DNA from: Desulfuromonadaceae bacterium
Lineage (GTDB): Bacteria > Desulfobacterota > Desulfuromonadia > Desulfuromonadales > JAHYIW01
NCBI GenBank assembly: GCA_019429445.1
Contig: JAHYIW010000001.1
Coordinates: forward strand, 85,336-149,335
DNA length: 64,000 nt
Reading direction: 5' to 3'
The position numbers were made by a program, and so were the translations under genes. The notes below the pieces were generated by a model. The model saw only the letters and a list, made by a program, of their open reading frames with translations. It searched no databases and had not been told where the DNA came from. This document shows, one piece after another, positions 1 through 64,000 of the stretch (the first letter of the stretch is position 1; each line of letters opens with the position of its first letter).

Positions 1-453
1 CTGGGTCTGGTCGCCGACAATCCGGGCGATCAGCGCCGGAGCAATACAGACTGCCGCGAGCGGTTTGCGGGCGGCAAGCGTCGCCTTGACCAGTCGTTCG
101 ACTTCCGGGTTCACGGTGCAGTCGGTACCGTTGACGGCGAAGTCACAGAGATTCTTCGCTGCGCCGAAACCACCGGGGAAGATGAGTGCATCAAAATCGT
201 TGATCGTGACATCGGCCATGTTTTTGATCTTGCCGCGCGCAATCCGTGCGGATTCGACCAGAACATTGCGGCTTTCCCCCGCGACCGGTTCGCCGCTGAG
301 GTGATTGACGACGTGCAGCTGCGCGATATCAGGGGCCATGCAGACCGCCTCTGCTCCGGCCCGGTCGATTGCCAGCAGGGTGATGACCGCTTCGTGGATT
401 TCACTGCCGTCGTAAACCCCGCAACCGGAAAGGACAACACCTATCTTTGCCAT
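1..453 (-). CDS. elbB: ElbB / DJ-1-PfpI family glyoxalase (3' end runs off the window)
   Basis: Hand translation from ATG at 453: MAKIGVVLSGCGVYDGSEIHEAVITLLAIDR..., the typical ElbB N-terminus; GAGGAGG RBS upstream. Missing from the ORF track because it is truncated by the window edge. Confidence 0.9.
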   Translation of the reverse strand, partial: MAKIGVVLSGCGVYDGSEIHEAVITLLAIDRAGAEAVCMAPDIAQLHVVNHLSGEPVAGESRNVLVESARIARGKIKNMADVTINDFDALIFPGGFGAAKNLCDFAVNGTDCTVNPEVERLVKATLAARKPLAAVCIAPALIARIVGDQTQ

Positions 454-567
454 GGAGAACCTCCTCTCAATATTCAAAGCGGTACAGATTGTACACTGGG
501 ACACGGTTGGCAAGCATGTGTCATCAGCTTAAAAACTTCGTGGTGAATGTCAAGTATGCATCAAATT

Positions 568-1158
568 TCAACGCGAGTAAAGTACCGCCACCGCCCGCGG
601 TCGCGTCGGTCCCTTAACAACGTAACCGTGGGGTTCGGTTGAATCGTAATACACCGAGTCACCTGGACCCATCATCATGGTTTGATCACCGTAGCGCAGC
701 TCAATCTCCCCTTCGAGGACAAAGAGGAATTCCTCGCCTTCGTGGCTGACCAGCAATTCGTCATCCCATTCCTGAACTTCGAATTCAACCAGAAACGGTT
801 CCATGTGGCGATGCATCTTGCCATAGGCGAGGGAGTGGTAGCTGTACGGTGGTGGCGCGGCAGCGTTGACCAGCCGCCGGTTTTTTTTGCGCCGTTCCTC
901 AGCCCGCACCAGAATACATTTTTGGGTTACGTCGGCTTCCTGAAAGAATGTTTGCAACGGCACGTTAAACGCTTTGGCGATGCGCAGCAGCGTCGCCAGC
1001 GGGGGGATGACCTGTTCATTTTCGATCTGCGACAGCAACGGTTTGGAGAGCCCGGAGGCCTCGGCCATGTCCTGCAAGGTCATCCGCCGCTCCTGACGCA
1101 TACCTCGAACCTTGAAGCCAATCCCCAGCTCCTTGACTTCATCGCGGATGTTGTTCAT
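568..1158 (-). CDS. XRE-family HTH regulator with C-terminal cupin domain (PuuR-like)
   Basis: HTH 'MTLQDMAEASGLSKPLLSQIENEQVIPPLATL'; cupin 'HEGEEFLFVLEG...GDSVYYDSTEPH'; start moved to MNNIRDE behind a GAGG RBS. Confidence 0.9.
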   Translation of the reverse strand: MNNIRDEVKELGIGFKVRGMRQERRMTLQDMAEASGLSKPLLSQIENEQVIPPLATLLRIAKAFNVPLQTFFQEADVTQKCILVRAEERRKKNRRLVNAAAPPPYSYHSLAYGKMHRHMEPFLVEFEVQEWDDELLVSHEGEEFLFVLEGEIELRYGDQTMMMGPGDSVYYDSTEPHGYVVKGPTRPRAVAVLYSR

Positions 1159-1192
1159 CTGCTCTACCTCTTGAGTGGTTGTGAAAAACTTT

Positions 1193-1341
1193 GATGGCGT
1201 CGCAAAAAGTGCGGCCAACCGCGTTACGCTGGTTTTTCAGGACCTCGACCTGCCTGATGCAGGCCTTCGCCGCTGAAAAACCACCAAGCCCTGGAGGACG
1301 AATTTTTGCTTAGCCAGCTCATTCTTTTTTGCAAGTGCATC
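1193..1341. mobile_element. MITE-like element family A, copy 1 (~150 bp, non-coding)
   Basis: Ends GATGGCGTCGCAAAAA ... TTTTTGCAAGTGCATC form imperfect terminal inverted repeats; close reverse-complement match to 43850..43999; flanks AACTTT/AAATTT (5/6 match, putative target duplication). Confidence 0.85.
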
Positions 1342-1402
1342 AAATTTTAATCTGTTGCGCGTTCATGTCCAGCGCCGCGTCGCGTCTCCCGACGGGGAGT
1401 TC

Positions 1403-3076
<1,674 letters not shown>

Positions 3077-3255
3077 GGTCTTTCCTCTTTGATGAATGCG
3101 TTCAATAACGCAGATAGTGTCATTGGATTGCACGGTTTTACCGTTGCCGACGGGACATGTCAAGCCGGGAGAGGGGGGACGGCGATTATCGGGCAGGAAT
3201 TTCAGCAACAAGTTTTATTCTCGCTAAATATTTTTGTCTGGGCTAGAATTCCCGC

Positions 3256-4128
3256 ATGAGTACCCTGGCTTTCATTTTGATTCTGTCCTCCGCCCTGATG
3301 CACGCCCTCTGGAATCTGCTGGTCAAGTGCAGCCGTGACAAGACCGTTTTTATCTGGTGGATGTTTATCGCTTCCGGCGGCATGTTGAATCTTCTGGTTT
3401 GGAGCCTGCCTGCGCCGTTTCCGCCACTGACCCCGCAGATTCTCGTCCTGAGTGCCGGGGGGGGTGGTTGTTTTGTGCTTTATCATCTGCTTACCGGGCG
3501 GGCCTACCGTGATGGCGATCTGTCGATGACCTATCCGCTGGCCCAGACGGCGACCGCCTACGTGCCGATGTGGGGGGTGTTGCTGCTGGGTGAGGAGCTG
3601 TCCGTTGTTGGTCTTGGCGGGATCTTCCTGATTCTCGTCGGTGTCTACAGTGTTCAGTTGCGACGCCCGTCTCTCGATGATGCGCTGCGTCCATTGCGTA
3701 ATCTGCGCAACCCCACGGTGCAAGCGGCGCTGGCCGCTGGTTTTGTCTACTCGATCGGTGCCGTTTTTGACAAGCGCGGGGTGCTTTCGTACCCCCCTTT
3801 TTATTTTACTTATCTGCTCGTGATGGCGATGCTCCTGTTTATGTCCCTCAATCTGCTGCGTTCGCGCTATCGGGGGCGTGTGCTGGCGGAGTGGCAGTGC
3901 AGTCGCCCGCTCATCCTCCTCTCCGGACCGGTGATGATGGGGTCTTTTCTGACCTTTCGCTATGCCCTGACGATCACCCCGCTCAGCTATGCCGTTCCGG
4001 CAAGGCAGGTCAGTTTGCTCTTCGGCATCCTGCTCGGTGTCTATTTTCTTGGCGAATCGTTCGGTCGTATTCGCTTTATCGCCGGTCTGCTGGTTTTGGC
4101 AGGGGTTTTTCTGCTGCGCCTGGGGTAA
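3256..4128 (+). CDS. EamA/DMT family transporter
   Basis: About 10 hydrophobic helices; 'LMHALWNLLVK', 'GDLSMTYPLAQ', 'LGESFG' DMT motifs. Confidence 0.9.
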   Translation: MSTLAFILILSSALMHALWNLLVKCSRDKTVFIWWMFIASGGMLNLLVWSLPAPFPPLTPQILVLSAGGGGCFVLYHLLTGRAYRDGDLSMTYPLAQTATAYVPMWGVLLLGEELSVVGLGGIFLILVGVYSVQLRRPSLDDALRPLRNLRNPTVQAALAAGFVYSIGAVFDKRGVLSYPPFYFTYLLVMAMLLFMSLNLLRSRYRGRVLAEWQCSRPLILLSGPVMMGSFLTFRYALTITPLSYAVPARQVSLLFGILLGVYFLGESFGRIRFIAGLLVLAGVFLLRLG

Positions 4129-4202
4129 TGTCTGTACGGTGCTGGCGATACGCATTAAGGGAAACGCCATTTTATTCTTCAGTCAGATTAAATATTTTTT
4201 CA

Positions 4203-4246
4203 TTGACACGTCAATCATCTGTCGTTATATAGTTATGGTCAGACCA
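4203..4246 (+). promoter_or_regulatory. Sigma70-like promoter of rnf with a FadR-subfamily GntR-type palindromic operator
   Basis: TTGACA at 4203, AT-rich -10 region about 4226-4233, and palindrome TGGTCAGACCA at 4236-4246. Confidence 0.6.
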
Positions 4247-4297
4247 ATTTAACGGTCTTTTTTTATTCTCTGACCCAAAAAGCAATGTGGCGGTAAG

Positions 4298-4879
4298 ATG
4301 ACAGAACTTGTGCTTATATTGATCAGCGCGATTTTCGTTAACAACTTTGTCCTTGCCCGTTTTCTCGGTATTTGCCCGTTCATGGGGGTGTCGAAGAAGG
4401 TTGAGACGGCGGTTGGCATGGGGATGGCGGTTGCTTTCGTCATGACTGTTGCGACGGTGGTGACCTGGTTTCTGCACTATTTTATTCTCCAGCCGCTCGG
4501 TATTGAATATTTGCAGACCATCGTTTTTATTCTGGTGATTGCCGCGCTGGTGCAGCTGGTCGAAATGGTGATTCAGAAAGTCAGTCCGGTCCTCTACCAG
4601 TCTCTTGGTATTTTCCTGCCGTTAATTACCACCAACTGTGCGGTGCTCGGCCTGGCCGTGTTGAATATTCAAAAAGAGTACACCTTTCTTGAAGGGGTTT
4701 TTTTTGCCATCGGCGCGGCGGCCGGGTTTACTTTGGCGATGGTTCTCTTTGCCGGACTGCGCGAGCGGATTGATCTGTGCCCGGTGCCGCGTAGCTTTCG
4801 GGGGACGGCGATTGCCATGGTGACCGCAGGGTTGCTGTCACTGGCGTTCATGGGGTTTGCCGGCATGGTGAAGGGATAA
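4298..4879 (+). CDS. rnfA: Rnf complex subunit A
   Basis: '[21 protein letters not shown]', '[16 protein letters not shown]'. Confidence 0.95.
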
Positions 4880-4905
4880 ATTGCCGGTGAAGAGTGTGAT
4901 TAACG

Positions 4906-5748
4906 ATGCTTGAAGCGATTTTAAGTCTGGGTGGTGTCGGCTTTTTCGCGGCGCTTGCCCTGGGTTTTGCAGCGCGGAAATTTGCTGTCGAAGTCGATGC
5001 GCGTGAGGCCGCGATTCTTGAAGTACTGCCCGGCGCCAACTGCGGCGCCTGCGGTTTTCCCGGCTGTGGTGGTTACGCCAGGGCGGTTGCCTCCGGAGCT
5101 GTCGCCCCGGAGTTGTGCCCCCCCGGCGGGCCCGAGACGGTGGCCAGAATTGCCAGAATTATCGGCGTCGCGGCGATTGCGGTTGATCCGCAGGTGGCCG
5201 TGGTGATTTGTCAGGGGGATCAGCAGCGGGCGACCGAAAAATACCGTTACCTCGGTATCAGCGATTGCCGCGCCGCGCAGAAGCTTGCCGACGGGCCGAA
5301 GACCTGCCCCGGCGGCTGCCTGGGGCTGGGGACCTGCGCGGCGATCTGCCCCTTCGGGGCGATTACCATGACCGATCAGCACCTGGCGGTGATTGATCGC
5401 GACAAGTGCGTCGGTTGTCGTAAATGCGTTGAGCCCTGTCCGCGACAGGTGATCAAGATGACGCCCCGCTCAGTCTCCGTGCACGTGCTTTGCAACAGCC
5501 ATGACAAAGGCGCGCTGGTGCGTCAGTATTGTCAGGTGGGGTGTATCGCTTGTCAGCTGTGTAAAAAAGTGGCACCGGAAGCTTACGTGATCGAAGATTT
5601 TCTGGCCCGTGTCGATTATCGCCATGCGGTCAAGCCGACCGCCGGTGTCGAAGTGGCCATTGAAAAGTGTCCGACCCATTGTATCCGCGATGACAATCCG
5701 CCGCCAGCCCCCGTGCCCGACGAGAAACCTGCTCCGCAGGCGGCCTGA
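4906..5748 (+). CDS. rnfB: Rnf complex subunit B (polyferredoxin)
   Basis: N-terminal TM, 'LPGANCGACGFPGC', multiple CxxCxxC clusters. Confidence 0.93.
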   Translation: MLEAILSLGGVGFFAALALGFAARKFAVEVDAREAAILEVLPGANCGACGFPGCGGYARAVASGAVAPELCPPGGPETVARIARIIGVAAIAVDPQVAVVICQGDQQRATEKYRYLGISDCRAAQKLADGPKTCPGGCLGLGTCAAICPFGAITMTDQHLAVIDRDKCVGCRKCVEPCPRQVIKMTPRSVSVHVLCNSHDKGALVRQYCQVGCIACQLCKKVAPEAYVIEDFLARVDYRHAVKPTAGVEVAIEKCPTHCIRDDNPPPAPVPDEKPAPQAA

Positions 5749-5774
5749 AGTGCTCTCGAGATGAAACTGAAGAG

Positions 5775-7106
5775 ATGAAGATAAAACGTTTTTCGGGCGG
5801 GCTGCATCCGCCGGAACATAAATCGACTGCTGCCAGGGCGATTGAACAGTGTTCACTGCCGGACGAGCTGGTCATCCCGCTGGCGCAACATATCGGTGCC
5901 CCTGCCGAGCCGTGCGTGGTGATCGGTGACACGGTGGCCAAGGGGCAGCTCATCGCGCAGCCCCGCGGATTCGTTTCGGTGCCGATTCACGCGTCAAGTT
6001 CCGGGGTGGTGACGGCGGTCGAGCCGCGTCTGCACCCCATGGGACGTCCGTTGCTGGCGATTGTGATCAAACCGGATGGCCGTGACGCCTGGCCCGACGG
6101 TCTTGAGGGCGGGATGAATCCGTTGCTGGTCAATCCGTTAACGCTGCCGCCGAGTCGCTTGCGCGATATGGTATGCAATGCCGGAGTAGTCGGTCTGGGG
6201 GGAGCGACTTTTCCCACGCATGTTAAATTGTCGCCGCCGGGCGGGAAAAAAATCGACACCCTGATTCTCAACGGCGTTGAATGCGAACCGTACCTCACCG
6301 CTGATCACCGTCTGATGCTTGAGGAGACGGGCCGGGTTCTTGCCGGGATCGATATTCTGCGGCGGATTCTCGGGGTCGAACGGGTCTGTATCGGCATCGA
6401 GGAAAACAAGCCGGACGCGATTGCGGTGATGCGCGACGCCTGCGTGCGGCGCGACATTGAGGTGATTGCGCTCAAGGTGATGTATCCGCAGGGGGCGGAA
6501 AAGCAATTGATCCTTGCGGTAACCGGGCGTCAGACGCCTTCCGGCGGTTTGCCGATGGATGTCGGGGTGGTGGTACAGAATGTCGGCACTGCGGCGGCGG
6601 TGGCCGATGCCATTATTCACGGTCGCCCGCTGGTTGAGCGGATCGCGACGATTACTGGTCCGGCGCTGGTTGAACCGAAGAATCTGCGCATCCGCATCGG
6701 TACTTCGTTACGTCATCTGGTCGCCGAGTGTGGTGGACTGCGTGAAGAGGTGGTCAAGGTGATTATGGGAGGGCCGATGATGGGGCAGACCCAGTTGTCT
6801 CTTGATGTACCCGCCATCCGGGGGACCTCCGGGCTGTTGCTGCTCGGCAAAAATGCGGTAGCGACGCGGTCGGAAGGCCCCTGTATCCGTTGCGCACGCT
6901 GTGTAAGTGTCTGCCCGGCACGCTTGCTGCCGACGACGATCTCGGCCTACGCACGCCGCGACATGATTGCCGAGGCGGAACGGTTCAACGCCCTTGACTG
7001 CATCGAATGTGGCTGCTGTGCCTATAGTTGTCCTGCCCGCATCCCGCTGGTGCAGTCGATTCGTCAGGTCAAAGGGGCGATTCTGGCCAAACGGAGATTG
7101 TCCTGA
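5775..7106 (+). CDS. rnfC: Rnf complex subunit C
   Basis: 'FSGGLHPPEHK', 'GLGGATFPTHVKL', 'ECEPYLTADHRLM', 'CIECGCCAYSCP'. Confidence 0.95.
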   Translation: MKIKRFSGGLHPPEHKSTAARAIEQCSLPDELVIPLAQHIGAPAEPCVVIGDTVAKGQLIAQPRGFVSVPIHASSSGVVTAVEPRLHPMGRPLLAIVIKPDGRDAWPDGLEGGMNPLLVNPLTLPPSRLRDMVCNAGVVGLGGATFPTHVKLSPPGGKKIDTLILNGVECEPYLTADHRLMLEETGRVLAGIDILRRILGVERVCIGIEENKPDAIAVMRDACVRRDIEVIALKVMYPQGAEKQLILAVTGRQTPSGGLPMDVGVVVQNVGTAAAVADAIIHGRPLVERIATITGPALVEPKNLRIRIGTSLRHLVAECGGLREEVVKVIMGGPMMGQTQLSLDVPAIRGTSGLLLLGKNAVATRSEGPCIRCARCVSVCPARLLPTTISAYARRDMIAEAERFNALDCIECGCCAYSCPARIPLVQSIRQVKGAILAKRRLS

Positions 7107-7107
7107 C

Positions 7108-8103
7108 ATGACAGAACAATACTATCTCTCCTCCTCGCCCCATATGCATTCCGGCGCAACTACCGACAAGGTGATGCGCGACGTGATTTACGCATTGCTC
7201 CCTGCCTGTCTGACGGCGGTGTGGTTTTTCGGGCTTGCCGCATTGACCACCTTGCTGCTGTGCGTTGCTTCCTGTCTGGTTGCCGAAGCGGCGTGTCTCA
7301 AATTGCAGGGGCGGGCGCAGACCCCCCTGGCTGACGGCAGTGCGGTGTTGACCGGTCTTTTGCTGGCGCTTAATCTGCCCGCCGCTGCACCCTGGTGGCT
7401 GGCAGTGCTCGGCGGCGGGGTGGCCATTGTTATCGGCAAGCAGGTTTACGGCGGTCTCGGGTACAACCTGTTCAACCCGGCATTGGTGGCGCGGGTGGTG
7501 CTGCTGATCTCTTTTCCGATCCAGATGACCAGCTGGACCGCTCCGCTGAGTTCGGCTTCGGGGGTGGACGCGGTGACCATGGCAACGCCCCTTGGCGAAT
7601 GGAAAACCGCCGTGATGCTCACCGGTAAGCTGCCTGCTGTGCAGTCGGCAGACTATCTCAACTATCTGACCGGCAACATGGCCGGGTGTCTTGGCGAGGT
7701 TTCCGCCGTCGCCGTACTGATTGGCGCGGCTTATCTCTTCTGGCGGCGTATCATCACCTGGCATATCCCCCTGACTTTTGTTGTTACGGTGGCGGTGCTG
7801 ACCGGCATCTTCTGGCTCGTCGATCCGACGCGTTATCCCGATCCGTTGCTGCATTTGTTGACCGGCGGCTTGCTGCTCGGTGCCTTTTTCATGGCAACCG
7901 ACATGGTGACTTCGCCGGTATCCTCTACGGGGATGATCATCTTCGGGTTCGGCTGCGGGTTGATCACGGTCCTGATCCGACTCTTCGGTGGCTATCCGGA
8001 AGGTGTGTCGTTCGCGATTCTGCTGATGAATGCGGCGACGCCGTTGATTGATCGCTACACGCCACCGCGCAAGTTTGGTGCGGTCGGGGAGGGGGGGCGA
8101 TGA
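7108..8103 (+). CDS. rnfD: Rnf complex subunit D
   Basis: Start MTEQYYLSSSPH; 'GGLGYNLFNPAL', FMN-attachment 'MATPL', 'GGYPEGVSFAILLMN'. Confidence 0.95.
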   Translation: MTEQYYLSSSPHMHSGATTDKVMRDVIYALLPACLTAVWFFGLAALTTLLLCVASCLVAEAACLKLQGRAQTPLADGSAVLTGLLLALNLPAAAPWWLAVLGGGVAIVIGKQVYGGLGYNLFNPALVARVVLLISFPIQMTSWTAPLSSASGVDAVTMATPLGEWKTAVMLTGKLPAVQSADYLNYLTGNMAGCLGEVSAVAVLIGAAYLFWRRIITWHIPLTFVVTVAVLTGIFWLVDPTRYPDPLLHLLTGGLLLGAFFMATDMVTSPVSSTGMIIFGFGCGLITVLIRLFGGYPEGVSFAILLMNAATPLIDRYTPPRKFGAVGEGGR

Positions 8104-8726
8104 GAGAAATTCTCCGGCTGGTCTGCACCTTGACCCTGATTGCATGCATTGCCGGTGCCGTATTGTCGTTGGTCGAGGTGGCAACGCGCGAACCGATCGC
8201 GGCACAGCGGCGTCTGGTGATGTTGCGTGCGCTACAGGCGGTGTTACCCGCATTCGATAACCAACCTGATAACGACACCGTGGTCCTTGGCCGTGGTCGT
8301 GACAAGCGTGGACGGGAACTCAGGCAAACCTTCTTCCGCGCGCGCAACGGCGGCAAGCTGGTCGGCATCGCCTGCAGTGTAACCGCCCCCGATGGCTATA
8401 GCGGCAATATCGACATCATGGTCGGGATCACCCCGGACGGAACGGTTCAGGGCATCGAGATCCTCTCCCATATGGAAACTCCGGGATTGGGCGACAAGAT
8501 CACCCAGCAACCGTTCAAACAGCAATTTCATGACAAGTCGCTCGACAATGCTGATTGGCGGGTGAAAAAGGACGGCGGGGCGTTTGATCAGATTACCGGT
8601 GCGACAATTTCCCCCCGGGCGGTCGTCGGTGCGGTGCGCAAGGCGCTGGAATTTTATCACCGGAACAGCGCCGCGATCACGGTGCCAGAACCACCGGAAA
8701 CTCCGCCGACAGGAGGGGGAGAATGA
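8100..8726 (+). CDS. rnfG: Rnf complex subunit G
   Basis: 'ETPGLG', FMN-binding 'DQITGATISP'. Confidence 0.95.
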   Translation: MREILRLVCTLTLIACIAGAVLSLVEVATREPIAAQRRLVMLRALQAVLPAFDNQPDNDTVVLGRGRDKRGRELRQTFFRARNGGKLVGIACSVTAPDGYSGNIDIMVGITPDGTVQGIEILSHMETPGLGDKITQQPFKQQFHDKSLDNADWRVKKDGGAFDQITGATISPRAVVGAVRKALEFYHRNSAAITVPEPPETPPTGGGE

Positions 8727-9316
8727 GTGTGCTGCAAGAGTTCAGCAAAGGGTTGTGGCGAGAAAATGCGGTATTCAAGCTGCTCCTCGGTCTGTGTCCG
8801 ACTCTGGCGGTCACCACCAGTGCCGAGAATGGCCTCGGTATGGGGCTGGCGACGACATTTGTGTTGCTCTGCTCCAACAGCGTCGTTTCGCTGTTGCGCA
8901 AGGTGATCCCGCCGCAAGTCCGGATTCCGGCTTTCATTGTCATTATCGCGTCGTTTGTAACCGTCGTCCAGTTGTGTATGGAAGCCTATCTTTACAGCCT
9001 GTATCAGGCGCTGGGCATCTTTATTCCGCTGATCGTGGTCAATTGCCTGATCCTTGGCCGGGCAGAAGCCTTTGCGTCGAAAAACACCTTCCGTAGGGCT
9101 TTTTTTGACGGCCTCGGGATGGGCACAGGTTTTACTCTGGCCCTGTTTTTGCTTGGCGCAGTGCGAGAAATTTTTGGTTCCGGCACGTTGCTCGGTGTCG
9201 CCCTTTTCGGGGAGGGTTATCAGCCCCTGTTGTTAATGATCCTGCCACCTGGCGCTTTTATCACCCTGGGTCTGTTGCTGGCCGCGATGAATCGCTTTGA
9301 GTCACGACAAAAATAA
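8723..9316 (+). CDS. rnfE: Rnf complex subunit E
   Basis: 'LGLCPTLAVTTS', 'IPLIVVNCLILGRAEAFA', 'LPPGAF'. Confidence 0.95.
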   Translation: MSVLQEFSKGLWRENAVFKLLLGLCPTLAVTTSAENGLGMGLATTFVLLCSNSVVSLLRKVIPPQVRIPAFIVIIASFVTVVQLCMEAYLYSLYQALGIFIPLIVVNCLILGRAEAFASKNTFRRAFFDGLGMGTGFTLALFLLGAVREIFGSGTLLGVALFGEGYQPLLLMILPPGAFITLGLLLAAMNRFESRQK

Positions 9317-9441
9317 CCTGCCCACCTGCCGCTTCAGCGCCTTTCCCGGTTCTTCTGTTGCGCACCTATAGCTGACTTTCTTTGTCCCCTATTTTGATGA
9401 ATAACTACCTGTTAACAATTAGTTAGAACTGAAAAAATTGC

Positions 9442-9493
9442 ATACTGTATACTGTATTTTTTCCTTGACAAGGGGCTTAATTTGTCTTAACTT
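9442..9493 (+). promoter_or_regulatory. Sigma70-like promoter of nuo operon with upstream ATACTGT tandem repeat
   Basis: TTGACA (9465) - 17 bp - TAACTT (9488); ATACTGT-ATACTGT at 9442-9455. Confidence 0.55.
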
Positions 9494-9576
9494 GCACCGC
9501 CGAACGAGCACAAGAGAGCTCGTCAGATAATGTCAGACGAAACATCCTATATGAACTGCCGAGAGGAGCTTTTTCC

Positions 9577-9933
9577 ATGCTTGAAAGTTACCTGCCGATA
9601 CTCTTTCTGATCCTGGTCGCGATAGGCTTCGGGGTTATCGTCGTTGTTCTTTCACGACTGATTGGGCAGAAGAAGCCGACCGCCATCAAGCTGGCTCCGT
9701 ACGAGTGCGGGATGCCACCGGTCGGAAGCGCACGTGAACGGTTTTCCATCAAGTTTTACATCATCGCCATGCTCTTCATTCTGTTCGATATTGAGGCGGT
9801 CTTTCTCTACCCCTGGGCGGTCATGTTCAAGCGGTTGGGTCTCTTCGGTTTCGTAGAGATGGGCGTCTTCATCGCGATTTTGCTGGTCGGTTATATTTAC
9901 GTCTGGAAAAAAGGAGCACTGGAATGGGAATAG
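9577..9933 (+). CDS. nuoA: NADH-quinone oxidoreductase subunit A
   Basis: 'YECG', '[15 protein letters not shown]', 'KKGALEWE'. Confidence 0.96.
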
Positions 9934-10433
9934 AGGAGACTCTGGGCAACAACGTCATCACGACGTCGCTGGATAAGCTGGTCAACTGGTCGCGCTCTCG
10001 TTCGCTGTGGCCGATGACCTTCGGTCTGGCCTGTTGTGCCATCGAAATGATGGCCACCGGCGCCGCCCGTTTTGACCTTGACCGTTTTGGTATCCTGTTC
10101 CGCGCCTCGCCGCGGCAATCGGACCTGATTGTGATCGCCGGGACGGTTACCAAGAAGATGCTGCCGGTTATTCAGACGGTGTACGAGCAGATGCCGGAAC
10201 CCCGTTATGTTATCGCGATGGGCGCCTGTGCCTGTTCGGGAGGAATTTTCGACACTTACAGTACAGTCCAGGGGATTGATGAGGGATTGCCGGTCGATGT
10301 TTATATCCCCGGTTGCCCGCCGCGCCCCGAGGGTTTGCTCTACGGCTTTATGAAGCTGCAAGAGAAGATCATGGCGGAACGGAATTCGTTCGGTGCGGTG
10401 ATCGGTATTGGTGACCGGATCGACGGCGTCTAA
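9924..10433 (+). CDS. nuoB: NADH-quinone oxidoreductase subunit B
   Basis: '[11 protein letters not shown]', 'PGCPPRPE'. Confidence 0.96.
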
Positions 10434-10459
10434 TCAGGAATACGACGGGGTTAATCGAT

Positions 10460-10942
10460 ATGAGTGAACATGTAGCAGTTGCCAAACTGCAAGGTAAATT
10501 CTCCACCGAAGTGCTGGAGGTCAAAGAGTTTCGCGGTGAAACGACGGTGACTGTCAAGAAAGAGGACATCGTTGCGATCTGTGCGTTTCTGAAGAGCGAG
10601 CTTGGCTACAATCTGCTGTCCGACCTGTGTGGAGTTGATTACCTTGGCCAGACACCGCGCTTTCAGGTTGTTTACAATATGTACAACATCTCCACCAAGG
10701 ATCGGCTGCGAATTAAGGCACCGGTCGAGGAGGGCGATGCGACCATCGACACCGTGAGCGGAGTCTGGAGCACCGCAAACTGGCTTGAGCGTGAGTGTTG
10801 GGACCTGATGGGGATTGGTTTTAATAACCACCCTGATCTGCGTCGCATTCTGCTGCCGGACGACTGGGAAGGGCACCCGTTGCGCAAGGATTATCCCGTG
10901 CAGGGGCCCGATCGTGAACCGTATCAGGGCCGGGTTTCGTGA
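10460..10942 (+). CDS. nuoC: NADH-quinone oxidoreductase subunit C
   Basis: 'ERECWDLMGI', 'GHPLRKDYP'. Confidence 0.96.
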   Translation: MSEHVAVAKLQGKFSTEVLEVKEFRGETTVTVKKEDIVAICAFLKSELGYNLLSDLCGVDYLGQTPRFQVVYNMYNISTKDRLRIKAPVEEGDATIDTVSGVWSTANWLERECWDLMGIGFNNHPDLRRILLPDDWEGHPLRKDYPVQGPDREPYQGRVS

Positions 10943-10986
10943 GTTTCGGTTCCGACAATTATCGTTTCCGATAGAAGAGGCAGACA

Positions 10987-12165
10987 ATGGCAAACACCGA
11001 AACTATGACTATCAATATGGGGCCGCAGCACCCGTCAACACACGGGGTTCTGCGCCTGGTTCTTGAACTGGACGGCGAAACTGTCGTTAAAGCAGTTCCG
11101 CACATCGGTTTCCTTCACCGGGGGATTGAGAAGCTGTCCGAGCATCGCACCTATCATCAGGTGCTGCCGCTGACCGATCGTCTCGACTATCTGGCGCCGA
11201 TGCATAACAATCTGGGCTATGTCCTGGCCGTTGAAAAGCTGCTGGGGATTACGGAACAGATCCCCGAACGTGCCAATGTGGTCCGCGTCATCATGGCCGA
11301 ACTGACCCGGATCAAGAGTCACCTGGTCTGGCTGGCTTGTCACGCCCTCGACATCGGTGCAATGACGGTGTTCATCTATTGCTTCCGCGAGCGGGAGCAT
11401 ATTATGGATATCTATGAGAAGCTCTCCGGAGCGCGGATGACGTCCAACTATTTTCGCGTCGGCGGACTCTCCGCCGATCTCCCCGATGGGCTGGAACAGG
11501 AAATACGTGATTTTGTCGATTCCATGCCGGGACATATCGCTACCTATGAAGGGCTGTTGACCGGGAACCGGATTTGGCAAAAACGGATTCAGGGCGTCGG
11601 TGTGATCAGTGCCGAGGATGCCATTGATCTCGGTGTCACCGGGCCGTCATTGCGCGGCTCCGGCGTTGACTGGGATCTGCGTCGCGACAACCCTTACAGC
11701 GGTTACGAAGGCTACGATTTTAATGTCATTGTGGACGATGGTTGCGACACATGGGCACGCTACCATGTGCGCCTCAAAGAGATGCGCGAATCGTGCAAGA
11801 TCATTCTGCAGGGGCTTGACAAACTGAAGCCCGGGCCGATTCTGGCCGATTGCCCGAAGATCTGTCTGCCGCCGAAAAAAGACGTGGTGAACTCCATTGA
11901 AGGGCTGATTCACCATTTCAAGATTATTAGTGAGGGATTTAAGCCGGAAGTCGGTGAAATCTATCAGGGGGTTGAAAATCCTAAGGGTGAAGTTGGTTTT
12001 TACCTGGTCTCTGACGGCAGCCCCCGCCCCTACCGGATGAAAATTCGTCCGGCCTCATTTATCAATTTGCAGGCGTTACCGAAGATGTGTGAAGGATCAT
12101 TGATCGCTGACGTTGTCGCCGTTATCGGTACGCTCGACATCGTTCTCGGCGAGATAGATCGTTAA
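10987..12165 (+). CDS. nuoD: NADH-quinone oxidoreductase subunit D
   Basis: 'GPQHPSTHGVLRL', 'DRLDY', terminal 'GEIDR'. Confidence 0.96.
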   Translation: MANTETMTINMGPQHPSTHGVLRLVLELDGETVVKAVPHIGFLHRGIEKLSEHRTYHQVLPLTDRLDYLAPMHNNLGYVLAVEKLLGITEQIPERANVVRVIMAELTRIKSHLVWLACHALDIGAMTVFIYCFREREHIMDIYEKLSGARMTSNYFRVGGLSADLPDGLEQEIRDFVDSMPGHIATYEGLLTGNRIWQKRIQGVGVISAEDAIDLGVTGPSLRGSGVDWDLRRDNPYSGYEGYDFNVIVDDGCDTWARYHVRLKEMRESCKIILQGLDKLKPGPILADCPKICLPPKKDVVNSIEGLIHHFKIISEGFKPEVGEIYQGVENPKGEVGFYLVSDGSPRPYRMKIRPASFINLQALPKMCEGSLIADVVAVIGTLDIVLGEIDR

Positions 12166-12193
12166 CCGCTGACGGAATGGAAGAGGTATCTTC

Positions 12194-12691
12194 ATGACTG
12201 AAGCCGCTGAACAAGTAAAAGAGCAGGTTGTCGATCTGACCGGTGCAAATGCGATTCTCGACAAGTACGTCGATATGCATGGTGCGTTGATGCCCGCCTT
12301 ACAGGAAATTCAGGAATTTTACGGCTATATTCCCGAACCGACCGTACATTTAACTGCTGAGCGATTGAATGTTTACTCCAGCCAGATTTACGGTGTGTTG
12401 ACGTTTTACGCCCAGTTTCATCTGCAGCCGCGAGGTAAATATATTATCCGCGTCTGTATGGGGACGGCGTGCCACGTTAAGGGCGCAGCGCGGATTGCAG
12501 ATACGGTCAAGGATCGCCTCGGCGTGGTTCATGCCGAGACCACCGAAGACCTCAAATTTACCGCAGAATACGTGGCCTGCATAGGCGCCTGTGGGATGGC
12601 ACCGGTAATCATGGTGAACGACGCGACCTACGGTTCATTGACGGTCCAGAAGGTGGACGAAGTCATTGAAAAGTATCAGGCAATGGGATAG
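12194..12691 (+). CDS. nuoE: NADH-quinone oxidoreductase subunit E (HydC-like 2Fe-2S)
   Basis: 'VCMGTACHVKG', 'CIGACGMAP'. Confidence 0.93.
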   Translation: MTEAAEQVKEQVVDLTGANAILDKYVDMHGALMPALQEIQEFYGYIPEPTVHLTAERLNVYSSQIYGVLTFYAQFHLQPRGKYIIRVCMGTACHVKGAARIADTVKDRLGVVHAETTEDLKFTAEYVACIGACGMAPVIMVNDATYGSLTVQKVDEVIEKYQAMG

Positions 12692-12737
12692 TTCAACTGT
12701 TACGAAGTAACCCAAGACGACTCGGGGATTTGTTCAT

Positions 12738-14519
12738 ATGGCCGAACAAGCTGAAAAAATCAAAGTTCTGATCTGTCAGGGTACCGGTGGCCTCGCTTCC
12801 GGTGCGGCGGCGGTTGCCGATGCCTTTGAGGCGGAATTTGCCAAGCAGGGTGTCGAAGCCAAGGTTGGCAAACGTTGCGAAGTTGTCGGCACCGGTTGCC
12901 GGGGGCTGTGCGCCAACGATGTGCTGGTTGATATTGTGATGCCGGGTGCAGAGGGCGTGACCTACGATTTTGTGACACCCGAACTTGTGCCGCAAATCGT
13001 TGCCGAGCATGTCATTGCGAATTCGCCGGTTGAAAAAAGTGTCGCAGGACCCTATTACGCCAGTTTTCTTGAAAAGCAACAGCGCATTATCTTCTCACGC
13101 TGTGGAACAATCAATGCCGAGAGTCTGGATGACTTTATTGCGCACCGCGGGTTCACCGGCATCAGAAAAGCCGTGACGATGGCCCCGTCTGAGGTCATTG
13201 AAGAAGTTAAGCGCTCCGGCCTGCGTGGTCGAGGGGGGGGTGGTTTCCCTACCGGCGTCAAATGGTCATTCTGCAAGGCTACGCCGGGTGAAGAAAAATA
13301 CCTGATTTGCAACGCCGACGAAGGGGATCCAGGCGCGTTTATGGATCGATCGGTCCTTGAAGGTGACCCCTATGGTCTGATCGAAGGGATGATGATCGGT
13401 GCCTATGCCATCGGCTGCAAATTTGCCTATGTCTATGTGCGTGCCGAGTATCCGCTGGCGATCAAACGATTGCAGATGGCGATCGATACCTGTTATGAGA
13501 AAGGCTACCTCGGCAAGAATTGCATGGGGCTTGGATTCGATCTTGATATGCGGATCAAGGCGGGTGCCGGTGCTTTCGTGTGTGGTGAAGAGACGGCGTT
13601 GATGGCTTCAATCGAAGGTCATCGTGGCATGTCCCGTCCCCGTCCACCATTCCCGGCAGTCAAGGGGTTGTGGGGTAAACCGACCAATATCAACAACGTT
13701 GAGACGTTTGCCAACGTTTCCTACATCTTTTACAACGGCGCGGACTGGTACAGCTCGATCGGCACCGAAGGGACCAAGGGAACCAAGATCTTCGCCTTGA
13801 CCGGCAAGGTTAAACATACCGGTCTGGTAGAGGTTCCGGCCGGGACGACGATGAAACAAGTTATCTATGACGTCTGCGGCGGTATTCTCAATAACCGTAA
13901 ATTCAAGGCGGTACAGGCGGGCGGTCCATCAGGTGGGTGCCTTCCGACCGAGGCGTTGGGTGCAGAGGTTGACTACGACTCCTTGATCAAAGCCGGCGCA
14001 ATGATGGGTTCCGGTGGTCTGGTTGTGATGGACGAAACCACCTGCATGGTCGATATTGCACGTTTCTTCCTCAACTTTACCCGGGCTGAATCGTGCGGAA
14101 AATGTATTCCCTGCCGGATTGGACTGAAGATCATGCTCGAAATTCTGGAGCGGATCACTCAGGGCAGAGGACGCGAGGGCGATCTTGAACTTCTTGAGGA
14201 TATGGCATACGACATCAAGAAGAGTTCACTCTGTGGTCTTGGCCAGACGGCACCGAATCCGGTTTTGTCAACATTGCGCTATTTCCGAAACGAGTATGAG
14301 ACGCACATCAGGGACAAAGAGTGTCCCTCCCATTCGTGCAGACATCTGCTTCACTTCAGGGTTGTTGAAGAGAAGTGCAAAAAGTGCGGAGTTTGCCCGA
14401 AGGTTTGTCCGGTGAATGCCATTAGATGGGAAAAGGGTCAGGCTGCGTATATCGATGCCGACAAGTGTACGGAATGTACGTCCTGTTATGACGCCTGTCG
14501 TTTCATGGCAATCGAATAA
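12738..14519 (+). CDS. nuoF: NuoF, long HydB/BfuB type with extra N-terminal and C-terminal Fe-S domains
   Basis: 'GLRGRGGGGFP', 'ADEGDPGAFMDR', 'GGPSGG', 'ESCGKCIPCR', C-terminal 2x CxxCxxCxxxC. Confidence 0.92.
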   Translation: MAEQAEKIKVLICQGTGGLASGAAAVADAFEAEFAKQGVEAKVGKRCEVVGTGCRGLCANDVLVDIVMPGAEGVTYDFVTPELVPQIVAEHVIANSPVEKSVAGPYYASFLEKQQRIIFSRCGTINAESLDDFIAHRGFTGIRKAVTMAPSEVIEEVKRSGLRGRGGGGFPTGVKWSFCKATPGEEKYLICNADEGDPGAFMDRSVLEGDPYGLIEGMMIGAYAIGCKFAYVYVRAEYPLAIKRLQMAIDTCYEKGYLGKNCMGLGFDLDMRIKAGAGAFVCGEETALMASIEGHRGMSRPRPPFPAVKGLWGKPTNINNVETFANVSYIFYNGADWYSSIGTEGTKGTKIFALTGKVKHTGLVEVPAGTTMKQVIYDVCGGILNNRKFKAVQAGGPSGGCLPTEALGAEVDYDSLIKAGAMMGSGGLVVMDETTCMVDIARFFLNFTRAESCGKCIPCRIGLKIMLEILERITQGRGREGDLELLEDMAYDIKKSSLCGLGQTAPNPVLSTLRYFRNEYETHIRDKECPSHSCRHLLHFRVVEEKCKKCGVCPKVCPVNAIRWEKGQAAYIDADKCTECTSCYDACRFMAIE

Positions 14520-14556
14520 CTTACCAAGTTACGACTGATTGAGATAAGAGGTCACA

Positions 14557-17025
14557 ATGGTCACACTTACGATTGACGGCAAGCAGGTCACGGTAGCCAG
14601 GACGGCAACGATTTACGATGCCGCCAAAGAGGCTGGCATTAACATCCCGGTGCTCTGCTACGCTAAGAAACTTTTACCTTACGGTGCTTGTCGGGTTTGT
14701 CTGGTCGAAGTTGAGCAGATGAAGGGACGCTTGATTCCTTCTTGTACAACGCCTGTCACTGAAGGCATGGTTGTTACGACCAACTCCGCCGAAATTCGCA
14801 AAGTGCGCAAGACCGTACTGGAGTTCCTGCTGGTTAATCACGTTATTGAATGCCCGGTCTGTGATAAAGCCGGTGAATGTGATTTGCAGGATCTGACCTA
14901 CGAATACGAAGTCGTCACTAATCGCTTCCAGGGTGAAAAGTTTGATCTGCCGACTGATGAGGTTAATCCGTTAATTGAACGCAACATGAATCGCTGTGTG
15001 TTGTGCGGCAAGTGTGTGCGAGTGTGTGACGAGATCGTCGGATTCGGTTCCTATTCGTTCGTCAATCGCGGTTTTGAAACAAAGATTGCAACGGCCTTTG
15101 ACCGTGGTCTTGACTGCGAGTTTTGCGGGCAGTGCGTTTCCATGTGTCCGGTCGGTGCGATCCTGCCGCGACCATTTAAATTCAAAGCCCGTCCCTGGCA
15201 GATCAAGGAAGTCAATACGGTCTGTGGATATTGTGGCAACGGCTGTACGGTGACCTTAGGTGTTAAAGCCAACAAAGTTGAAACCATTCGCTTTAACGAC
15301 AAGACCGGTGTTAACGATGGCAACCTGTGTATCCGTGGTCGTTTTGGTTATTCCTACGTGAACAGTACGGAGCGACTGACGACGCCACTGATTCGTAAAG
15401 ATGGGCAATTGGTCAAGGCAGGTTGGGACGAAGCGCTGGCTGCTGTCAGTCAGGGATTTAAGGCTGCGGGGAAGACTCTGGGAATGATCTCCGGCGCACG
15501 CTTGACGAATGAAGAATTTTATTTGTTTAAGAAAGTGGCGGCGACCGTCGGAACGGCCAACCTCGATCATTCCGGTGGAGAGTGTTACAAGGGGGTGACC
15601 GAAGGGCTTAAGCAGACACTCGGGGTGAGTGCTTCTACGGCCACTTTTCCGCAGGTTGAGAAGGCTGACGCGATTCTTGTGATTCGCTCCGATTTTTATG
15701 AAACCCATCCGGTTTTCGGTATGGTGGTCAATCAGGCGGTCAAACGCAACCATGCCAAGCTGTCGATTGTTGCGGATAAACGCGGCAAGTTTGGCAAATT
15801 GCCGGATGCCAGGTCGCTGGTTACCAAACCCGGACTGGAATTGAATGTGCTGAATGGCATTGCCCGGGTGTTGCTGGACGAGGGGCTGGCAGTGACTGAC
15901 GGTGTCGCTGGACTGGACGAACTCAAAAAAGCATTGGCCGGGTTTGCCCCTGAGCAGGTTGCGGCGGCGACCGGGGTGACCGCAGACGCTTTACAGCAGA
16001 CCGCGCGTGAACTGGCCGCAGCAAAAAACAGTGCGATCCTACTGGCCTACGGCTTGCCGTACACGGCTTACAGTAAAGAACTGGCGATCGCTGCTGCCAA
16101 TATTGCGATTTTGACAGGAAATGCCGGACGCGAGGGGAGCGGGCTGTACCTTTGCGGTGAAAAAGCCAACAGTCAGGGCGCGATTGATCTCACTGTTTTG
16201 CCCGGCGACCAGGGGCTGGGGGCTCAAGCTATGTTGGCTGCTGCGGCAGCAGGTCAGGTTCGATCCCTCTATATAGTCAATGAAGATCCGCTGGTTTCCT
16301 ACCCGGATCAAGATAAAGTCAAGGCGGCGCTTGCCGGAGCGGAATTTGTGGTCGTCCAGGATCTGTTTCTGACCGAGACCGCGAAGCAGGCCGATGTGGT
16401 TCTTCCCGCAGCGAGTTTTGCCGAGAAGGAGGGCACCTTCACCAATGCCGAACGGCGCTTGCAGCGCCTGCATCCGGGGATTACCAGCCCTGGCTTGGCA
16501 AAGACCGATCAGGCGATTTTTCAGGCACTGTTGGTGAGCCTCGGGGACAATGTTGTTTACACCGGCACCGAAGCGATCTTTGATGCGTTGAAAGTTGGCA
16601 CGGTCTATGCCGGGATCGGCTACGCCGATATCGGGTTGCAGGGTGCAGTCTGGGGCGGCGATCATTTGACGGTGTCGAAACAACTCGTACCGGTTGGGGG
16701 CGGGGTGACCGTTGATGCCCCGTTTCAGTTGGTCACCGGCAGTGCCCTGTATCATAGTGGCACAACGTCAACACACGCCTTGGGTCCGAATGCGGTGATC
16801 TCTGCCCCGTATGTTGAGTTTGGACGCGAAGATGCTGCAGCATTGCAGCTTGTCGATGGGGACATGGTTAAGGTTAAGGGCTCCGGCTGTGAACTGCAAC
16901 TTCAAGCCAAGGTGGATAACCGGTTGCCACAAGGGGTTCTGTTTGCCCCCTATCATTTTGCCAGCGCCGGGCTGAATCGCCTCTACAAGGGTGAAGCTTC
17001 AGTTGCAGTTGAAATTTCGAAATAA
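14557..17025 (+). CDS. nuoG: NuoG (molybdopterin oxidoreductase fold, FdhA-like)
   Basis: N-terminal 2Fe-2S, 'HxxxCxxCxxxxxC', 2x[4Fe-4S], 'CGYCGNGC', 'DVVLPAASFAEKEGTFTNAERR'. Confidence 0.9.
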   Translation: MVTLTIDGKQVTVARTATIYDAAKEAGINIPVLCYAKKLLPYGACRVCLVEVEQMKGRLIPSCTTPVTEGMVVTTNSAEIRKVRKTVLEFLLVNHVIECPVCDKAGECDLQDLTYEYEVVTNRFQGEKFDLPTDEVNPLIERNMNRCVLCGKCVRVCDEIVGFGSYSFVNRGFETKIATAFDRGLDCEFCGQCVSMCPVGAILPRPFKFKARPWQIKEVNTVCGYCGNGCTVTLGVKANKVETIRFNDKTGVNDGNLCIRGRFGYSYVNSTERLTTPLIRKDGQLVKAGWDEALAAVSQGFKAAGKTLGMISGARLTNEEFYLFKKVAATVGTANLDHSGGECYKGVTEGLKQTLGVSASTATFPQVEKADAILVIRSDFYETHPVFGMVVNQAVKRNHAKLSIVADKRGKFGKLPDARSLVTKPGLELNVLNGIARVLLDEGLAVTDGVAGLDELKKALAGFAPEQVAAATGVTADALQQTARELAAAKNSAILLAYGLPYTAYSKELAIAAANIAILTGNAGREGSGLYLCGEKANSQGAIDLTVLPGDQGLGAQAMLAAAAAGQVRSLYIVNEDPLVSYPDQDKVKAALAGAEFVVVQDLFLTETAKQADVVLPAASFAEKEGTFTNAERRLQRLHPGITSPGLAKTDQAIFQALLVSLGDNVVYTGTEAIFDALKVGTVYAGIGYADIGLQGAVWGGDHLTVSKQLVPVGGGVTVDAPFQLVTGSALYHSGTTSTHALGPNAVISAPYVEFGREDAAALQLVDGDMVKVKGSGCELQLQAKVDNRLPQGVLFAPYHFASAGLNRLYKGEASVAVEISK

Positions 17026-17078
17026 GAACAGAAACTGACGGTCCCGGTTAATTAAATATCCAGGAAAGAGGATTGATC

Positions 17079-18110
17079 ATGACGCCAGAAGTTGAGGTAT
17101 TGAGCCTGTCGAGTCACCCACTGCTGTTCCTTGCAGCGATGCTGGTTAAAATCGGCGTGGTCTTTGGTGTAGTCTTGTTTATTGTTGCCTACGCCACATG
17201 GGTGGAGCGGAAGGTCATCGGTCATATGCAGACGCGCCTCGGTCCGATGCGGACTTTCTGGCACGGTTTGTTACAACCGATTGCTGACGGGATGAAATTG
17301 TTTTTCAAAGAAGACATTGTTCCTTCACAGGCCGACAAGGTTTCTTACATTCTGGCGCCGATGATGATTCTGGTTCCGTCGTTGATTACCGTTGCAATCA
17401 TTCCGTTTGGAGCAGATCTGCAAATCGGTAATTATAGCATTCCGTTGCAGGTTGCCGAGTTGAATATCGGGGTGCTCTACATCCTTGCCATGGCGGGCCT
17501 CGGGGTTTACGGGACAGTCCTGGCTGGCTGGAGTTCAAACAGCAAGTACTCTTTGATCGGCGGGGTACGGGCATCGGCGCAGATGGTGTCGTACGAACTG
17601 TCTGCCGGCCTGGCTATCGTCGCGGTTTTCATGTTGTCGGAAACACTAAGCACGCGCGGTATCGTCGATGCTCAGTCGGCATCTGTCCTTCACTGGTATG
17701 TTTTCAAGCAACCGCTGGCCTTCTGCCTCTTCGTTGTTTGTGGTCTGGCGGAGATCAATCGTACTCCGTTTGATATGCCGGAAGCAGAGTCGGAGTTGGT
17801 CTCTGGATTTTGCACAGAGTATTCGTCCATGAAGTATGCACTCTTCTTCATGGCAGAATACGCCAACATGATCGTCATCTCCGCGATTGCTGCGACGCTC
17901 TTTCTTGGCGGCTGGTCCGGTCCGACCCCTTTTGGCGCGGTTAACCTGCTCGGCAAGGTTTTTGCCTTCATGTTTTTCTTTATCTGGTTACGCGCAACAT
18001 TTCCGCGGGTACGTTACGACCAGTTGATGTATCTCGGCTGGAAGATCGCCCTGCCGCTGGCGCTGGCCAATATTGTTATCACCGGATTCGTGGTGGTGCT
18101 GGTCAACTGA
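17079..18110 (+). CDS. nuoH: NADH-quinone oxidoreductase subunit H
   Basis: 'ERKVIGHMQTRLGP', 'NRTPFDMPEAESELVSG'. Confidence 0.96.
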   Translation: MTPEVEVLSLSSHPLLFLAAMLVKIGVVFGVVLFIVAYATWVERKVIGHMQTRLGPMRTFWHGLLQPIADGMKLFFKEDIVPSQADKVSYILAPMMILVPSLITVAIIPFGADLQIGNYSIPLQVAELNIGVLYILAMAGLGVYGTVLAGWSSNSKYSLIGGVRASAQMVSYELSAGLAIVAVFMLSETLSTRGIVDAQSASVLHWYVFKQPLAFCLFVVCGLAEINRTPFDMPEAESELVSGFCTEYSSMKYALFFMAEYANMIVISAIAATLFLGGWSGPTPFGAVNLLGKVFAFMFFFIWLRATFPRVRYDQLMYLGWKIALPLALANIVITGFVVVLVN

Positions 18111-18154
18111 ACCGGTAACGATTAACCGATAGACGTCATAAAGAGGATTCGCTC

Positions 18155-18550
18155 ATGTTCAAAGAATTCATTCAAGGTCTGAGCATTACGTTCAAACATC
18201 TGCTGCCGGGACATTCAACGACCGTACAATATCCCGATGAGCGGCTCACGCCCTCACCACGTTTTCGCGGGCTGCATCGACTGGTGCCGACACAGGATCG
18301 GGAGAAATGTGTTGCTTGCTACCTTTGTCCGACAGTTTGTCCGGCCAAGTGCATCACCGTCGAAGCGGCCGAGAACGAAAAGGGTGAAAAGTATCCGCAG
18401 GTGTATGAGATTGATTTGCTGCGCTGTATTTTCTGTGGCTATTGCGTCGAAGCCTGTCCGGTTGAGGCGCTGGAAATGACAGCAGAGTATGAACTCGCCA
18501 ATTTCCGCCGCGAAGATTTCAAGTTCAACAAAAAGCGCCTTCTTAAGTAA
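18155..18550 (+). CDS. nuoI: NADH-quinone oxidoreductase subunit I
   Basis: 'CVACYLCPTVCP', 'CIFCGYCVEACP'. Confidence 0.96.
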   Translation: MFKEFIQGLSITFKHLLPGHSTTVQYPDERLTPSPRFRGLHRLVPTQDREKCVACYLCPTVCPAKCITVEAAENEKGEKYPQVYEIDLLRCIFCGYCVEACPVEALEMTAEYELANFRREDFKFNKKRLLK

Positions 18551-18570
18551 GCGTATAGGAGTTCATACCC

Positions 18571-19083
18571 ATGGAATTACTCGAATTGCTCTTTTTCTAT
18601 CTGGTTGCCTTCGTGGCGGTCCTGTCCGGGGTGCTTGTCGTCAGTTGCAAGAGTCCGGTACATAGTGCGCTTGCCTTGGTCAATACGTTTTTTTGCCTGG
18701 CGGTCTTTTATGTCATGCTCTCCGCACCATTTATGGCGGCGATTCAGGTCATGGTTTACGCCGGGGCGATTATGGTGCTGATTATCTTTGTCATTATGCT
18801 CCTGAATCTGGGCGCTGACGCCCACCGCAAGTATACCCATGGCGTGGTCTGGGGAGCGATTTGTGGCATATTGACCCTGCTTGTCACCGGTTTTTTTGTC
18901 AAACGTGGCAGCATCACCGGGATGCAGGGGAACGTCACAACGGAGCTGATTCAGGATTTCGGCCACACTGAGCTGATCGGCAAGGCACTCTTTACCGATT
19001 TCCTCCTGCCGTTTGAGATCACATCAATCTTGTTGCTGGTGGCGATTGTCGGTGCCGTGATACTGGCTAAAAAAGAAGTCTGA
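18571..19083 (+). CDS. nuoJ: NADH-quinone oxidoreductase subunit J
   Basis: 'QVMVYAGAIMVL', 'LLPFE'. Confidence 0.95.
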   Translation: MELLELLFFYLVAFVAVLSGVLVVSCKSPVHSALALVNTFFCLAVFYVMLSAPFMAAIQVMVYAGAIMVLIIFVIMLLNLGADAHRKYTHGVVWGAICGILTLLVTGFFVKRGSITGMQGNVTTELIQDFGHTELIGKALFTDFLLPFEITSILLLVAIVGAVILAKKEV

Positions 19084-19111
19084 ATAAAAGAAAACGGACA
19101 GGAGACCGATA

Positions 19112-19414
19112 ATGATTACCGTATACCACTACATGGCTGTGAGCGCGATTCTCTTCTCGCTGGGAACCTTCGGTGTTCTCACCAGAAAGAATGCCATCGT
19201 GATTTTCATGTGTATCGAACTTATGCTTAATTCGGTGAATCTTACATTTATTGCGTTGTCACGACATCTCGGCAGTATGGACGGTCAGGTTTTTGTGTTC
19301 TTCATCATGACGGTTGCCGCCGCTGAAGCGGCTGTCGGTTTGGCATTGATGATATCCTTCTACCGTAATCGGGAATCGATCGACGTTGAGGATATGAACC
19401 TGCTTAAATGGTAA
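19112..19414 (+). CDS. nuoK: NADH-quinone oxidoreductase subunit K
   Basis: '[10 protein letters not shown]', '[11 protein letters not shown]'. Confidence 0.96.
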
Positions 19415-19467
19415 CGGCGATCAGATTGATCGAGCGGTTTAATCTAATTCGGATAGAGGAGACATAG

Positions 19468-21450
19468 ATGTACGACAAGTTGTGGCTTATTCCGTTCTTC
19501 CCGCTGGTGGGGTTCATTTTTAATGGACTTTTCGGCAAGAAGATCAAGAACGAGAAGGTGATCGGCGGGATCTCCACCGTGGCCATCGCACTCTCCTTCG
19601 TAGTTTCCTGCAAATATTTTTTCCAACTTCTCGGCGATTCCGGGAAAGTGCATGAAATTGCCCTGTTCGGCCCCTTGGGGAGTGGAACTTGGATAAATGT
19701 CGGTCAGCTGAGCATCGACTGGGGGTTCCTTCTTGATCCTCTGTCCGCGCTGATGATCATGGTCGTTACCGGGGTGGGTTCGTTGATTCACCTCTATTCT
19801 ATCGGGTACATGCACGGTGAAGAGGGATTCTATCGCTTTTTCTCTTACCTGAATCTTTTTTGTTTCTCAATGCTTATGCTCGTCTTGGGTAACAATGCGC
19901 TGGTTATGTTTATCGGCTGGGAAGGTGTGGGGCTTTGCTCCTACCTGCTGATTGGTTACTACTTTGAGAAGAAGAGCGCTAGCGATGCCGCCAAGAAAGC
20001 TTTTGTTGTCAACAGGATTGGCGATTTTGGATTTCTTCTTGGTCTTTTCCTGCTCTTCTGGACTCTCGGAAGCAAGGGCGTCTGGACAATTCAATTTACT
20101 GAAATTGCTGCAAACGCTCATTTGCTTGAATCGGGCGGCGTAATTGTAACGATCATTACATTGTGCTTTTTCCTGGGTGCTTGCGGTAAATCAGCACAAA
20201 TCCCTTTATATACCTGGTTGCCCGATGCGATGGAAGGTCCGACACCGGTTTCGGCCCTCATCCATGCCGCAACAATGGTTACAGCGGGTGTGTACATGAT
20301 CGGGCGGATGTGTGGACTCTTTGCGATGGCACCGACGACAATGATGGTCGTTGCCACCGTTGGTGCAGCGACTGCACTTTTTGCGGCGACCATCGGTTTG
20401 GCACAAAATGACATCAAGCGGGTCCTGGCTTATTCGACCGTATCCCAGCTTGGATATATGTTTTTGGCGATGGGTGTCGGTGCATTCAGCGCCGGTATCT
20501 TCCACCTGATGACTCATGCATTTTTTAAAGCTTGTCTCTTCCTCGGCTCCGGCTCAGTTATTCATGGAATGCATCATGGTTATCATCATGCGCACCTGCA
20601 TGATGATCCGCAGGATATGCGCAACATGGGTGGTCTGCGCAAGAAGATGCCAATCACTTTCATTACCTTTCTTGTCTCAACGATTGCAATTTCAGGCATT
20701 CCGTTTTTTTCCGGATTCTTTTCCAAGGATGAAATTCTCTGGTGGGCATTCGGCTCCAATCGCGGACATTGGTCGCTTTGGCTGCTTGGTGCAATCGCCG
20801 CTGGTATGACCGCTTTCTACATGTTCCGCTTGGTGTTTATGACCTTTTTCGGTGAGCAGCGTACTGACGCTCGCGCCAAAGATCATATCCCCGAGTCGCC
20901 GCTGACCATCACTCTTCCGTTGATGATCTTAGGACTCCTCGCGGTGATTGGTGGTTATGTTGGTGTTCCAGCGATTCTTGGTGGTGCCAATCATATTCAT
21001 CACTACTTTGAGCCGGTCTTTGGCGAAGCCATTAAGCTTAACAACATCACTGCGCATGGAACACACGCCACCGAGTACGCGTTAATGGCAATTTCAGTCG
21101 GTATCGCGGTCTTCGGGATTTTCCTTGCCTGGACAATGTATATTAAAAACCCGGCGCTCCCCGGCCAGTTTGTTGCGAAGTTTACAGGGATCCATCGGGT
21201 GATCTTCAATAAATGGTACGTCGATGAAATTTACGACGCATTGTTTGTCAATCCGATCAAGCGGCTTGGCACCTTTCTCTGGAAAGGGATTGATGTGCGG
21301 GTTGTTGACGGAATCGTGAACGGTGTTGGCAAACTGGTTAACGTCAGTTCGATGTTGCTGCGCTATACGCAGTCCGGTTATGTTCACAACTATGCCTTCA
21401 TGATGGTTGTCGGCATGTTGTTCATCGTTGGGTTCTACATCCTCCGCTGA
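19468..21450 (+). CDS. nuoL: NADH-quinone oxidoreductase subunit L
   Basis: 'GKSAQIPLYTWLPDAMEGPTPVSALIHAATMV'. Confidence 0.96.
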   Translation: MYDKLWLIPFFPLVGFIFNGLFGKKIKNEKVIGGISTVAIALSFVVSCKYFFQLLGDSGKVHEIALFGPLGSGTWINVGQLSIDWGFLLDPLSALMIMVVTGVGSLIHLYSIGYMHGEEGFYRFFSYLNLFCFSMLMLVLGNNALVMFIGWEGVGLCSYLLIGYYFEKKSASDAAKKAFVVNRIGDFGFLLGLFLLFWTLGSKGVWTIQFTEIAANAHLLESGGVIVTIITLCFFLGACGKSAQIPLYTWLPDAMEGPTPVSALIHAATMVTAGVYMIGRMCGLFAMAPTTMMVVATVGAATALFAATIGLAQNDIKRVLAYSTVSQLGYMFLAMGVGAFSAGIFHLMTHAFFKACLFLGSGSVIHGMHHGYHHAHLHDDPQDMRNMGGLRKKMPITFITFLVSTIAISGIPFFSGFFSKDEILWWAFGSNRGHWSLWLLGAIAAGMTAFYMFRLVFMTFFGEQRTDARAKDHIPESPLTITLPLMILGLLAVIGGYVGVPAILGGANHIHHYFEPVFGEAIKLNNITAHGTHATEYALMAISVGIAVFGIFLAWTMYIKNPALPGQFVAKFTGIHRVIFNKWYVDEIYDALFVNPIKRLGTFLWKGIDVRVVDGIVNGVGKLVNVSSMLLRYTQSGYVHNYAFMMVVGMLFIVGFYILR

Positions 21451-21487
21451 GAATACTGCACTAGTTTGATATAAGGAGCGATTTACA

Positions 21488-23044
21488 ATGACTGAACATC
21501 TTCTGAGCTTGCTGACCTTCCTTCCGCTGGTGGGTATGATTGTCGTACTTTTCCTTCCCCGCGACAACGGTCCGCTGCTGAAGGGCTGCACGCTGGTCGT
21601 GACGCTCATCGTTTTTCTGGCCAGTTTGCCGCTGGCTTTCAATGACATTTTCAAGACATCTGCCGAGATGCAGTACGTTGAATTCGTCAACTGGATCAAT
21701 ATCGGCGATTTTTTCCGGATGAACTATTTTGTCGGTATCGATGGTATCAGTTTGTGGCTGGTGATGCTGACGACGTTTATTATGCCGATTACGGTTCTTT
21801 CGACATGGAATGCGGTTGAGAATAACATCAAGGGCTTCATGGCCTTGATGTTATTGCTGGAAACTGCATTGCTCGGTGCGTTTATCGCTCTTGATCTCTT
21901 CCTGTTTTACATTTTTTGGGAATTGATGCTGATTCCTATGTACTTCATGATCGGCATATGGGGGGGTAAAAACCGTATTTATGCCGCCATCAAGTTCTTT
22001 ATTTACACCGCGGTTGGCTCGTTGTTGATGTTGGTCGCGATTATGTACATTTACTACTACGCGGTTCAGTCGGGAATCAATATCGACGGTTTCAGCATCC
22101 TTGACTTCTACAATATGTCGATGGAGCCGGAACTCCAGACATTACTCTTTCTCGCTTTTGGCCTCAGTTTCGCGATCAAGGTGCCGATGTTCCCGGTTCA
22201 TACCTGGTTGGCCGATGCCCATACCGAAGCACCAACTGCCGGTTCAGTCATATTGGCCGCAATTATGTTGAAGATGGGAACCTACGGTTATGTTCGTTTT
22301 GCGATCCCGCTTTTCCCCGAGGCCACTCAGCAGTTCCTGCCATACTTGGCGCTATTGGCTGTTATTGGTATCATTTATGGCGCATTGGTAGCGATGATGC
22401 AGGAAGACGTTAAAAAGCTCGTTGCGTACTCTTCCGTTTCTCACTTGGGCTTCGTCATGCTCGGAATCTTTGCCCTGAATATCCAGGGCCTGGCCGGTGG
22501 CATGTTACAGATGATCAATCATGGTATTTCAACCGGTGCGCTTTTCCTTATTGTTGGATTTATTTATGAGCGCCGCCACACTCGCGCGATTGCTGACTTT
22601 GGTGGCCTCGCGAAAGTGATGCCGGTTTTTGCGACAGTTTTTATGATTATCACTCTTTCGTCGATTGGTGTTCCTGGCACTAACGGTTTTGTCGGGGAGT
22701 TTCTGATTCTTATCGGTGCCTTTGCAAGTGAATTGCGCTGGTTCGCCGTTATCGCCACGACCGGGGTAATCTTTGCAGCTGTTTACATGCTCTGGATGTT
22801 CCAGCGAGTTATATTCGGCAAGGTCACCAACCCGGCGAACGAGAAGCTTGCCGACCTTTCAGTGCGCGAGATGGTGCTGATGCTGCCGTTGCTCCTGTTT
22901 GTGTTTTGGATTGGCATTTATCCGAATGTCTTTCTCGAGAAGATGAACCCATCGCTCGAAAATCTGATTAATCAGGTCAAGAGCAAGCAGCATGTCGCGG
23001 TTGTTGAAGTTGAACAACCGAACCTGCTGACGCTGAATAAGTAA
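21488..23044 (+). CDS. nuoM: NADH-quinone oxidoreductase subunit M
   Basis: 'IKVPMFPVHTWLADAHTEAPTAGS'. Confidence 0.96.
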   Translation: MTEHLLSLLTFLPLVGMIVVLFLPRDNGPLLKGCTLVVTLIVFLASLPLAFNDIFKTSAEMQYVEFVNWINIGDFFRMNYFVGIDGISLWLVMLTTFIMPITVLSTWNAVENNIKGFMALMLLLETALLGAFIALDLFLFYIFWELMLIPMYFMIGIWGGKNRIYAAIKFFIYTAVGSLLMLVAIMYIYYYAVQSGINIDGFSILDFYNMSMEPELQTLLFLAFGLSFAIKVPMFPVHTWLADAHTEAPTAGSVILAAIMLKMGTYGYVRFAIPLFPEATQQFLPYLALLAVIGIIYGALVAMMQEDVKKLVAYSSVSHLGFVMLGIFALNIQGLAGGMLQMINHGISTGALFLIVGFIYERRHTRAIADFGGLAKVMPVFATVFMIITLSSIGVPGTNGFVGEFLILIGAFASELRWFAVIATTGVIFAAVYMLWMFQRVIFGKVTNPANEKLADLSVREMVLMLPLLLFVFWIGIYPNVFLEKMNPSLENLINQVKSKQHVAVVEVEQPNLLTLNK

Positions 23045-23078
23045 AGATCTTATATATCTGGCTTCTGGAGGAGCATTC

Positions 23079-24545
23079 ATGGACACTTCGTTGGTGCAAC
23101 AAGCCATAGACAATGTAAATTTTGCGGCAATTATGCCTGCGTTGATCTTGTGCGTGGTCGGTATGGTCGCACTTTTGATCGGTGTTTTTTCAAAACGCGG
23201 AAGAACGTTCCACATCTCACTGATCTGCCTTTTCGGTTTAGTGGCAGCGGGCGTAGCGACGGCAAGTGGCTGGAATCAGCCATATCAATTCGGGTTTAGC
23301 GGCCATGTGGCGCTGGATAATTTTGCCCGCTTCTTCAATATGACCTTTATATTCGGGTCGATATTGACGATTTTGATGTCAGATGACTACTTGAAGCGTG
23401 AAGGTTATCCGATCGCGGAATATTATCCGCTGATCCTTTTCACCACCGCAGGTGCCATGTTGATGGCCTCGGGCACCGACATGATGACAATTTTTCTCGG
23501 TCTCGAAGTCCTCTCGATATCTCTTTATGTATTGTCAGGTCTCTTTCGCGGACAGGTTCGTTCCAACGAGGCTGGCCTTAAATATTTCCTGCTAGGATCA
23601 TTTTCGACCGGTTTCCTCCTCTACGGGATTGCCCTGATCTACGGTGTCTCCGGGACCACGAACTTGACTGATATTGGCAACTACTTTGTTTACCATCCGG
23701 CGCTTCTTACCGACCCGATGACAATTGCGGGAATGTTGTTGCTGAGTGTTGGCCTCCTCTTCAAGATTGCTGTGGCACCATTTCACATGTGGGCGCCGGA
23801 TGTTTATCAAGGGGCTCCGACGCCGATTACCGCATTCATGAGCGCCGGACCCAAGGCTGCCGCATTTGCTGCGTTTCTACGTATTCTGCTTCTGGCACTT
23901 GGTGGCCTTGAAAATGAATGGACGTCGTTGCTGTGGGTTCTTGCCGTGGCCACGATGACGATCGGGAACGTGATCGCAATCAGCCAGACCGACATAAAAC
24001 GGATGCTTGCCTACTCATCGATTGCTCACGCTGGATACGCGCTGGTCGGAATTGTCGCTGCAAATGCGATAGGTATCTCGGGTATTATGTTCTACATGCT
24101 CGCCTATACCTTTATGAACATTGGTGCTTTTGCCGTTCTCACGTTAGCGGGCAAAAAAGGCGAAAACAATCTGACGCTTGACGGTTTTGCCGGATTTGGT
24201 TTCAAGCAACCGTTTCTCGGTGTCGCAATGGCAATTTTCTTGTTTTCGCTGATGGGGATTCCGCCGACGGCCGGTTTTGTTGGTAAATTTTACATTTTCT
24301 CCGGTGCGGTCGAGGCAGGATATATTTGGCTGGCGGTGATTGGAGTCCTGAACTCCGCAGTTTCTCTTTACTACTACCTCCGGGTGCTGGTTTATATGTA
24401 TTTCCGCGATCCCAATGAAGAATTTGAATGGGTTGCGCTTAAAACTGGCGCGCTCATTTCAATTATTCTGGCGATTGTCGGGGTTTTGTATCTGGGGATC
24501 CTGCCGGGTGGTGTGATGGAAATGGCAAAGCTCGGTCTTTTCTGA
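23079..24545 (+). CDS. nuoN: NADH-quinone oxidoreductase subunit N
   Basis: 'EAGLKYF', 'PFHMWAPDVYQGAPTP', 'KRMLAYSSIAHAGY'. Confidence 0.96.
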   Translation: MDTSLVQQAIDNVNFAAIMPALILCVVGMVALLIGVFSKRGRTFHISLICLFGLVAAGVATASGWNQPYQFGFSGHVALDNFARFFNMTFIFGSILTILMSDDYLKREGYPIAEYYPLILFTTAGAMLMASGTDMMTIFLGLEVLSISLYVLSGLFRGQVRSNEAGLKYFLLGSFSTGFLLYGIALIYGVSGTTNLTDIGNYFVYHPALLTDPMTIAGMLLLSVGLLFKIAVAPFHMWAPDVYQGAPTPITAFMSAGPKAAAFAAFLRILLLALGGLENEWTSLLWVLAVATMTIGNVIAISQTDIKRMLAYSSIAHAGYALVGIVAANAIGISGIMFYMLAYTFMNIGAFAVLTLAGKKGENNLTLDGFAGFGFKQPFLGVAMAIFLFSLMGIPPTAGFVGKFYIFSGAVEAGYIWLAVIGVLNSAVSLYYYLRVLVYMYFRDPNEEFEWVALKTGALISIILAIVGVLYLGILPGGVMEMAKLGLF

Positions 24546-24561
24546 CTTGTTTGTAATGCAT

Positions 24562-24594
24562 GTAAAAAGCCCCGGTTCTTCCGGGGCTTTTTAC
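24562..24594 (+). terminator. Rho-independent terminator after nuoN (possibly bidirectional)
   Basis: GTAAAAAGCCCCGG-TTCTT-CCGGGGCTTTTTAC. Confidence 0.88.
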
Positions 24595-24645
24595 GTTGTG
24601 GAGAAAATGCCTGACAGTCATGTTCAAATTGACTAAGATGTGCCT

Positions 24646-26040
24646 ATGAATATCCCGCGCAGATATGAATCGTTGCAAGATTTTATTGCACTCCTTGAAC
24701 AGCATGGGGAGCTGCACCGGGTCAGGACGATGGTCAGCGCAGATCAGGAAATCGCGGCACTTACTGATCGGGTCGCCAAGCGCAAGGGGGGTGGCCCCGG
24801 CCTGCTTTTCGAACAGGTTGATAAATATAACTGGCCCAGCGCAACGAACCTTTACGGCTCTTTGCAGCGTTGTGCCTGGGCTGCTGGTGTTGAGCGACTT
24901 GCAGCGCTGAGTCAACGGCTTGAAATCGATTTACGCGGCAGTGCCGGAAAGACAGCAGCACAACGTTTGGAGCGCCTGGTCAATGTTCCCGGATTTCAGC
25001 CAGTAATAGCCAAGGCGCCGACATGTCGCGAAGCCGTTGCTGCGCATATCGACCTGACAACGATCCCGCTGTTGCGCAACTTCCCGGATGATGGCGGAAG
25101 TTATCTGACTTTGGCTCAGGTTTTTACCGATAATCCGGTTACCCGACGTAACAACTGCGGTATCTACCGTGTCCAGCTGGTTGATCCCACCCATCTTGCG
25201 ATACACTGGCATGACGGTTCTGATGGCGCGAACAATTTCCGCGCTTATTCAGACAGCGGCAAAAAGATGCCGATTGCAATCGCACTGGGTGGAGATCCGG
25301 CGCTCCTTTTCAGCGCCGCGATGAAACTTCCTGAGACCGTCGATGAAGTGGCTTTTGCAAGTTACCTGCGTGCGGCACCGCTGGGGATGACACCATGTTT
25401 ATCCCATCAGCTCCGCGTTCCGGCATCCGCAGAAGTTGTGCTGGAAGGTGAGGTCGTAACGGGCGAAGGTTTTATTGAAGGCCCCTATGGCAATCACACC
25501 GGCAACTACCAACCGGAGCACCGGTGTCCGCTGATCCACATTACCCACCTGAGTCATCGTCACCGACCGATTATCCCGGCCACCATTATCGGTCGTCCGC
25601 CAACCGAAAACTGTTATCTTGGCAAAGTGATTGAGCGGTTGATTCTCCCTCTGCTGAAAATTGATCATCCCGCACTGCATGACCTCTGTATGCCGCTCGA
25701 AGCGATTTTCCATGGTTGTGCCTTGGTATCGATCAATGCATCCTCCTCTGTTTCGGTGCAGTCTCTGGCTCGTGATATCCTTGACGGACCCTGGTTACGT
25801 GGCGTGCGGTTACTGGTTGTGTTCGATCAGGAAGTGAAAGTCCATGATCTGTCGATGTGTTTCTGGCAGGCAATCAACCACCTGGATATCAATGACGATA
25901 ATGAAAAAATCGGCGCTGCACGTATCTTTGATGCGACGCGTAAAGCGACCGACGGTGCGCCCTGCAAACGTTCGCCAGCCATTGAACAACTGGTGACACG
26001 ACGCCTTGAAGAATATGGTTTGCGCGAGACAATGGAGTGA
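24646..26040 (+). CDS. UbiD-family (de)carboxylase homolog of the futalosine menaquinone locus
   Basis: 'NCGIYRVQ', 'PIAIALGGDP', 'VPASAEVVLEG', 'EGPYGNHTG'; adjacent to ubiA/ubiX/mqnE. Confidence 0.88.
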   Translation: MNIPRRYESLQDFIALLEQHGELHRVRTMVSADQEIAALTDRVAKRKGGGPGLLFEQVDKYNWPSATNLYGSLQRCAWAAGVERLAALSQRLEIDLRGSAGKTAAQRLERLVNVPGFQPVIAKAPTCREAVAAHIDLTTIPLLRNFPDDGGSYLTLAQVFTDNPVTRRNNCGIYRVQLVDPTHLAIHWHDGSDGANNFRAYSDSGKKMPIAIALGGDPALLFSAAMKLPETVDEVAFASYLRAAPLGMTPCLSHQLRVPASAEVVLEGEVVTGEGFIEGPYGNHTGNYQPEHRCPLIHITHLSHRHRPIIPATIIGRPPTENCYLGKVIERLILPLLKIDHPALHDLCMPLEAIFHGCALVSINASSSVSVQSLARDILDGPWLRGVRLLVVFDQEVKVHDLSMCFWQAINHLDINDDNEKIGAARIFDATRKATDGAPCKRSPAIEQLVTRRLEEYGLRETME

Positions 26041-26109
26041 AAATCTTGCTTCTTCCGCTGTCTCCCGCTATCATATCGCCTCATTAACGAGCTTGTGAAG
26101 GGTGACGCT

Positions 26110-26985
26110 GTGAGTCTGTCTGTTGTTATTGAAAAAATTGTAATTTTGCTGGAAATGATCAAGTTTTCCCATACCGTTTTCGCCTTTCCTTTTGCGCTGA
26201 TGGGTGTGGTTCTGGCTTCGCTGGCGAGCGCGACAACGCCGACAATTATGCAGATTGTCTGGATTTGTCTGGCGATGATTGGCGCGCGCAGTGCGGCGAT
26301 GGCGCTTAATCGCATACTTGATGCCAGGATCGATGCGGAGAACCCGCGTACTTCCGGGCGTCATATTCCGGCAGGGAAAGTAGCGCCGAGCGAGGCGTGG
26401 TTGTTCGTGATCATCTCTGCCGGGGTGTTGCTCTTTGCCGCCTGGATGCTCAATCCCCTCTGTTTTTTCCTGGCGCCGATCGTTCTTGCGCTTTTTGTCC
26501 TCTATGCCTATTGTAAACGCTTTACCCTGCTGGCTCATGTGGTTCTGGGGGTGTGTCTGGCAGGCGCGCCGGTTGGAGCTTGGATCGCGTTGCGCGGTGA
26601 CGTTCAATGGCCAGTCGTCGCGTTGGGGCTGGCGGTCCTCTTCTGGGTCGCAGGGTTCGACATCTTCTACGCATTGCAGGATATTGCGTTTGACCGGGAT
26701 CATGGTCTGCATTCTATCCCGGCCAGGCTCGGGGTCGAACGTTCCTTGCTGCTGGTGAAACTCTTCCATGTCATCATGGCGTTGTTGCTGCTCAGTCTGC
26801 TTGCGGTCGAGGGGTTGGGCATTATTTATCTGCTTGGCGTGATCGTCGTTTGCGGTTTGCTTGTCTATGAACATCAGCTGGTCAAGGCGAACGATTTATC
26901 AAAACTGGACGCGGCCTTCTTTAATATGAATGGCTATATCAGTGTGACAATCTTTGTATTTACTCTGGCTGATGCGCTGATTTAA
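26110..26985 (+). CDS. UbiA-like polyprenyltransferase (MqnP type)
   Basis: 'IKFSHTVFAFPFA', 'NRILDARIDAENPRT', 'GFDIFYALQD', 'AFFNMNG'; GTG start approximate. Confidence 0.92.
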   Translation: MSLSVVIEKIVILLEMIKFSHTVFAFPFALMGVVLASLASATTPTIMQIVWICLAMIGARSAAMALNRILDARIDAENPRTSGRHIPAGKVAPSEAWLFVIISAGVLLFAAWMLNPLCFFLAPIVLALFVLYAYCKRFTLLAHVVLGVCLAGAPVGAWIALRGDVQWPVVALGLAVLFWVAGFDIFYALQDIAFDRDHGLHSIPARLGVERSLLLVKLFHVIMALLLLSLLAVEGLGIIYLLGVIVVCGLLVYEHQLVKANDLSKLDAAFFNMNGYISVTIFVFTLADALI

Positions 26986-27002
26986 ATTCGATCTGGAATA
27001 TT

Positions 27003-27605
27003 ATGAAAAATATTGTCGTCGCGATAACCGGAGCCTCCGGCACAATTTACGGCCTCAGACTGGCCGAGGAATTATTACGCAGCAAGTGTTGTGTCGGACT
27101 AATCCTCACTAACGCCGGGCGTGAAGTTCTCAACTACGAAACCGGTCTGAACTGGCCAATGCCATTTGAGCAACTCAAAGCGGCAGTCAATGACCACTTC
27201 GCGGCCTCTGAACAGTTGGCCATCTACGCCGAAAACGACCTTTTCTCGCCACTGGCAAGCGGTTCTTCGTGCGCCGATGCCATGGTAGTGATTCCTTGTT
27301 CGATGGGAACACTGGGACGGATTGCCGGGGGGCTGAGTAACAATCTGATCGAACGAAGCGCAGACGTGATGCTCAAGGAACGAGGCGATTTGCTTCTGGT
27401 CCCTCGCGAGACCCCCTTCAACCACATCCATCTGGAGAATTTACTCAGATTGAGTCGTGCCGGGGCACAGATCATTCCTGCCATGCCCGGTTTTTATCAT
27501 CGACCGCAGACTATCGATGATCTGGTCAACTTTGTGGTCGGTAAAGTCCTCGATGCGCTGGGTGTCGAACATCAACTTTTTCTGCGCTGGGGGGCTGCAA
27601 AATAG
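27003..27605 (+). CDS. ubiX: Flavin prenyltransferase UbiX
   Basis: 'VAITGASG', 'ASGS', 'PCSMGTL', 'LVPRETP', 'PAMPGFY'. Confidence 0.94.
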   Translation: MKNIVVAITGASGTIYGLRLAEELLRSKCCVGLILTNAGREVLNYETGLNWPMPFEQLKAAVNDHFAASEQLAIYAENDLFSPLASGSSCADAMVVIPCSMGTLGRIAGGLSNNLIERSADVMLKERGDLLLVPRETPFNHIHLENLLRLSRAGAQIIPAMPGFYHRPQTIDDLVNFVVGKVLDALGVEHQLFLRWGAAK

Positions 27606-28693
27606 TGGACACGATGACCAGCTTGCTGGATACGGTACGAATCAAAATAGACGCAGGTGCGCGGATTTCCGACGCTGAAGCGCTGGCACTCTTTGCGTGC
27701 AACGACCTGCTGGCAATCGGAACGTTGGCGGCGCAGGCAAATCGGCGCAAGAATGGCGACAAGGTTTATTTTAACGTCAATCGTCACATCAATTACACCA
27801 ACCTGTGCGTCAATCGCTGCACCTTTTGTGCATTCAGCAAGGAGGTCGATGACGAGGGGTGTTACACCTTGACCTTAACCGACATCCTTGCCAAAGCTGC
27901 CGAGGCGCAAAGGGCGGGGGCGACCGAGTTACATATGGTCGGCGGTTTGCATCCGGCGTTGCCCTTCGATTTTTATCTGGAAATGCTGGCGGCGATCAAG
28001 GCCGACAACCCGGGCCTGCACCTCAAGGCGTTTACCGCCGTAGAAATTGACTACTTTGCTCAATTGACCGGGCAGCCATTGGAACAAGTGATTCTGGAGC
28101 TGAAAGAAGCCGGAATGGAATCGCTGCCCGGGGGTGGGGCGGAGATTTTTGCGCCGCAGGTGCGGAATAAAATCTGTCCGGAAAAGATCAGTGGTGCGCG
28201 CTGGCTTGAAGTGATCGAAACCGTGCATCGCTGCGGGCTGAAAACCAATGCCACGATGCTTTTCGGTCATCTCGAAACCCCTGCCGACCGGGTTGATCAT
28301 CTCGCCCGATTGCGTCAGTTGCAGGATCTCAGCGGCGGATTTCAGGCGTTTATCCCGCTGGCTTTTCAGCCGGACAATACCCGCGTGCCCGGTGCCACGG
28401 GAGTCGGCGGGATCGATGCCCTGAAAACCCTGGCAATCAGTCGCATCTACCTCGACAACTTTCAGCATATCAAGGCCTACTGGGTGATGCTCGGTCTGAA
28501 GATTGCGCAAGTGTCGCTGTGCTTCGGTGTTAACGATCTGGACGGCACGGTGGTCGAGGAGAAAATCGGCCACGACGCCGGAGCCGATTCGCCGCAGCAA
28601 CTCGACAAAGAACAACTGTGCGCCCTGATCCGCAAGGCGGGCAAGGTTCCGGTGGAGCGGGATACGTTGTATCGGGAAATACAGGAGTATTGA
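27605..28693 (+). CDS. mqnE: Aminofutalosine synthase (radical SAM)
   Basis: 'NRHINYTNLCVNRCTFCAF', 'LPGGGAEIF', 'HIKAYWVM', 'DGTVVEEKIGHDAG'. Confidence 0.9.
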   Translation: MDTMTSLLDTVRIKIDAGARISDAEALALFACNDLLAIGTLAAQANRRKNGDKVYFNVNRHINYTNLCVNRCTFCAFSKEVDDEGCYTLTLTDILAKAAEAQRAGATELHMVGGLHPALPFDFYLEMLAAIKADNPGLHLKAFTAVEIDYFAQLTGQPLEQVILELKEAGMESLPGGGAEIFAPQVRNKICPEKISGARWLEVIETVHRCGLKTNATMLFGHLETPADRVDHLARLRQLQDLSGGFQAFIPLAFQPDNTRVPGATGVGGIDALKTLAISRIYLDNFQHIKAYWVMLGLKIAQVSLCFGVNDLDGTVVEEKIGHDAGADSPQQLDKEQLCALIRKAGKVPVERDTLYREIQEY

Positions 28694-28694
28694 T

Positions 28695-30917
28695 ATGAAT
28701 AATTTAGATGATGCCTTGGGCATGGTGCCTTTTCCGCTGATTTTTCCAGAAGTCGAAGAAAAAATGTTAGGGATTTCACTGCTCCGAAAAGTCGGCAAAC
28801 TGAAAGCGGGAGAATATCACTTCATCGAGGCCTATTGTGTTGAGGAGGGTTGTGATTGCCGCCGAACAGCGATTTTTGTCTGCAACGCCAAGGGAAAAAT
28901 TGTCGCCACGATCGACTTTGGATTCGATCCCGACCACCCGTTGTCCGGGCCGTTTCTCAATGAGAATCAGAAACAACTGGCCGGGGCCAAGGAGTTGCTG
29001 GAAATCTTCGTTGCCGAGATCAACAACAACCCCGATTGGCTGAAGAGGATGTATAAACGGTATAAACAGGTACGCAAGGAAGTTGATGGTAAAACGTATC
29101 GCGGCAAAGCCTTTCCGAAACCGGGACTGGTGCCGCGTTCGCATACACTCCCCCCTGCCGACGAAGACCTTTTTGCGAATTTTAAACTGCTGCTTGAGGC
29201 TGCGGTGAAATCCCCGCCAATTTCCAATAAACAATTGAAGAGGAATAAAGGGGCGCGGGGTCAACGGCTCACCGAACCCCGCCCTGCTGCGAAAAATATG
29301 ACGGAATGGGTTGATTTTTTCCTGCAGAATCAGCAGGATTCGTTCAGCGGGTATGATTTCAGAAAGGCAGAGCTGCAACGTTTTTTGCTTGCCTACGACC
29401 GGGCTGAGGATGAACTGGCCAAACTTATCGTTGAGCTGTACATGCGCGAAGATGACGCACGACTGGATGAGGCGCTGGCTGTCTTAACCGATGTGTGTGA
29501 TATCCTGCGCACGGATCTGGAACGACGTCGTCCCGATGCAATGCGCCGGATTGAAACCTGGCAGGCGGCTCTTGCTCGACATGTCTATGCCGAGAGTGTC
29601 GACATGGAACTGGGAGCCATGGTCACTCAGGTGTTGCTGGATACCCGGATCGAAATTTTGCCGCTGTTGCACCAGGCCAACAGCGAGCGAATGCTGGTAA
29701 AAATTGACCATGATCCGGAATTCGTAGCGGACCCCGAGCTGGGCATGCGTGAGTTGCTCAGTGCGCTTGAAGAGCACGAAAGCGGCAGTCCTTTTGAACT
29801 GCTCGACGCTGTGCTGCAAATGATGCTGGTTGGTGACAGCGATGTGCAGGTGATACTGTGCCGGCATATGCTTGAAGTAGAACATCCGGTGATTCGGGAA
29901 ATGGCGGCCTTGATGCTGTTTCATCCTGTCGCCGAGGTGCGGAGCGGCGTGGCCCGACAGTTGGCGGAGGTTGAGGGGCGCTTCCTGACCCCGGAAACTT
30001 TGCGCCGCCTGATTGTCGCTCGCAACTGGTTCCCCGAGGAGCTGCGCAAGCAGATTGACCAGACCGTGACCAATGCCCGCCGCGCGCGCGTGGAGTGTGC
30101 GCCGCTGCCGCCACGGCGCGGCACGGTTGTCTATGCGTCCGGTGTCGATGGCGCCATGGCACAGACCTTTCAGGTGATGATTCCCGAAGGAAAGGGCTTT
30201 CTGTGCTGTGCAATCATGCCCAAACGGGGTGCCGGGGTCGCCGATGCCTTTTTTATCCCTTTGGCAAACAAACGTGAGCGCAACAATTTTATTGAGATGC
30301 TGAAGGCAGAAACCGGAGCCCACGAATCGACGTCAGACTATCTTGACAGACGGATCTGTCAGGCGTTGGCCGATGGTGCCGAACATGGAAAGGTTCCCAG
30401 CCACTGGCTGGCTGCGATCGCCGAACAACTCGGCTGTGCCCAGTGGAAAGCGGTGCCGCTCGACGTGATGGCTGAATTGAAAAGTTTACGCAACGCGCTG
30501 GAAAGTTGCGGGGCGCGTTATGTGACCGAGCGTTACCGGGAACAGGCGTTCATTGCCTCGGCATCCTGGCTTGTGCAACAAACGTTTGCCTATTCCTGGT
30601 TTGAGGACGATGTTGACGTTGACAAGATTGTGCAAAAGACGCAAGGCAGGAAGAGGCAAATCGACCCGGAGCGGTGTATTGACGCGATCTTGTTTAAAAT
30701 TCTTCAGCCGCGTCGCAAGCAATGGCTGGAACGTCTGGTGCTGACAACCCGGTGGTTAAAGTCGATCAAAAAGCCGCCGGTTCCCTGGGAGCAGATGTTT
30801 CTCGTGACCGAGGCGCTGGCCGATGAGACGGTGGCTATCGAAGACATTCCGCTGATGGATGTCATCGCCGCCGAGAGCTTTGCAGCGTATCTCGGTCGGC
30901 GGGAGGAGGGGCGATAA
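28695..30917 (+). CDS. Hypothetical 740-aa protein with N-terminal CxxxxCxC motif and a long helical region
   Basis: Long intact ORF starting 1 nt after the mqnE stop; 'EAYCVEEGCDCRR'; no catalytic motif recognised. Confidence 0.8.
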   Translation: MNNLDDALGMVPFPLIFPEVEEKMLGISLLRKVGKLKAGEYHFIEAYCVEEGCDCRRTAIFVCNAKGKIVATIDFGFDPDHPLSGPFLNENQKQLAGAKELLEIFVAEINNNPDWLKRMYKRYKQVRKEVDGKTYRGKAFPKPGLVPRSHTLPPADEDLFANFKLLLEAAVKSPPISNKQLKRNKGARGQRLTEPRPAAKNMTEWVDFFLQNQQDSFSGYDFRKAELQRFLLAYDRAEDELAKLIVELYMREDDARLDEALAVLTDVCDILRTDLERRRPDAMRRIETWQAALARHVYAESVDMELGAMVTQVLLDTRIEILPLLHQANSERMLVKIDHDPEFVADPELGMRELLSALEEHESGSPFELLDAVLQMMLVGDSDVQVILCRHMLEVEHPVIREMAALMLFHPVAEVRSGVARQLAEVEGRFLTPETLRRLIVARNWFPEELRKQIDQTVTNARRARVECAPLPPRRGTVVYASGVDGAMAQTFQVMIPEGKGFLCCAIMPKRGAGVADAFFIPLANKRERNNFIEMLKAETGAHESTSDYLDRRICQALADGAEHGKVPSHWLAAIAEQLGCAQWKAVPLDVMAELKSLRNALESCGARYVTERYREQAFIASASWLVQQTFAYSWFEDDVDVDKIVQKTQGRKRQIDPERCIDAILFKILQPRRKQWLERLVLTTRWLKSIKKPPVPWEQMFLVTEALADETVAIEDIPLMDVIAAESFAAYLGRREEGR

Positions 30918-30919
30918 GC

Positions 30920-31309
30920 ATGCTGCGACTGAGAGAGCTGGAAAAACAAGAGATTATCCGTTATTTGGATTCGAATAAAGAATTTCCGGAAAAGTACCGC
31001 TTTTTACTCTTCGACGACAAGCGCGAGGTGGAGCTGGTCTGGAACGGCAAGCGCGAGATCATCCGCCTTCGCTCCAAAGGAGCTTCGGCGGACGAGTCCG
31101 GTGAGGATATTGACGGAGAATGGCAGGAGCAGTGGACCGGCGATTACGTCTTCGAGAACGAGTGGCAATCCTTCCGCACCAAGAAGGACCGTTCTCTGGA
31201 GCTGATCAGCGTCGCCCACGAATGCCCGCCGGGCCGGCGCAAGATCGCGGTGAAGGTGGTCGATATCTTCGGCAACGACACTATGACCATTGTCGAGGTT
31301 TCGGTATGA
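30920..31309 (+). pseudogene. Internally deleted type III-like DNA methyltransferase (Mod); N- and C-termini fused in frame
   Basis: N-end 'KYRFLLFDDKREVELVWNGK' runs straight into C-end 'WTGDYVFENEWQSFRTKKDRSLEL...RRKIAVKVVDIFGND'; no DPPY or FxGxG motif. Confidence 0.75.
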
Positions 31310-31626
31310 CAAACGAAACTTACCTGTCTGTATTTGAAGTTGTTGGTAGCCATTTGTGCTTTTCTTCCGCCGATGGACAGAAAGTTTATGATCGCCTTGT
31401 TGCAGGAGTGAGGACCGGCCGGAGGGTCGTGCTATCCTTCTGCAAAATTTCGACGCTCACGCCTGCTTTCTTGAATGCGGCGATTGGTCAGCTGTATGGG
31501 GAGTTCAGCGAAGAAAAAATTTGTTCCGCGCTGAAATTTGTAGATATAGATCGCATCGATCTGGAGCTGGTGAAGCACGTAACTGAAAATGCCAAGCAGT
31601 ATTTTGCCATCACAAGGGGGCTCTGA
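31306..31626 (+). CDS. STAS-like (DUF4325-type) small protein
   Basis: 'DGQKVY', 'VVLSF...LTPAFLNAAIGQLYG'; ATGA overlap with the preceding gene. Confidence 0.8.
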   Translation: MTNETYLSVFEVVGSHLCFSSADGQKVYDRLVAGVRTGRRVVLSFCKISTLTPAFLNAAIGQLYGEFSEEKICSALKFVDIDRIDLELVKHVTENAKQYFAITRGL

Positions 31627-32441
31627 TGGGAAAAGGCCAAAAAATTGAAGTGCTGGCAACGGAAATTAATATCGTTTCGATCAATGAGCAGGATTACATT
31701 TCGCTGACCGATATGCTCAAGGCCAAAGACGGGGATTTTTTCATCTCCGATTGGCTACGCAATCGTAACACCGTTGAGTTTCTTGGTATTTGGGAGTCGG
31801 TCCACAATCCGGGTTTTAATTATGGCGAATTCGCCACAATTAAAAGTCAGGCCGGTCTTAACAGCTACAAAATCAGCGTCAAGGAATGGGTTGCCAAAAC
31901 CAATGCGATTGGTCTGATAGCCAAAGCCGGCCGTTATGGCGGCACATATGCCCACAAAGACTTGGCTTTCGAATTCGGGATGTGGATTAGTCCGGAATTC
32001 AAGATTTACCTGATTAAAGAATTTCAGCGACTCAAAGAAATTGAGCAGGCGCAACTCGGATGGGACATCCGGCGCAATCTGACCAAGATCAACTACCGCA
32101 TTCATACCGACGCCATCCAGACCAACCTGATCCCGCCCGAGCTGGACGTCAAACAGGTGAGCCTGATTTACGCCAGCGAAGCGGACGTCCTCAACATGGC
32201 CCTCTTTGGCATGACCGCCCGGCAGTGGCGTGATGCCAATCCCGACGAAAAGGCGAACATCCGCGATTTTGCCAACGCAGCGCAACTGGTCTGCCTGGCC
32301 AACCTGGAGACTTTGAATGCGTTATTCCTCCACGAGGGGTTGGATCAATCGACACGTATGGCCAAGCTGAATCGCATCGCCATCCAACAAATGAAATTGC
32401 TGACCGAAGAGCGTGGCGTCAAGCGCATGGAGAAAAAATAA
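31626..32441 (+). CDS. KilA-N domain DNA-binding protein
   Basis: 'DYISLTDM', 'WLRNRNTVEFLGIWE', 'GRYGGTYAHKDLAFEFGMWISPEFK'. Confidence 0.9.
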   Translation: MGKGQKIEVLATEINIVSINEQDYISLTDMLKAKDGDFFISDWLRNRNTVEFLGIWESVHNPGFNYGEFATIKSQAGLNSYKISVKEWVAKTNAIGLIAKAGRYGGTYAHKDLAFEFGMWISPEFKIYLIKEFQRLKEIEQAQLGWDIRRNLTKINYRIHTDAIQTNLIPPELDVKQVSLIYASEADVLNMALFGMTARQWRDANPDEKANIRDFANAAQLVCLANLETLNALFLHEGLDQSTRMAKLNRIAIQQMKLLTEERGVKRMEKK

Positions 32442-32444
32442 ACC

Positions 32445-32795
32445 ATGGCCCTGCATCCGGATTTTCCCGATTCCCCGCACGCGATTCTCAATCCCGAGGT
32501 CCGCTGGTTCCCGGCCGACGAGGCGCTACGTGAAACCGGCATGGACAAGCTGATGCCGCCGCTGGTCTCGCAGCTGCGGCGCAAGGTGAAGGAGTTTCGC
32601 GACGGGGGGTACGTCGGTGCGACCGAGACCAGTAAATGCCTGCTCAACTGGTGGTTCAAGGAGCCTCATTTGCAGGAGTGGTTTGATGGCACGATGATCG
32701 AGATCAAGGGGGAGGTGGACGACGAGGGTTTCAAAAAATACGGCCCCAAAAACTTTCGTCAGGTTTTGGAAGGATTCAAGGCATACCAGGAATGA
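32445..32795 (+). pseudogene. Internally deleted type III-like restriction subunit (Res); termini fused in frame
   Basis: 'MALHPDFPDSPHAILNPEVRWFPADEALR...LLNWWF' N-terminus joined to a short C-tail 'VDDEGFKKY...FKAYQE'; all helicase motifs absent. Confidence 0.72.
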
Positions 32796-33859
32796 TACTG
32801 ACCGATTTGCAAAAAAAAGTTGAAGAGGGAGGCATTCTCAGCCGCGCCGAGGCGCTCTGGCTGTTGACCGAAGCTGATCTGCTTCAGGTTGGTAAATTGG
32901 CCGACGCGATCCGCCGCAAGAAACATCCGCATAACCGGGTGACGTTTGTGGTCGATCGCAATGTCAATTACACCAACGTTTGTGAGTCGCAGTGTAAATT
33001 TTGTGCGTTCTATCGCGACGCCGCTGCTGCGGATGCCTATGTGCTGTCATACGAAGAAATTTTTCACAAAATTCAGGAACTGGTTGATCATGGCGGCACC
33101 CAACTGTTGATGCAGGGAGGGCTGCATCCCGAGCTGAAAATCGGTTGGTTCGAGGCGTTGTTTCGCGAGATTCGACAGCGCTTTCCGCAGGTGCAGATTC
33201 ATTCCCTTTCGCCCGCCGAGGTGATTCATGTCGCCCGTCTGTCGGAGCTGTCGATGCCGGAGTGCCTGCGGCGCTTGCAGGTTGCCGGCCTTGCTTCGGT
33301 GCCGGGGGGTGGTGCGGAGGTGTTGGTCGATGCGGTGCGCAAGGAGATTTCACCGAACAAGATTGGCTGGCGCGACTGGGCTGCGGTGATGGAGGAAGCG
33401 CACCGCTTGGGGATGCGTACCACCGCGACGATGATGTTCGGTTCTAAAGAGCAGCCAGAGGATATTGTCGAACATCTCTTCCGGGTGCGCGAGATTCAGG
33501 AAAAGACCGGCGGCTTTACCGCTTTTATTCCGTGGACTTTTCAGCCGGATAATACTGAACTGGGGGGCGAAACGGCGAGCGGGGTGGACTATCTCAAGGT
33601 GCTGGCATTGTCACGGATCGTGCTCGATAATATCGATAATATTCAGGCGAGTTGGGTGACACAAGGGGCGATGATGGCGCAGGTAGCGCTCTTTTTTGGC
33701 GCCAACGACCTGGGGGGGACGATGCTCGAAGAAAACGTCGTTGCCGCCGCCGGGGTGAAGTTTCGCATGACGCAAGACGAGGTCGTCGAACTGGCGCGAG
33801 GAGCGGGGTTTACCCCGGCGAAAAGGAATACTGCTTACGCGATCCTGGAAGAGTATTAA
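32792..33859 (+). CDS. mqnC: Cyclic dehypoxanthinyl futalosine synthase (radical SAM)
   Basis: 'VDRNVNYTNVCESQCKFCAFYR', 'LMQGGLHP', 'NIQASWVTQG', 'MLEENVVAAAG'. Confidence 0.93.
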   Translation: MILTDLQKKVEEGGILSRAEALWLLTEADLLQVGKLADAIRRKKHPHNRVTFVVDRNVNYTNVCESQCKFCAFYRDAAAADAYVLSYEEIFHKIQELVDHGGTQLLMQGGLHPELKIGWFEALFREIRQRFPQVQIHSLSPAEVIHVARLSELSMPECLRRLQVAGLASVPGGGAEVLVDAVRKEISPNKIGWRDWAAVMEEAHRLGMRTTATMMFGSKEQPEDIVEHLFRVREIQEKTGGFTAFIPWTFQPDNTELGGETASGVDYLKVLALSRIVLDNIDNIQASWVTQGAMMAQVALFFGANDLGGTMLEENVVAAAGVKFRMTQDEVVELARGAGFTPAKRNTAYAILEEY

Positions 33860-33945
33860 CTTTCATTTTACTCTGTGCTCGCCGGTTCGCCGGAGACCAC
33901 AGGGATGAGGCTCGCTTCGTGTCCTTCGCGGTGAAAAATGACGCT

Positions 33946-36012
33946 TTACCCACCGAAACGCTTCAGCACCTCCGCCGGGGCAGGCGCGAAATGAGAAAAC
34001 TCCATGGTGAATGTGCCTCGACCTTGAGTGGCGCTGCGCAGTTCGGTCATGAAACCGAACATCTCCGCCAGCGGTGCCTGGGCACGGATGATTTCACTGC
34101 CGCTGTGCGCAGACATCCCTTCAACCAGTCCCCGCTTACGTTGAATCGTGCCAAGAACCTTTCCCGCGTGATCGCCTGGAATCGTTAATTCAAGCTCCAT
34201 CAGTGGTTCGAGTAACGTTGGTTTGCCGATCTCTGCGGCGTGGCGTATCACTCGCTGGGCAGCCGCCCGTAAACCAAAGGCGTTGAACTCCCCCGATCGG
34301 TAAGGACATGCAACAACGGTGATTTCAAGATCGGTGACCGGGTAACCGAAACGAACCCCTCCCTGAAGCGCCTGTTTGAGTGTGCTCGCCAGCACTTCGC
34401 GTAAATTCTCAGGCAACGCTTCAGCGTCTGACGCGGTCGGCAGGACGATCTGCAACCCGCTACCGTTGGCGGTTGGCGTCAAGCGTAATGCAAGCTCCAC
34501 CCGTTGCAGTTTCCCTTCAATCTCCTGTTCAACAGATTCCTGCCGCTCGACGGCAACGGTTAAAGCTTCACGATAGATCACCCGGGGGTTTCCGGTGCGC
34601 ACGGCGACACCGAATTCGTGTTCCAGCCGATGGACAATGATTTCCAGGTGCAACTCCCCCATCCCGGTCAAGACTGTTTGCCCGGTCTCTTCATCCTCAA
34701 TCGCCCGGAACGTAGGGTCTTCCCACTGAAGCTTGTCCAGCGCCAGGGGGAGCTTCTCGCGATCCTCGATGCGCATTGCCTCCACCGCAACCGACACCAT
34801 CGGTTCGGGGGCGGTCAGGCCAGGGAGGAGGAGAGGGGTTTCAATGGTGCTGAGGGTGTCTCCGGTCAGCACATGTTTCAACCCGGCCACCGCGACGACG
34901 TCACCGGCAATGGCGTCGTCAAGGCGTTCTCGCTTGTGAGCATGCATGCGAAAGAGCCGGGCAGCTTTTTCGTTGCTGGTGCGATTGACATTGTAGACAC
35001 TGTCGCCGGCGCGGAGGGTGCCGGAATAGATGCGCAGATAGGTCAGTTTGCGCCCTTCATCTGCCTGCACTTTGAACGCCAGACCGCAGAACGGCGCTTG
35101 CGGGTCGGCTTCAAGCACCGTCTTTATGGTGCCGTCGGGAGATTGAGCGGTGATCGCCGGGAGATCGGTCGGTGCGGGAAGGTAATCGATGACGGCATCA
35201 AGGAGCGGCTGGATGCCTTTGTTGCGCAGCGCGGAACCGAGTAAGGTCGGAAATATGCGGCAGGCGAGGGTCCCGCGACGCAGTGCTGCTTTCAGTTGAT
35301 CAGCTGCAATCTCTTCGCCAGCGAGGTAGCTGCAGAGCAGCTGGTCGTCAAAATCCGCTGCTATTTCAACCAGCTGGTCACGGGCAACATCGACGGCGGC
35401 GACCAGCTCCGCAGGAACATTGGTGGCGGTGACCGTCGCCCCCAGATCGTCCGCAAAGAACCGGACGAGACGCTTTTCAATCACGTCAATGACCCCGGAG
35501 AACGCGTTTTCTTCACCGTAGGGGAGTTGCAGCAGCGCCGGACGCGCCGCGAGTTGATCTTCTATTTCCGCTAATGTGTGGCAATGATCCGCACCGAGAC
35601 GATCCATCTTGTTGATCAGGCAAATGCGCGGAACCTGATACCGATCCGCTTGGCGCCAGACCGATTCGCTTTGTGGCTGCACCCCCTCGACGGCGCTGAA
35701 GATCATCACCGCACCGTCGAGCACCCGCAGTGAACGCTCGACCTCGATGGTGAAATCAATATGTCCCGGTGTGTCGATGATATTGATCGTCACATCACGC
35801 CAGTGGCAGGCGGTTGCGGTCGCAGTGATGGTGATCCCCCGCTCCTGCTCCTGTTCCATCCAGTCCATCGTCGCCGCGCCGTCGTGGACTTCACCGAGCT
35901 GATGAATTTCTCCGCTATAGAAGAGACAGCGCTCCGAGACGGTGGTTTTACCGGCGTCGATGTGGGAAATAATCCCGATGTTGCGGATTTTATTGCGGGG
36001 CGGATGATTCAT
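33946..36012 (-). CDS. fusA: Elongation factor G paralog (EF-G2 type, outside the str operon)
   Basis: '[16 protein letters not shown]', 'ERGITI', 'DTPGH', 'NKMD', 'GMGELHLE', 'LRSATQGRG'. Confidence 0.9.
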
Positions 36013-36041
36013 GACATCGTCGCTGTTTGCGCATGGAACTG

Positions 36042-37877
36042 TCAGCCCTGATCGGTGTTCAGCCCTTTGCGGATTTGATAAAGCTCGTTGAGGTCAAGAT
36101 TGTTAAGCTCGAAATACTCACGTTCAAGTTCCTCAACATAGAAGCGATCGAGGCCGCTGTTTTCGAGAAAATCCTCGCGCAGGGCGATGTCTCGCTCGGC
36201 AACGATGCGGGGGAGTAAATTGTGCAGGTAGATCGCTTCCTTCTTGATGTTGACAACAACATCGTTGAAAAGAGAGTAGGGAATGTCCTCGTTGATCAGG
36301 TTCTTGTTGCGCAATTCCTCGGTGATCTCGGCAAGGAGGTCTTCCTGCTCCTTGCGGGTCGTGTAGCGGGAATAGAAGTTACGAATGCGTTCCTTGACAT
36401 GAGTGAGCAACAGTTCGTAGAGATTTTCTTCCGACTCGATCGATTGCAGGTGGGTGATCAGCCCCTGCACGGTGTTGCGGCTGTCGGCTATTTCATCAAG
36501 GCCCTTGAGCAGCGTCTTGAGCTTCTTTTTACCGTATTTACCGATATATTTATTGTCAAAAATGCTGTCGAAAAAAAGTCTGCCGAACAAGGTGTCATCC
36601 AGTTCGTTGAAGGCGGTGCGGTTGCCGAGCAGGCTGCGAATGATCTCCTCGCTGAAGCGGCTGTTCTCCATGAACGCCAGTTTGTTGATATGCGCCGAGG
36701 TGTTGTCGTAGCGGTCGAAATAGGTGATGACGTAGGAAAAATTTTCAAGCAGCGAAATATCGGCCCCGTCGCGGATCATCTCGTCACACGCCTTGCCGGT
36801 TTCGAGCAGGATCTGCTCAAAGGTGTGATCGCGATTTTCACTCGCCTGGCGCTTGGCTTCGAGCAGGCGGAGCATGTCTTCGTGGACAATGCCGGGGCCG
36901 AGCTGGTGTTCGGTGAAGAAAATGCCGGCCAAAATCTCGCGAGTCTCGGAGATATAACCCTGTTCCTCAACCTCAACCATTTTGTCATGCTTGAGCATTG
37001 AGTCGAGCGTATAGAAAAGCGGCGTTGGAATTTTGTGCCGGACTGCGAGGGTTTTCAGACGCGTCAGCCGGGCGTTTTCAAGTTTGCTGATCCGCTCCTT
37101 ACGGCCACACTCAATCAGGATGTTTTTGTATTCATCAACGATCCGCCGATTTTCCTCATGCTTGTACATGACGTCGATGCGAATTCGCTCCTGCTGATAC
37201 TTGTCGATGCCAAGACGGTCGGCAAGTTGCTGCAACTCCGTCATTTTCTCGTCGGGGATGGTTTTGTACTCAAAGTAAAGCTCACGGAAATGATCGTGAT
37301 AAAGCCGGTGGCGGCGGTGCAGCAACTTAACCACATAGAGTGAACTTTTGTGGCCGAGCAGACTGGAGATTTCCTCGATGAGAGGGTAGTCGTCATCGAC
37401 GCCGACATAGGTACTGCGCTTGAGCAGCTTGCCGAGCAGGCGCAAAATATCTTCCTGTTGCTCGCGGGTAGAACCGGAGACCGAGCCGGTAAGAAAGAAA
37501 AAATGGTTATAAACGGCATTTCCTTCAAGGAAGATGCGCTCGTAGCTGAGGGTGCCGTCGGTTTGATCGCTGAAAATGAGTTGGCCGCCCGTCTGGTAGG
37601 TACCGCCATAGAGCACCAGGCGGTTACGAACATCACTTTTAGCCAGATCGGAGAGGGGTTGATCGACACCGAACATATATTCGCAAAAGGTGCCGCCGTT
37701 GCCGTAGTGCGAAATCTCGTTCTCGTCGAGGACCAGTTCGTTGCCGGGAGAAAAAAGACGCAACGAATCGCCCGTTGCTTCGTAAAAATAACCACGGAAG
37801 GCATCCCATGCCGACGCCGTGGCAAAATACTCAATCGTGTCGTTAATCTGGCCGTGCAGTCTGATTTCCTGGCGCAT
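36042..37877 (-). CDS. Conserved Desulfuromonadales hypothetical protein (TIGR04442-like)
   Basis: 'IRLHG...EYFAT', '[16 protein letters not shown]', '[20 protein letters not shown]'; family recalled from memory, not searched. Confidence 0.7.
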
Positions 37878-37890
37878 CAAGTGGATCCGT

Positions 37891-38682
37891 TCAAATAGCC
37901 GCTGTCAGGGGTAATTCCAGACGTAACCCGTCATAGGCAAACTCAATTCCGGCCGGTAATTCTGCCGTGTGTTTTGCGTGATCAATGTCGTGGGTCAAGT
38001 GAGTCAACAAGGTTCGTCGGGCGCCAATTATTTGTGCCATGTCAATTGCCTGGGTGATGTTGAAGTGGCTGGCATGGGGACGAAAACGCAGCCCGTCGAG
38101 AATCAAAACATCCAGGTTTGCAAGTCGTGTCAGCGTTTCCGCGGGGATTGCGCTACAATCAGCTAAATAAGCAAAGTTTCCGATGCGGTAACCCAGTGAG
38201 GATTCGTGCCCGTGACGCAACGGCAATGGCTCAACCGGAAAACCGCAGATCGTTACCGGTGCATCGATCAGCCGGGGCGCTAGTCGGGGGCGATAGCCCA
38301 TCGCTGCATCATCGCTGAAGATATAGGCAAACGTGCGTCGAATCACCGCGAGGGTTGACGCGGCGGCATAAATGGGCAACGTCCCCCCACCGGCAGGATT
38401 GAAAGCGCGCAAATCATCAATTCCGTGCGTATGGTCAGCGTGGGCGTGGGTATAAAGAACGGCATCAATTTGTGTTATCTGTTCGCGCAAGGCTTGCTGG
38501 CGCAAATCTGTTGCAGTGTCGATCAAAATATTACGCTCGCGCAGTCCAACAAGGACGCTGCAACGCGTACGCCGGTTGCGCTGGTCAGTCGAGGTGCATA
38601 CCGGGCAGGAACAGCCGATCATCGGAACGCCACTGCTGGTTCCCGAACCGAGGATGGTCACGTGGAGAAGATCAGCTATCAT
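37891..38682 (-). CDS. MBL-fold metallohydrolase (PhnP-like)
   Basis: '[20 protein letters not shown]', '[15 protein letters not shown]', 'THLTH'. Confidence 0.92.
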
Positions 38683-41051
38683 GTCTTGAAGGCGCCGACC
38701 TCGTCTTCCAGCGTCGCTGTCTGATTGAGCAAGATTTCCACCACGCGGTCCAGATCCTCAGTCCGTGTCGCATTCTTTTCGGCGATGCCACTGACCTTGG
38801 CAATTGCTTCGACCATTTCCCGGCTGCGTTTGGTTTGCTCGCGAGTTGCTTCGTCGATACGCTCAATCATCGAGCGAACGCGTTCCATATTGTTGTTGAT
38901 CTGCCGACTCCCCTTGGCCTGCTCACCGGTACTGAGTTTGACCTGCGAAGCAATTTCCTTCATCGCCTCAGCAGCTTGTGCCAGTTGGCGAGCTCCTTCG
39001 TTTTGCTGGCGAATGGCGGTGGCGATCTGGCCGAGCATCGACGCCACCTGATTGATCGAGCCGGTAATCTGCCGACTGCCGCGCGACTGTTCCTGGGTGG
39101 CACGGACAATGCCGCGTGTCTGCTCGGCGGCTTTCAGTGTACTGGTATAGATTTTTTCCAATGCCTCGCCAGCTGCGTGGGAGCGCTTGACTTCTTCGTG
39201 AACCCTTGCGCTGCCGGTATTCATGGCACTGACTGCTTCCTTGGTACCGCTCTGGAGGTTGCCGATGATTGCTCCGATTTCTCGCGTCGAAACCGCAGTG
39301 CGTTCCGCCAACTCGCGAATTTCAACAGCCACAACGGCGAAACCGCGCCCATGTTCACCCGCCTGGGCAGCGATGATTGCGGCATTCAGGGCCAGCAGGC
39401 TGGTCTGGTCAGCAACATCATCGATAACTGTCAGGATCTTGCCGATGGCTGAAGACTGATTCCCCAGTTCCTGGATTGCATTGCTGGCATGATCCACGGT
39501 TTCACGAATGGCATTGATCCCGCTGATCGTTTCATCGACGGCGATTTTACCCTTCAGGGCATCCTCTGCGGCTTCTTCAGAGAGTTTGTTGGTGTTTTCG
39601 GCGCTCTCCTCAATCTCTTTAATTGAGGCGTCCATCTGCGTCACTGACGAAGCGGTTACTTCGGTCGAGGATGAAAGAATTTCAACATTTTCAGAAACTT
39701 CCTGACTGGCGACGGACATCTCGTTGATTGAGCTTGAGACCTGATCAACGGTGATAAAGAGTCGTTCCATCTGTGACGCGATCTCTTCAATCGTGGCCCC
39801 GAGTTCAAGCGTCGCCGACGAGCTTTCCTCGACGGCGATGACCAGTGAGCCGGTACTTTCGGCGATCCCTGAAGTCGAGGCGTCGATCCCCTGCGTTGCC
39901 CGTGCCGACTCATCAAGCGCGGTCGATTGCTGAATGGCCCCTTCGGTGACACCACGTGACGAAACACGAATTTGTTCGGTTGCGTCGATCAAACCGATGG
40001 ACACATTGCGGGTACGTTCGACCATGTCGCGTAAACGGGTAAGGAACAGGTTGAAACTTTCTGCCAGCTCGCCGATTTCGTCATGGGAGATGATTTTCAG
40101 GGTTCGGGTCAGATCCCCTTCTCCTTCGGCAATCTCCTTGAGATTGTCAACGACCCGTCGCAGCGGGGTGACGATATTGCGACTGATGGCAAAACCAACC
40201 AACGTGGCGACGATTGTGGCGATCAGCAGAATTGCAACGACTGTTGTCGCCAGGCGGCTGTTCGCCTTTTCCACTTCGGTGCGGTCAATTGCCAGCAGCA
40301 CACCGCTATGTGCTCCGCCAAGCGCATTGGCGGTCAGGGTATAGGTATTGTTGTTCAGGGTAACGTTTGTTCCTTTGGCGTCGCGGATATCTTCAGCACC
40401 GAGCGATTTGAGACCGTCCAGGGTCGCCGCAAAAACGCCTTTTTCGTCAAAAATCCCGACTTCCGCTCCACTGAAATCCTTGATCGATGCAGCGAATTTG
40501 CCGTTAAGGTAGTTGACTCCGGCAAGATGGCCGATGATCTGGTCCTGCAGTTTGATCGGGGCGACGGCAACGATGGCCAGATGTCCATCAAAGATTTTGA
40601 TATCGACCCGATCCTTGGTTTCGACCTGCCGCTGCGACGTGCTGCTGGCAGTGTTGGCGTCGAGAGGTTGTTCGCCTTCAGTCGTTGATTCCAATAATAG
40701 CGCTCCGTTTTGGTCGACAACCTCCATGTGATCAAAATTGAAAGTTTTTTGGGAATCCTTGATCGCGTCAGCAAGCTGGAGGGTGTCGCCGCTGAGCACG
40801 GCGTAATAGACTGCATTGACCAGCCCCGAATCACGTGCCAGCAGTTGTACATAGTTCAATCGTACGGTTTGCAGGTAGCCCGTGTTGCTGCGAATAAAAT
40901 CTTCAGTCTGGGCGGTGCGCTGAGTCATCCCCTCTTCAATTTGCTTGCCAGTCATCTGAAAAAGAATGAAGAGTGCAACCACCAGCGGAACCACTGAAAG
41001 TCCGATGAGGGCAAGGAGGATTTTGGTTCTTAACTTTATTAATGTAAACAT
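38679..41051 (-). CDS. Methyl-accepting chemotaxis protein with extended cytoplasmic coiled coil
   Basis: Two TMs, HAMP, '[27 protein letters not shown]'. Confidence 0.95.
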
Positions 41052-41143
41052 AGCAGTCCCTGTCAAATGTAAGCCAAAGGCTTCAACGCGCGACGTTTAC
41101 CTGGTCTTCGGTCGTCGCTTGTTTTAGGAAATCCTGATACTAG

Positions 41144-41302
41144 TACCCTGTAACCCATAATCTTTCGCATCTTGCTTGTTCTTTGCCGCATCAGCTACGT
41201 TCCGATTGCAGCTGTTTAGCTACGGCTAGACAACAGAAATCGCGCCTTGCTGACACGTCAAAGCCCTGCGCAATCCCTCGAAATCCTCTGGGTTACAGGG
41301 TA
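41144..41302. mobile_element. MITE-like element family B (159 bp) with CTAG target duplication
   Basis: Perfect 14-bp TIR TACCCTGTAACCCA / TGGGTTACAGGGTA flanked by CTAG at 41140-41143 and 41303-41306. Confidence 0.8.
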
Positions 41303-42124
41303 CTAGTGTCGCAAGTTTCGGCTGCCAGGCATTGGCGCCGCACCGGCTTCCACGGGGAAAAATTTTTCAGCAATAATCTGTTGTCCTTCATGGCTTGCAG
41401 CCAGATCAATGAATTCTTTAATCGCCTCTCCCGGTGACGTTTTTGTGACCAGCAAAAGCGGTTTGACCAACGTGTATTTTCCTGTAGCAATGCTCTGCGC
41501 CGAGGGTATGACGTTGTCGACACGCACGACCTTGACCGTTGAAAGATCGACCATGCTGGCGCTGAGAATGCTGATGGCGGTCGGAAATTGAGCAACCAGC
41601 CAGTCGGCGTCATGCACGATCGGAGAGATGACCTCTTGTTCGGTAATCGCTGCCGACAGCAAAACCTTTTCACGGACATTGGCACGCATTCCCGATCCGC
41701 GCGGGCTGGAGATCACCATGATCGGTCGCTCTGCGCCACCCACATCCTGCCAGTTTTGAATTTGTCCAGAGAATATACCCTGTAATTGTTGTCGTGACAA
41801 AGTTTCAATCGGGTTGTCCCGATGAACAATGACGTACAGCGCATCCCAGCCGATCAGGTACTCAACCAGTCCGGCCGATTTTTCTTTTGCAGTGAGAAAG
41901 CGCCCGGCGCCGGAAATGTCAATTGTTCCCTCGATTAATGCCTGGATCCCCGGCCCGGTGTTTCCACCGTTGATGGTGAATTCGATCCCGTTACGATTTT
42001 TGAAGAGCTTGGCAGCTTGGGGCATGAAATGCAGCTGAAGGGTTGTTGCTCCGGCATAGTTTAGCTGCTGGATGAGTGCAAGGGTGTTCGGAACCGGTAG
42101 TGTCAACAAGAAAACGAGCAGCAT
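41303..42124 (-). CDS. PstS-like periplasmic substrate-binding protein (orphan)
   Basis: 'YAGATT', 'GGNTGPGIQAL', 'IGWDALYVIVHRDNPI', 'IFSGQIQNWQDVGG'; start uncertain. Confidence 0.85.
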   Translation of the reverse strand: MLLVFLLTLPVPNTLALIQQLNYAGATTLQLHFMPQAAKLFKNRNGIEFTINGGNTGPGIQALIEGTIDISGAGRFLTAKEKSAGLVEYLIGWDALYVIVHRDNPIETLSRQQLQGIFSGQIQNWQDVGGAERPIMVISSPRGSGMRANVREKVLLSAAITEQEVISPIVHDADWLVAQFPTAISILSASMVDLSTVKVVRVDNVIPSAQSIATGKYTLVKPLLLVTKTSPGEAIKEFIDLAASHEGQQIIAEKFFPVEAGAAPMPGSRNLRH

Positions 42125-42321
42125 GAACAATTTGCGTCCCGATAAAATTACGAAAGATTGACGCACGTTTTCTCTCTCCGTAGATAAAAAACTGATTGAC
42201 AGCAGGAGCAACGAGTAAAACTATCATTTTTCATCGGTGCTGGCAATAGCTTATGCGCTTGAAACAGCGCGCATTTGTGCTATTTTACTGTCTCTGTGAT
42301 CGACAGGGGGAGAAAATCACG

Positions 42322-42351
42322 TTGACAAAAGTCCTCCGGACAGGGTATCAA
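42322..42351 (+). promoter_or_regulatory. Sigma70-like promoter for the Rrf2 gene
   Basis: TTGACA at 42322 and TATCAA at 42346 (18-bp spacer). Confidence 0.45.
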
Positions 42352-42391
42352 TTGATCTATAACTTCAACAGTTAGAATTGGGGATTCGATC

Positions 42392-42811
42392 GTGGTCATA
42401 ACGCGCGCAACAGAATATGCTATTCGGGCTGTTTTGCATCTGGCAAAGCAGCCAAAAGGGGAGATTGTCTACAAGCGGGATATTTGCGAAGAGCAGGGAA
42501 TTACCCCCGCGTTTCTCACGAAAATTCTGCAACCGTTGATTCGTGCCGGAATCGTTGGTTCTCAACGCGGAGTTGGTGGCGGTTTTCTGTTACTTAAAGA
42601 TCCTGCGGAAGTGACCATGTTTGACATTGTCAAGGCTGAAGAAGGCCCCCTTTACCTCAACCATTGTCTTGTCGCGCCGCAGACCTGTACCCGCGATCTT
42701 TTCTGCCCGGTGCATGGGGCGTGGCGAGAAATCCGCGAAGAGATGATGGCGTCGCTGCAGCGCTACACGTTTGCCGAACTGGTTGCACGCGAAAATGTGA
42801 ACAACAAGTAA
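42392..42811 (+). CDS. Rrf2-family transcriptional regulator with three C-terminal Cys
   Basis: 'TEYAIRAV', 'SQRGVGGGFLL', 'CLVAPQTCTRDLFC'. Confidence 0.93.
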   Translation: MVITRATEYAIRAVLHLAKQPKGEIVYKRDICEEQGITPAFLTKILQPLIRAGIVGSQRGVGGGFLLLKDPAEVTMFDIVKAEEGPLYLNHCLVAPQTCTRDLFCPVHGAWREIREEMMASLQRYTFAELVARENVNNK

Positions 42812-42850
42812 CTGTTCTCACGGCTGATTTTTCCAACACAAAAAAATAAC

Positions 42851-42891
42851 ACGCTGCCCATGTCGTTGCAACATGGGCAGCGTTTTTTTTT
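42851..42891 (+). terminator. Rho-independent terminator
   Basis: ACGCTGCCCATGT-N7-ACATGGGCAGCGT followed by a T run. Confidence 0.88.
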
Positions 42892-43077
42892 GGAAACATG
42901 CAATTATCAACTTATTGCATGAGATTGTTATGGTATAAAGTACATAAAAAAGCTAAAGAACTTTGAAAAAATATTGTTGACTAATTTGTTGTTATTATAT
43001 AATTATGATCACAGATACTTTTGCTGGAGTGGTGTTGCTGCGCGGCATTACGTTGCCACTGCGGAAGGAAAGCGACG

Positions 43078-43806
43078 ATGGAACATTTTATTGACAATGA
43101 TGATTCTTCACTGTCACTCGAAAGTATGGCAGTCAAAATAATCACAGAGGGGTTGTCCCGTGCGCAAGGAAACGTCCAGTTGGCCTGTTCATTCGGGGTT
43201 GAGGATCTTGTGCTGATCGATCTGATCTCACGTTTTGCCCTTGAAATTGGCGTTTTTGCTATTGATACCGGGCGCTTGCCGGAAGAGACCTATACCGTTG
43301 CCGAGGCAGTCAGGGAGCGCTATGCGCTCGCAATTCACTGGTTTTTCCCTGATCGCGGCGCCGTGGAGTCGCTGCTCAGCGAAAAAGGTTCTTTTTCCTT
43401 TCAACAAAGTCTTGAAAAGCGTCAGGAGTGCTGTTTTATCCGCAAAGTTGAGCCGTTGCACCGGGCGCTGGCACCGCTGGCCGGATGGGTTACCGGTATG
43501 CGGCGTGAACAGAGTGTGACGCGCGCTACCCTGGCCGCGATTGAAATTGATCAGGCGCATGATGATCGGTTGAAGATCAATCCGCTGATCGACTGGACCG
43601 AAAAGCAGATCTGGGTGTATGCTGATCAGCGGCGATTGCCCGTGAATCGCCTGCACCGTCAAGGGTATCCGTCGATCGGTTGCGCACCCTGCACACGGGC
43701 GATTCTGCCGGGGGAGGATCCGCGCGCCGGTCGCTGGTGGTGGGAAAATCCCGAACACAAGGAATGCGGTTTGCATCGGCGCCCCGTTGATGATGCCACC
43801 CCCTGA
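43078..43806 (+). CDS. cysH: (Phospho)adenylyl-sulfate reductase, [4Fe-4S] APS-reductase type
   Basis: 'IDTGRL', 'ECCFIRK', 'YPSIGCAPCT', 'GRWWWE', 'ECGLH'. Confidence 0.93.
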   Translation: MEHFIDNDDSSLSLESMAVKIITEGLSRAQGNVQLACSFGVEDLVLIDLISRFALEIGVFAIDTGRLPEETYTVAEAVRERYALAIHWFFPDRGAVESLLSEKGSFSFQQSLEKRQECCFIRKVEPLHRALAPLAGWVTGMRREQSVTRATLAAIEIDQAHDDRLKINPLIDWTEKQIWVYADQRRLPVNRLHRQGYPSIGCAPCTRAILPGEDPRAGRWWWENPEHKECGLHRRPVDDATP

Positions 43807-43849
43807 AACAACGGCACAGCAGGTGCAGAAAATTGCTTGCACCACGATT

Positions 43850-43999
43850 GATGCACTCGCAAAAAAGAATGAGATGGCTAAGCAAAAATTTCGTCCTCCA
43901 AGGCTTGGTGTTTTTTCAGGGGCGAAGGCCTACATCAGGTAGGTCGAGGTCCTGAAAAACCCGCGTAACGCTGTAGGGCGGACTTTTTGCGACGCCATC
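43850..43999. mobile_element. MITE-like element family A, copy 2 (inverted relative to copy 1)
   Basis: GATGCACTCGCAAAAA ... TTTTTGCGACGCCATC; exact 6-bp flanking duplication ACGATT (43844-43849 and 44000-44005). Confidence 0.88.
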
Positions 44000-44021
44000 A
44001 CGATTGAACGGACGAAAAATA

Positions 44022-45326
44022 ATGGACATCGATTATCAACAATTGCGACTCGACGGGATTTACAGACAGGACCAGGCCGGGCGGTTGATGTTACGGATCA
44101 AAGCTCCGGCGGGGGTTTTGTCAAGCATCCAGGTTGAGCAGCTTTGTACCCTTGCCGAGGACTTTGCGCAGGGTTCGTTACACCTGACGAGCCGTTGCAG
44201 CATTGAATTGCACGGATTAGCCCGCACCGACCTGAAGCCGATTTTTCCGCGCCTGGACGCGGTTGGTCTGACCTCACGCGGTGCCTGTGGTGGCGCGGTA
44301 CGCGGCATCTCGTGCAGTACTACCCTGGGTGCACACTTTGATGTTGCCCAGCTCCTTGCCCGGCGTTTGCAACAACACTTTGCTGGTAATCCTTACTTTG
44401 AAGGGCTGCCGAAAAAATTCAAGATCAGTGTTGACGGCGATTATTCCCGCTCCCGTCATCTGATTCAGGATGTTGGCCTGGTTTACGTCGGTGACGATGA
44501 TGGTGTGGAGTGTTTCGATCTCTGGTGTGCCGGAGGCCTGGGGCGTGCACCGCAAGCCGGGTTCCTGTTCGAAAAGGCGGTGGCGAGCAACCGGGTGATC
44601 CCGTTGACAGAGAGTATCGTGCGCGTCTATGCCGCTCACACGCCAGCAGGTAAGCGCTTGAAAAGCTTGCTTAATGATATCGGTGAAGAGCGGTTTCGGA
44701 CGTTGGTGGACACCGACGGCGCCGCGCACAGTGTCCCGTCGTTACGGCCAACAGTCGTTGGCGCAGCGCTGCCGAGCAAGCACGCCATTATTGAAGTGGG
44801 GATCTTTGCCGGCGAGATCAACGCCGCACGCTTTAGCGCTCTGGCGCAATTGGCCAACAGCTATTGCGACGGTTTTCTGGCGCTTACTGCGGATCAGAAT
44901 ATTGCCCTGCCCCTTGTTCAGGCGGATCAGCGGGACGCGGCGCAGCAGGCGCTCGCCGCCGCAGGGTTCAGCGGTGAGACGCCCGCCGAACAGGTGACCT
45001 TTCGCGTCTGTCCGGGGAATCATCAATGCCGCATGGGCTTGTCGGCGACCCGCGACGTTGCCGCACACGTTATCCACGCACTCGATGCAGCGGGGCGTCA
45101 GCACTCCTGGGCAATCTCCGGATGTGCCAACTCCTGTTCACAGCCACAGTTGGCTGATTTCGGTATCATCACCAGTAATAGGGAAAAAAACGATGCTGGA
45201 ACGCGTACCCCGCGTTTCGATCTTTACCGCCGCAGCAGCGCTGGTTTAGGGCGCGTGGTGGCAGAAAATCTTGATCTTGATGAGCTCTTGCGGCTGGTAA
45301 ATACCTTGCCAGCAGTTAAACTGTAA
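44022..45326 (+). CDS. Nitrite/sulfite reductase (siroheme, ferredoxin-dependent type)
   Basis: 'MLRIK', 'LPKKFKIS', siroheme-[4Fe-4S] 'VCPGNHQC...ISGCANSC'; lies between cysH and cysK. Confidence 0.88.
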
Positions 45327-45328
45327 GT

Positions 45329-45407
45329 CGTTGCTCAAAAAAAAATCATGGGGTGGCCAGGAAAAAATTTCGTCGTGCAACGCCGTAACGCTTTTTGCGC
45401 CGCCATC
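45329..45407. repeat. Internally deleted copy of MITE family A
   Basis: Retains 'AAAAATTTCGTC', 'CGTAACG' and the terminal 'CTTTTTGCGCCGCCATC' of the 150-bp element. Confidence 0.65.
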
Positions 45408-45456
45408 AAATTCCATACCCGTCAACGCAGCATCAAAACACGAGAAGGAGATCGAC

Positions 45457-46410
45457 ATGAGTCAGATATTCAGTGATAATTCACTCTCGATTGGCCGCAC
45501 CCCGCTGATCAAACTGAACCGCATTACCCCCGGCGGAGCGGTGGTCCTCGGTAAAGTTGAAGGGCGTAACCCCGCTTATTCCGTCAAGTGCCGGATAGGT
45601 GCCGCGATGATCAGGGATGCCGAGGAAAAAGGGCTGCTCGGTTCTGGCCGGGAGATTGTTGAGCCGACCAGCGGCAACACCGGGATCGCGCTGGCATTCG
45701 TCGCCGCCGCCCGCGGTATCCCGATCACTCTGACGATGCCCGAAACGATGAGTCTTGAACGGCGCAAGGTTCTTCAGGCCTTCGGGGCCAAGCTGATTTT
45801 GACCCCCGGAGCCAAGGGGATGGGGGGGGCGATAGCCGCCGCTGAGGAACTTGCGCAGAGCGAACCCGAACGTTACCTGCTGTTGCATCAATTTAAAAAT
45901 CCGGCGAATCCGTTGATTCACGAGCAGACCACGGGGCCGGAAATCTGGACCGATACGGAGGGTAACATTGACGTGCTGATTTCCGGTGTCGGTACCGGCG
46001 GTACCATCACCGGTATCTCGCGTTACATCAAGCACACGCGGGGGAAATCAATTTTGTCGGTTGCGGTTGAGCCGAGCGAAAGCCCGGTGATCACCCAGCA
46101 TCTGGCCGGGGATCCGCTTACGCCGGGACCGCACAAGATTCAGGGGATTGGTGCCGGATTTATTCCCGAGACCCTTGATCTGTCGGTCGTTGATCGTGTC
46201 GAGCAGGTCAGCAGTGAGGAATCCCTCACTTTTGCCCGCAGACTGGCGAAAGAAGAAGGGCTGCTTTCCGGAATTTCCTGTGGAGCGGCAACCGCAGTGG
46301 CGGCCCGCCTCGCAAAACAACCGGAATTTTCCGGCAAAACGATCGTCGTGATCCTCCCCGATTCTGGCGAGCGGTACCTGTCGAGCGTGCTGTTTGAGGA
46401 TCTTGCCTGA
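45457..46410 (+). CDS. cysK: Cysteine synthase A
   Basis: 'IGRTPL', '[11 protein letters not shown]', 'EPTSGNTG', 'GVGTGGT', 'HKIQGIGAG', 'DSGERYLS'; AAGGAG RBS. Confidence 0.95.
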
Positions 46411-46520
46411 GCCTTGATGCAGTAAATGTCGGCGCGTACGTTCGGCGCAGTTTTTGGCGGAAAGTGCTTCAGTTTCAAGCGATTTTCAGATGTCACCATC
46501 CCCGGCCATGAGGAGTGAGC

Positions 46521-49301
46521 ATGGAAGAGCGCGAACGTTTATGGCATGTCGAACAGCAAGCGGAGCGGTTGGCTGAACTTGGTTGCGCGGATCGGGATAA
46601 CAAGGAGTTGCCGTTACGGCGTGACGTTCGTTCTCTAGGCCGCCTCCTCGGTACGGTTATCCGTGAGCAGGCGGGGGAGGATGTTTATGCGGCAGAAGAA
46701 GAACTGCGGCACTTGGCCCTTCGCCACCGCGAACAGGAAAACAGCTCCCGCGCTGACGAGGCACGTGATCATGGGGCTGGTCGGGAACTGCTTAATGAAA
46801 TGAGTGCCCTGATCGGCAACATGTCGCTTGACCAGGCGTATCGGATCGTCAAGGCGTTTGCCGCATTTTTTGAGCTGGTCAATCTGGCCGAAGCCAACCA
46901 CCGGCGGCGCCGCAACCGGGCGGCCCTGCTCGCCAATCAGCACGAAAAACCGGGATTACTGCGCGCTACCCTGCGGCGGATAAAGAATGCCGGTATCTCG
47001 TCGCAGCAGGCCCTTGAATGGCTGCGGCAGGTTGAAGTGGTGCCGGTTTTCACCGCCCATCCGACCGAGGTAGCACGGCGGGTGATGCGCTTCAAGCGGC
47101 AGCGTATTGCGCGCTTGCTTGAGCGGTTTGATCATTTGCCCCTTGCCGATGCTGAAGTTGACGCGTTGCAGGATGCCATTCTGGCGGAAATTACCGCGCT
47201 GTGGCAATCCGACGAAGTGCGCCGCAACAAACCGAAGGTCGAAGATGAAATTGCCATGGGCCTCGATCTTTATCGCACCTCGTTATTGCCGCCGCTCGCC
47301 AAACTTTACGCTGGTATTGCTGCTGATTTCCGTGACGTTTACGCGACAGAGATCCCCCTCGATGCGTTACCGACAGTCGTGCGTTTCGGTTCATGGATCG
47401 GTGGAGACCGGGACGGCAACCCGTTTGTTACCCCTGAAGCAACCCGGATTGCACTCCTCCGTTCCCGTGAACTGATCCTCACCCTTTATTTCGAACAGCT
47501 CGAACAGTTGCGGCGCATAATCACCACCTCGACCGCCATGACCGGGATCGATTCCCGGCTCAGCTCTCACCTTGATCAATTGGTCAAAAACTACCCCAAC
47601 GCGGCACTTGAAGTCGACGTCCTGCCCCACGGGGAGCTGTGTCGTCGCCTGGTCGGTTTCATGCGCTTCCGCCTGGGGCGTGCGCTTGACAACCGTGCTG
47701 ATGCAGAAGCTTATCCTGACGCTGCGGCATTTCTTGCTGATCTTGATGTTTTGCAAGGAGCCCTGCGGCGCCAGGCGGGAGAGCGTCTGGCGAATAGCTA
47801 TATCGCTCCGTTGCAGCGTCTGGTGGCGACCTGCGGATTTCATTTGCATACGCTCGATCTGCGTCAGCACGCCAAGGTTCACTCCCTGGCGATAACCGAG
47901 CTGGCGGCAGGGCAGAGCGAACAGCTGGTTGCAGCACCGTCGCAACAAACGATCGAACTGCTGGAAACGTTACGCAGTGTCGCCGACCTGAAAAAGGAAT
48001 ATCCGGCTGAGATCGTCAAAAGTTACGTCATCAGCGGCGCGACAGGTTGCCAGGATATCCTTTCGTTGATCTGGCTGATGGAATTGTGCGGGATTGAGCC
48101 GCAGGCGCATGCCGAGCGCAACGATCCCGGTTTGATGCCGGTGCCGCTTTTCGAATCGATCGAGGATTTGCGCAACGCCCCGGACATTTGCCGTCGTTTG
48201 TGGCAGAACCCTGACTATGCACCCTATCTCGACAGCTGGGGGCGCTGGCAGGAAATCATGCTTGGCTATTCCGATTCAAACAAGGACGGGGGGATGCTGA
48301 CCAGCTCCTGGGAGATTTACAAGACTCACCGTGCCTTGCACGAAGTGGCGGCGGACTGCAACGTCAAGCTGCGTCTTTTTCATGGTCGTGGCGGTACGGT
48401 TGGACGCGGTGGCGGGCCGACCCATCGCGCGATCATCGCCCAACCTCCCGGTGCGTTCGGCGGTGCGTTCAAGCTCACCGAACAGGGCGAAGTGATCAAC
48501 TTCAAGTATGCTGACGAGGATTTGTCGCTGCGCAACCTCGAATTGATGGTTGCGGCGGCGCTCGAAGCGCTGACCTGTTGCGGGTTGGTTGAGAAGACTG
48601 TCGATCCGCTTTGGGAAGATGCTCTGGAGCTGATGTCGCAGCGCGCCTTTGCCTTTTACCGCGAACATATTTATGACAATCCCGATATTCCGGTTTATTT
48701 TGAGCAGGCAACACCGGTGCGTGAATTTGAATTGGCCAAGATCGGTTCCCGACCAGCAAAACGTAAACAAGGGGATTCACTTGACGACCTGCGTGCCATT
48801 CCCTGGGGGTTTGGCTGGATCCAGAGCCGTCTGCTGGTCCCGGCCTGGTTTGGTGTCGGGACGGCGTTTCAGGAGTTTGTTGCTGCCGACGAGCACAACA
48901 TTGAGCTGTTGCGCAGCATGATGAAACAGTTCCCGTTTTTTTTCGACATGGTGCGCAATGTTGAAATGGCGTTGGCCAAAGTCGATCTTCCCCTGGCACA
49001 GCGTTATGCCGCTCTGATCGATGACCAAGCCCTGCGTGAGCGCGTTTTCACTCTTTTGACCAAGGAGTATTTGCGTACCAAACGCATGATTTTGGCGGTC
49101 ACCGGACAGCAGGAATTGTTGGCAACCAATCCCGATCTGGCGTTGTCGCTGCGGTTGCGTAATCCCTATGTTGACCCGATGAGTCTGATTCAGATTGAGC
49201 TGATGCAACGCAAATACCGTGGGGAAGGGTCGGATGAACTTGATTATGTGCTGGCGACCACCGTCAGCGGAATCGCCGCAGGATTGCGCAACACCGGTTG
49301 A
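46521..49301 (+). CDS. ppc: Phosphoenolpyruvate carboxylase
   Basis: 'VFTAHPTE', 'IMLGYSDSNKDGG', 'FHGRGGTVGRGG', 'LRAIPW', terminal 'RNTG'. Confidence 0.96.
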   Translation: MEERERLWHVEQQAERLAELGCADRDNKELPLRRDVRSLGRLLGTVIREQAGEDVYAAEEELRHLALRHREQENSSRADEARDHGAGRELLNEMSALIGNMSLDQAYRIVKAFAAFFELVNLAEANHRRRRNRAALLANQHEKPGLLRATLRRIKNAGISSQQALEWLRQVEVVPVFTAHPTEVARRVMRFKRQRIARLLERFDHLPLADAEVDALQDAILAEITALWQSDEVRRNKPKVEDEIAMGLDLYRTSLLPPLAKLYAGIAADFRDVYATEIPLDALPTVVRFGSWIGGDRDGNPFVTPEATRIALLRSRELILTLYFEQLEQLRRIITTSTAMTGIDSRLSSHLDQLVKNYPNAALEVDVLPHGELCRRLVGFMRFRLGRALDNRADAEAYPDAAAFLADLDVLQGALRRQAGERLANSYIAPLQRLVATCGFHLHTLDLRQHAKVHSLAITELAAGQSEQLVAAPSQQTIELLETLRSVADLKKEYPAEIVKSYVISGATGCQDILSLIWLMELCGIEPQAHAERNDPGLMPVPLFESIEDLRNAPDICRRLWQNPDYAPYLDSWGRWQEIMLGYSDSNKDGGMLTSSWEIYKTHRALHEVAADCNVKLRLFHGRGGTVGRGGGPTHRAIIAQPPGAFGGAFKLTEQGEVINFKYADEDLSLRNLELMVAAALEALTCCGLVEKTVDPLWEDALELMSQRAFAFYREHIYDNPDIPVYFEQATPVREFELAKIGSRPAKRKQGDSLDDLRAIPWGFGWIQSRLLVPAWFGVGTAFQEFVAADEHNIELLRSMMKQFPFFFDMVRNVEMALAKVDLPLAQRYAALIDDQALRERVFTLLTKEYLRTKRMILAVTGQQELLATNPDLALSLRLRNPYVDPMSLIQIELMQRKYRGEGSDELDYVLATTVSGIAAGLRNTG

Positions 49302-49414
49302 AATTGAATAACAAACAGCTCGTTGCCTTCAACGCACAGCTTGCGGAGAATTTTTCTCTGCAATAGGAGCTGCGCACGGTGTTTGTATCCTATGTCAAAG
49401 TTTACAAAAACATG

Positions 49415-49443
49415 TTGACAGTCTGAGAATATTTCTTTATTTT
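49415..49443 (+). promoter_or_regulatory. Sigma70-like promoter upstream of the SAM riboswitch
   Basis: TTGACA - 17 bp - TATTTT. Confidence 0.55.
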
Positions 49444-49485
49444 ATTAGTCAACAACTAAAACTTAATAGACCGGCAAGTACGCGT

Positions 49486-49603
49486 CTTTATCAAGAGTGG
49501 TTAAGGGACAGGCCCGATGACACCACAGCAACCGATTCGCAGTAGCGAATGTCAGGTGCTAATTCCTGCCTCGCGGTTAAATTTCAGCGAGGAAAAGATG
49601 AGG
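49486..49603 (+). ncRNA. SAM-I (S-box) riboswitch aptamer
   Basis: TTATCAAGAG...AGGGACAGGCCCGATGA...CAGCAACC...AGGTGCTAATTCC...AAAGATGAG in S-box order, directly upstream of methionine biosynthesis genes. Confidence 0.95.
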
Positions 49604-49639
49604 ATGGCGCTTCGCGATATGGCTAGCCATCCCTCCACG

Positions 49640-49675
49640 AAGCCCTTTCTCGCATCCCGAGAAGGGGCTTTTTGT
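49640..49675 (+). terminator. Riboswitch expression-platform terminator
   Basis: AAGCCCTTTCTCG-CATCC-CGAGAAGGGGCTT followed by TTTGT. Confidence 0.85.
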
Positions 49676-49712
49676 ATTCTTGCCGGAAACAACCGCGAAG
49701 AAAAGGAGAACG

Positions 49713-50867
49713 ATGATGGCAAAACAGGCATTAACGGCGGAGAGTCGCCTGGTCCAGCTTGGGGTCGGACGGGACGAGCGTACCGGCGCGATCAGCGTGC
49801 CGATCCACCCCAGCGCAACCTTTCGGCACCCCGGCGTCGGCGAATCAACCGGTTACGATTACACCCGTTCCGGCAATCCGACGCGGGATATTCTCGAAGC
49901 GGGGTTGGCGGAACTGGAAGGGGGCAGTCGCGGACTGGCGTTTTCTTCCGGCATGGCGGCACTGACCACCCTCTTTCTGCATTTTGCCAAAGGCGACCAT
50001 CTGATCGTCTCCGAGGATCTCTACGGCGGCACCTACCGGGTGCTGGAGCAGATCTTTGCCGACTTTGGCCTGAGTGCCAGCTACGTCGACAGCCGCGATC
50101 TGGAGCAGGTGGCGGCGGCGATCAGACCCGCCACCCGCGCGATGCTGATCGAAACCCCCGGCAATCCGCTCCTCGGCATCGCCGATCTGCGCGGGCTGGC
50201 GGCGCTCTGTCGTCAACACCAGCTGCTGCTGGTGGTCGACAACACCTTCTTGACGCCGGTGCTGCAACGCCCCCTGGAACTCGGTGCCGACATCGTCGTC
50301 CACTCGGCGACCAAATATCTCGCCGGACACAACGATCTCTGTGCCGGGGCGCTGGTCGCCAAAGATCCAGCTCTGGGGGAGCGGCTCTACTTTTTGCAGA
50401 ACTCCACCGGCGCGATCCTCTCCCCGCAGGACTGCTGGCTGCTGATTCGCAGCCTCAAAACCCTCAACCTGCGTCTCGAACGCCAGTGCGCCAGCGCGCA
50501 AAAAGTGGCCGAGTGGCTGCTGCGACATCCCAAGGTCACGGCGGTCTACTATCCCGGCCTGCCAACCCATCCCGGCCACGCCTTGCAACGGTCGCAAGCC
50601 GACGGTTTTGGTGGTATGCTCTCCTTTCGGGTGACTGATCAGGCCACCGCCCACCGGCTGCTGAAACGGCTACAGTTGATTTCCTTCGCTGAAAGTCTCG
50701 GCGGAGTCGAATCGCTGATGACGTTGCCGGCGGAACAGACCCACGGCGATATTCCGGAGCCGGAGCGCCAGCGTCTCGGCATCTGTGCCGCGCTGCTGCG
50801 GCTGTCGGTGGGGATCGAGACAGTTGAGGATATCATTGCCGATCTGGAGCAGGCCCTTAGAGACTGA
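49713..50867 (+). CDS. Cystathionine gamma-synthase / O-acetylhomoserine thiolyase (MetI/MetB-like)
   Basis: '[11 protein letters not shown]', 'VDNTF', PLP site '[12 protein letters not shown]', '[11 protein letters not shown]'. Confidence 0.88.
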
Positions 50868-50877
50868 AATTATTTAT

Positions 50878-51015
50878 TCACCACAGAGGACACGAAGAGC
50901 ACGAAGCGAACCTTGACAACAAGATCAAAACCGACTTTGTGACTGAAATAGCGTTCACACCAGCCGCATAATCTGCGGTCAAAAAACTTCGTGAGCTTCG
51001 TGCTCTGCGTGGTGA
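50878..51015. repeat. REP-like inverted repeat with 9-bp periodic arms
   Basis: TCACCACAGAGGACACGAAGAGCACGAAG ... CTTCGTGAGCTTCGTGCTCTGCGTGGTGA; related half-arms near 33915-33937 and 58552-58580. Confidence 0.75.
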
Positions 51016-51037
51016 GAATATAAAGGACAAACAAACC

Positions 51038-52189
51038 ATGACGACAAAAAAATACGCCGCCGCCACCCTCCTCGTCCATCAGGGGCGCGACCGAGACCCG
51101 GCCACCGGTGCGTCAGCAATTCCGATCTATCAGGCGTCGACCTACCATCATACCGATGGTGTGCCGGGCGAATACGATTATTCGCGCTGCGGCAACCCGA
51201 GCCGTGATCAGGTCGAAGAGGCGATCGCCCTGCTCGAAGGCGGGGTGCGCGGTTTTGCCTGCGCCTCAGGAATGGCGGCGATCGGCAGCGCCCTGTCGTT
51301 GCTCAAGGCGGGTGATCATCTGATCGCCCCCGAGGATCTTTACGGCGGCTCCTACCGCTACCTGACCCAGATCCTGCCGACCCAGGGGATCGAGGTGACC
51401 TTTGTCAACACGGCCGAACTGGCCCAGATCAAGGCGGCGCTGCGCTCCAACACCCGCGGCATTTTTCTGGAGACGCCGTCGAACCCGCTCTTCAATATCA
51501 CCGACCTGCGCGCGGTGGCGGCGCTGGCGCGTGAGCGTAAGCTGCTGACCTTCCTTGACAATACCTTCATGACCCCGCTGCTGCAACGCACCCTCGATCT
51601 CGGTATCGATGTGGCGATTCACAGTGCGACCAAGTTTCTCGGCGGCCACAGCGATCTGCTCGCCGGGCTGGTGACCACCGCCGACGAAGGGCTGGCGCGA
51701 CAGCTGAAAACCTTCCAGAATTCTTTCGGCGCCGTTCTCGGCCCCTTCGATTGTTTTTTGCTGGCGCGTGGCATCAAGACCCTCAAATTGCGCCTGGAGG
51801 CGGGGCAGCACAACGCCGATGTCCTCGCCGCACGGCTGGCGGAACATCCGGCGGTCAGCCGCGTCTACTATCCGGGGTTGGCCGATTTTCCCGGCCGCGA
51901 GCGGCACCTCTCCCAGGCCTGCGGCGCGGGGGCGGTGCTCTCTTTCGAACTGCGCGACGCCACCTGCGTCAAGCCGTTGCTGGCACGGGTCAAGTTGCCG
52001 ATCATCGCCCCGAGCCTCGGTGGCGTTGAAACGATCCTCACCCACTGCTGGTCGATGTCGCACGCGGCGATGCCCGCCGAGCTTAAAACCCGCCTCGGTA
52101 TCGGGCCGGGATTGTTGCGCATCTCCGCCGGGATCGAGGATGTCGAAGATCTCTGGGAAGATCTGGCGGCGGGGTTGGCGGCGGACTGA
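51038..52189 (+). CDS. Cystathionine beta-lyase (MetC-like)
   Basis: 'IYQASTY', 'YDYSRCGNP', 'HSATKFLGGHSDL', 'SLGGVETIL...MSHAAMP'. Confidence 0.86.
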   Translation: MTTKKYAAATLLVHQGRDRDPATGASAIPIYQASTYHHTDGVPGEYDYSRCGNPSRDQVEEAIALLEGGVRGFACASGMAAIGSALSLLKAGDHLIAPEDLYGGSYRYLTQILPTQGIEVTFVNTAELAQIKAALRSNTRGIFLETPSNPLFNITDLRAVAALARERKLLTFLDNTFMTPLLQRTLDLGIDVAIHSATKFLGGHSDLLAGLVTTADEGLARQLKTFQNSFGAVLGPFDCFLLARGIKTLKLRLEAGQHNADVLAARLAEHPAVSRVYYPGLADFPGRERHLSQACGAGAVLSFELRDATCVKPLLARVKLPIIAPSLGGVETILTHCWSMSHAAMPAELKTRLGIGPGLLRISAGIEDVEDLWEDLAAGLAAD

Positions 52190-52214
52190 TTAGCGTTTGA
52201 AGGGAACAAACGTC

Positions 52215-52304
52215 ATGGATCTTTTTCGCAACACCCCCAGTCTGATCATCGGCTATCTCCTCTGGATTTTCGCTTCGGCCCTTATTCTCGGACAGGCTCC
52301 TTGA
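52215..52304 (+). pseudogene. Short remnant resembling the N-terminus of a TM2/NinE-domain membrane protein
   Basis: MDLFRNTPSLIIGYLLWIFASALILGQAP*; 'SxxIGYLLWIF' resembles TM2 proteins but the HRFY motif is missing. Confidence 0.4.
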
Positions 52305-52313
52305 GGCTTGAGC

Positions 52314-53276
52314 CTAACGACGAAAATCACGCAGGAAACGCCAGATGCATTCCGTTGCATCGAAGTTTTTCAACCCGTCGTCATCGGTCAGTCCGGCGGT
52401 AAAGTACGGTGCTGGCCAGCGGTGCCCCCAATCCTTGAGCCGATAATATTCAACCCGTTGCCCGTCGCGGCAGGTGTCCCAAATGAACCCTGTTAGCGCA
52501 CCGCTGGCTTCATCTTTAATCTGCGGTGGCTGTTCACAGCCGTCCGCTGTCCGCCAATACTCCATCGCCTCGGCGACCGGGCGATAAGAACGCCTCCCTC
52601 CGTTGAGCGGGCTGGGGCCGCCCGCTGGCGGAATATGTTCATCGCTTGTACCGTGAAAGGCGATTACCGGCAATGGCTGAATCGGCGGCGGGATCGTCCA
52701 TGCAGGAGGTTCTTCCCCGCTGCTGCTGCCGATCGTCGCGGACACCACCGCAATTGCCGCCAGTTCATAGCCGCGCTCAGTGGCATAACGATAGGTCATC
52801 ATCCCGCCATTCGACATCCCGACCAGATAGATGCGGCGCTGATCAACGGACACGCGACCGTTGACGACGGCAATCACTGCGGCGAGATAGCCAACGTCAT
52901 CGATCTTGTCGGCGGCGGCTTTGCCGCAGCAGTGCCCGGCATTCCAGTGGTGCAATAATCCGAAGAGACCGATCCCCTCCGGGTAGGCGACGAAAAAATT
53001 CTCCCGATCAGCCAGTGCGCTGAATCCGGTTTCCGCTTCGGTTTGCAGCGCGGTGCTGAACGCCCCGTGCAATACCACCACCAACGGCAACGGTTCGTCC
53101 GGGGCGATTCCCGGCGGCACGTGGAGGAAAAAATTTCGCCGTGCCAGATTAAAGCGGATAGCGGTCGGCACGCGATAAGTGTCACTTGCCGGGTAGGGAG
53201 TGTCGGGGAGTGCCGGGGTGCATCCGCTCAGCACCGCAGTCAGAAACATGAAGATGATCAGTCGGAAAATATGCAT
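52314..53276 (-). CDS. LpqC/PHB-depolymerase-family esterase lipoprotein
   Basis: Lipobox LSGC, 'PLVVVLHG', 'WNAGHCCG', nucleophile 'GMSNGG', 'FHGTSD', 'GHRWP'. Confidence 0.88.
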   Translation of the reverse strand: MHIFRLIIFMFLTAVLSGCTPALPDTPYPASDTYRVPTAIRFNLARRNFFLHVPPGIAPDEPLPLVVVLHGAFSTALQTEAETGFSALADRENFFVAYPEGIGLFGLLHHWNAGHCCGKAAADKIDDVGYLAAVIAVVNGRVSVDQRRIYLVGMSNGGMMTYRYATERGYELAAIAVVSATIGSSSGEEPPAWTIPPPIQPLPVIAFHGTSDEHIPPAGGPSPLNGGRRSYRPVAEAMEYWRTADGCEQPPQIKDEASGALTGFIWDTCRDGQRVEYYRLKDWGHRWPAPYFTAGLTDDDGLKNFDATECIWRFLRDFRR

Positions 53277-53533
53277 GGTACCTGATTTGCCCTTAAGGGT
53301 TTGATCGTAAATTTTTGCGAGTGCATCAAGTTTAGCACGTTTTTTGTCACAAAAAAGAAATGGATGCCCAAGCCCCACCCTCAACCTCTGCCGAGTTTCC
53401 CCGCCCGCCACCTGAATATGGCATTTCCCGCAAATCAATTCACCAGACGGGTTGCACTCGACAAACTCTGTGTTACGCTCCGAATCAAGGGCCGGGGTTG
53501 GTTCGCAGTCACGCTAAAGACAGGAGAGATCAG

Positions 53534-54136
53534 ATGACAAAAATTCTTGTTCTATACTACAGCATGTATGGTCACATTGAGACCATGGCACAAGAGATCG
53601 CTGCTGGCGCACGTTGCGTCGAGGGGGTTGAGGTTACCGTCAAGCGGGTGCCCGATCTCATGTCGGCAGAGGTGGCACGCAAGGCCGGGGCGAAGCTTGA
53701 TCAGGTCGCCCCGCTCGCGACCGTGGACGAACTGCCGAACTATGATGCCATTATTTTTGGCACGCCGACACGTTTTGGCAACATGTGTGCGCAGATGCGT
53801 AACTTTCTTGATCAGACCGGCCCGTTGTGGGCTGGCGGAAAGCTGATCGGCAAGGTAGGGAGTGTGTTCATCTCCACGGCCACGCAGCACGGTGGCCAGG
53901 AAACCACCATCACCTCATTTCATACCACCTTGTTGCATCACGGCATGATCATTGTCGGGGTTCCCTACTCCTGCCAGGAGCTTGTGAATATGAGCGAAAT
54001 CAGCGGCGGAACACCCTATGGGGCGAGTACCCTTGCCGCTGCCGACGGAAGTCGTCAGCCGACGGAAAATGAATTGAAAATTGCCCGTTTCCAGGGGCGC
54101 CACGTCGCCGAGGTGGCGAAGAAGCACTCCGCTTGA
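53534..54136 (+). CDS. wrbA: NAD(P)H:quinone oxidoreductase WrbA
   Basis: '[14 protein letters not shown]', 'GTPTRFGNM', 'QHGGQETT', 'GGTPYGA'. Confidence 0.96.
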
Positions 54137-54599
54137 CACCAGCCACGCGTTTGCAGGCGGGGAGCCCCTGGAAATATGGGAAATTGCGTATTTCAAGAGT
54201 CTCCCCGCCGCGCATGTCTTTGCTCTGTTCCTCCCCTGCCCGAGAGCTGGTGCCGATGTTCGGACCAGCTGGCTGCGATAAGGTGGAAAGCCTTTTTCAA
54301 TAAGCCTTGCGGATCTTCCAAGGACCCTCTCTGACACACCTAATGGTACACTTTTGTGACAATGACACACTCTGCTGATCAAGGCAAAAGGTGCTTTTTG
54401 TGACGTTGTTGATGAAAAAGTGAGCTTTTGCGCTTTTTTTCTCATCATATTCAGGTTTTGTTGAATATAAAACATTGGCATGTTCTGTGATTGTATTTGT
54501 ATCGCTGTAATCAGTTTGTTGCGAGAATCGAGAATGTACATATAGGCGGGTAGAAATGATTAGAGGGTCAAATGTGATTTTAGTTAATCGGAGGAATGA

Positions 54600-56399
54600 A
54601 TGAAGAATCTGAAATTAAGCTCCAAAATTTTTGTTCTGTGCTTTGCCCTGGTGACGATCTTTGTCGTCTTTTTTGGCTGGTTTTATTTAAATGAAGAACA
54701 GAATTTGTTGTCGGCAAAAAAGGATGAAGTCAAGCACGTTGTCGAAACTGCGTGGGGGGTGGTTGCTTATTATTCAGAAATTTCCGCCAGCGGAGTGCTG
54801 TCAGAAGCAGAGGCACAACAGCAGGCGCTGGCAGCACTCAACGTGTTGCGTTTTGACGGGGAGAATTACTTCTGGATCAATGACCTCTCGCCCACCATGT
54901 TGATGCACCCCTATAGTAAAAAACTGGTTGGCCAGAGTCTGCAAGACTATGCCGATCCAAACGGCAAACGCTTGTTTGTGGAGATGAGTTCGGTTGCCCG
55001 GCAGCATGGCGAAGGGTTTGTCGACTATGTGTGGAATAAACCGGGGCAACAGAAGGCGAGTAACAAGATATCATTTGTCAAACTCTATCCGCAGTGGGGG
55101 TGGATTGTCGGTGCCGGGCTTTATCTTGACGATATCGAAGCCGAGCTTGCCAAAACATTGCGTCTGGCTCTGGGGTTGCTGGGGGTGGCGATTGGTATTG
55201 CAATTGTTTGCACGGTGCTGTTTTCCCGCAGTTTGACGCGCCCGATGAATGACGTTGTGGTCATGATGACCGCGTTGGGACAAGGTGATTTGGGCAAGCG
55301 GCTGGAGCTGCAACGGCGCGATGAAATCGGTGCGCTTGCCGTCGCCATCAACGGTTTTGCTGACAATATGCGCGATGAAGTGCTGGCGGCATTCAAAGCT
55401 TTGGCAGCGGGGGACTTTACCTTCAACGCGCAAGGCGTCATCAAGGAACCGCTGGCTCAGGCCAATGCTGCGCTGAATCAGTTGATGAGACAAATCAATT
55501 ATGCCGCAGAGCAGATCGTCTCGGGGAGTGAACAGATTGCCGACGGCAGTCAGGCCCTCTCGCAAGGGGCTGCTGAGCAGGCAAGTTCCCTTGAAGAAGT
55601 CAGCAGTTCGATGACCGAAATGAGCAGTCAAACCAGGCAGAGTGCTGAAAATGCCGCACAGGCGAGTACGCTGTCAAGTGATACAAAAAATGCCGCCGAA
55701 CGGGGCAATGCCCAAATGAAGCAGATGGTCGTGGCCATGAACGAAATCAATCAATCGGGACAGAATATCTCCCGGATCATCAAAACTATTGACGAAATTG
55801 CCTTTCAGACCAACCTGCTGGCGCTTAACGCCGCCGTTGAAGCTGCCCGCGCCGGGCAACATGGCAAAGGATTTGCCGTTGTTGCCGAAGAGGTGCGTAA
55901 TCTTGCCGCGCGCAGTGCCGCCGCCGCTCGCGAAACGGCTGATTTAATTGAAGGGTCGGTGGCAAAAACCGCCAATGGGACTGAAATTGCCGAGCAGACC
56001 GCGGATGCGCTGGAAGAAATCCTGCGACGAGTGCTCAAGGTCACCGATCTGGTTGCCGAAATCGCCGCCGCCAGCAACGAGCAGGCGCAGGGGATCGCGC
56101 AAATTTCTCTGGGGCTGGGGCAGATCGATCAGGTCACCCAGCAGAATACCGCCAACGCTGAAGAGAGCGCCGCCGCTGCCGAAGAACTCTCCGGGCAGGC
56201 CGCTGAATTGCGGCAGATGCTGGCCGGTTTCAAACTTCATTTGCAGGGGCAAAATGCCGGTTCGGTGCAGCGCTCGGTCGCCGGGAGTCGGGGGGATGGA
56301 CGTCCTGGTGGCTATGGTGGAAACTTCACCGGCGCGCCAGCGATGAGCAAGGGCAAGCCGACCATCGCACTCAATGATCGTGAGTTTGACAGGTACTAA
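54600..56399 (+). CDS. Methyl-accepting chemotaxis protein with Cache sensor domain
   Basis: 'YFWIND...MLMHP', 'DPNGK', 'KISFVK...[10 protein letters not shown]', HAMP, '[20 protein letters not shown]'. Confidence 0.95.
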
Positions 56400-56800
56400 C
56401 AGGCGGACAAGAGTTGTTGTTTGAAACTCGCCGGGGCACGCACCGGCTTTTGCGCCCGAGCGTCGTAACAGACCATCACCGTTTTGGCGTGGGCGAAGGT
56501 TTTGCCGCTGCCATTGTGCAACGTGTAGTCGATATCGAAACTCGAATTACCCACCCGTACCACCTCCAGCGACACGATCAGGGTATCCCGCAGGTCGATC
56601 GGAAGTTTGTATTCACACTCGGCCTTGACCACCAGAAAGAGCAATGACTGATCCATGAATTCGATGAAGCGGTCGTGAAACAATTTGGTTCGTGCCGTCT
56701 CCAGAAACGTGAAATAGACGGCATTGTTGACATGACCGTAGGCATCAAGATCGGCAAAACGTAACTCGACCGGTACGGAATCGCAGGCAGACTCGTTCAT
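56396..56800 (-). CDS. Acyl-CoA thioesterase (4HBT/YbgC family)
   Basis: '[16 protein letters not shown]'. Confidence 0.92.
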
Positions 56801-56902
56801 ATCAGTTGCCGGGCACCCCTTGCTGGAGAATTTTGATCGATTTTTTACCGCGGTAGATTGCTCGCAGTGTTGTCGGCAGGGTGAAGATAACGGCACACCG
56901 GC

Positions 56903-57229
56903 TCATGAATTCTGCTCCTTTAAAGAGGCTGATATGCGGGCACGGTAGTCGACAATGTCTTTACGCAGCGACGAAAGTTTCGATATTTTTTCATCGACTT
57001 TGTGGCTATGCAGATCGAGAATTTCGAGAAGTTTGCGGGTGATGGTGGTGAATTGAGACTGCTGGTTATCGAACACCTGATTATGGGTGTCGAAGTTTTC
57101 GGCCAGTTCCTGCATTTCCTTCAGGCCGATGCCGAGCTCCTTAAGTTTGAGGACGAACTTCAGCCGACGGATATCCTCGCGGTTGTAAAGTCTTGCACCG
57201 CTACCGACCCGTTTTGACAAACCCATCAG
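56903..57229 (-). pseudogene. MerR-family regulator lacking its N-terminal HTH
   Basis: Begins at 'RVGSGARLYNREDIRRLKFVLKLKELGIGLKEM'; the 'TLRYYE' helix is absent; abuts the acyl-CoA dehydrogenase remnant. Confidence 0.8.
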
Positions 57230-57466
57230 GCCGCTTACCGGGCCAGCGCCGGGCTGGCGTTTGCCAAAGAAGCGGCGATGGCCAAATTGTTGGCGTCGGA
57301 GACGGCGATGCAGGTGACGACCAAGGCGGTTCAGGTGTTCGGCGGCTACGGGTATACGCGCGACTTTCCGGTTGAGCGGATGATGCGCGATGCAAAAAGT
57401 ACCGAATTGTACGAAGGTACCAGCGAGATTCAGCGGCTGGTGATCGGCGCAGCGATCTGTCGCTAA
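57227..57466 (+). pseudogene. C-terminal fragment of an acyl-CoA dehydrogenase
   Basis: '[10 protein letters not shown]...[24 protein letters not shown]...[12 protein letters not shown]'; only about 79 codons remain. Confidence 0.88.
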
Positions 57467-57477
57467 CGGGAGGCGAG

Positions 57478-58469
57478 ATGGAATTCACGCGCGAAATATA
57501 CTGGAATGTTGGCAACTCGGCGGGCGTTCTGGTGCCGATGTATCTGCTGACATTGATCGCCTTCGCGGCGCTCGGTTACGGATTCTGGAAGCGCATCACG
57601 GTCTATCGTCAGGGGCAGGCACTGGATCGAACTGATCAGTTTGAACGGCGGATCGTTGCGGCGCTTCGCGATATTCTGCTCCAGCGGCAAGTGTTGCGGG
57701 TGACCGGGCCGGGCGTGGCCCATGCCTTCTTCTTCTGGGGCTTTTTACTCCTCTTTATCGGTACCTGCCTGATCGTGATCCAGGTTGACTTTAGCGATCC
57801 ATTGTTCGGCGTTAAATTCCTTCGCGGGACTTTTTACAAGCTCTTTTCGATCACTCTTGATCTCGCCGGTCTGGTCGCGATGGTGATGCTCGGGGGACTC
57901 TTTGTCCGTTGCTACCTGGTGCGCCCGGAAGGGTTGGAAAACAAGTCTGACGACCTGTATATGCACACGATGTTGTTCGCGATTCTGCTGAGCGGGTTCG
58001 TCATCGAAGGGGCGCGGATGGCGGTGACCGAACTCGCTACCCCGTTGGCGATCTTAGCGTCTTTCTGGAACGGCTTCTCGGTCAGGGGCGGTTGAAGTTC
58101 AGCCATGCTGCGGCGTCGAACTGCACCTATCACGACTCCTGTTACCTTGGACGCTATAATGATATTTATACAGCACCCCGCGTGCTCCTTGGCGCGGCCG
58201 GGATCACGGTCACTGAAATGGCCAGGAATCAGGTCGAAAGCTTCTGTTGTGGTGCCGGGGGCGGGCGGATCATGGCGGAAGAGAAACTCGGTACCCGGAT
58301 CAGTGCAACGCGGGTGAAGATGGCGGCGGCAACGAACGCTTCCACATTGATTTCGAACTGTTCCTTCTGTTGGACGATGTTTGAAGACGGCGTCAAGGGG
58401 GCCGATCTGGAAGGGCAGCTGGCACCGAAAGATATCGCTGAAGTTTTGGTGGAACAACTGAACAGCTGA
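57478..58469 (+). pseudogene. FadF-like membrane Fe-S oxidoreductase (ETF:menaquinone oxidoreductase type), internally deleted and frameshifted
   Basis: N-terminal NarI-like membrane part ('TREIYWN', 'HAFFFWGF') joined out of frame near 58050 to the last CCG domain ('TYHDSCYLGRYN', 'FCCGAGGG'); ferredoxin and first CCG domains missing. Confidence 0.85.
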
Positions 58470-58636
58470 GTTTTAATCACGGCGGAAGAAATTTAAGGTC
58501 AAAGGCAATCGGGCGCTGATCAAAGCGGATTTAAAATCGAGAGTTTTAAGACTCTCCGTGTTCTCCGCGACAGCTGTGGTCAGCGTTCCTGGTGATGAAA
58601 ATTTGTGGTTCAACCCGCTAGAGTCGGAGGTTCATC

Positions 58637-59407
58637 ATGAAAATTCTGGTGTGTATCAAACAAGTTCCGGATTTGGAATCGAAATTCCAGGTAAATGCCG
58701 CAGGGGTCTGGTACGACGAGACCGATCTGGCCTGGCGGATGAACGAGTATGATGAATACGCGGTGGAGCAGGCCGTGCAGCTGAAAACACAGATCGGCGA
58801 AGAGGCCGAGCTGAGCATACTGTCGATCGGTCCCGACCGGGTTAAAGAGACGATGAAGAAGGCGCTGGCGATGGGGTGTGATCGGGGGGTGCATATTCAG
58901 GATGCCGCCAGCTTCGAAAAAGGGCCGTTCGAAATCGCTGCGGTGATTGCCGAGTTCGCCAAAGATAAAGGGTTCGATGTGATCTTTACCGGGATGCAGT
59001 CGCAAGATCGCGGTTCGGCGCAAGTTGGCGTACTGGTCGCCGAAATGCTTGGCATAGCGGCGCTGACAACCGTCGTTGAATGTGTTTACGCGGACGCTAC
59101 GATCACCGCCAAACGCGAGCTGGAGGGGGGCGTTCGGGCGCAGGTCAGGGTCGCGACTCCAGCGCTGATTACGTGTCAACTCGGACTCAACACTCCGCGC
59201 TATCCGACGCTGCCGAACATCATGAAAGCCAAAAAAAAGAGCTGCTCAGCGTTCCGGTCACCGAATTGCTGAACGTCGAAGGCCTGCTCAACACCGAGCA
59301 GTTTTACTTCCCCGAGAAGAAGGGGGGGGCTGGTGCTCGAAGGCGCGGTGCCCGATCTGGCCGATCAGTTGATCGCGATTCTCAAAGCGCAGACCACCGT
59401 CCTGTAA
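58637..59407 (+). pseudogene. etfB: Electron transfer flavoprotein beta subunit with two homopolymer frameshifts
   Basis: 'MKILVCIKQVPD', 'PRYPTLPNIMKAKKK'; frame shifts at the A8 run (59231-59238), continues as 'ELLSVPV...FPEKK', and returns at the G run (59322-59329) to 'LVLEG...TTVL*'. Confidence 0.8.
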
Positions 59408-59455
59408 AGAACGGATGAGGGTAATTGCGCAGTCTTTGTCCAAAAGGAGATGCTT

Positions 59456-60370
59456 ATGAAAGCACTGGTGATAGGTGAATATCGGGATGGCAAGCTGCTC
59501 GAAGCGACATACGAAAATGTAGCGTTCGCGGCTCAGCTTGGCGCCGAAAGTACAATGTTTCTGGTCGGCAACCCCGATCTCTTGCCGAGCTTTGACGGCA
59601 AGCTCTATCTGGCCGCTGCCGACCAATATAGTGAATTCAACCCGACCGCGCACAAACAGCTGATCCTGGAGGTGGTCGCCAAAGAACAGCCGGACGTGGT
59701 GGTCTTCAGTCATTCGTCCTACGGCTGGGATCTAGCACCACGGGTGGCGTTGGCACTCAAGGCGGCGCAGATTTCCGAGGTTGTCGCGGTGACGGACGGC
59801 GCCTATATTGTACCGGCATGCAACTCCAAGTTGCGGCGCAAGCTGCGTCCGCAAAGTGCCGTGACCGTCGTCACCCTGCAAGCCGGGGCATTCAACCCGG
59901 CAGCACCAGGGGGTACGCCGGATGTCGAACGCCTCACCAGCGTTGCCACCGGACCGGTCGAGTTTCTCGGTTACGAAGCGGCCGCGTTGAGCGGTGTCGA
60001 TCTGACCAAAGCCGAGGTCATCGTCAGTGCCGGGCGCGGCATCGGCAAACCGGAAAATATCGAGATGATTGCGGCTTTGGCCAAGGCCCTGGGGGGAGAA
60101 TACGCCGCCAGTCGGCCAGTGGTCGATGCCGGATGGACCGAGCATAACCGCCAGGTCGGTTCGACCGGGCAGAGTGTGACGCCGAAGCTCTATCTGGCCT
60201 GCGGTATTTCCGGGGCCATTCAGCACCTGGCGGGGATGAAGAAGTCAGAATTTGTCGTTGCCGTCAACACCGACAAAGACGCCCCGATCGGTGAGGTTGC
60301 TGACGTGTTGATCGTCGCCGATCTGAAGGAGTTTGTTCCGGCACTGACCGCCAGGCTTCAGGCGTCCTGA
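59456..60370 (+). CDS. etfA: Electron transfer flavoprotein alpha subunit
   Basis: 'VSAGRG', 'ASRPVVDAGW', 'QVGSTG', 'GISGAIQHLAGM', 'VNTDKDAPI'. Confidence 0.95.
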   Translation: MKALVIGEYRDGKLLEATYENVAFAAQLGAESTMFLVGNPDLLPSFDGKLYLAAADQYSEFNPTAHKQLILEVVAKEQPDVVVFSHSSYGWDLAPRVALALKAAQISEVVAVTDGAYIVPACNSKLRRKLRPQSAVTVVTLQAGAFNPAAPGGTPDVERLTSVATGPVEFLGYEAAALSGVDLTKAEVIVSAGRGIGKPENIEMIAALAKALGGEYAASRPVVDAGWTEHNRQVGSTGQSVTPKLYLACGISGAIQHLAGMKKSEFVVAVNTDKDAPIGEVADVLIVADLKEFVPALTARLQAS

Positions 60371-60570
60371 TTGGACGGGGAGGGGAGGCCGCAACTTCAA
60401 TAGTTATTGACCCTGCCAGCTTCTGGCAAGGGTTTGTAATCACGGAAGTAATCGCTCGTCTATCTTCAACTCGAAAGGAGGGTTTGCTTATCGTCAAGAA
60501 GGCCGTTTGTGAGGTAATGGCATATGCAAAACGTATCATCAACCACGTCATCGTGCTTTGGGAGCGCCAC

Positions 60571-60625
60571 CTCCCTTCCGGGCTTAGCCCGCTGATGAGC
60601 TTGTGAAACCCAAGCGAAAAGGAAG
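60571..60625 (+). ncRNA. Type III hammerhead ribozyme (predicted cleavage 3' of C60578, triplet UUC)
   Basis: Stem III CTCCCTT/AAGGAAG (one C-A mismatch), stem I CGGGC-TTA-GCCCG, core CTGATGA (60592-60598), stem II GCTTG-TGAAACC-CAAGC, core GAAA (60616-60619). Confidence 0.8.
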
Positions 60626-60673
60626 CTGAGACACCATGTGCCCAACTTTTCAAGCAAGAAGAGTAAAAAAGTA

Positions 60674-60736
60674 GCACAACGCTAATAAGGATAGATGGCG
60701 CGAGGAACGAGCCGCGATCTTATCCTGTGGCTGGAC
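60674..60736 (+). other. Degenerate integron attC-like site
   Basis: GCACAAC (R''-like) ... AGGATAGAT / ATCTTATCCT stem with one extrahelical base ... GCTGGAC (R'-like, GTT changed to GCT); 63 bp. Confidence 0.4.
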
Positions 60737-60915
60737 AAGCCCGGCCATAAGGCCCTCTTAGGGGGAGTTTGACTAAATTGTCGTTTGTCAAAGTTGTTGA
60801 CCTAACTGCTTGATATGTAATAGAGTACTTGGTCAAATGTGGTTTGAGGATGGCCACACGGGTAGTCAAGATATATCGTGGTACTATTGACCTTGGTTGC
60901 TTTTTATATACAGAC

Positions 60916-61338
60916 ATGGCTAGAAGACACACAAATAATCCTAAGCGTAGAATTGCACCTCAGGGCGAGTTAAATGAAGCGCAGAAGGAGAAATTGTGCG
61001 AGACTTTAAGGTATGTTGGAAGTGCACTGCACAAGCGAAATCCTGGGAATTATGGGTTTCATCCGCCCATCAACCCCCGGCCCCACAAGTCGCTTTGCGA
61101 CGATATGCGTTTAATTTTATTGGAAGAGGCTCAATCGCTTTTTGAGGCTGGGATCAAAAAAGGCATGGTAAGCACTTATAGGCAAGATGGTGTGCCCAAA
61201 TATGTCTGGAGTGTTGATGAATTTGGTGAGGTATACGAGTCTAAAATTGGCATCGATGGTTTCCATGGTTACCGGTTGAATGATGATAATGAAAGCTTGA
61301 TGCGAAGCATAGTGTTGAGTGAATGGGCTTCGAGATGA
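60916..61338 (+). CDS. Hypothetical 140-aa protein (putative nuclease-type toxin)
   Basis: 'YVGSALHKRNPGNYG...PRPHKSLCD...PKYVWSV...GEVYESK...FHGYRL'; AT-rich codon usage; ATGA overlap with the next gene. Confidence 0.7.
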   Translation: MARRHTNNPKRRIAPQGELNEAQKEKLCETLRYVGSALHKRNPGNYGFHPPINPRPHKSLCDDMRLILLEEAQSLFEAGIKKGMVSTYRQDGVPKYVWSVDEFGEVYESKIGIDGFHGYRLNDDNESLMRSIVLSEWASR

Positions 61339-62648
61339 ACGAAGAACTAAACATATTTATGAGTTGGGAGAGGCTTGAAGAGGGTAGCCAAGCTGAAAAG
61401 TCCTGCTTCGGCCAGCTCAATATTGCTCATAGGAGTAGGTACCTTAGCGAAGGTATAGATGGTTATGTTAACCGTCTTCGGAATGGCCCGCTTGTTTCAG
61501 GTTACCATTTTGCACAATGGATAGCTTGGAACTGGTGGCGATTAGTGAGTGAACCTAAGCCACTAAAGTTGACTCCTGAATGGGGCTTTGCGCACTCTCT
61601 TTCATCAATCGGGGAGGGCTATATTTGGCCCAGGATTACAATTTTTTCAGACCGTGAGCGGACAGTCCTTCTTGCAAAGCCAACGCAGCCGGAAGTTTTT
61701 ACACCATTTCGATTCACGGCAGATATGGTTACTGTTATTCCGACGAGTCAATTTGAAGCAGCAATTGATAAATACATTGCACAAATACTGGGTCAGTTGC
61801 GATCAGAAGGTGTTACAAATACATCTCTTGACAATATCTGGGAAGAGGTTTTGTTAGAGAGGAAGGAACCAGATACAGCATTGATAAGACGCTTAGAAGC
61901 GTTGTTGGGTGTTGAACCTGGTGAGCTTGATGATACTGGGACTAAGCAAATTTGGTTGGATGCATTTAGCCTCGGCCATGACGCTATCTTTGAAATTGCC
62001 GCTGGGCATAAAAATCACGGAGTCTTAACCTCTGAACAAATTGAGAATTTAGCTAAAACATACGGTCGTGATACTAAGCAAAGTGACTATGTCAGGCTTT
62101 CGCAATTTGATCATTCTCAGAGAGCAAGCATGCCTGCTTGGAAGTGTGGGGTTGACGCTGCTGCTTCGCTTAGAGAGCAGGAAAGGCTTGGGCAAGGACC
62201 GTTGTCCAATGATAAGCTGGCAGAAATGTGCGCCACGACCGTAACGGTGCTCAATGATGCAACTGATAATGTAGATTTTGCATTTAGCATGGATGATATA
62301 GCAGGCTCTGTGGGAAAGGTTGTTCTCCGTTCTAAATGGGAAGCAGGGCGTCGTTTTGAACTAGCACGATTATTAGGGGACAGGCTTACAAATTGCTTAG
62401 ATGAGCGCTTGCTACCAGCGACACGTTCATATACTTATCGCCAAAAACTCCAACGAGCTTTTGCAGCAGAGCTTTTATGTCCATATGGGTCGCTAATTGA
62501 AAAGCTTGACGGTGATTTTTCTGGTGATGCAAGAGAAGACGCAGCGCATTATTTTAATGTTTCAGAAAGAACCGTTACGACATTGTTGGTCAATCATCGA
62601 GATTTAGATCAAGATTACCTAGAAGATATAGACGAAATTGCAATTTAA
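61335..62648 (+). CDS. Hypothetical protein with C-terminal ImmA/IrrE-like metallopeptidase fold lacking HEXXH
   Basis: 'GRRFELARLLGD' where IrrE/ImmA proteins have RxRFTxAHELGH; 'QRAFAAELLCP'; HTH-like 'AAHYFNVS'. Confidence 0.75.
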   Translation: MNEELNIFMSWERLEEGSQAEKSCFGQLNIAHRSRYLSEGIDGYVNRLRNGPLVSGYHFAQWIAWNWWRLVSEPKPLKLTPEWGFAHSLSSIGEGYIWPRITIFSDRERTVLLAKPTQPEVFTPFRFTADMVTVIPTSQFEAAIDKYIAQILGQLRSEGVTNTSLDNIWEEVLLERKEPDTALIRRLEALLGVEPGELDDTGTKQIWLDAFSLGHDAIFEIAAGHKNHGVLTSEQIENLAKTYGRDTKQSDYVRLSQFDHSQRASMPAWKCGVDAAASLREQERLGQGPLSNDKLAEMCATTVTVLNDATDNVDFAFSMDDIAGSVGKVVLRSKWEAGRRFELARLLGDRLTNCLDERLLPATRSYTYRQKLQRAFAAELLCPYGSLIEKLDGDFSGDAREDAAHYFNVSERTVTTLLVNHRDLDQDYLEDIDEIAI

Positions 62649-62782
62649 ACTGATTGATATTTTAAAATAGCAAATTGGCACAGGGCGGGGAGACAAGCTT
62701 TTCTTTACGTCCGGGGAGAGCAAAAGCATGGAAGTCCGCGGTCGTCGCTTCTGGATATAGACCGCTCAAAGATTTTATTTTT

Positions 62783-63337
62783 TCAGGCACCAGCCTGCTG
62801 TTCATAGCGTTCAACCAGCTTCAGGTATTTTTCTTCCAGGTGCGGAATTTTTGCTTCTGCCTGGGCATAAGCCTCCAGCATCCGGTCGCGAACTGCTTGC
62901 GGCAGAATACGTTCCGCCAGCGGATAGAGGATATCGTCCTCTTTGTTAATGTGGCCACGCAACAACGCCGCATATCCATTGGCATTTTCAGCGATAACAG
63001 GCGCTTGTCCGGTCTCGCCGTTGAGAGCTTTTTGCGCCGCTTCTGCAATAGCCAGAACATGCGCACGCCCCTGGTCATGTTCGATGTGCATCGCCTCGAT
63101 GGGAGACTGTTTTTCCGGCATGCCGTTTTTGATCAACTCAACAAAGAGCACATCCTCTTCCTTGGCATGGTGAAAACGGTCCGCATAATTGCGGATGAAA
63201 TCTACCGCATCGAGATAAAACTGCCAGTTGCGGAACTTGCCGTGTTCAAGCAATTGCGTGTTCTTCTCAACCAGGGCAATCATGCGCAGGATCAGTTTAT
63301 GCTCGTCAACCATCACCTGGGTCACGTTGGTTTTCAT
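62783..63337 (-). CDS. Hemerythrin/HHE cation-binding domain protein
   Basis: 'EHKLILR', 'HHAKEEDVLF', 'EHDQGR', 'HINKEDDILYP'. Confidence 0.92.
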   Translation of the reverse strand: MKTNVTQVMVDEHKLILRMIALVEKNTQLLEHGKFRNWQFYLDAVDFIRNYADRFHHAKEEDVLFVELIKNGMPEKQSPIEAMHIEHDQGRAHVLAIAEAAQKALNGETGQAPVIAENANGYAALLRGHINKEDDILYPLAERILPQAVRDRMLEAYAQAEAKIPHLEEKYLKLVERYEQQAGA

Positions 63338-63340
63338 TGT

Positions 63341-63799
63341 TTACGCCTTTCTGGTGCCGTCAACACCGATCACCGCCACTTCGAGTGGTACATCCTTGCC
63401 GGACTGGGCAATCGCCTGCTGAGCCAATATCGCCAGGCCACGGCAGCAGGGGACGTCCATGATCGTCACGGTCACTGACTGAATATCGTTCCGGGCGATG
63501 ATTGTCGCCAACTTTTCAACGTAGGGGCTGGTGTCATCCAGCTTCGGACAGGCATTGACCAGGACCCGCCCCTTGATGAAATCCCTGTGGAAGTCGGCGT
63601 AGGCAAAAGGAACACAGTCCGCAGCGATCAACAAATGTGCATTCTGCAAATAAGGGGCGTGCGGCGGCATTAGCTGCAACTGGGTCGGCCACTGGCGCAA
63701 CTCGGAAGGCCTGCTCTCTGTATGGGTCGCTTCCACGGTTGCGTTTCTTTCGATGGTACGGACATGGGCACCTGGGCATCCACAGGCAAGTTGACTCAT
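63341..63799 (-). CDS. Cys-rich iron-sulfur cluster-binding protein (stand-alone domain)
   Basis: 'CGCPG', 'SELRQWPTQL', 'LLIAADC', 'ACPKLD', 'MDVPCCRGL'. Confidence 0.82.
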   Translation of the reverse strand: MSQLACGCPGAHVRTIERNATVEATHTESRPSELRQWPTQLQLMPPHAPYLQNAHLLIAADCVPFAYADFHRDFIKGRVLVNACPKLDDTSPYVEKLATIIARNDIQSVTVTIMDVPCCRGLAILAQQAIAQSGKDVPLEVAVIGVDGTRKA

Positions 63800-63800
63800 T

Positions 63801-64000
63801 TTATTCTCCTTCTTTGCTAGCGAGGTAGTCGTTGATTTCCTTTTCGATCTGCGCTTCGATCTCTTCGCCAAGAGCGTGGATCGCAACGACATCCTTGACC
63901 AGACAGATTCCGACACCGCAGGTTACGCAGCCGATATCGTATTTCTGTAAAATTTCACCGATCACGGGATGCTCTGCGATGGTTTTGTTGATCGCCTGCG
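63801..64000 (-). CDS. Small CxxC protein (DUF1858/ScdA-N-like); 5' end outside the window
   Basis: Hand translation: ...QAINKTIAEHPVIGEILQKYDIGCVTCGVGICLVKDVVAIHALGEEIEAQIEKEINDYLASKEGE*. Confidence 0.7.
   Translation of the reverse strand, partial: QAINKTIAEHPVIGEILQKYDIGCVTCGVGICLVKDVVAIHALGEEIEAQIEKEINDYLASKEGE

Follow-up and report, generated by a model that had tools for sequence, protein, structure and literature searches.

A type III hammerhead ribozyme in a Desulfuromonadaceae genome belongs to a family of mobile two-hammerhead cassettes with a candidate endless reading frame

The role of hammerhead ribozymes in bacteria is an open question according to the available part of PMC6155905. 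Clustered prokaryotic hammerheads that flank genes are already known, and the accessible text of that survey raises the possibility that their products are spliced or circular (Perreault et al. 2011, PMC3088659). Retrozymes, as described in the available portion of PMC7229834, are eukaryotic non-autonomous retrotransposons with repeated copies of one ribozyme in genomic DNA, and RtcB circularises their hammerhead-cut RNAs at 30-80% in vitro. Zeta viruses, as far as the accessible descriptions go, are small rod-like RNAs with hammerheads, an endless ORF and a length in threes; they lack a DNA form, and both of their polarities bear ribozymes and ORFs. In the synthetic Tornado design, two ribozymes and a closing stem reportedly present the RNA ends to RtcB. 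Looped translation of circular mRNA works in vivo in another synthetic system, loopable translation, by the excerpt of PMC8554844 at hand. In DRT2, a system with a reverse transcriptase and concatemeric cDNA, the gene for Neo is completed across a junction; the accessible account relates that a length divisible by three, the lack of stops and a ribosome-binding site were used to find it (PMC12039810).

We analysed a window of 64,000 nt, the whole stretch of DNA under study, from a Desulfuromonadaceae bacterium (contig JAHYIW010000001.1, positions 85,336 to 149,335), in which a sequence-only reading had picked out a type III hammerhead. The ribozyme belongs to a cassette family, and we give a probability of about one half to the reading that an intact cassette cuts out an RNA of ~225 nt, which would be ligated to a circle and translated endlessly into a repeating, likely toxic hydrophobic protein. 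The window holds the following features:

60401-60646, plus strand: remnant of a two-hammerhead cassette, 95.5% identical over 246 nt (11 substitutions) to a cassette of Sulfuriferula sp. (locus L025)
60403-60578, plus strand: surviving part of a stop-free frame, a hydrophobic segment followed by a helical region, matched by profile A4 (E=4e-25 in its own genome)
60477-60492, plus strand: putative internal ribosome-binding site GGAGG (60477-60481) and start position (60490-60492), ATC here and ATG in L025
60546-60573, plus strand: 3' arm of the closing stem; its partner in intact copies is the 5' end of the excised RNA
60571-60625, plus strand: type III hammerhead ribozyme, predicted to cut after C60578, which is after base 2 of a conserved-frame codon
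60681-60749, plus strand: degenerate attC-like site of another cassette, with altered core boxes and a weak fold (z -1.7)
60916-62648, plus strand: unrelated accessory gene pair encoding a hypothetical protein of 140 aa and a protein of 437 aa with weak RmrA/ImmA-IrrE-like similarity

The core elements of the ribozyme lie where the sequence-only reading had placed them: the cleavage triplet U60576-U60577-C60578, stem I (60579-60583/60587-60591), CUGAUGA (60592-60598), stem II (60599-60603/60611-60615) and GAAA (60616-60619), giving the type III order of CUGANGA, GAAA and NUH with three stems. Stem III, proposed as CUCCCUU/AGGAAG, is present but shorter, with three pairs only and then a C60573-A60623 mismatch. 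The Rfam model that the reading had named (Hammerhead_3, RF00008) does match, at 60579-60618 across stems I and II and the core (31.1 bits, E=1e-4), but below its gathering score of 48.5, so that a gathering-level Rfam scan misses the ribozyme; the type III half of the homologous locus L024 reaches 52.1 bits against the same model. A type III descriptor (core CUGANGA, GAAA, NUH, three stems) found one match in the 2.9-Mb genome and none in 100 shuffled 64-kb windows. When 24 type III copies were aligned, 97.8% of cells paired and 9 of the 13 pairs carried two-sided changes, a number equalled by none of 500 shuffles, and controls in which the alignment was slid gave 0-2 such pairs. We conclude that the type III hammerhead at 60571-60625 is real. 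In the window its predicted stem III probability is ~0, and 60560-60635 reaches its lowest energy in a fold other than the hammerhead (z -1.2); a local hairpin (60560-60564/60571-60575), predicted here because the partner arm of the closing stem is absent, competes for the 5' strand of stem III. At the base of stem II, U-U replaces the usual G-C in 6 of the 24 type III copies (L035, L037, L042, L044, L047 and L050). A related type III hammerhead, preceded by a long perfect hairpin, was seen in a Berkelbacteria MAG (L023, 3307-3361, minus strand), with neither a type II partner nor the family ORF found near it.

The sequence-only reading had further suggested that the ribozyme may be part of an undescribed mobile module on the plus strand beside an attC-like site, and this was borne out, the module being the upstream stretch that matches L025. 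The window copy is without the type II hammerhead, the first 47 nt of the excised RNA, the start codon and an attC of its own, and its 3' end is the cassette's inverse core site (60640-60646), the sole cassette core site left in the window. No type II half was found in the assembly (best blastn E=0.79), and an integron-integrase homologue is present in the same genome on another contig. Judged by its sequence, the window copy is the broken 3' half of a mobile cassette and, being truncated, is probably not a working regulator here. The adjoining attC-like site is indeed there, but it is degenerate and belongs to a different cassette; it shares 88-97% identity with sites in four relatives and 84% with a second site in its own genome. 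That second, more diverged site (L016, 4568-4623, contig C23) lies near an MmeI-type methyltransferase fragment. Directly 3' of the window site are the first bases of an element, known from relatives, that combines a tyrosine recombinase with an IS91-type transposase. Four relatives (L017-L021) have this element immediately 3' of the same attC-like site, and in L017 it carries Pfam PF04986, PF14319 and PF00589, which suggests an attC-targeting or cassette-borne mobile element.

A scan of 185,579 genomes with the exact type III motif gave four loci; L026, a chance match to the type III pattern, and L023, a type III hammerhead without a cassette, were left out of all counts. In viral contigs the long exact pattern had no match, and the three matches of a short pattern were all chance matches within coding DNA. 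In L025 the matched stretch forms an integron cassette: its core sites match, an attC follows it (hairpin z -4.6), and a type II hammerhead stands in its 5' part; it lies a few cassettes away from an integrase-family gene and adjoins a SEFIR cassette, and no promoter or terminator consensus was found in it. L024 carries the same pair of ribozymes, and the type II halves of L025 (46.0 bits) and L024 (42.6 bits) both exceed the gathering score of RF02276 (37 bits). In the family's type II ribozyme, additional bases follow the CUGAUGA core. Scans with the type II motif alone yielded 2 loci from a viral collection and 23 from metagenomes, and a type III ribozyme lies 219-243 nt downstream in 24 of these 25; the contig of the remaining locus ends 57 nt after the cut. 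The family architecture is a type II hammerhead, 219-249 nt, and a type III hammerhead. Profile searches extended it to 85 clusters when grouped at 50% identity, or 110 when grouped at 90%, with source names that include Amphritea, Pseudoalteromonas, Nitrotoga, Pandoraea and Rhodocyclus; G805 and G813, weak profile matches with internal stops, were treated as noise.

The family is rare and patchy: it was seen in 2 of 401 genomes from the phylum of the window, in 1 of 121 from one family and in 2 of 351 from the order to which L025's genome belongs, with one credible match in 400 genomes of L025's class; there are one or two copies per genome and no tandem arrays. GenBank phages gave no match, and plasmids gave one truncated copy, L032 (~4000-4150), which breaks off next to IS21 genes on a plasmid of Acidithiobacillus caldus. 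In another damaged copy, L069 (~1455-1760), the type II core is mutated and the frame shifted; cassettes of this family decay often. Our set of 26 distinct complete copies (23 found by pattern, three by protein profile) excludes both of these, three exact duplicates and L052, whose contig ends. An exact complementary core-site signature was found in 7 of the 26, compared with 15 of 650 cross-locus pairs, and the 19 without it include copies near integrases, a relaxase or IS elements. Neighbours include SEFIR, CAP12-type TIR, SLOG, a retron RT, PDC-S29, integrases, a relaxase and IS elements, and no constant partner gene was found among 91 neighbouring ORFs of at least 110 aa at 23 loci. The only reverse transcriptase among the 91, of a type IX retron, ends just upstream of an intact cassette (L041, 3-890).

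In 24 of the 26 copies the piece between the two cuts is divisible by three and free of stops when its ends are joined (21 of 23 pattern-found and 3 of 3 profile-found copies; 219-249 nt, seven lengths); the two exceptions, of 229 and 224 nt, are each one base off. Shuffled middles stay open in ~2.6% of cases. A single sense frame is open in all 21 pattern-found copies with the property. About 60% along the piece, in the middle of this frame, lies a GGAGG-type site followed by AUG, and the corresponding Met is the sole invariant column in 49 diverse proteins and the most conserved position in 183 homologous proteins (present in 180). Upstream of this start, differences by codon position run at 0.45/0.32/0.56 and single changes are about equally synonymous and non-synonymous (1043 vs 991); this pattern of substitutions indicates that the upstream stretch is under coding selection. 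It codes for a segment that is hydrophobic (best 19-residue hydropathy, median 1.6). At the cut, 176 of the 183 proteins have S, Y or F. The predicted protein has three helices (pLDDT 67, pTM 0.30), and the unit matched nothing in Pfam, PADLOC, NCBIfam, PDB folds or the Atlas.

The first and last ~30 nt of the piece pair with each other; of the 23 predicted folds, 21 leave 5+5 bases free (median z -4.6 relative to arms that were shuffled; 97.8% of closing-stem cells paired). In the 23 pattern-found copies, whose 5' arm the search pattern fixed, the closing stem has no two-sided changes and fails to beat a shuffle control (98/500); compensations, judged by eye, appear only in L059 and L061. This stem buries the upstream AUGs; 22 of 23 copies show the internal site to be more open. 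Predicted stem III probability stays low in intact copies as well, with a median of 0.05; with the 5' arm it is higher in 10 of 23 and lower in 2.

Both kinds of ribozyme were known before; the cassette combines two hammerheads with one frame running through both. The clustered hammerheads of PMC3088659 share its catalytic cores and likewise occur as tandem ribozymes in mobile DNA, but in the available text they flank whole, variable genes, whereas the cassette has one conserved frame that loses its stop on cutting, starts midway and closes in frame. Four short cassette motifs had no match in the text of that paper's supplements, where gapped alignments could hide one. The likeness to DRT2/Neo, within the accessible account (PMC12039810), extends to a gene completed across a junction, a stop-free unit in threes (found in 24 of 26 copies), a conserved ribosome-binding site and start, and a hydrophobic repeat without known domain. 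No DRT2 reverse transcriptase adjoins the cassette, however; its repeat would come from a ligated RNA circle in place of concatemeric cDNA, its unit is 73-83 aa compared with ~40 for Neo, and its defence role is a proposal from context and analogy. The cassette shares with zeta viruses the rod-like form, the hammerheads, the endless frame and the length in threes but, in contrast to what is described for them, is encoded as DNA in bacterial contigs, is open in sense only (antisense frames in 0 of 21 copies) and would form a circle without a complete ribozyme. As in retrozymes, genomic DNA with two hammerheads would release an RNA, there of 170-400 nt; the cassette differs from the available description (PMC7229834) in being bacterial, coding and often integron-moved, with two ribozyme types and one or two copies where retrozymes have high-copy or tandem repeats with identical terminal hammerheads. 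Tornado and loopable translation are synthetic, by the descriptions available, and the cassette would be their natural counterpart. Intact copies can have the complementary core sites and downstream attC of an integron gene cassette, and L025 beside SEFIR resembles the small promoterless cassettes of integron anti-phage stores, although the accessible part of that review mentions no RNA-circle system (PMC13434031). The cassette thus falls outside zeta viruses, DRT2 and retrozymes, yet works like a mix of them. Literature searches, whose reach stopped short of subscription papers and bioRxiv supplements, returned no description of a two-hammerhead cassette.

The ligases of carrier genomes and the RNA data bear on whether the piece is closed. 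RtcB is absent from all five carrier genomes, of which three have damaged copies and two have a stated completeness. It is present in 112 of 121 genomes sampled from the window's phylum, the RtcB-negative carrier counted, and in 52/61 (order), 53/61, 12/41 and 21/41 genomes of the kin samples, each including its own RtcB-negative carrier; with carriers excluded, RtcB is missing in 8/60, 7/60, 28/40 and 19/40. The naive product of these kin frequencies, with 28/40 used twice, is ~0.004, a post hoc figure for n=5, and congeners without the cassette also lack RtcB. The PF09414 ligase was absent in 4 of 4 carriers, and a T4 Rnl1-family search matched none of four carriers, nor its positive control. 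The pattern fits a cassette that is tolerated only by hosts unable to close the circle, with an incoming ligase as the trigger; it is compatible, too, with there being no circle. Four RNA runs, of 24 listed, were compared with L025 at the level of contigs, and no back-junction was seen. Contig X3 (4038-4233) lies wholly within the predicted piece (4022-4246) and stops 13 and 16 nt before its ends; contig X1 of the same study begins at 4234 and reads through the second cut and ribozyme; this is a weak hint, from one study, of linear excised RNA. Contigs X5 and X7 span cut sites and may be precursor or DNA. Among 184 proteins there was no junction peptide or tandem repeat, and longer proteins gave only two matches, both single units.

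The excision of a discrete RNA by the intact cassette appears very probable, and a circle with endless translation is, in our estimate, moderately probable. The mid-frame start and the selected coding stretch upstream of it are both what a circle predicts. It counts on the other side that the in-frame junction is one ancestral event, arising by chance in an estimated ~1 in 4 cases, and that a linear ORF from the type II-core AUGs would also hold lengths in threes. This is the strength of an alternative that we consider unlikely, in which the product is a linear membrane peptide of ~74 aa made from those AUGs on the uncut transcript, the ribozymes are off-switches that destroy the mRNA, and the internal start gives a shorter inhibitor or a second product. 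It would account for the coding selection, too, without a circle. Gene callers annotate just this ORF in ~180 proteins; of the Mets in the type II core, the second is retained by 42 of 43 unbiased cases, 117 of ~182 tails end at the same stop (9 aa), and contigs of uncut RNA or DNA exist. Yet the stop lies past the second cut and varies, with tails of 1-76 aa; the AUGs themselves are largely core and stem bases inside the closing stem, and they have no conserved ribosome-binding site at a usable distance, a GAGG being 15-18 nt off inside a stem and lost in L061. A linear peptide also leaves the 5'-3' closing stem with its overhangs, and the absence of RtcB in carriers, unexplained.

The same frame and structure evidence would serve a circle that arises constitutively, the RNA ligating itself or being closed by some non-RtcB ligase of the host, and that has a selfish or non-defence, retrozyme-like role. 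Retrozyme monomers self-ligate at 1-3% in vitro in the available part of PMC7229834, and the lack of a constant partner gene suits such a role, but the missing back-joints and the linear look of X3 count against it, as do the absence of PF09414 and the low copy number without arrays, and we regard it as quite unlikely. X3, the missing back-joints and the want of RtcB and PF09414 ligases in carriers speak for an RNA whose final form is the excised linear rod, be it a stable small RNA or a ribosome-stalling non-stop mRNA, and which is never ligated; this leaves the amino-acid selection upstream of the conserved start unexplained, and we hold it to be improbable. The partnership with the downstream toxin-like gene pair that had been proposed from sequence, in which the hammerhead would process or regulate the pair as one module, is very improbable. 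It has proximity in its favour (~340 nt, within the same low-GC islet) and possible read-through from the upstream etf genes, where no terminator was found, but it is largely refuted by the lack of co-occurrence in either direction: the pair has no tblastn match in any other cassette-bearing locus, and neither of its two relatives in a set of 200 genomes from the order is flanked by a hammerhead core, to a distance of ~1.5 kb each way. The ribozyme goes instead with the upstream cassette (60401-60646), and a weak, separate promoter-like site (60797-60826) lies between hammerhead and pair.

For the preferred reading, a circle translated endlessly, the tandem hammerheads, length in threes, stop-free junction, paired ends, mid-frame start with its ribosome-binding site, mobile contexts and truncation of the window copy are features of the sequences themselves. 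A mechanism may be proposed as follows. The two ribozymes of an intact ~350-bp cassette would release the ~225-nt RNA, whose paired ends would act as a bait resembling a broken tRNA. A host without RtcB would leave this bait open, and a phage-borne RNA-repair ligase would seal it into a circle with an endless reading frame; rolling-circle translation from the internal start would then produce a toxic membrane polymer and abort the infection, the whole being a defence system with a protein-free sensor. RtcB joins ends like those of the excised RNA and ATP-grasp ligases do so after end healing, and jumbo phages carry RtcB and the ATP-grasp ligases Rnl1 and Rnl2, according to the accessible text of PMC7824862. 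Defence triggered by a phage ligase is a tentative proposal, drawn from genomic context and analogy.

The family gives a concrete candidate role for bacterial hammerheads. A real circle would mean a natural bacterial gene that comes into being only once its RNA is circularised and that gene callers do not see, as they annotate a linear 74-aa ORF in its place. It would also be, after Neo itself, the second way to make an endless toxin of that kind, here with no reverse transcriptase, and would give zeta-virus-like coding circles a counterpart encoded in DNA. Were a phage ligase to set it off, phage counter-defence by tRNA repair, as presented in the available part of PMC7824862, would become the alarm.

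The downstream pair (60916-62648) is a possible uncharacterised two-gene accessory system. It recurs together in G909 (41% and 31% identity), and the 140-aa protein falls in unnamed Atlas clusters at 0.95-0.97; the 437-aa protein apparently lacks an HExxH motif. Upstream of the islet, the plus-strand operon at 57478-59418 looks decayed, with etfB frameshifted near an A-run (~59229-59238) and the preceding CCG-domain oxidoreductase gene split in two short pieces. Elsewhere in the window, a SAM-I riboswitch (49485-49604, plus strand; RF00162, 77.8 bits) lies ~1.4 kb upstream of an ORF (51038-52189) that is cystathionine gamma-synthase-like by translation.
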